A stretch of 24,000 nt of DNA from an uncultured Acidobacteriota bacterium (GCA_963729815.1 CAVSPU010000001.1:247075-271074); one strand, 5' to 3'. Positions 1 through 24,000 are shown, numbered from the stretch's first letter. Numbers and translations: made by a program. Notes: generated from the letters alone by a model not told the origin.

Positions 1-246
1 ATCGCCGGTTCCGTCGAGGTGCGTGTGAACAGCTCGCATCATCAGTCGGTTCGGGAACCGGGCAAGAATCTGCGTGTCACCGGGCGCGCACCTGATGGTG
101 TGGTCGAAGCGGTGGAATGGACCGGCGATGCGAATTGGGTCGTTGGTGTGCAATGGCATCCGGAGCGAATGACGGACGACGCGCTGGCGCAGGGACTGTT
201 TCGCGAATTGGTAGCGGCGGCGCGCGGCGTAACGGTTCGCGGTTAA
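1..246 (+). CDS. Peptidase C26 / class-I glutamine amidotransferase-like hydrolase (gamma-glutamyl-GABA hydrolase family), C-terminal fragment; 5' end outside window
   Basis: Frame 1 is open from base 1 (IAGSVEVRVNSSHHQSV...). The tail carries SSHHQ and VQWHPE(R) motifs typical of the His/Glu part of the GATase1/C26 catalytic triad. Stop TAA at 244-246. Confidence 0.7.
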   Translation: MAGSVEVRVNSSHHQSVREPGKNLRVTGRAPDGVVEAVEWTGDANWVVGVQWHPERMTDDALAQGLFRELVAAARGVTVRG

Positions 247-323
247 TTTCAGCGCCAAAGACAGGAAGTTGATCCTTTCGCAATATCGTAAGGCTGAATT
301 CTAAGAATTCACTTGGGAGAACC

Positions 324-1088
324 ATGATTTCTCTGGCGGGAAAGGCAGCGCTCATCACCGGCGGATCGCGGGGCATCGGTGCGGCGGCGGTTCGGAGCTT
401 TGCGCAGGCCGGCGCGGATGTGGTGTTCAATTATCACCGAAACCGGGACGCTGCGGAGCAGTTGGAACAGGACGCGCGCAAACACGGCACGCGCGTTGAA
501 TCCTTCAAGGCCGACCTCGGAAAAATGGCGGAGGCGAAAAATCTCGTCGAATTCGCGCGCGACCGGCTGGGCCGGCTGGACATCCTCGTGGCGAATGCGG
601 GCATCTGGAATGCAGAGGATGTTTCGATTGCGAAGTTGTCGGAGCGCGAATGGGACGAGATGATGCGAGTCAATTTGAAGAGCGTTTACGCCGTGATCCA
701 TTATGCCGTCCCCCACATGATCGCCCAGAAAAGCGGCCGGATCATTGCGATCAGTTCCACCGCTGGCCAGCGCGGTGAATCCTTTCACTCCCACTATGGC
801 GCATCGAAGGGCGGAATCATCAGCCTCGTAAAAAGCTTGGCCACCGAGCTGGGGCGCCATAACATCCTTGTGAATTGTGTTGCCCCTGGTTGGGTGGACA
901 CGGAAATGTCTGAGTCTGTGTTGCACACGAAAAAGGGTTTGAAATTCGCGACCAGCGTGATTCCGCTGGGCCGCGTAGCGAAGGCCGAAGAAATCGCCGG
1001 GCCGATTTTGTTTCTCGCTTCTGACCTTGCCACATTTATCACCGGAGAGATATTGAACGTAAACGGAGGCGCAGTCCTGTGCGGTTGA
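324..1088 (+). CDS. Short-chain dehydrogenase/reductase, 3-oxoacyl-ACP reductase (FabG)-like
   Basis: 254 aa. N-terminal TGGSRGIG dinucleotide-binding motif, NAG, catalytic S...YGASK (Tyr-x3-Lys) and PGWVDT. GGAG Shine-Dalgarno 4 nt upstream of ATG 324. Confidence 0.9.
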   Translation: MISLAGKAALITGGSRGIGAAAVRSFAQAGADVVFNYHRNRDAAEQLEQDARKHGTRVESFKADLGKMAEAKNLVEFARDRLGRLDILVANAGIWNAEDVSIAKLSEREWDEMMRVNLKSVYAVIHYAVPHMIAQKSGRIIAISSTAGQRGESFHSHYGASKGGIISLVKSLATELGRHNILVNCVAPGWVDTEMSESVLHTKKGLKFATSVIPLGRVAKAEEIAGPILFLASDLATFITGEILNVNGGAVLCG

Positions 1089-1951
1089 CGCATCGCCCGC
1101 TTTCCATATTGGCGATTTCCGCGGCGATTGCGTGCGCGGCCTGCGCGCCCGTGTGGGCGCAGGATGACGCGCAAATCCTGATGCCCGAGCAGAGCGCCGC
1201 GAAAGCCAAGCAATTGCTTCAGCAGACAATTCAGGCTTTGGGAGGAAACGCGTACCTGGACGTGAAAGACTCATCGTGCATGGGTTGGCTGGGTGAATTC
1301 GGCCACTCCGGCGCGCTACAGTCGTACGACAGGTTCTGGGATTTCGTGAAGTTTCCCGACAAGGACCGCACCGAGTTCTCCAAGAAGCGCAACATCATCC
1401 AAATTTTCAACGGCAATCAGGGCTGGGTGCTCGATCGGGGAGGTGTCAGTGACGCGGACGCCAGCCAGATCAAGGACAATGAGAATCAGTTGGAAATGGA
1501 CCTGGATAATATTCTGCGATTTCGCATGAAAGATCCGGGCATGATTTTTCGCTACGATGGACCCGATGTCGTGGACTTGAAAGAGGCAGACTGGGTTGAA
1601 CTCGACGACCCTCAGGGCCACGAAATTCGCATCGCCATCGGCCGCTTGGATCATTTGCCGATTCGCAAGGAAGTGGCCATGCGCGATCCCATAACGCACA
1701 TGCGCACGGAAGAAGTGGATTACTATTCGAATTTCCATCCCATCGATGGCGTCATGATGTATTTCGACCAGACGCACGTCCGTAATGGACTTAAGACGTT
1801 TACCGTTTCTTACATTCCGGATGGCTGTAAATTCAATACCGGCCTTCAGGATGCCTTCTTCACCAAAGCATCGCTGGACGAGCGCTGGGCAAAGGTCGGC
1901 AAGAAGGGTAAGAAGGACAAGACCAAAGAAAAAGACGCCTCAGGACCGTAG
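1079..1951 (+). CDS. Secreted hypothetical protein with a Lys-rich C-terminal tail
   Basis: 290-aa ORF with a clean signal peptide ([30 protein letters not shown]). Start is GTG 1079 or TTG 1085 and overlaps the SDR stop (TGA 1086-1088), suggesting translational coupling. No family recognised by eye. Confidence 0.6.
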
Positions 1952-2049
1952 AAAAAGCCTTTCCGCGTTCGATTTTCAACAGCCAATATCGTCACTTGGA
2001 TTCTAATCCCCACGCACATACGTTTTTCGTTTCAGGGCGAATGCCGGGG

Positions 2050-2055
2050 TATAAT
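2050..2055 (+). promoter_or_regulatory. Candidate -10 box (perfect TATAAT) upstream of hslV
   Basis: A perfect TATAAT in otherwise GC-rich DNA lies 7 nt before in-frame ATG 2062 and 13 nt before ATG 2068. The -35 region (TTCGTT/TCGTTT) is weak. Acidobacterial promoter rules are poorly known. Confidence 0.25.
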
Positions 2056-2067
2056 CGCAGGATGCCA

Positions 2068-2613
2068 ATGAAGCGCAGAAAGCCACTGATACGCAGCACG
2101 ACGGTACTGTGCGTGCGAAAGGATAGCCACGTCGTGATGGCTGGCGACGGGCAGGTGACGCTCGGCGAAGGCGTCGTGAAGCACAATGCCAAGAAAATTC
2201 GGCGGCTGTTCAGCGATAAAATTCTGGCGGGATTTGCAGGAAGCACCGCGGATGCGCTTTCGCTTTTCACGCGATTTGAAAATAAACTGCAGGAATATCA
2301 CGGCAATCTGGCGCGCGCGGCCGTGGAACTGTCCAAGGAATGGCGTACAGACCGCTCTCTGAGACATTTGGAAGCGCTTCTCATCGTCGCGGACGCAAAA
2401 TCCACATTCCTGCTTTCCGGCAATGGCGACGTCATCGAACCGGATGACGGCATCTGCGCCATTGGTTCGGGCGGGCCTTACGCTCTCTCAGCGGCTCGCG
2501 CTCTGTCAAAGCACACAAAAATGAGCGCCAAGGATATCGCGCAGGAAGCCATGCGCATCGCGAGCGAAATCTGCATTTTCACCAATGCGAATTTCACCAT
2601 CGAGGAATTGTAA
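2068..2613 (+). CDS. hslV: ATP-dependent protease subunit HslV (ClpQ)
   Basis: Colinear by eye with E. coli HslV: [23 protein letters not shown]..., [23 protein letters not shown], and ending ...FTIEEL. Start is ambiguous (in-frame ATGs at 1996, 2041, 2062, 2068). I chose 2068 because an AGGA lies 6 nt upstream. Confidence 0.9.
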
Positions 2614-2664
2614 GTGACAGGCAAGCGAGGGGCTGTGAGTGAGAAGGGCAAGGATGAAAAGAAC

Positions 2665-4080
<1,416 letters not shown>

Positions 4081-4098
4081 AGAGCGCGAATTTCGCCA

Positions 4099-5316
4099 AT
4101 GGGAATTCGAAACTCGGAAAAACTCTCGAGAGCGTCCGTTTCCGGGGCTCTCGTCTGGCAAAGTTGGGCGGTTCCGGCCACGATTTTCTGCGTGGCCCTA
4201 TGCCTCGCGGGATGCGCTGCGCCGGGCGTGCCGATCACGCGCCGCCCTGCCGCAGCGAAAGCGATCACCGATCTTGCTGTGCACCAGGAGGGAAATGGAG
4301 TGGTCCTGACGTTCACGCTGCCCAAGGAGACCCTTCAGGGGAAACTGCTGGCCAAACCACCGGAAATTGAAATTTATCGCGCCTTTTCGCCAGCCAGCGT
4401 TTCTCTGGCATCCGCGCAGGAGATCTTCGGCGCAGGAGCGAAAAGCCCCGCGCTCGAGATTCCTTCGCAAATGGTCGCCCAGTATCGTGTGGGGAATCAA
4501 TTCCAGTTTCGCGACGCCTTGACGCCCGCCGATGTTTCCACACATGCCGGCGAAAATGCCATCTACATGGTCCGCGCGCGCATTTCCCGACATGATTCGG
4601 CGGATTCAAACCTCACGGCTGTTCCGATTTTTCCGGCCCCTCTGCCAATTCAGGACTTGCGCGCGGAGGTCACGCAGTCGGCGATCAAACTTTCCTGGAC
4701 AACGCCGCCGCTTCCTTCAGCTGGCGCTCTGCAGTCCAGCTCAATTGGCTACCGGATATTCCGGTCGAGCAATGTCGCGAATTCGCCTGCGAACGCCTCG
4801 CCAACCGGCGCGAATGCGCAAAGCGTTGCGGGATCGCCTTCTTTCCGGCAAATAGCCGAAACGGCGTCATCCTCATACAGCGACACCGATTTTAAATTCG
4901 GCGAGACGTATGCGTATTACGTCGTCAGCGTGGCGCAATTCGAAAAGGCCTCCGTCGAATCGGAGGAATCGGCAATCATCGTGGTTACTCCGCGTGACAC
5001 GTTCGCTCCCCAGGCGCCGCAAGGGCTTGTTGCTGCCCTCGTGTCAGCGGCGGATTCCAACGCGCCGGAAATCGATCTGTCGTGGGCAATTTCGGAAGAA
5101 AGCGGCGTTGCGGGCTACAATGTATACCGCAGCGTTGCCGAAGACGCTCCGGGGACTCGCCTGAATGGCAGTCTATTGCTTACCCCAATTTTTCGTGATA
5201 TTTCAGCATCATCGGGACATAAGTATTTCTATCGCGTCACGGCGGTGGATGGCTCCGGGAATGAAAGCGCTCCCAGCGCTCCGGTGGCTGTAACTGTTCC
5301 GGCAACGAACAAATAG
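4099..5316 (+). CDS. Lipoprotein with fibronectin type III-like repeats
   Basis: 405 aa with a lipobox L-A-G-C after a hydrophobic stretch (..IFCVALCLAGCAAPG). Two or three Fn3-like modules are present (YRIFRS...YAYYVVSV; GYNVYRS...YFYRVTAVDGSGNESAPS). It starts 18 nt after the hslU stop. Confidence 0.6.
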   Translation: MGIRNSEKLSRASVSGALVWQSWAVPATIFCVALCLAGCAAPGVPITRRPAAAKAITDLAVHQEGNGVVLTFTLPKETLQGKLLAKPPEIEIYRAFSPASVSLASAQEIFGAGAKSPALEIPSQMVAQYRVGNQFQFRDALTPADVSTHAGENAIYMVRARISRHDSADSNLTAVPIFPAPLPIQDLRAEVTQSAIKLSWTTPPLPSAGALQSSSIGYRIFRSSNVANSPANASPTGANAQSVAGSPSFRQIAETASSSYSDTDFKFGETYAYYVVSVAQFEKASVESEESAIIVVTPRDTFAPQAPQGLVAALVSAADSNAPEIDLSWAISEESGVAGYNVYRSVAEDAPGTRLNGSLLLTPIFRDISASSGHKYFYRVTAVDGSGNESAPSAPVAVTVPATNK

Positions 5317-5321
5317 GAGAA

Positions 5322-6167
5322 ATGATGGGCCAGCCCGCGCCGCTGCTGGACGGGCAATCCCCATCGCCGCCGATGAAACTTTGCCGTTTCCAACTCTTAG
5401 ATTCGCAACATCACGCGCAATCGCGCACCGTTGCTCCCGCGCATTTCGGAGCCATCGAAGGCGAACAAGTGTTTGAGATCTCGAGTGTGTACGAGCCGCG
5501 GCAAAGGACTGGGAAAAACTGGCCCTTGGCGAGCGTGAAGCTTCTGCCGCCCTCCGAGCCTTCTAAAATTGTCTGCGTGGGAAGAAACTACGCCGAACAC
5601 GCGGCGGAACTCGGCAATAGTGTCCCCAAGGAGCCGCTCATTTTCTTGAAGCCCCCTTCGGCGATCATCGCGCCCGAAGATCCGATCATTCTCACGCCGC
5701 TTTCGGAGCGCGTCGATCATGAAGGTGAACTCGCCATCGTCATCGGCAAACGCTGCGCCCGGCTGAAGCCTTCTGATGATGTGCGCCCCTATGTTCTCGG
5801 TTATACGTGCTTGAACGACGTCACGGCCCGTGACTTGCAAAAAAAAGATGTGCAGTTTACGCGCGCGAAAGGCTTCGATACGTTCTGCCCCTTCGGTCCG
5901 GTGATTGAAACCGAGCTCGATTTATCCACGGCGACGGTGGAAACCTTTGTTAACAAAAAGAAACGCCAGTCCGCGCGCATCGCGGAAATGATTTTTCCCG
6001 TCGATGTTATAATTCGATGGATTTCGCAGGTCATGACGCTCCTGCCCGGCGACGTGATTGCCACAGGGACTCCTTCGGGTGTCGGGCCGCTCGTCGCGGG
6101 TGATGTGGTCGAAGTCAGCGTCAGCGGCATTGGCACGTTGAGGAATAGGGTAGTCGCGGCTGATTGA
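5322..6167 (+). CDS. Fumarylacetoacetate hydrolase (FAH) family protein (FAHD1/YcgM-like hydratase/decarboxylase)
   Basis: Typical FAH-fold core: KIVCVGRNYAEHAAE, DHEGELAIVIGK, CLNDVTARDLQ, KGFDTFCPFGP, LLPGDVIATGTPSGVG. AGGAG at 5315-5319 precedes ATG 5322/5325. ATG 5373 (MKLCRF...) is an alternative start. Confidence 0.85.
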   Translation: MMGQPAPLLDGQSPSPPMKLCRFQLLDSQHHAQSRTVAPAHFGAIEGEQVFEISSVYEPRQRTGKNWPLASVKLLPPSEPSKIVCVGRNYAEHAAELGNSVPKEPLIFLKPPSAIIAPEDPIILTPLSERVDHEGELAIVIGKRCARLKPSDDVRPYVLGYTCLNDVTARDLQKKDVQFTRAKGFDTFCPFGPVIETELDLSTATVETFVNKKKRQSARIAEMIFPVDVIIRWISQVMTLLPGDVIATGTPSGVGPLVAGDVVEVSVSGIGTLRNRVVAAD

Positions 6168-6256
6168 TCGGCCAGTGCGGATTCCTGGATTGAGATTGCG
6201 AAAGTCATGCGCCGCTCTCGGCGACGTCGTCCGATGGCAGCAGGAAAAGCCGCTCG

Positions 6257-6724
6257 GTGCAAAGGCATTCATTGAAACACCTGATAGCAGATTGGCATGA
6301 AATTGCTTATGTGCTCGTCGCCGCATTGGTGATTGCGGCAGCGGCGGCTGCTTTAAAGTTCGGGCGTGGGAAAGATTCGGCGGAACTTGAACGCGAGCGG
6401 CGCACTTACTTGAACCGTGTCGGCCGCATCGTCGATGGCCAGGTTCTGGAGATTGTGGAAAGGCCTTCGGAGCCCGAGGGCGCCTCGACTGCCGTCCTCT
6501 TGGGCAAGCGCAATCGGAAAACGAATTCCGGGAATCACAAGCTGCTCCTTTACACCTATTCGATTTCCGGCGTCACGTATGAAGCGGCGCAGGACATTTC
6601 CGGCCTCGAAGAACGCGCCTGCCTCGAACGCGTTGTGGCCGGCCAGCCGGTGGGCGTGAAGTACGATCCTGCGAATCCCGGCAATTCAATCCTGGTCGCG
6701 GATGATTGGTCCGGGTTGGGCTAA
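6257..6724 (+). CDS. Hypothetical membrane-anchored protein (DUF3592-like pattern)
   Basis: GTG start and one N-terminal TM helix (IAYVLVAALVIAAAAAAL). This is followed by a beta-rich region with the G.V....YTYSISGVTYEA....V.YDPANP pattern I associate with DUF3592. The family call is from memory only. Confidence 0.5.
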   Translation: MQRHSLKHLIADWHEIAYVLVAALVIAAAAAALKFGRGKDSAELERERRTYLNRVGRIVDGQVLEIVERPSEPEGASTAVLLGKRNRKTNSGNHKLLLYTYSISGVTYEAAQDISGLEERACLERVVAGQPVGVKYDPANPGNSILVADDWSGLG

Positions 6725-6786
6725 AAAGACATCCTGGCGCGACTCAGTTCCCGAAACAATCGCGAAGCGATCACAAATCAATCACA

Positions 6787-7041
6787 ATGACAAATGACTT
6801 ACCGCCGCTTTCCCTGCAGCAAATTGGCAAACAATTGTTCTCCGTAGCTTTTGGTATTGCTATTCTTCTCGGCATTGTCGGCCTTCTTCTTTCGGCCACG
6901 CTTCGCATCATCGCGATCGAATCCCCGGCCATTCGCGTTTTTGCCGGGATAGTGGACATCCTGTTTGGAACTACCCTCCTTTTGCTTGCGATGCACTTCA
7001 CACTGCGCACATTTGTACTTCTCGCCGGCAAGCCAGAATAA
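6787..7041 (+). CDS. Small hypothetical membrane protein (2 TM)
   Basis: 84 aa from ATG 6787 with two clear hydrophobic helices (LFSVAFGIAILLGIVGLLLSA; FAGIVDILFGTTLLLLAMHF). The upstream part of the 111-aa track ORF looks non-coding. No homology recognised. Confidence 0.4.
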   Translation: MTNDLPPLSLQQIGKQLFSVAFGIAILLGIVGLLLSATLRIIAIESPAIRVFAGIVDILFGTTLLLLAMHFTLRTFVLLAGKPE

Positions 7042-7098
7042 TTTTCTCGAACGCCGCTTGCCGCGCCCGCCCGGCTGTGGCACGCTAACTCTCCGGCC

Positions 7099-8667
7099 AT
7101 GGACACAAAAAAACAGCATCACGACCCCCTGGACGAGTTGCAACGGCGCAGCGCCGAGGCGGAAGCCGGCGGTGGCGCCGCGCGGCGTGAGCGCGAGCAC
7201 AAAGAAGGCAAGCTGAGCGCGCGAGAACGAATCGAATTGCTCCTGGATGAAGGCACGTTCGAAGAACTCGACAAGTTCGTCAAGCATCGCGGCACGGATT
7301 TCGGCATGGCCGAGCAGCGGCCCTCGGGCGACGGCTTCGTTTCCGGCTTTGGCCGCATCGATGGCCGCCTGGTTTACGTATTCGCGCAGGATTTCACCGT
7401 TTTCGGCGGATCGCTTTCCGAGTCCAACGCCGGGAAAATCACGAAAATCATGAAGCTGGCCATGAACAATGGCGCGCCCGTCATCGGCTTGAATGATTCC
7501 GGCGGTGCGCGCATCCAGGAAGGCGTGATGTCGCTAGCAGGCTACGCGGATATTTTTCTGCTCAATACGCTGGCGAGCGGTGTCATTCCGCAAATCAGCG
7601 CTGTGATGGGCCCGTGCGCCGGCGGCGCGGTCTATTCCCCGGCCATCACCGATTTCATTTTCATGACCGAAAAAACCTCCTATATGTTCGTCACCGGCCC
7701 TGACGTCATCAAAACCGTCACGCACGAGGAAGTCACCAAGCACGAACTGGGCGGCGCCATGACGCATAACGCCAAGAGCGGCGTCGCGCACTTCGTCGCT
7801 CATGACGATAAAGAATGCCTCGCGATGATGCGCGAGCTTCTCGGTTTCTTGCCGTCGAATAATCTCGATGATCCCCCACGACGTGCCACCAGCGACCCCA
7901 GCGATCGCGCGGACGCGGCCCTGAAATCGATCGTGCCCGAAGATCCGATGCAGCCCTATGACATAAAGGGCGTGATTCATGCCATCGTCGACGACAAGGA
8001 TTTTTTCGAGGTGCATGAGCATTTCGCAAAAAACATCGTCGTTGGCTTCGCGCGCCTCGCTGGCCTGCCTGTTGGAATCGTCGCCAATCAACCCGCGTTT
8101 TTGGCCGGCGTGCTGGACATCAACGCGTCGGTCAAGGGCGCGCGATTCGTCCGTTTTTGCGACGCATTCAACATTCCGCTCATCACCTTCGAGGACGTGC
8201 CGGGTTTCTTGCCCGGCACGCAGCAGGAATTTGGCGGCATCATCAAGCACGGCGCGAAATTACTTTTCGCGTTCGCCGAGGCCACCGTCCCGAAAATCAC
8301 GGTGATTACGCGCAAGGCCTATGGCGGCGCGTATTGCGTGATGTCCTCGAAGCACATCCGCACCGACATCAATTTCGCCTGGCCCACAGCGGAAATCGCC
8401 GTGATGGGCCCCGAAGGCGCGGTCAACATCGTCTATCGGCGCGAAATAGAGCAGGCACCGGAATCCGATCGCGCGCGCCTGCGCCAGGAGAAAGTCGCCG
8501 AGTTCCGCGAGCGTTTTGCAAATCCCTATGTTGCGGCCGAGCGCGGTTATATCGACGCCGTCATCAAGCCTTCCGAGACGCGCTCGAAGCTGATCACCGC
8601 GCTGCGCTCACTCGAAAATAAACGGGACACGAATCCGCGGAAGAAACATGGGAACATTCCGCTTTGA
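7099..8667 (+). CDS. Acyl-CoA carboxylase carboxyltransferase (beta) subunit, propionyl-CoA carboxylase beta / methylmalonyl-CoA carboxyltransferase 12S-like
   Basis: 522 aa with hallmark carboxyltransferase-fold stretches: [84 protein letters not shown]. Confidence 0.9.
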
Positions 8668-8676
8668 TGCAGTTGT

Positions 8677-8695
8677 GCGGAGGCATTTCCTCCGC
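8677..8695 (+). promoter_or_regulatory. Intercistronic stem-loop (GCGGAGG-CATTT-CCTCCGC) between the carboxyltransferase and biotin carboxylase genes
   Basis: Perfect 7-bp GC-rich stem with a 5-nt loop, 10 nt after the stop codon and with no following U-tract. It could be an mRNA processing or stability element, or nothing. Confidence 0.25.
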
Positions 8696-8744
8696 GCTCT
8701 ACAGAATACGAACGTCGGCGCTGGAGTTTTTTCGGGTCTAGAGC

Positions 8745-10289
8745 ATGTTCAAGAAAATTCTGATCGCCAATCGCGGTGAAATTGCCGTACGCATCCTGCG
8801 CGCCTGCCGTGAAATGGGAATTCCGGCCGTCGTCGTTTACAGCGACGTGGACCGCGCCTCGCTTCATGTTCGCTTGGCGGATGAGGCGTATCGCATCGGT
8901 CCCGCGCCATCGCGCGAAAGCTACCTGGCGATCGACAAAATCATAAGCGTTGCGCGTTCGGCCGGATGCGACGCCTTGCATCCGGGCTACGGATTTCTCG
9001 CCGAGAACCCAAGACTCCCGCGTGTTTGCGCCGACGCAGGCATCACGTTCATCGGGCCCTCGGCCGGCGCAATGGAGCGCCTGGGCTCAAAAACCGCGGC
9101 GCGGCAACTCGCGCGAGAAGCCGGCGTGCCCACGGTTCCCGGAACGCTCAATCCCATCGAGCGAATTGACGAGGCCGCAGAAAAGGCCCGGCAAATTGGC
9201 TTTCCCGTAGTGCTCAAGGCCGTGGCGGGCGGCGGCGGCAAAGGCATGCGCCTGGTCGAACACGAGGAGGAACTCGCGGCCGCTTGGCGCGACGCTGCTT
9301 CCGAAGCGACAAACGCTTTCGGCGACGGCCGGCTGTATCTCGAAAAATTCCTCCTGCATCCACGCCATATCGAAATCCAAATCGTCGCCGACAATCATGG
9401 TCACTTCGTTTATATCGGCGAGCGCGAGTGCTCGGTCCAGCGGCGCTATCAGAAGGTCATCGAAGAAGCGCCCTCGCCGATCATGACGCCCGAATTGCGC
9501 AGTGCCATGGGCGAAGCGGCAATCAGGCTCGCGCGCGCGGGCGGATACACGAACGCGGGCACGCTGGAATTTCTCGTTGACGCCCAGCGCAATTTCTATT
9601 TCCTGGAAATGAACACCCGCCTTCAGGTCGAGCATCCCGTGACGGAACTGGTCGCGTCCGTCGACCTTGTGAACTTGCAAATCGAAATCGCTGCCGGAAG
9701 GCCGCTGCCATTCAGTCAGGAAGACATTCACCTGCGCGGTCATGCGATGGAATGCCGAATCTATGCGGAGGACCCGGAGAATAACTTTTTTCCTTCGCCG
9801 GGGAAAATACTTGATTTGCGCGCTCCATCCGGCCCGGGCATTCGCATGGATGATGGCGTCTACTCCGGCTGGACTGTGCCGACGGACTACGATCCCATGC
9901 TCGGCAAATTGATTGCCTGGGGCAGCGATCGCGCGGAAGCCATTGCGCGGTTGCAGCGCGCGCTCGGCGAGTATTACGCGCGCGGCATCCGGACGAACGT
10001 CGCTCTCTTCCGCCGGATTCTTTCGGAGCCGGAATTCTTGCGCGCTGAAATTCATACGAAATGGCTCGATGAATTGCTAAGTCGCCGGGCAGTAGCGCCT
10101 GCTGAATCCCAGGAGCGCACCGGGCGCGCTGCGCTCGTTGAGGACGCCGCGGCCCTGGCTGCGGCGCTTTGGCACGCGAATCGAGATGGCGCGTCAAGCC
10201 CGCCCGCGAGTGGTTCCAGCGAAAGTCCGTCGAATTGGAAAATCGAGGGCCGGCAGGATCAGTTAGTCGGCCTTCCACGGCGCAAATGA
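8745..10289 (+). CDS. accC: Biotin carboxylase subunit of acyl-CoA carboxylase (AccC-like) with a roughly 60-aa low-complexity C-terminal extension
   Basis: MFKKILIANRGEIAVRILRACRE, ATP-grasp GGGGKGMR, ERECSVQRRYQKVIEE, EMNTRLQVEHPVTE. The TGA stop overlaps the next ATG (ATGA at 10286-10289). Confidence 0.9.
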   Translation: MFKKILIANRGEIAVRILRACREMGIPAVVVYSDVDRASLHVRLADEAYRIGPAPSRESYLAIDKIISVARSAGCDALHPGYGFLAENPRLPRVCADAGITFIGPSAGAMERLGSKTAARQLAREAGVPTVPGTLNPIERIDEAAEKARQIGFPVVLKAVAGGGGKGMRLVEHEEELAAAWRDAASEATNAFGDGRLYLEKFLLHPRHIEIQIVADNHGHFVYIGERECSVQRRYQKVIEEAPSPIMTPELRSAMGEAAIRLARAGGYTNAGTLEFLVDAQRNFYFLEMNTRLQVEHPVTELVASVDLVNLQIEIAAGRPLPFSQEDIHLRGHAMECRIYAEDPENNFFPSPGKILDLRAPSGPGIRMDDGVYSGWTVPTDYDPMLGKLIAWGSDRAEAIARLQRALGEYYARGIRTNVALFRRILSEPEFLRAEIHTKWLDELLSRRAVAPAESQERTGRAALVEDAAALAAALWHANRDGASSPPASGSSESPSNWKIEGRQDQLVGLPRRK

Positions 10290-10783
10290 AACTCAATCTG
10301 AAAATTGGCGGGCGCAATCGAATTGTGGAAATCGAGCGCCGCGACGGAAGAACATGTTTCATCCTCGACGGTCACGAAGTGTCGGCGGACTTGGTCGAAG
10401 TGCAGCCGGGAATTTATTCCGTGCTTATAGGAGGGCAGGCATTCGAGGCAAGCGTCGCCGCCGATTCAGGAAGCTCGCGCGTGAAGATCAGCGGCCGCGA
10501 ATTTCCTTTCGAGATTGCGGACCCGCGCCGCTGGAGCCGCGGCCGCCGCGGAGTGGCCGGAGCGGAAGGGGAACAATCCGTCGCCGCGCCAATGCCGGGA
10601 AAGGTCGTTCGTGTCCTGGTTAAAATTGGAGACGCAGTGGAGATCGGTCAAGGATTGATCGTTGTCGAGGCCATGAAGATGCAGAATGAAATCAAATCAC
10701 CCAAGGCTGGAAAGATTGATCGCCTTGCCGCAAGGGAAGGCCAGGCCGTGAATGCGGGTGATATTCTCGCGGTGATTGCCTGA
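10286..10783 (+). CDS. Biotin carboxyl carrier protein (biotinyl/lipoyl domain) with an N-terminal beta-rich domain
   Basis: 165 aa from ATG 10286. C-terminal biotinyl domain carries the canonical biotinylation motif EAMKMQNEI. The upstream 39 codons of the 204-aa track ORF overlap the accC-like C-terminus and were discarded. Confidence 0.85.
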   Translation: MKLNLKIGGRNRIVEIERRDGRTCFILDGHEVSADLVEVQPGIYSVLIGGQAFEASVAADSGSSRVKISGREFPFEIADPRRWSRGRRGVAGAEGEQSVAAPMPGKVVRVLVKIGDAVEIGQGLIVVEAMKMQNEIKSPKAGKIDRLAAREGQAVNAGDILAVIA

Positions 10784-10873
10784 AGAGCCGGGAAAGAAAG
10801 GACGCGCAGGAAGAACCGCGCAAAAAAAATACGCAACCAAAACAGCCCGCCTCAATCGATGTGATTCGTTCCG

Positions 10874-11923
10874 TTAGTTCGCCGCGCTGTCACTCGGGAG
10901 CTTTCCCGCCGATTCGATCACTTCCTTGGCAAGATAATTGACCACGCGGGCTTGGTCGCGCGCCGAAGCCACGTATGCCGCGCGGAGCAACTGTTCGCGC
11001 CGATTCTGCAGCGTCGTGCGGATCGTCTGCTGCACCTGCGGGTCGGAAAGCAGACGCTGGCCCGCCGGCTCGCGCGCGATCAGCTTGATAATGTGATAGC
11101 CATCCTTCAGCTCTACCGGCTTACTCACCTGGCCGGGCTGCAGGCCCAGCACGGCGGTCTTGAGCGCGGCGTCGGTCTGATTGAGCGAGGACTGGGGAAT
11201 GAAACCCAAATCGCCGCCGTTCGAGGAATTGGAATCTTCCGAGTAGTCCATGGCTTCTTGCGCGAAATCCGCTCCGGCGGCAAGCTGCGACTCGAGCATC
11301 TCCACTTTGCGCTTCGCTTGTTCGAGAGTTGTCGCGTCGTCATTCTTGCGATTGTGAATTCCGGGGTCGGGGTGCGGCGTCACGACGATCTGCGCGACGT
11401 GGTACTGCGGCTCGGTGACGCTGAACTGCGCCTGATTCTTCGCGTAAAAATCCGCGACATCCGCATCGGAGACGGTGATCTTCGCAACCACTTCGCGATT
11501 CAGCAATTTCTGGATCGATAGCTCTCGCCGGATTTCCTTCTTCAGGTCGTCGACGGTCAGTCCGTTTTCCTTGAGCTTGCTCTGGAACTCATCCTCGGTA
11601 AACGGCGCCTTCGACTGATTGAACTTGTCCTGAACTTCGCTGTCGGTCGCGATCAGATTCAGCGTTTTCGCGCGTTGATACAGGAGTTCGTTGTCGATCA
11701 ACTGATCGAGAATGCTCAATTTCAGCGAGAGCGCTTCGTCATGCGACGGCACGGCGCCTTGCGCCTGCACTCGGCTGCGATAGTATTTCTCCACGTCGTT
11801 GCGGTCGATCTCCGCCCCGTTCACCGTTGCCCATACATTCTGGTTCGGTGCTTGCTGGGTCCGGCAGGAAACCGCCAGGACGCAGGCCACGAAGGCCGCG
11901 AGGAGTGCTGGTTTCTTCAACAA
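10874..11923 (-). CDS. SurA-like peptidyl-prolyl isomerase (parvulin domain), predicted lipoprotein
   Basis: SurA-N-like helical region plus parvulin core (GGDLGFIPQSSL...KDGYHIIKL). The 398-aa track ORF would overlap rpmB. A TTG at 11923-11921 has a perfect AAGGAG (11936-11931) 7 nt upstream. It yields M/LLKKPALLAAFVACVLAVSC, a textbook lipoprotein signal with lipobox. Confidence 0.8.
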   Translation of the reverse strand: MLKKPALLAAFVACVLAVSCRTQQAPNQNVWATVNGAEIDRNDVEKYYRSRVQAQGAVPSHDEALSLKLSILDQLIDNELLYQRAKTLNLIATDSEVQDKFNQSKAPFTEDEFQSKLKENGLTVDDLKKEIRRELSIQKLLNREVVAKITVSDADVADFYAKNQAQFSVTEPQYHVAQIVVTPHPDPGIHNRKNDDATTLEQAKRKVEMLESQLAAGADFAQEAMDYSEDSNSSNGGDLGFIPQSSLNQTDAALKTAVLGLQPGQVSKPVELKDGYHIIKLIAREPAGQRLLSDPQVQQTIRTTLQNRREQLLRAAYVASARDQARVVNYLAKEVIESAGKLPSDSAAN

Positions 11924-11961
11924 GGAGGAACTCCTTTGAGTGGCGAGATAGGAGGACAGGT

Positions 11962-12153
11962 TCAGGCAGCTTTCTTGACGCGGCCGGCTCGGATGCACGC
12001 GGTGCAAACGCGAATATGTTTGCGCGCCCCGTCGACGAGGGCCTTCACGCGCCTTAGATTCGGATTCCACCGGCGCCGGCGCAAATTGTTGGCGTGGCTG
12101 ACGACGTTTCCATAACTTGGCTTCTTGCCGCAGATTTCACATGCGAGTGACAT
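11962..12153 (-). CDS. rpmB: 50S ribosomal protein L28
   Basis: 63 aa: [33 protein letters not shown]... matches the L28 signature (C.v.Gk.p..Gn.vSHa.n.t.Rr..PNl). GGAG lies 5 nt upstream of the ATG. Confidence 0.9.
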
Positions 12154-12271
12154 TGATGCTCCGCCTTAAAGGCATTGAATGAAGGCATTATCCTATCAGA
12201 GATTCTCCGCGCCGCAAAGCCGGCCGCTCGATCGTGTTTTCGTTTCACAACTCAAGAGTGGCTATACGCGG

Positions 12272-12310
12272 TCAGAAGAAACGGAAAGCCGCGCGGTGGG
12301 CGGCTTTCTG
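12272..12310 (-). terminator. Probable intrinsic terminator downstream of the DinB-family gene
   Basis: 9-bp stem GAAAGCCGC / GCGGCTTTC (12284-12292 / 12300-12308) with a 7-nt loop. On the minus strand it is followed by CGTTTCTTCTG, an imperfect U-tract. Confidence 0.5.
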
Positions 12311-12369
12311 TTGCCGATTGCGTGCAGACGACTCACCAATCAAGCGGTTACGCGGCGGCTACCGGACGG

Positions 12370-12906
12370 CTACGCTGCGCCCGCAGCGGCTGCCGGCTGG
12401 AAGGGCTCGTCGTAGCTGCCGCCGTAAATCGACGGCACCTTGGATCCCATGGGCCGCAGATACGTGGCCAGCGCGCCGCGATGATGAATGTGGTGGTTGT
12501 TCAAGAATCCGAGATACATGACGGCCGGGAAGTTGAAAACGCCATAGAAGTCGAGTGGCGTGCACAACTGCTCCGCCGATAGGCCGGCAACGCGGCCGGC
12601 CGCGCGTTTGAAGTTGGTGCTGTACCATTCGACCAGTTCCGCGACGTTCTTTGGTTTTTGTTCCGGCGTGGCCATGTCGAACTTGAGTTCAGCAATCCCG
12701 TCGAGAAACTGAACGTCGGTGTTCGCGATATGCCAGGCCAGTTCCCATGCCGTACGCGCGTTGGGATCGGGACGGTAATCCGCCTTGGAGTCTGGGACGG
12801 CGGCAAGAACCTTCTTCGTGATTTCAAACTCACGCATAACACCGTCGAGCATGAGTGCTCGAAGGCCAAGAGCAAATTCTGGAGACAAAGTCTGTTGTTC
12901 AGGCAT
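12370..12906 (-). CDS. DinB/YfiT-like superfamily protein (four-helix-bundle metalloenzyme family)
   Basis: 178 aa. His-containing helices fit the DinB_2 pattern (TAWELAWHIANTD ... NNHHIHHRGALATYLR). Strong GGAGG SD lies 5-6 nt upstream of the ATG. Confidence 0.75.
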   Translation of the reverse strand: MPEQQTLSPEFALGLRALMLDGVMREFEITKKVLAAVPDSKADYRPDPNARTAWELAWHIANTDVQFLDGIAELKFDMATPEQKPKNVAELVEWYSTNFKRAAGRVAGLSAEQLCTPLDFYGVFNFPAVMYLGFLNNHHIHHRGALATYLRPMGSKVPSIYGGSYDEPFQPAAAAGAA

Positions 12907-13021
12907 TTTTTCCTCCGTGCGGGTCTTCTCTGGCTTTCCTGCTTAGGCTGGAACCTTCCTCTTTGGACTACAGGAATGCCAGCGATTGTACACCTAATTG
13001 GGGAAGCGCATCTTCGCTTGC

Positions 13022-13058
13022 CAAAAGAAAAAGGCCCCGACAATAGCCGGGGCCTTTT
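13022..13058 (-). terminator. Rho-independent terminator of the radical SAM gene
   Basis: GGCCCCG / CGGGGCC stem (13033-13039 / 13048-13054) extended by A:T pairs. On the minus strand it is followed by TTTTTCTTTT. It sits 30-60 nt after the stop at 13087. Confidence 0.7.
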
Positions 13059-13086
13059 GTGATGTTGAACCGCTAAGCTGTGCTAA

Positions 13087-15306
13087 TTAGTCGCCGGCGA
13101 CTGTCTCCGCTTCGGTGACTTCGGGCTTCGCGGCGCCGTTGCCATTCCCGCCGTGCCCGTTCGAGCCGTTCCCGTTTCCATTGGCGTGGCCGTTCGTGCC
13201 CGAGATCTGAACGGGTGCGACGCCGGCGCCAGGGATGGCCGTCTTCATCGCTGTGAGCGAGCCAATCTGCACGACGCCCTCGGTCGGAGAAGGCTTCTTG
13301 AGGACCATCTCCTCGTAGATCGCCCGGACCTTGGCAGCTTCTTCCATGGCCTTGCGACGGCGAGCGCGGTCTTCCTCAGCCGCAGTGAGAGGAATATCGT
13401 GCTCGAGATGGCGAACGCGCGCCGCGTCGGCCGCATCCACGTTGAGCGAATGCTCATAATGCTCCAGGCTGACCTTCTTGCCCTTGGCGTAGATTTCGTG
13501 CCTGCCGTGCTCCTTGTACCACTGCGCGACAGTCGCGTTCTTGTGCATGTTCTCGATGATTTTGCGCCAGCCGATTCCCGTGTTGTATGCGCAGAAGGAA
13601 ATTTCACCCTGCTGCGTCGCGTACGGGATGATGCACATCTCCGTACGGCGGAAGTCGTAGTTGAAAAGGTCCTGGAACCACATACCGGCGACAAACAGCA
13701 TGTTCCACGGGTCTTCCGAGCGGCGCTTCATGGCGTCTTCGTAAGTCCGATTCGGGTTTGTGCGCCCATACTTCTTGTCGGAGTCCTTCGAAACCGCCCA
13801 GGTCTTGTCGAACTTTTTCAAAAGGTCTTTCAACTTCAGGCTAGGCGGCGCTTCGAACGGGCTGTAGTTCTTGAGCATCGCCAAGACCATCATGAAAGCT
13901 GAGAACTTCTTGCCGCGGGCCGCGTCCGTGATCGCCGACACATCCTTCACAAGCTGCGGACAGTCGAGGAAACGCGGGATCGGCGCCCACTCCTTCGTTT
14001 CCTTGTGGACCATCATGGCCGTGCCCACGCCGCAGTTCGGATGGCAGCCACAGGAAAGCGCGCCCCACTGAGCTTCTGGCCCGTGCACCAGGTCCGCAAA
14101 GCTGGCAAACGGTGAAATGAACGACAGCGGGAACCAATCGCGTGTCGGCTCGACTTTCCCGATCTGCGCGCTGACGTCCTTCGCCAGGTGCGAAAGCGTG
14201 TACCGCTGGCGCATGCGGCGCTCGGGCGTGATGTCTTCGTCGCGGCCCGTAAATGAAACGGGCTGGAAAGACACAAACGCGATTTTCTTCGGGTTTTCCA
14301 TCGCGAATTTGACGATCGGGCCAACCTGGTCGTTATTGACGTTATTTACGATCGTCGTCACCAGCACGATCTCTATGCCCGCCTCATGCATGTTTTCGAT
14401 GGCGCGCAGTTTCACGTCAAATAGATTGCCGACCTGCCGATGGCCGTTCGCGTCGTTGCCGATGCCGTCGAATTGCAGATAGGCGTAGCGAAGGCCGGCT
14501 TCAAAGGCCTTCTTCGAAAATTCCTTGCTCTTGGCGAACTCGATGCCGTTCGTTGCGGCCTGCACGCTGTTGTAGCCCACCTTGCGGGCATAACGCACGG
14601 CGTCAAGGAAGTACGGGCTCATCGTCGGCTCGCCGCCGGAGAACTGTACGGACATTTGGCGGCGCGGCTTGATCTTCGTTGCGTTCTCCAGAATTTCCTG
14701 GATTTCTTCCCAGCTCAATTCATGAACGTAGCCAACCTGATTGGCGTCCATGAAGCAGGGGTCGCACATCATGTTGCAGCGGTTCGTGAGGTCGACCGTG
14801 AGCACCGCTCCACGGCCATAGCGAACCGTGCTGGAGCCGTGGCGATGGAGATCTTCGTCATTGTGCGCGGGAATATCGCGGCCAGGGAAATTCTTCTCAA
14901 TCCATTCGAGGAATTTCGCGTCGATGGCCATCAGGTCTTCGCATACGCCATGGATGGGGCATTCTTTCACCATCCAGACCTGGCCGTCGCGCTCCACAAT
15001 CTGCGCCTTGATCTCGCCGACTTTCTCATGGACGAGATCGGTCCAATCTTTTTTGCCGCCGATGATGGCTTCGCGCGCGTCCTTCACGCAACCCGGACAA
15101 AGAGAATCCGTGGTGCGCGGCCAGCCGAGCGTCGGCTTGCTCTTCTCCCATGATTTGAGCATGGGCTTATCGGACCACTTTGGCGTGAACGCCGGATTCG
15201 GGTTGTGCTTGTTGAAATACTGAATGCTATTGAAGGTGACGGTGGCCGCTTTGCACAGCGCCCAGTCAAATGATTTCCAGATGCGGTTACGAACCGTAAT
15301 GGGCAT
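13087..15306 (-). CDS. Radical SAM enzyme with N-terminal Cys-rich (rubredoxin/zinc-ribbon-like) domain; tetraether lipid synthase (Tes / GDGT-MAS, MJ0619-type)-like
   Basis: 739 aa. LCPGC...x42...CPIHGVC is followed by the radical SAM cluster motif CNMMCDPC (nt 14755-14778), SGGEPT, LQFDG and FQPVSFTGR. Further Cys clusters are SCGCHPNCG and MCIIPY...FCAYN. GAGG SD lies 8 nt upstream of the ATG. The radical SAM call is solid; subfamily assignment is from remembered motif architecture. Confidence 0.85.
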   Translation of the reverse strand: MPITVRNRIWKSFDWALCKAATVTFNSIQYFNKHNPNPAFTPKWSDKPMLKSWEKSKPTLGWPRTTDSLCPGCVKDAREAIIGGKKDWTDLVHEKVGEIKAQIVERDGQVWMVKECPIHGVCEDLMAIDAKFLEWIEKNFPGRDIPAHNDEDLHRHGSSTVRYGRGAVLTVDLTNRCNMMCDPCFMDANQVGYVHELSWEEIQEILENATKIKPRRQMSVQFSGGEPTMSPYFLDAVRYARKVGYNSVQAATNGIEFAKSKEFSKKAFEAGLRYAYLQFDGIGNDANGHRQVGNLFDVKLRAIENMHEAGIEIVLVTTIVNNVNNDQVGPIVKFAMENPKKIAFVSFQPVSFTGRDEDITPERRMRQRYTLSHLAKDVSAQIGKVEPTRDWFPLSFISPFASFADLVHGPEAQWGALSCGCHPNCGVGTAMMVHKETKEWAPIPRFLDCPQLVKDVSAITDAARGKKFSAFMMVLAMLKNYSPFEAPPSLKLKDLLKKFDKTWAVSKDSDKKYGRTNPNRTYEDAMKRRSEDPWNMLFVAGMWFQDLFNYDFRRTEMCIIPYATQQGEISFCAYNTGIGWRKIIENMHKNATVAQWYKEHGRHEIYAKGKKVSLEHYEHSLNVDAADAARVRHLEHDIPLTAAEEDRARRRKAMEEAAKVRAIYEEMVLKKPSPTEGVVQIGSLTAMKTAIPGAGVAPVQISGTNGHANGNGNGSNGHGGNGNGAAKPEVTEAETVAGD

Positions 15307-15514
15307 GGCTCGAACCTCGCTTTCCTCAGAGTTAAGAAGACCCTATAACAACTGACAACTTTGAATTTTGGCTATCACAGCGAAGCCGTCCATCCCCCAA
15401 GTCCCCGGACAGGCAGCTCCCCTAAATCTTTACCACGCCATAGTTTGCAGGCTTTGGGACGGTTCGTCCAGCGCAAACAGCCAAGCGGTTGTTTTAGGGG
15501 TTAAGCGGCAGAAT

Positions 15515-15538
15515 TGGGCAGCCAATGGGGCGGCCAAT
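15515..15538. repeat. Tandem 12-nt direct repeat TGGGCAGCCAAT / GGGGCGGCCAAT (10/12 identical); partial third copy CAGCCAAG at 15478-15485
   Basis: Read directly in the 523-bp divergent intergenic region. The roughly one-helical-turn periodicity is what winged-helix response regulators use, but no regulator gene is nearby. Confidence 0.4.
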
Positions 15539-15561
15539 ATGCCGGCGCCACTCATCCCCAC

Positions 15562-15617
15562 GGGGGCAAATGGCTGGACAAACCCGCATGGAGCCCGGTT
15601 CGCCCCCTTTTCTTCAC
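15562..15617 (+). terminator. Terminator-like long hairpin plus T-tract inside the intergenic region (possible sRNA 3' end or attenuator)
   Basis: GGGGGC (15562-15567) pairs with GCCCCC (15602-15607). An inner GGCT/AGCC helix sits at 15572-15575 / 15592-15595. The structure is followed by TTTTCTTC. The loop is large, so stability is uncertain. Confidence 0.3.
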
Positions 15618-15829
15618 CTTCCCTTGGGGTTCAACTTCAGAGTGTCGATTCATTCTCTCGTAACACAGACGATATGAAACCGTAACGTTCAGACCACAGA
15701 ATGCCCCGGCTTTTGACGACGCGCTTCGAAAAGGGCAGTTCAGGGTGCAGATATTCACAGGTCGGCTTGACGCTTCGCGCAACTGGTAGTAGAAGCACAA
15801 ACTATCTTGCCGGGTGGGAGACGAAACTC

Positions 15830-18800
15830 ATGATGCTGAAAATTGGCCGATTTGGTTTCGCGGTACTGTTCGCGCTGCTGTGGACGAGCATGTTTGCGCC
15901 GATGGCGCTGCGGGCGCAGCAAACCCTCGGCGCTATCAATGGAACCGTTACGGACGCTTCGCATGCCGTGATCGGGAAGGCGACAGTGCAGGTGAAAAAC
16001 CTGGGGACAGGGCTCACGGTGGACGCCACGACACAATCCGATGGCTCCTACAACATCGCCGATCTGCCGATTGGGACGTACAGCGTCACGATCTCCAAGC
16101 AAGGCTTCAAGACCGAGGTGCACTCGGACATTTTGATTCGTGGAAATTTGGCCACGACGGTGAACGTGACGCTGCAGCCAGGCGAAGTGTCAACGACCGT
16201 TACGGTGAGCGGAACTCCGCTGATGAACCAGACGGACACGACGAATGGCTACACGCTGGGCGCTGAGATTATCCAGAACACTCCGCTCGGCACTGGCAGC
16301 TTTACCCAGCTCGCCATTTTGGCGCCTGGCGTCAACGCTGATCTGCTCAGTGGTTCCGGAACCAACGCCGGCCTGGGGAATCAGGACATTTTCGCGAATG
16401 GCCAGCGGGACACGAGCAACAGTTTCAGTTTTAATTCCGTGAATGCGAACAATTTATTTAATGGACAGTCATCGAGCGCGGTTGGCGAATCGCGCTATGT
16501 ACTGAACACCAATGAACAATTCCTAGCCGGTGGCCAGATTCAGACAAATACCTCCGTCTACGACGCCATCGGTCAGGGGTTGCCGACGCCTCCACAAGAG
16601 ACCATCGAAGAACTTCATGTGAACACTTCGATGTACGACGCCTCACAGGGTGCCAATAGCGGCGCGCACGTCGAACTCACGACGAAATCGGGCACCAACG
16701 ACATCCACGGAGGTCTCTATGAATATCACCAGACTACCGGATGGGATGCCGCTCCTTTCTTCTTCAACGCCGCGGGTATAGACCCGAACACCGGAAAGCC
16801 TCTCTTGCCTCGGCCGGCATTGCATCGCAACACGTTTGGCGGGCTGATCGGCGGACCCGTGATCAAGAACAAACTCTTCTTCTTTGGTTCCTATCAGGGA
16901 GTTCGTGTGACCGACGCCTTCAGCGGTGCCACAGCCATTGTCAACGTGCCCACAGGTCTTACAAACGACCGCAGTGCCGCCACGCTGGCCGCTCTCGCCG
17001 GGGTTCCGCAGGGCAACATTGACAACGCGGCTTTGACAGTATTGCAAGCGAAAACGCCGGGTGGGCAATTACTCGTGCCTTCCCAAAACATTACAAATGT
17101 GAACGAGATCAACGTGCTCGGCGGTAATGCCGTCGAGCAAGGTCCGCCTAGCACGTTCAACGCGGACCAAATCAATGCCAACATGGACTACGACTTCAGC
17201 GCCGAGGACCGCATTTCCGGCAAATATTACTACCAGCGGAATCCTTCCACGAGTCCGTTCGCGGTCAGTCAGGTTCTCGGGTTCCCTCAGTCTCTCAATG
17301 CTGGCAGCCAGGTCTTTTCACTCGACAATACGACTGTGCTGACCCCCAATACAACTTGGGAGCAGCGCCTCGGCTTTATCCGCGAAGTTGCCGACGCGGC
17401 TACCAGCCAGCAACTGACGCCTACTACTGCCGGAATCAATTTGCTCGGGAGTACGTACTTCCCCGGCATCACAATCAGCAACGCAGGTTCGGGCACCGGA
17501 AGCGAACTGCGTATCGGTCCAGCGAACAATTTTGCGAACGCAGGAGTTTTCCAGAATCAATTTGAAGGAGGCACGAACTACGACTGGGTTCACGGCCACC
17601 ATGACTTGTCGTTTGGAGGCGTTTTTGATTACGGACAACTCAATGTCATCAACCGCGAAAATCAAGTTGCCACCTTCGATTTCAGCAACTTCGCGAACTT
17701 CCTGACAGGGGACCTGGGCGGCAGAAACGGTGGCACCATTCTGAACGGTGAAACGAACCGCTATTTCCGTTCGAAGCAAGCTGGTCTGTTCGCTCAGGAT
17801 CACTGGAAGTTGAAGTCAAACTTGACCGTCGATCTTGGTCTGCGCTGGGATTGGGACGGGCCGCTCTACGAAAAGAATGGGCTGCTCACCAACTTCTATC
17901 CGAGCAACTACTCTTACGACCTGTCCACCGACACAATCAATGACATCGGCTTGGTAATTGCTGGAAACAATAAAGAGTTCTGTGGGACAAAGTCGAGTTT
18001 CTGCACCAATGATTCCACTCTCACCGGGCGGCAGTGGATGTTTGAACCGCGGATTGGGCTTGCGTGGAGCCCCACGTTTGTGAAGAACGTCGTCGTGCGG
18101 ACAGGCTTCGGACTTTACGCTGACCGCGGTGAATTTTTCACCGAGTTTTCACCGAGCGCGGGCTTGGGAATCAGCGGGCCCTTCGGTGTGACCACCGAGG
18201 AACCGTTCACAGTTCCGGTTCACGCGAGCTGCTCGGGCGTGCAGTGCTTGCAGAACAATCCGTTCGGCACCGCGCCTCTGACACCTCCGCCGAGCAATCT
18301 TTCCGGAGTCGCGGGGCTGGTTTACAACCAATCCGGCTTGAGCGGCTGCCCGGAGCCGGTGACGCCGACGTGCACGCCAACCGGGACGCCTCAATTTGCC
18401 TTTCTCTTTGGTGGTTATGATCCGAAAAACACTCTGCCCTACTCCGAAAATTGGACGCTCGACCTACAGTGGCAGCCCTACAACACGCTTCTTTTTGACT
18501 TGGGCTATGTTGGCAATCACGGTCAGCACGAACTGATACCGGTTCCATTTAACCAGCCCGGAATTGCCACTCCGGGCAAACCCATCAATGGCCAGATCTA
18601 CTCCTACGGCTTTCAGGCCACGGACGCGGACGGCGGATTTGGCGCGTTGCAAACCGAGCAAGTGATGACGACGATTGGAGAGTTCACGGGGGCCGACGGC
18701 AATACGGCCCTTCGAGTGCCTTACATTGGCTACAATCCGAACTCGAATTACTGGGAATCTGAAGGGATTTCAAATTACAACGCTTTGCAGTTCAATTTGA

Positions 18801-19741
18801 CTAAGCGGATGAGCCACGGGCTGCAGCTCAACGCTTCCTACACATGGTCCCACGTGCTTGACGAAGGCAGCGGGCTGGCGGAAGGCCTCTTTTATAATGG
18901 CAACAATCCTCTGGACCCGAGGAGCGGCTATGGCAGCGCGGGTTACGATCGCACTCATGTTTTCACCGTCAACTACGTTTACACCATCCCGAACCTTATA
19001 AAGTCCGAGGGTTTCGCGGCGAAAGCACTCAACGGTTGGGGTGTTAGCGGCATCACCGTGGCGGAAAGCGGCAACCCCTATAGCATTTACGATTTCTCTG
19101 GTGACGTTGCCAGTCAGTTTTTCGGTGCCGGCGACGACAACATAACAAATCCGCTTTTGACAATCATAAACGGCAACGTCCACTCTGTGCAGCTCCAGGG
19201 CACAACCGGCGTCAACGCGAACAATCCGGTCATCAACGGCGCCGCGTTTGGCGCTAATGTGAATGCCCCCGGAACCAATGGCGTACCGCCCTGTGGCCCG
19301 ACCACGGATGAGCCGGGTAATCCAACCGCGGCGTGTGATTATTCGGAAAGTGGCTTTGCGACGGGGAACGCTCCACGCAATCCCTTCCGCGGACCGTTCC
19401 AGACGCGCTTCGACCTTGGTATCTTCAAGGATTTCAAAATCAACGAACGTTTCCATCTACGCTACGATGCGCAGTTCTTCAATCTGTTCAATCATCCGAG
19501 CTTCGATGCGCCGGGCAACGATTTCGAGCTAAATCCGTGCTTCGGTCCGAACATACAGTCTAGCCCCAATAGTTACCTGATCTCGCACGGCTACGTCTGC
19601 CAGTGGCTTGGCTCGACCCCAGCTGTCGCGGGATTGACGTCGCCGATTGGGAACGGAACCGTGCCTTCTGGAGAGGGATTCATTCAAAACACTCTCGGAA
19701 GCTCCCGGTTCATTTCCATGGCGTTGCACTTGACGTTCTGA
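15830..19741 (+). CDS. TonB-dependent outer-membrane receptor with N-terminal carboxypeptidase-regulatory-like domain
   Basis: Signal peptide MMLKIGRFGFAVLFALLWTSMFAPMALRA/QQ. Ig-like CarboxypepD_reg module (GTVTD...SDGSYNIADLPIGTYSVTISKQGF), then plug-like and very long beta-barrel regions. C-terminal aromatic residue (...LHLTF). The upstream 43 codons of the track ORF were discarded. Confidence 0.85.
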   Translation: MMLKIGRFGFAVLFALLWTSMFAPMALRAQQTLGAINGTVTDASHAVIGKATVQVKNLGTGLTVDATTQSDGSYNIADLPIGTYSVTISKQGFKTEVHSDILIRGNLATTVNVTLQPGEVSTTVTVSGTPLMNQTDTTNGYTLGAEIIQNTPLGTGSFTQLAILAPGVNADLLSGSGTNAGLGNQDIFANGQRDTSNSFSFNSVNANNLFNGQSSSAVGESRYVLNTNEQFLAGGQIQTNTSVYDAIGQGLPTPPQETIEELHVNTSMYDASQGANSGAHVELTTKSGTNDIHGGLYEYHQTTGWDAAPFFFNAAGIDPNTGKPLLPRPALHRNTFGGLIGGPVIKNKLFFFGSYQGVRVTDAFSGATAIVNVPTGLTNDRSAATLAALAGVPQGNIDNAALTVLQAKTPGGQLLVPSQNITNVNEINVLGGNAVEQGPPSTFNADQINANMDYDFSAEDRISGKYYYQRNPSTSPFAVSQVLGFPQSLNAGSQVFSLDNTTVLTPNTTWEQRLGFIREVADAATSQQLTPTTAGINLLGSTYFPGITISNAGSGTGSELRIGPANNFANAGVFQNQFEGGTNYDWVHGHHDLSFGGVFDYGQLNVINRENQVATFDFSNFANFLTGDLGGRNGGTILNGETNRYFRSKQAGLFAQDHWKLKSNLTVDLGLRWDWDGPLYEKNGLLTNFYPSNYSYDLSTDTINDIGLVIAGNNKEFCGTKSSFCTNDSTLTGRQWMFEPRIGLAWSPTFVKNVVVRTGFGLYADRGEFFTEFSPSAGLGISGPFGVTTEEPFTVPVHASCSGVQCLQNNPFGTAPLTPPPSNLSGVAGLVYNQSGLSGCPEPVTPTCTPTGTPQFAFLFGGYDPKNTLPYSENWTLDLQWQPYNTLLFDLGYVGNHGQHELIPVPFNQPGIATPGKPINGQIYSYGFQATDADGGFGALQTEQVMTTIGEFTGADGNTALRVPYIGYNPNSNYWESEGISNYNALQFNLTKRMSHGLQLNASYTWSHVLDEGSGLAEGLFYNGNNPLDPRSGYGSAGYDRTHVFTVNYVYTIPNLIKSEGFAAKALNGWGVSGITVAESGNPYSIYDFSGDVASQFFGAGDDNITNPLLTIINGNVHSVQLQGTTGVNANNPVINGAAFGANVNAPGTNGVPPCGPTTDEPGNPTAACDYSESGFATGNAPRNPFRGPFQTRFDLGIFKDFKINERFHLRYDAQFFNLFNHPSFDAPGNDFELNPCFGPNIQSSPNSYLISHGYVCQWLGSTPAVAGLTSPIGNGTVPSGEGFIQNTLGSSRFISMALHLTF

Positions 19742-19780
19742 AGAGGGCGTTCGAACTACGGGAAGTCTGCTTGGGAAATC

Positions 19781-19825
19781 AAAGAGCCCCTGCGGCCACC
19801 ACCGCAAGGGCTCTTTTGCATTTTC
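19781..19825 (+). terminator. Rho-independent terminator of the TonB-dependent receptor gene, possibly bidirectional
   Basis: AGAGCCCCTGCGG / CCGCAAGGGCTCT (12 of 13 bp paired) with loop CCACCA, followed by TTTTGCATTTT. On the minus strand the same stem is followed by TTTGATTTCC, downstream of the convergent 407-aa gene. Confidence 0.7.
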
Positions 19826-19938
19826 GAGTTGAGATCGCCGCACGGAAGCCCCGCAAAGCCTATTTCCCGTGCTTATGACCTGTTCCTGTGATTCGTGTCT
19901 ATGTCCCGCACCGTCCAATCTAAGTTTAATCTATGAGT

Positions 19939-21162
19939 TTATTCGACGTTGAGCGCGGGCCGCAGGACCGCGATCGCGAAGTGCGCCACGTGCGGCGCGT
20001 CCTCGTCGAGCTGCAGCCAGCGCACCACGCAATGCTTCTTCAGGTAGTCGCTCACCTGCGTGTCGTTTATTTCCAGGTGCTCGGCCAATTGCGAGCGCAA
20101 GGAGGCCTTGCCCTCCGTGCGAGCGCCCCGGCCCGCGCGTCCGGCGCGCGCAAGCTGGCCCGTGCCGATGCGCAGTGTCTGGCAGGCTTCAACGTAATAA
20201 TTCGTCATCAAATCTGAATCGGAGAGCAGAAAAACGCCCGGTCCGGCGGGCGCTTCGTCGAGTTCGTCGGCGCGATGCAACGGAGCCGAGATCAGCCTCC
20301 GCAAAAGCGATTCGAGCTGCGCGAAGCGCGAAGCCAGCGCGGGATCGCCCGCGCGGATATACGTGGAGCGTTCGACGAACGGGCCGGTCGGCTCCGGCAC
20401 AAAGCGTGAAAGTGGCGTTGCCGCAGGCTCTGTGGGTTCCGCCGAAGTTGGCGAGGAAGGCGGTGGCGCAGGCGATGGCCGGCTCGGCTGCGCGTACACG
20501 CGGTCATCCATGCGAGAGCCTGGAGTTCGCGCCGACGGCGGCCGCCCCGGTGCGGAAGCCGCCCGATCTGTCGCCGGCGTCGCTGCCGCTCCGTGGCGCT
20601 TGTGCCGGCGGCCGCCCCTGCGTCCTCGGCGCCGTCCTCGGCGCTCGCCGGGCTGCTCTTTGATCGAAGTGCCTGCGGTCGAAGCCCCCGGGCGCGCTAT
20701 CGTCGATTGTTCGCGATTGAAAACCTGATCCTGCGGATCTTCGTGAATTTCTTCCGCTTCGAACCTTGCACTTGATTTTTCAGCTTCCGAATTTCCAATC
20801 AATTCGGAGCCAGCGGCGGCTTCGTCGACTGCGAAAGTCTCATTGTCTTCGGGCGCGGCACTCTCCGACGAGTCCGGCGAAGACAGCTCGGATGCAGACA
20901 GCCCCTCGGGCACAGGCGCGCCCAGGCGGGTCAGCGCCTCCGCGGCTTTCTTTTTCCAATCGGCGCGCCGAAAGCGTTCCGCGGCGGCCGTGAACCAGCG
21001 AACCGCCTCATCGTTATGGCCGGCTTTTTCTTCGAGCGCGCCCGCCTCGAACGCCACCATCGCGTCGCGCGTCTTTTGAAAGAGTTCGGTGAGCTTGCCG
21101 AGCGGGTCCGCGCTCGTGCGCGCCCGTCGAATGCGTCCTTGAACTTGCCGCCAGTTTGCCAT
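19939..21162 (-). CDS. Hypothetical protein: N-terminal helical domain, long disordered acidic/Arg-rich/Pro-rich centre, C-terminal GIY-YIG-like domain
   Basis: 407-aa ORF with coherent domain-like segments. C-terminus has GVFLLSDSDLMTNYYVE..TLR.....AIAVLRPALNVE, resembling GIY-x10-YIG...R...E..lI...P.lN. No SD seen; an extended -10 lies close to the ATG. Confidence 0.6.
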   Translation of the reverse strand: MANWRQVQGRIRRARTSADPLGKLTELFQKTRDAMVAFEAGALEEKAGHNDEAVRWFTAAAERFRRADWKKKAAEALTRLGAPVPEGLSASELSSPDSSESAAPEDNETFAVDEAAAGSELIGNSEAEKSSARFEAEEIHEDPQDQVFNREQSTIARPGASTAGTSIKEQPGERRGRRRGRRGGRRHKRHGAAATPATDRAASAPGRPPSARTPGSRMDDRVYAQPSRPSPAPPPSSPTSAEPTEPAATPLSRFVPEPTGPFVERSTYIRAGDPALASRFAQLESLLRRLISAPLHRADELDEAPAGPGVFLLSDSDLMTNYYVEACQTLRIGTGQLARAGRAGRGARTEGKASLRSQLAEHLEINDTQVSDYLKKHCVVRWLQLDEDAPHVAHFAIAVLRPALNVE

Positions 21163-21170
21163 GACTCAGG

Positions 21171-21179
21171 ATTGTATCA
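21171..21179 (-). promoter_or_regulatory. Candidate extended -10 promoter element (TGATACAAT) for the 407-aa gene
   Basis: The minus strand reads TGaTACAAT. The hexamer ends 8 nt before the ATG at 21162, implying a leaderless or near-leaderless mRNA. The -35 (TGGAAT) is weak. Confidence 0.3.
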
Positions 21180-21234
21180 ATGCTGGCCAAGGCATTCCAG
21201 CGCAGCCGTGCGAATTTTGGTGCATCATAGGCCC

Positions 21235-22383
21235 ATGCTGGCGGAAGCGCGACACGGCGAAAAGACACAGCAGCTTGTCGAGCAGGCGCGAGCCTTCGGA
21301 TTCGATTTGTGTGGCGTCGCGCGCGCGGAAGAATTTCCCGAGCTGCGGAAATTGCCCGAATGGCTCGCGCGCGGCTACGCGGGCGAAATGCGCTATTTGC
21401 ACGACGCGCGGCGGACACGCGCGGAGGACGTGGTGCCGGGCGCGCGTTCCGTGATTGTGTGCGCGTTGAATTACAACGCCGCGCCGCCCTATTCGACGGC
21501 CGTCGCCGCGAACGATGAAGATGGCGCCCGCGTTCCGCGCGGGTGGATTTCGCGCTACGCCTGGGGAGACGATTACCACGACGTCCTCAGCCGCAAGCTC
21601 AAGAGCTTGCTCGTGTGGATGCGCGCGGAATTCGGCGAGGATTTTCATGCCCGCGAATACGTCGACACAGGACCCGTGCTCGAACGCGTGGCGGCGAAGT
21701 ACGCGGGGCTTGGCTGGCTGGCGAAAAACACCTGCTTGATCAATCAGAGCCGTGGCTCGTGGTTATTTCTCGGTGTCATCGTGACGGATCTGGATTTCGC
21801 GCCAAGCTTGCAGGCGGGGGCGCTACCGCCGCGCGATATGTGCGGCACGTGCCGGCGTTGCATTGACGCCTGTCCCACGCAGGCGTTCGTCGAGCCCTAT
21901 GTGCTCGATGCCCGCCGATGCATTGCCTATTTGACGATCGAGCTGCGCGGGCCGATCCCCGAGGAATTTCGCGCGCCGATGGGATCCATGGTTTTCGGCT
22001 GCGATATTTGTCAGGATGTGTGTCCCTGGAATCGCAAAGCGCCCGCAACAGCGCTGCCGGAATTTCAGCCGCGTCGCATTTCGCCGGATTCTTCCGAAAC
22101 GTTCTTTGCCCCGCAACTCGAATGGCTGATTTCGCTGAGTGAAGAGGAGTTTCGCAAAATCTTTCGCGGCAGCCCCGTCAAACGAGCAAAGTTCCGCGGC
22201 CTGATTCGCAATGCCTGCGTGGCCATTGGGAATTCGCATCTGCGGCGCGAGGACGCCGCGTTCAGTCGAATTTCCGCGCGCCTGGAAGAGATCTCTAAGT
22301 CTGACGATGCCATAATTGCCGAGCATGCGCTCTGGGCCCTCGAACGATTGCGCGCAGGTGATCGTTCATCCGCCGTGGATTGA
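21235..22383 (+). CDS. queG: Epoxyqueuosine reductase QueG
   Basis: From ATG 21235 (MLAEARHGEKTQQLVEQARAFGFDLCGVA...). Two ferredoxin-type motifs are present: CGTCRRCIDACP and FGCDICQDVCPWN. It also has WISRYAWG.DYH and a HEAT-like C-terminus. The upstream 73 codons of the track ORF overlap the divergent gene and were discarded. Confidence 0.85.
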   Translation: MLAEARHGEKTQQLVEQARAFGFDLCGVARAEEFPELRKLPEWLARGYAGEMRYLHDARRTRAEDVVPGARSVIVCALNYNAAPPYSTAVAANDEDGARVPRGWISRYAWGDDYHDVLSRKLKSLLVWMRAEFGEDFHAREYVDTGPVLERVAAKYAGLGWLAKNTCLINQSRGSWLFLGVIVTDLDFAPSLQAGALPPRDMCGTCRRCIDACPTQAFVEPYVLDARRCIAYLTIELRGPIPEEFRAPMGSMVFGCDICQDVCPWNRKAPATALPEFQPRRISPDSSETFFAPQLEWLISLSEEEFRKIFRGSPVKRAKFRGLIRNACVAIGNSHLRREDAAFSRISARLEEISKSDDAIIAEHALWALERLRAGDRSSAVD

Positions 22384-22444
22384 TGGCATCGCGAGGAATT
22401 TTGAATGTTTCGATTCGTGATATTTTCATTGTTCTGGAGGAGTC

Positions 22445-23230
22445 ATGATGCTGGTTAATTCTTTGGCAGCCCATTTCATTCTGTTCCAGCCGCACTTCAG
22501 TTTTCCCGAAGGCGCGGTTGCGAACGAAGAGATCGTTCTGCGGTGGCTTCACATCGTATTCGGCATTATCTGGATCGGGTTGCTCTATTTTTTCAACTTG
22601 GTGGGCGGGCCAACCATGAAAGTTCTCGAGGATGCGACGCGAAAGAAAGTTTATCCCGTCCTGATGTCGCGGGCGATGTCCTGGTTCCGATGGTCCGCGC
22701 TTGTAACGGTTGTGGTGGGTCTGCGTTATTACGCCATTCTGCTGCAAGCCGACGCGGAGAATGCCGGGCATCCGGGGCTTCTGGGACGCTGGATCGGCGA
22801 ATGGTTTCTCGTGTGGCTCGTGGCCTACGCAATTATCTACGCTCTGCAGATGCCGTTTGGCGGCCCACTTGGGAATGGCTGGGTCCGCGCGGTTTTGATT
22901 GCGGCCGTCGTCATTGCGGCGTCGTGGGTGATTCTCGATTGGAACGCAGGGCCCGACGTATCGAATGCTCACTTGTCCATCAGTGTTGGCGGCGGCCTGG
23001 GTTTGGTGATGCTCCTGAACGCCTGGGGGATCGTCTGGCGCGTGCAGAAGCGCATGATTCAGTGGACGCGCGCGAACGCGGAGAATGGCACGCCGATTCC
23101 GGAAAAAGCAGCGAAGATGATGCAGTTTGCAAACATCGCCTCGCGCACCGCGTTCTGGCTGTCGTTTCCGATGCTTTTCTTCATGGGCGCGGCCGAGCAT
23201 TATCCCTTTCTCAGCAGCATTGGGCACTGA
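22445..23230 (+). CDS. Integral membrane protein (about 6 TM) with a conserved-His first helix reminiscent of HemJ / PuuD-N-terminal / CopD-type domains
   Basis: 261 aa with six hydrophobic helices. The first is LRWLHIVFGIIWIGLLYFFNLV. GGAGGAG SD lies just upstream (ATG 22445 or 22448). The family guess is low confidence. Confidence 0.65.
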   Translation: MMLVNSLAAHFILFQPHFSFPEGAVANEEIVLRWLHIVFGIIWIGLLYFFNLVGGPTMKVLEDATRKKVYPVLMSRAMSWFRWSALVTVVVGLRYYAILLQADAENAGHPGLLGRWIGEWFLVWLVAYAIIYALQMPFGGPLGNGWVRAVLIAAVVIAASWVILDWNAGPDVSNAHLSISVGGGLGLVMLLNAWGIVWRVQKRMIQWTRANAENGTPIPEKAAKMMQFANIASRTAFWLSFPMLFFMGAAEHYPFLSSIGH

Positions 23231-23247
23231 AGAATCGTAGGATCCGG

Positions 23248-24000
23248 TTAGTGCGAGAGAACGCGGGTCTGCGTTTCGGAGATGAGTTCGTAGCGCACGC
23301 CGCGCCAGCGTATCCGGCGCTCAAACGCGGAGACAATGAAGTTCCAGAGAAAGAGGAACGGCACCACCGGCGCGAGCGCAATCCACGCCCAGCTCCAGCT
23401 TTCGCATTTCGAACGCCATTCGTGCAGTAGGTCCTGGATAGCCACCGCGCGCATCGCGCCTTTGCCAGCCGCGAGCATGATCACGAGAAACGCGAGCAAG
23501 AGTATGCCGGTCCAGGAATCGCCGGTAAACATGCGGTCGAAAATAAAGAAAATCGTGAAGAGAACAGTCACGCAGTAAGAGAGGTGTGCAAGCGCCGCTA
23601 TCGCCCAGCGGCGTGGCGAATAGACGCGCGTCAAGATCATCTGCCTGTTGGTGAATTCAAGGAGTTGCTCGGGGTTCACGTCGCCAAGCGTTGGCGCGAG
23701 GCATTCGGGCACAAACAGGATGCGCAAGCCAGCGCGTTCTAGAGCAGCCGTAAGCGCCCAATCGTCGCTGACGGCGCCCTCCCACGCCTCGAGAACTGCC
23801 GCGCGGTCAAATACGTCCCGGCGAATGGCCGTGCCGCCTCCCCAGCAAAAGTTGTGCTCGTGGTCGCCAAGCTGCGTGGCGATCGCCGCGTTCCATGCGG
23901 AAAGCATGGCGCTCGCGAAGCCCCCGCGATTGGGGAAATACCACCGATAGGTGCTGGCCGCGCCCGCATTCGCATCCGCAAGCGGCGCGACAAGGTGAGT
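23248..24000 (-). CDS. Family 2/21 glycosyltransferase (ceramide glucosyltransferase / HpnI-like), 3' portion; 5' end outside window
   Basis: The frame stays open upstream of the track Met to base 24000 (...THLVAPLADANAGAASTYRWYFPNRGGFASAMLSAW...). Catalytic-domain remnants are WGGGTAIRRDVF and VSDDWALTAALERAGLRILFVPE. Several C-terminal TM helices follow, as in membrane GT2/GT21 enzymes. Confidence 0.75.
   Translation of the reverse strand, partial: THLVAPLADANAGAASTYRWYFPNRGGFASAMLSAWNAAIATQLGDHEHNFCWGGGTAIRRDVFDRAAVLEAWEGAVSDDWALTAALERAGLRILFVPECLAPTLGDVNPEQLLEFTNRQMILTRVYSPRRWAIAALAHLSYCVTVLFTIFFIFDRMFTGDSWTGILLLAFLVIMLAAGKGAMRAVAIQDLLHEWRSKCESWSWAWIALAPVVPFLFLWNFIVSAFERRIRWRGVRYELISETQTRVLSH

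What the first reader, a model, noticed from the sequence alone, without database searches (positions are those of the whole stretch)
13087..15306. Bacterial homologue of the archaeal tetraether lipid synthase (Tes / GDGT-MAS-type radical SAM): candidate membrane-spanning (brGDGT / iso-diabolic acid) lipid synthase
Seen in the sequence: an N-terminal four-ligand metal site (LCPGC ... x42 ... CPIHGVC), then CNMMCDPC, SGGEPT, LQFDG, FQPVSFTGR, and two more Cys clusters (SCGCHPNCG; MCIIPY..FCAYN). From memory, this order matches the archaeal MJ0619 / MA_1486 family: a rubredoxin-like site, the radical SAM [4Fe-4S] cluster, then auxiliary clusters. That family was shown in 2022 to make the C-C bond joining two archaeol tails into GDGTs. 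Homologues in Acidobacteriota have been proposed to make bacterial branched GDGTs. To my knowledge, direct biochemical proof for a bacterial member is lacking. The gene looks monocistronic, with its own terminator and a 523-bp upstream region. No lipid genes flank it, so a neighbourhood-based search would miss it.
Basis: partly seen in the sequence, partly recalled or inferred. Interest (0 to 1): 0.7.

Follow-up and report, generated by a model that had tools for sequence, protein, structure and literature searches.

The report
Tes-like radical SAM lipid enzyme paralogue
This soil acidobacterial gene encodes a close structural relative of the archaeal enzyme that joins two lipid tails into membrane-spanning lipids, but it belongs to an uncharacterised sister branch that lacks one of that enzyme's iron-sulfur clusters, so its suggested role in bacterial brGDGT lipids is plausible, already published as an idea, and still unproven.

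Summary
The 739-aa ORF (13087-15306, minus strand) and every quoted motif are real. The protein is an unambiguous GDGT-MAS/Tes homologue: PDB 7TOL E=2e-60, and the AF2 model superposes on 7TOM at TM 0.87.

- Cluster layout: the fourth ligand of the N-terminal metal site is His119. The two C-terminal Cys motifs together form one cluster, [Fe4S4]C. The N-terminal auxiliary cluster of GDGT-MAS, [Fe4S4]N, is absent.
- Family placement: the protein is not "Tes proper". It scores 323 bits against NCBI's 450-bit Tes cutoff. It sits in a sister clade (bootstrap 200/200) separate from GDGT-MAS and from the ~545-aa bacterial proteins NCBI names Tes.

It looks like the 714-aa second homologue of Solibacter usitatus (Acid_2410), not the favoured candidate Acid_5929. 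Orthologs are 66-93% identical across Acidobacteriota and Gemmatimonadota.

The catalytic residues are intact, so I think Tes-like tail-to-tail lipid coupling is the most likely function (about 0.5). The brGDGT hypothesis was published in 2022, and the papers I could read report no enzymatic test. No lipid gene is a conserved neighbour.

The parts
13087..15306 (-). Coding sequence of the 739-aa Tes-like radical SAM protein (stop codon at 13087-13089)
   Evidence: ORF list. Pfam Zn_ribbon_HMPTM plus Radical_SAM. NCBIfam Tes model 323 bits, below the 450 cutoff. PDB 7TOL E=2e-60. AF2 model against 7TOM: TM 0.87 normalised to the target. The exact protein is on 11 public contigs.
15121..15306 (-). 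N-terminal extension (residues 1-62) that precedes the first rubredoxin-site cysteine, which is residue 9 in GDGT-MAS. It contains a confident helix at 5-34 and a conserved PxLGWPR motif.
   Evidence: pLDDT 89-95 for residues 11-70 and 75 for 1-10, helix 5-34. Residues 41-60 are 86% identical across 74 orthologs. P58, L60, G61, P63 and R64 are invariant in alignment A1. No transmembrane segment; modest amphipathicity.
14926..15120 (-). Rubredoxin-like Cys3His zinc-ribbon domain (residues 63-127): C70, C73, C116, H119
   Evidence: Pfam PF23545, E=6.4e-14. C116 and H119 align with GDGT-MAS C33 and H36. C70, C73, C116 and H119 are invariant in alignment A2. The motif in GDGT-MAS is C9X2C12X20C33X2H36.
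14809..14892 (-). Cysteine-free, His-rich loop (residues 139-166, '...PGRDIPAHNDEDLHRHGSST...') in the position of the GDGT-MAS [Fe4S4]N cluster
   Evidence: GDGT-MAS C73, C77 and C80 align to a gap, H156 and S159. There is no Cys between residues 122 and 177. The loop is 88% conserved across orthologs. pLDDT here is 64-78.
14302..14790 (-). Radical SAM core (residues 173-335), with CX3CX2C at C177, C181, C184 (nt 14755-14778) and the GGEPT SAM-binding motif
   Evidence: Pfam PF04055, 66.8 bits. The motif aligns with GDGT-MAS C98, C102, C105. The 5'-dA and loop residues F106, Q268, S271 and R275 are conserved. R210->Q and N108->D are clade-specific changes.
13582..14052 (-). C-terminal auxiliary-cluster ([Fe4S4]C) and lipid-pocket domain (residues 419-575): C425, M542, C558, Y562, C572, plus extra C419 and C421
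   Evidence: These residues align with GDGT-MAS C338, M439, C455, Y459 and C470. Residues 541-560 are 100% identical across 74 orthologs.
13090..13539 (-). C-terminal extension (residues 590-739), which is much shorter in Tes proper. Residues 590-680 are moderately conserved and include helix 640-669. Residues 681-739 form a variable Gly/Asn/Ala-rich tail.
   Evidence: The tail after the last cluster Cys is 110-167 aa in orthologs, against 16-78 aa in Tes proper. pLDDT is below 50 for most of 607-739. Conservation profile.
13029..13058 (-). Intrinsic terminator hairpin (13-bp stem, 4-nt loop, T tract), starting 29 nt after the stop codon
   Evidence: Scan result and the sequence itself.
15420..15540 (-). 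Conserved upstream non-coding block (about -115 to -235 from the ATG). It has three CCRTT-like direct repeats about 20 nt apart, then CAAACT..AA..TTA. It is a candidate operator array plus promoter.
   Evidence: Alignment of 36 Acidiferrales loci shows conserved columns at 70-90% or more. No Rfam family matches. The bare motif is not enriched in the window.
15315..15318 (-). Shine-Dalgarno-like GAGG, 8 nt upstream of the ATG
   Evidence: Sequence. GAGG is conserved in the upstream alignment.

Best explanation
The gene encodes a soluble or peripheral radical SAM enzyme of the Tes/GDGT-MAS fold. It belongs to a distinct, uncharacterised bacterial sister subfamily, which I call 'long Tes-like'. 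It probably matches the second, 714-aa homologue of S. usitatus, Acid_2410.

I think it most likely acts on membrane lipid tails by the GDGT-MAS mechanism. The steps below are all inferred by homology:
1. The radical SAM cluster (C177, C181, C184) cleaves SAM.
2. The 5'-deoxyadenosyl radical abstracts a hydrogen from the terminal methyl of an iso-branched acyl or alkyl chain held in a hydrophobic tunnel.
3. The carbon radical is parked as a C-S bond on a sulfide of the C-terminal [4Fe-4S] cluster (C425, C558, C572, with Met542 as a labile ligand).
4. A second SAM activates a second chain, which attacks that carbon to form the tail-to-tail C-C bond.
5. The product is an iso-diabolic-acid-type membrane-spanning lipid, a precursor of brGDGTs.

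It would do this with one fewer cofactor than the archaeal enzyme. I predict 2 [4Fe-4S] clusters plus 1 mononuclear Fe, because the surface [Fe4S4]N cluster is replaced by a conserved Cys-free, His-rich loop.

Shown here: fold, ligand conservation, subfamily placement, strong purifying selection and the standalone transcription unit. Inferred: substrate, product and mechanism.
For: - Fold: only GDGT-MAS matches over its whole length (7TOM E=6e-37, TM 0.87 normalised to the target, rmsd 3.1 A). The next hits, such as MoaA, cover only the radical SAM core.
- Sequence: 7TOL E=2e-60 over residues 98-577. The best NCBIfam model is Tes.
- Catalytic residues: all [Fe4S4]C ligands, Met439 and Tyr459 are conserved, and the last two are reported as completely conserved in 1000 archaeal homologues. 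The 5'-dA and loop residues F106, Q268, S271 and R275 are also conserved.
- Constraint: the segment carrying M542 and C558 is 100% identical in 74 orthologs from several phyla. Orthologs are 66-93% identical across Acidiferrales, Solibacteraceae, Pyrinomonadaceae and Gemmatimonadota.
- Substrate logic: iso-C15 tails end in the same isopropyl terminus as phytanyl chains, and GDGT-MAS binds ester phospholipids (PMC8941075; PMC13274423).
- Organisms: S. usitatus, a proven brGDGT producer, carries a 714-aa homologue with the same length and score signature (30.1% identity, E=4e-62 to MA_1486). Ortholog-bearing lineages include subdivisions 3 and 4, where iso-diabolic acid is reported.
Against: - It fails the curated Tes cutoff (323 vs 450 bits).
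- It sits in a sister clade to every characterised or NCBI-named Tes (200/200 bootstraps).
- It lacks [Fe4S4]N, and the 5'-dA contact R210 is Gln.
- No lipid gene is a conserved neighbour in 80 loci.
- In the papers I could read, no member of this subfamily, and no bacterial Tes homologue of any kind, has been assayed.
- The nearest relative from a cultured subdivision-1 strain is the T. roseus protein WP_014786616 (42% identity). Subdivision 1 is reported to make iso-diabolic acid. This protein has lost C338, C455, C470 and Y459, so possessing a protein from this wider group does not simply track iso-diabolic acid production.
- Tes homologues were found in only 3 of 14 iso-diabolic-acid-producing Acidobacteria.
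- 70%-identical orthologs occur in Gemmatimonadota and Eisenbacteria, for which I know of no membrane-spanning lipid reports (from my own knowledge).
- I did not confirm orthology to Acid_2410 by sequence.
Confidence: 0.5

Rival explanations
1. The scaffold and radical chemistry are the same, but the lipid reaction is different. The enzyme would modify lipid tails without making the membrane-spanning bond itself. Possibilities include an intramolecular macrocycle, a cross-link or ring on an existing spanning lipid, or a second step that works together with Tes proper (for example closing a trialkyl GTGT into a GDGT).
For: - It is a paralogue, not an ortholog, of Tes proper.
- S. usitatus carries both types and accumulates brGTGTs.
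- GDGT-MAS itself makes both macrocyclic archaeol and GDGT.
- The clade has its own changes near the active site (R210Q, N108D, extra C419/C421) and N- and C-terminal extensions.
- In Gemmatimonadota the ortholog lies next to another radical SAM gene.
Against: - The catalytic [Fe4S4]C site, Met439 and Tyr459 are retained unchanged, which fits the same C-C coupling chemistry.
- I have no evidence that Acidiferrales genomes also carry Tes proper to supply a substrate.
- Archaeal ring formation and cross-linking use unrelated radical SAM families, Grs and Gms.
Confidence: 0.25
2. The substrate is not a lipid. The enzyme could be the pterin methylase implied by the Pfam and JGI label '7,8-dihydro-6-hydroxymethylpterin dimethyltransferase', a TrsS-like function, or a cofactor or peptide maturase.
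For: - JGI names many orthologs HMPT dimethyltransferase.
- TrsS is the second-best NCBIfam model (218 bits).
- There is no lipid gene context.
- Orthologs occur in phyla not known for membrane-spanning lipids.
Against: - The HMPT-methylase label goes back to an early annotation of MJ0619 that Lloyd et al. could not corroborate. The structure shows a lipid tunnel with bound lipids.
- The TrsS score is far below its 490-bit cutoff and covers only residues 98-385.
- The whole C-terminal lipid-pocket and cluster domain superposes on GDGT-MAS.
- There is no cobalamin-binding or methyltransferase domain.
Confidence: 0.1
3. The gene is a decaying or inactive relic of a horizontally acquired archaeal Tes gene.
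For: It has lost one of the four metallocofactors, and it has a low-complexity, disordered tail.
Against: - Orthologs from several phyla are 66-93% identical, and the active-site segment is 100% identical.
- The ORF is intact on 11 independent contigs.
- It has its own conserved upstream block, a Shine-Dalgarno sequence and a terminator.
Confidence: 0.02

Closest known systems
GDGT-MAS / Tes of archaea (M. jannaschii MJ0619, PDB 7TOL/7TOM; M. acetivorans MA_1486)
   Same: - Overall fold (TM 0.87 normalised to the target).
- Rubredoxin-like Cys3His site, radical SAM CX3CX2C and [Fe4S4]C ligands.
- Labile Met, conserved Tyr, and the 5'-dA and loop residues.
- Near-identical GGEPT, LQFDG and FQPVSFTGR motifs.
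- No transmembrane segment.
   Different: - About 27-32% identity.
- No [Fe4S4]N cluster.
- The spacer within the rubredoxin-like site is 42 residues, not 20.
- A 62-aa N-terminal extension and a ~150-aa C-terminal extension.
- R210Q and N108D substitutions, and extra Cys419 and Cys421.
- Bacterial host whose lipids are G3P-linked and fatty-acid based.
- Below the NCBIfam cutoff, and in a separate clade.
Bacterial 'Tes proper' (~545 aa; S. usitatus Acid_5929, the K. versatilis homologue, and NCBI-named 'tetraether lipid synthase Tes' from Bryobacteraceae and Terriglobia)
   Same: Same family and same phylum. It is the published brGDGT and iso-diabolic tetraester candidate. The [Fe4S4]C and radical SAM sites are the same.
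   Different: Tes proper keeps all three [Fe4S4]N cysteines, scores 463-593 bits on NF045702, is about 45% identical to MJ0619 and clusters with it. The query is 37% identical to these proteins and is a paralogue.
S. usitatus Acid_2410 (Q025C7, 714 aa), the 'second Tes homolog' in Halamka et al. 2022, Table S5
   Same: - Similar length class (714 vs 739 aa).
- Similar similarity level to archaeal Tes (30.1%, E=4e-62 against MA_1486; the query gives E=2e-60 against MJ0619).
- Solibacteraceae MAG orthologs of the query are 704-714 aa.
   Different: I could not obtain the sequence, so orthology is inferred and not shown. Halamka et al. proposed 'one or both' homologues without distinguishing their cofactor content.
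Terriglobus roseus-type homologue (WP_014786616, 624 aa)
   Same: It is in the same N-cluster-less sister group, is 42-43% identical, and keeps the rubredoxin-like and radical SAM sites.
   Different: It has lost the [Fe4S4]C cysteines (A, S, gap), Tyr459 (V) and S271 (M). It scores only 239 bits on the Tes model.
Mss, the membrane-spanning lipid synthase of Thermotoga and Thermoanaerobacter
   Same: It is a radical SAM enzyme shown to couple fatty acid tails into diabolic acids, and a cluster-dependent mechanism like that of Tes has been postulated for it.
   Different: It is a different radical SAM lineage. BLAST with archaeal Tes found no Tes homologue in the Mss-bearing T. maritima and T. 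ethanolicus genomes. It is known only from anaerobes, and no mss homologue was detected in the Acidobacteria examined. I did not compare it directly because no Mss sequence was available.
TrsS, radical SAM (seleno)protein (NCBIfam NF045646)
   Same: It is the second-best curated model and shares the N-terminal zinc ribbon and radical SAM core.
   Different: 218 bits against a cutoff of 490. The match covers only residues 98-385 and not the C-terminal domain.

Membership tests
Tetraether lipid synthase Tes / GDGT-MAS (NCBIfam NF045702 equivalog) | Whole-protein score at or above the curated cutoff of 450 bits | tested here: not met
   323.4 bits. Close orthologs score 299-329. Relatives that keep the N cluster score 430-593: P0168, P0169, P0172, P0176, P0179, P0180, P0216 and P0263 pass at 463-593, and P0192, P0193 and P0251 fall just short at 430-447.
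Tetraether lipid synthase Tes / GDGT-MAS | Placement in the clade that contains the characterised enzymes | tested here: not met
   Neighbour-joining tree of 35 full-length family members. The query group separates from MJ0619 and the NCBI-named Tes proteins in 200/200 bootstraps. The tree is distance-based and includes only one characterised sequence.
Tetraether lipid synthase Tes / GDGT-MAS | Rubredoxin-like mononuclear Fe site (C9, C12, C33, H36) | tested here: met
   C70, C73, C116 and H119. They are invariant in alignment A2. Pfam PF23545 E=6e-14.
Tetraether lipid synthase Tes / GDGT-MAS | N-terminal auxiliary [Fe4S4]N cluster (C73, C77, C80 plus His) | tested here: not met
   These positions align to a gap, H156 and S159, and there is no Cys in residues 123-176. 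Caveat: one Parcubacteria protein (P0213) also lacks these cysteines yet scores 584 bits on the Tes model, so this feature is not universal among model-passing proteins.
Tetraether lipid synthase Tes / GDGT-MAS | Radical SAM CX3CX2C cluster and SAM-binding motifs | tested here: met
   C177, C181, C184; GGEPT at 224-228; PF04055 at 66.8 bits.
Tetraether lipid synthase Tes / GDGT-MAS | C-terminal catalytic [Fe4S4]C cluster (C338, C455, C470) with labile Met439, and conserved Tyr459 | tested here: met
   C425, C558, C572, M542 and Y562. All are conserved in all 11 sampled members of the ortholog clade (the query plus 10 orthologs). The segment is 100% identical across 74 orthologs.
Tetraether lipid synthase Tes / GDGT-MAS | Overall four-domain fold, including the lipid-pocket domain | tested here: met
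   Foldseek against 7TOM: E=5.7e-37, TM 0.87 normalised to the target, rmsd 3.1 A over 554 columns. The model has pLDDT 79 and pTM 0.79. I could not inspect the geometry of the N-cluster subdomain because no coordinates were available.
Tetraether lipid synthase Tes / GDGT-MAS | [quoted passage not shown] | not testable with these tools
   This needs expression with lipidomics, or in vitro assays. The papers I could read report no assay of any bacterial homologue.
TrsS radical SAM (seleno)protein (NF045646) | Score at or above 490 bits over the full model | tested here: not met
   218 bits, covering residues 98-385 only.
Mss (bacterial membrane-spanning lipid synthase) | Sequence homology to T. 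maritima or T. ethanolicus Mss | not tested
According to the literature, no mss homologue was detected in the Acidobacteria examined, and BLAST with archaeal Tes found no Tes homologue in the Mss-bearing genomes.
7,8-dihydro-6-hydroxymethylpterin dimethyltransferase (the label on Pfam PF23545 and on JGI annotations) | Pterin C-methylation activity | not testable with these tools
   The label comes from an early annotation of MJ0619 that Lloyd et al. could not reproduce. No cobalamin or methyltransferase domain was detected.
Radical SAM superfamily (PF04055) | Pfam gathering score | tested here: met
   66.8 bits against a cutoff of 29.5.

The most novel reading that the evidence does not exclude
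This long paralogue without the N cluster, rather than Tes proper or Mss, is the missing membrane-spanning lipid synthase of aerobic soil Acidobacteria (subdivisions 2, 3 and 4, and possibly Gemmatimonadota). Shedding the surface-exposed [Fe4S4]N cluster would be an adaptation to oxic life. Because it is only 27-32% identical to archaeal Tes, published screens that require at least 30% identity would partly miss it. That would explain why only 3 of 14 iso-diabolic-acid producers appeared to have a Tes homologue. It would also shift the main genetic marker for soil brGDGT producers to a different gene.
Probability: 0.25. Interest if true: 0.8.

Novelty: new variant of a known kind. Interest (0 to 1): 0.45.

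Why it matters
brGDGTs are among the most widely used terrestrial palaeotemperature and pH proxies, yet the enzyme that makes their membrane-spanning bond in aerobic soil bacteria has not been identified.

This analysis shows that Acidobacteriota carry two distinct Tes-family paralogues with different cofactor content. The type in this window is the one conserved at 66-93% identity across subdivision 2, 3 and 4 lineages and Gemmatimonadota. Gene-based surveys that count every 'Tes homolog' together, or that use a 30% identity threshold, mix or miss these types.

If this paralogue proves to be the synthase, it would be a better marker for soil brGDGT sources. It would also be a natural three-cofactor version of the GDGT-MAS mechanism. 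If it does not, it marks an unknown and strongly conserved radical lipid modification. The hypothesis itself has been in print since 2022, so the advance here is refinement, not discovery.

Tried and rejected
- Known RNA elements: the Rfam scan of the whole window for a riboswitch or leader found nothing.
The only support for the upstream element is cross-species conservation.
- S. usitatus Acid_2410 and other cultured orthologs by name: a large-database search with the Solibacteraceae ortholog and cluster look-ups returned only MAGs or unnamed entries, apart from T. roseus for a divergent relative.
- Named archaeal Tes sequences, to test whether [Fe4S4]N is universal: the profile search returned bacterial ~545-aa Tes instead.
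- AFDB structure search: the library was unavailable. Model coordinates are not exposed, so I could not measure metal-site geometry or inspect the His-rich loop.
- Literature gaps: the Sahonero-Canavesi supplement (table S21) is not held, Chen et al. 2025 (GCA 401:190) is not held, and the Zeng supplement has no strain-level table. Searches for the locus tags Acid_2410 and Acid_5929 found nothing in main texts.
- Synteny: I looked for a conserved lipid partner in 80 loci and found none. The conserved QueG / 400-aa hypothetical neighbours are specific to Acidiferrales. The Gemmatimonadota radical SAM neighbour has no specific family.
- Bootstrap: a first run timed out and was redone with a vectorised distance.
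- Rejected readings: pseudogene (refuted by conservation), TrsS membership (score), and pterin methylase (obsolete annotation).


Full report
**Observation.** The window contains a 739-aa ORF at 13087..15306 on the minus strand. Pfam finds the MJ0619-type N-terminal zinc ribbon (PF23545, residues 63-127, E=6e-14) and a radical SAM domain (residues 173-335, E=3e-18). The gene ends in a strong hairpin terminator (13-bp stem, 8 G-C pairs, T tract) at 13058..13029. Upstream lies a divergent 1303/1346-aa CarboxypepD_reg outer-membrane-protein gene. The flanking genes encode DinB, ribosomal protein L28, SurA and the outer-membrane protein. An acyl-CoA carboxylase set lies 2.3 kb away on the other strand. 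The exact protein occurs on 11 public contigs, including two NCBI MAGs. The closest named genomes are Candidatus Acidiferrales, in Acidobacteriota, class Terriglobia. Several of these MAGs carry the label 'gp2', which I read as subdivision 2.

**Family.** The only solved structure with similarity over the full length is GDGT-MAS of M. jannaschii (7TOL, E=2e-60, residues 98-577). An AlphaFold2 model built on a 31-sequence alignment has pLDDT 79.4 and pTM 0.79, with most of the core at 85-97. It superposes on 7TOM and 7TOL with E of about 1e-36, TM 0.86-0.87 normalised to the target, and rmsd 3.1 A. The next hits (MoaA, SkfB, viperin, HydE) match only the radical SAM core, with TM 0.36-0.69 normalised to the target. 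The protein therefore has the GDGT-MAS fold, including the C-terminal domain that carries the cluster and the lipid pocket.

**Ligand-by-ligand test.** Lloyd et al. (PMC9433317) describe four cofactors in GDGT-MAS:
- a rubredoxin-like Fe site (C9, C12, C33, H36);
- [Fe4S4]N (C73, C77, C80 plus a His);
- the radical SAM cluster (CX3CX2C);
- [Fe4S4]C, with labile Met439, which forms the C-S intermediate.

[quoted passage not shown] I aligned the query, the 7TOL sequence and full-length family representatives. The results are:
- C116 and H119 correspond to C33 and H36. Together with C70 and C73 they are invariant. The fourth ligand is therefore His119, not Cys122.
- C177, C181 and C184 form the radical SAM cluster.
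- C425, C558, C572, M542 and Y562 correspond to C338, C455, C470, M439 and Y459.
- The 5'-dA and loop residues F106, Q268, S271 and R275 are conserved. R210 is Gln and N108 is Asp in the whole ortholog clade.
- The three [Fe4S4]N cysteines have no counterpart. The protein has no cysteine between residues 122 and 177. A well conserved His-rich loop (PGRDIPAHNDEDLHRHGSST, 88% identity among orthologs) takes that position.

**Subfamily placement.** NCBI's curated Tes equivalog model gives 323 bits against a cutoff of 450. TrsS comes second at 218 bits against 490. An exhaustive search of 1.84 billion cluster representatives found 574 family clusters at E<1e-30. Among the full-length representatives, those that keep the [Fe4S4]N cysteines score 430-593 bits on the Tes model. 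The query clade scores 299-329, and other N-cluster-less relatives score 170-414. One Parcubacteria protein lacks the N cluster yet scores 584 bits, so absence of the N cluster alone is not disqualifying. A profile of the proteins that pass the model retrieves a large set of ~545-aa bacterial proteins. Many come from Terriglobia and Bryobacteraceae, and NCBI names some of them 'tetraether lipid synthase Tes'. NCBI names the query's orthologs only 'radical SAM protein'. In a neighbour-joining tree of 35 sequences, the query orthologs form a clade in 200/200 bootstraps. The whole N-cluster-less group (the query clade, P0121, P0145, P0128, and the T. roseus-type proteins) separates from the MJ0619 and bacterial Tes group in 200/200 bootstraps. 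The query is 32% identical to MJ0619 and 37% identical to bacterial Tes proper, while bacterial Tes proper is 45% identical to MJ0619. Acidobacteriota therefore carry two paralogous types. Halamka et al. list two homologues in S. usitatus: Acid_5929 (545 aa, 40% identical to MA_1486) and Acid_2410 (714 aa, 30.1% identical, E=4e-62). By length and similarity the query corresponds to the Acid_2410 type. I could not retrieve that sequence to prove it.

**Conservation and context.** A scan of one genome per GTDB species found at least 595 relatives. The best 80 are 66-90% identical to the query. They come from Acidiferrales, other Terriglobia, Solibacteraceae/Sulfopaludibacter, Pyrinomonadaceae/Blastocatellia, Chloracidobacterium, gp5, gp18, Gemmatimonadota and Eisenbacteria, and all are MAGs. 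Residues 541-560 are 100% identical in 74 orthologs. The N-terminal extension (residues 41-60) is 86% identical, residues 590-680 are 58-85% identical, and the Gly/Asn-rich end is variable and predicted to be disordered. Synteny analysis of the 80 loci found no neighbour conserved across lineages. Acidiferrales share the order QueG / a ~400-aa protein with no family match / target. In this window and four other loci a large outer-membrane-protein gene lies next to the target, and in four of these five, including this window, it sits between the ~400-aa protein gene and the target. Pyrinomonadaceae have phosphoglucomutase-like, SurE, PCMT and DedA genes nearby. Gemmatimonadota have a second, unassigned radical SAM gene and UDP-sugar dehydrogenase genes. 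The gene is usually preceded by a long intergenic region. In Acidiferrales this region contains a conserved block at window 15420-15540, with three CCRTT-like repeats about 20 nt apart followed by CAAACT..AA..TTA. No Rfam family matches.

**Mechanism and likelihood.** The fold, the intact radical SAM and [Fe4S4]C sites, the conserved Met and Tyr, and the strong purifying selection all point the same way. I think the most likely function is Tes-like radical coupling of the terminal carbons of two iso-branched lipid chains, giving iso-diabolic-acid-type membrane-spanning lipids. I put this at about 0.5. The steps are inferred by homology with GDGT-MAS and none is shown for this protein. Several points count against it:
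- the paralogous placement and the sub-threshold score;
- the missing [Fe4S4]N cluster and the R210Q change;
- the lack of lipid gene context;
- orthologs in phyla with no reported spanning lipids;
- the nearest relative from a cultured subdivision-1 strain, T. roseus WP_014786616, has lost the [Fe4S4]C cysteines and Tyr459, although subdivision 1 is reported to make iso-diabolic acid;
- Sahonero-Canavesi et al. found Tes homologues in only 3 of 14 iso-diabolic-acid-producing Acidobacteria and proposed an alternative pathway.

The rivals are a different lipid-tail reaction on the same scaffold (0.25), a non-lipid substrate (0.1) and an inactive relic (0.02).

**Comparison with the literature.** The interpretation repeats a published hypothesis (Zeng 2022; Chen 2022 preprint; Halamka 2022). 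A 2025 paper and a 2026 review still state that the activity of bacterial Tes homologues is unconfirmed. Two later papers cite Chen et al. 2025 (GCA 401:190, not held). They report that K. versatilis, which has a Tes homologue only, makes iso-diabolic tetraesters, and that S. usitatus, which has Tes and Ger, makes brGDGTs. From those descriptions this is a correlation between gene presence and lipids, and it concerns Tes proper. I found no paper that distinguishes the two acidobacterial paralogue types or notes the missing [Fe4S4]N cluster.

**Verdict.** The protein should not be filed as Tes, because two defining features were tested and not met. It is a new variant (an uncharacterised sister subfamily) of a known kind, and a reasonable but already anticipated candidate for bacterial membrane-spanning lipid synthesis. 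Interest is moderate.

Noticed in passing
window 15420-15540 (minus strand), about 115-235 nt upstream of the ATG at 15306: A non-coding block is conserved across 36 Acidiferrales loci. It has three CCRTT-like direct repeats about 20-21 nt apart, followed by CAAACT-N8-AA-N4-TTA. It looks like a regulator-binding array plus a promoter. No Rfam family matches, and the bare motif is not enriched in the window.
   Followed up: partly
window 14809-14892 (residues 139-166 of the protein): The loop that replaces the [Fe4S4]N site is free of cysteine but rich in His and Asp (H148, H154, H156) and is 88% conserved among orthologs. It might be a different metal site or an interaction surface. I could not inspect it because model coordinates are not exposed.
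   Followed up: partly
P0133 = Terriglobus roseus DSM 18391 WP_014786616.1 (not in the window): The closest homologue found in a cultured subdivision-1 acidobacterium (42% identical) keeps the rubredoxin-like and radical SAM sites. It has lost all three [Fe4S4]C cysteines, Tyr459 and S271, so it cannot use the GDGT-MAS C-S intermediate chemistry in the same way.
   Followed up: partly
P0213 (Parcubacteria/Minisyncoccales MAGs; not in the window): This 510-aa protein scores 584 bits on NCBI's Tes model and clusters with MJ0619, yet it also lacks the [Fe4S4]N cysteines. The N cluster therefore appears to have been lost at least twice in the family.
   Followed up: partly
L056:6549-7718, and the equivalent genes in L057 and L058 (Gemmatimonadota loci): A second radical SAM/SPASM-like gene (389-416 aa, no specific family) lies immediately upstream of the ortholog on the same strand, flanked by UDP-glucose/GDP-mannose dehydrogenase genes. 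Members of the same gene family lie near the ortholog in two Terriglobia loci (L046, L050).
   Followed up: partly
window 15701/15830-19741 (+), compared with loci L001-L036: The large CarboxypepD_reg/TonB-like outer-membrane-protein gene sits between the target and its usual Acidiferrales neighbour in this window and in L008, L011 and L013. A gene of the same family also lies near the target in L041. Most related loci lack it, which suggests a local insertion or rearrangement.
   Followed up: partly
window 19939-21162 (-): A 407-aa protein with no Pfam or NCBIfam match has a low-complexity middle region and a conserved C-terminal domain. It is conserved next to QueG and upstream of the Tes-like gene in 36 Acidiferrales loci, but not outside that order.
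   Followed up: partly
window 7099-10783 (+): An acyl-CoA carboxylase gene set: an mmdA/propionyl-CoA-type carboxyltransferase, the AccC biotin carboxylase and a biotin carrier protein. It lies 2.3 kb from the target on the opposite strand. It is the only gene set in the window related to lipid or branched-chain metabolism, and it is not a conserved neighbour in other lineages.
   Followed up: partly
window 22295-23227 (-) and 22445-23230 (+): Two long ORFs overlap on opposite strands. Public gene calls choose the + strand 261-aa product, which has only a faint Urate_ox_N match. The real coding strand is uncertain.
   Followed up: no
JGI annotations of orthologs: Many orthologs are labelled '7,8-dihydro-6-hydroxymethylpterin dimethyltransferase', which propagates an early MJ0619 annotation that the GDGT-MAS structural study could not corroborate. 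Others are labelled 'tetraether lipid synthase' even though they score below NCBI's Tes threshold.
   Followed up: yes
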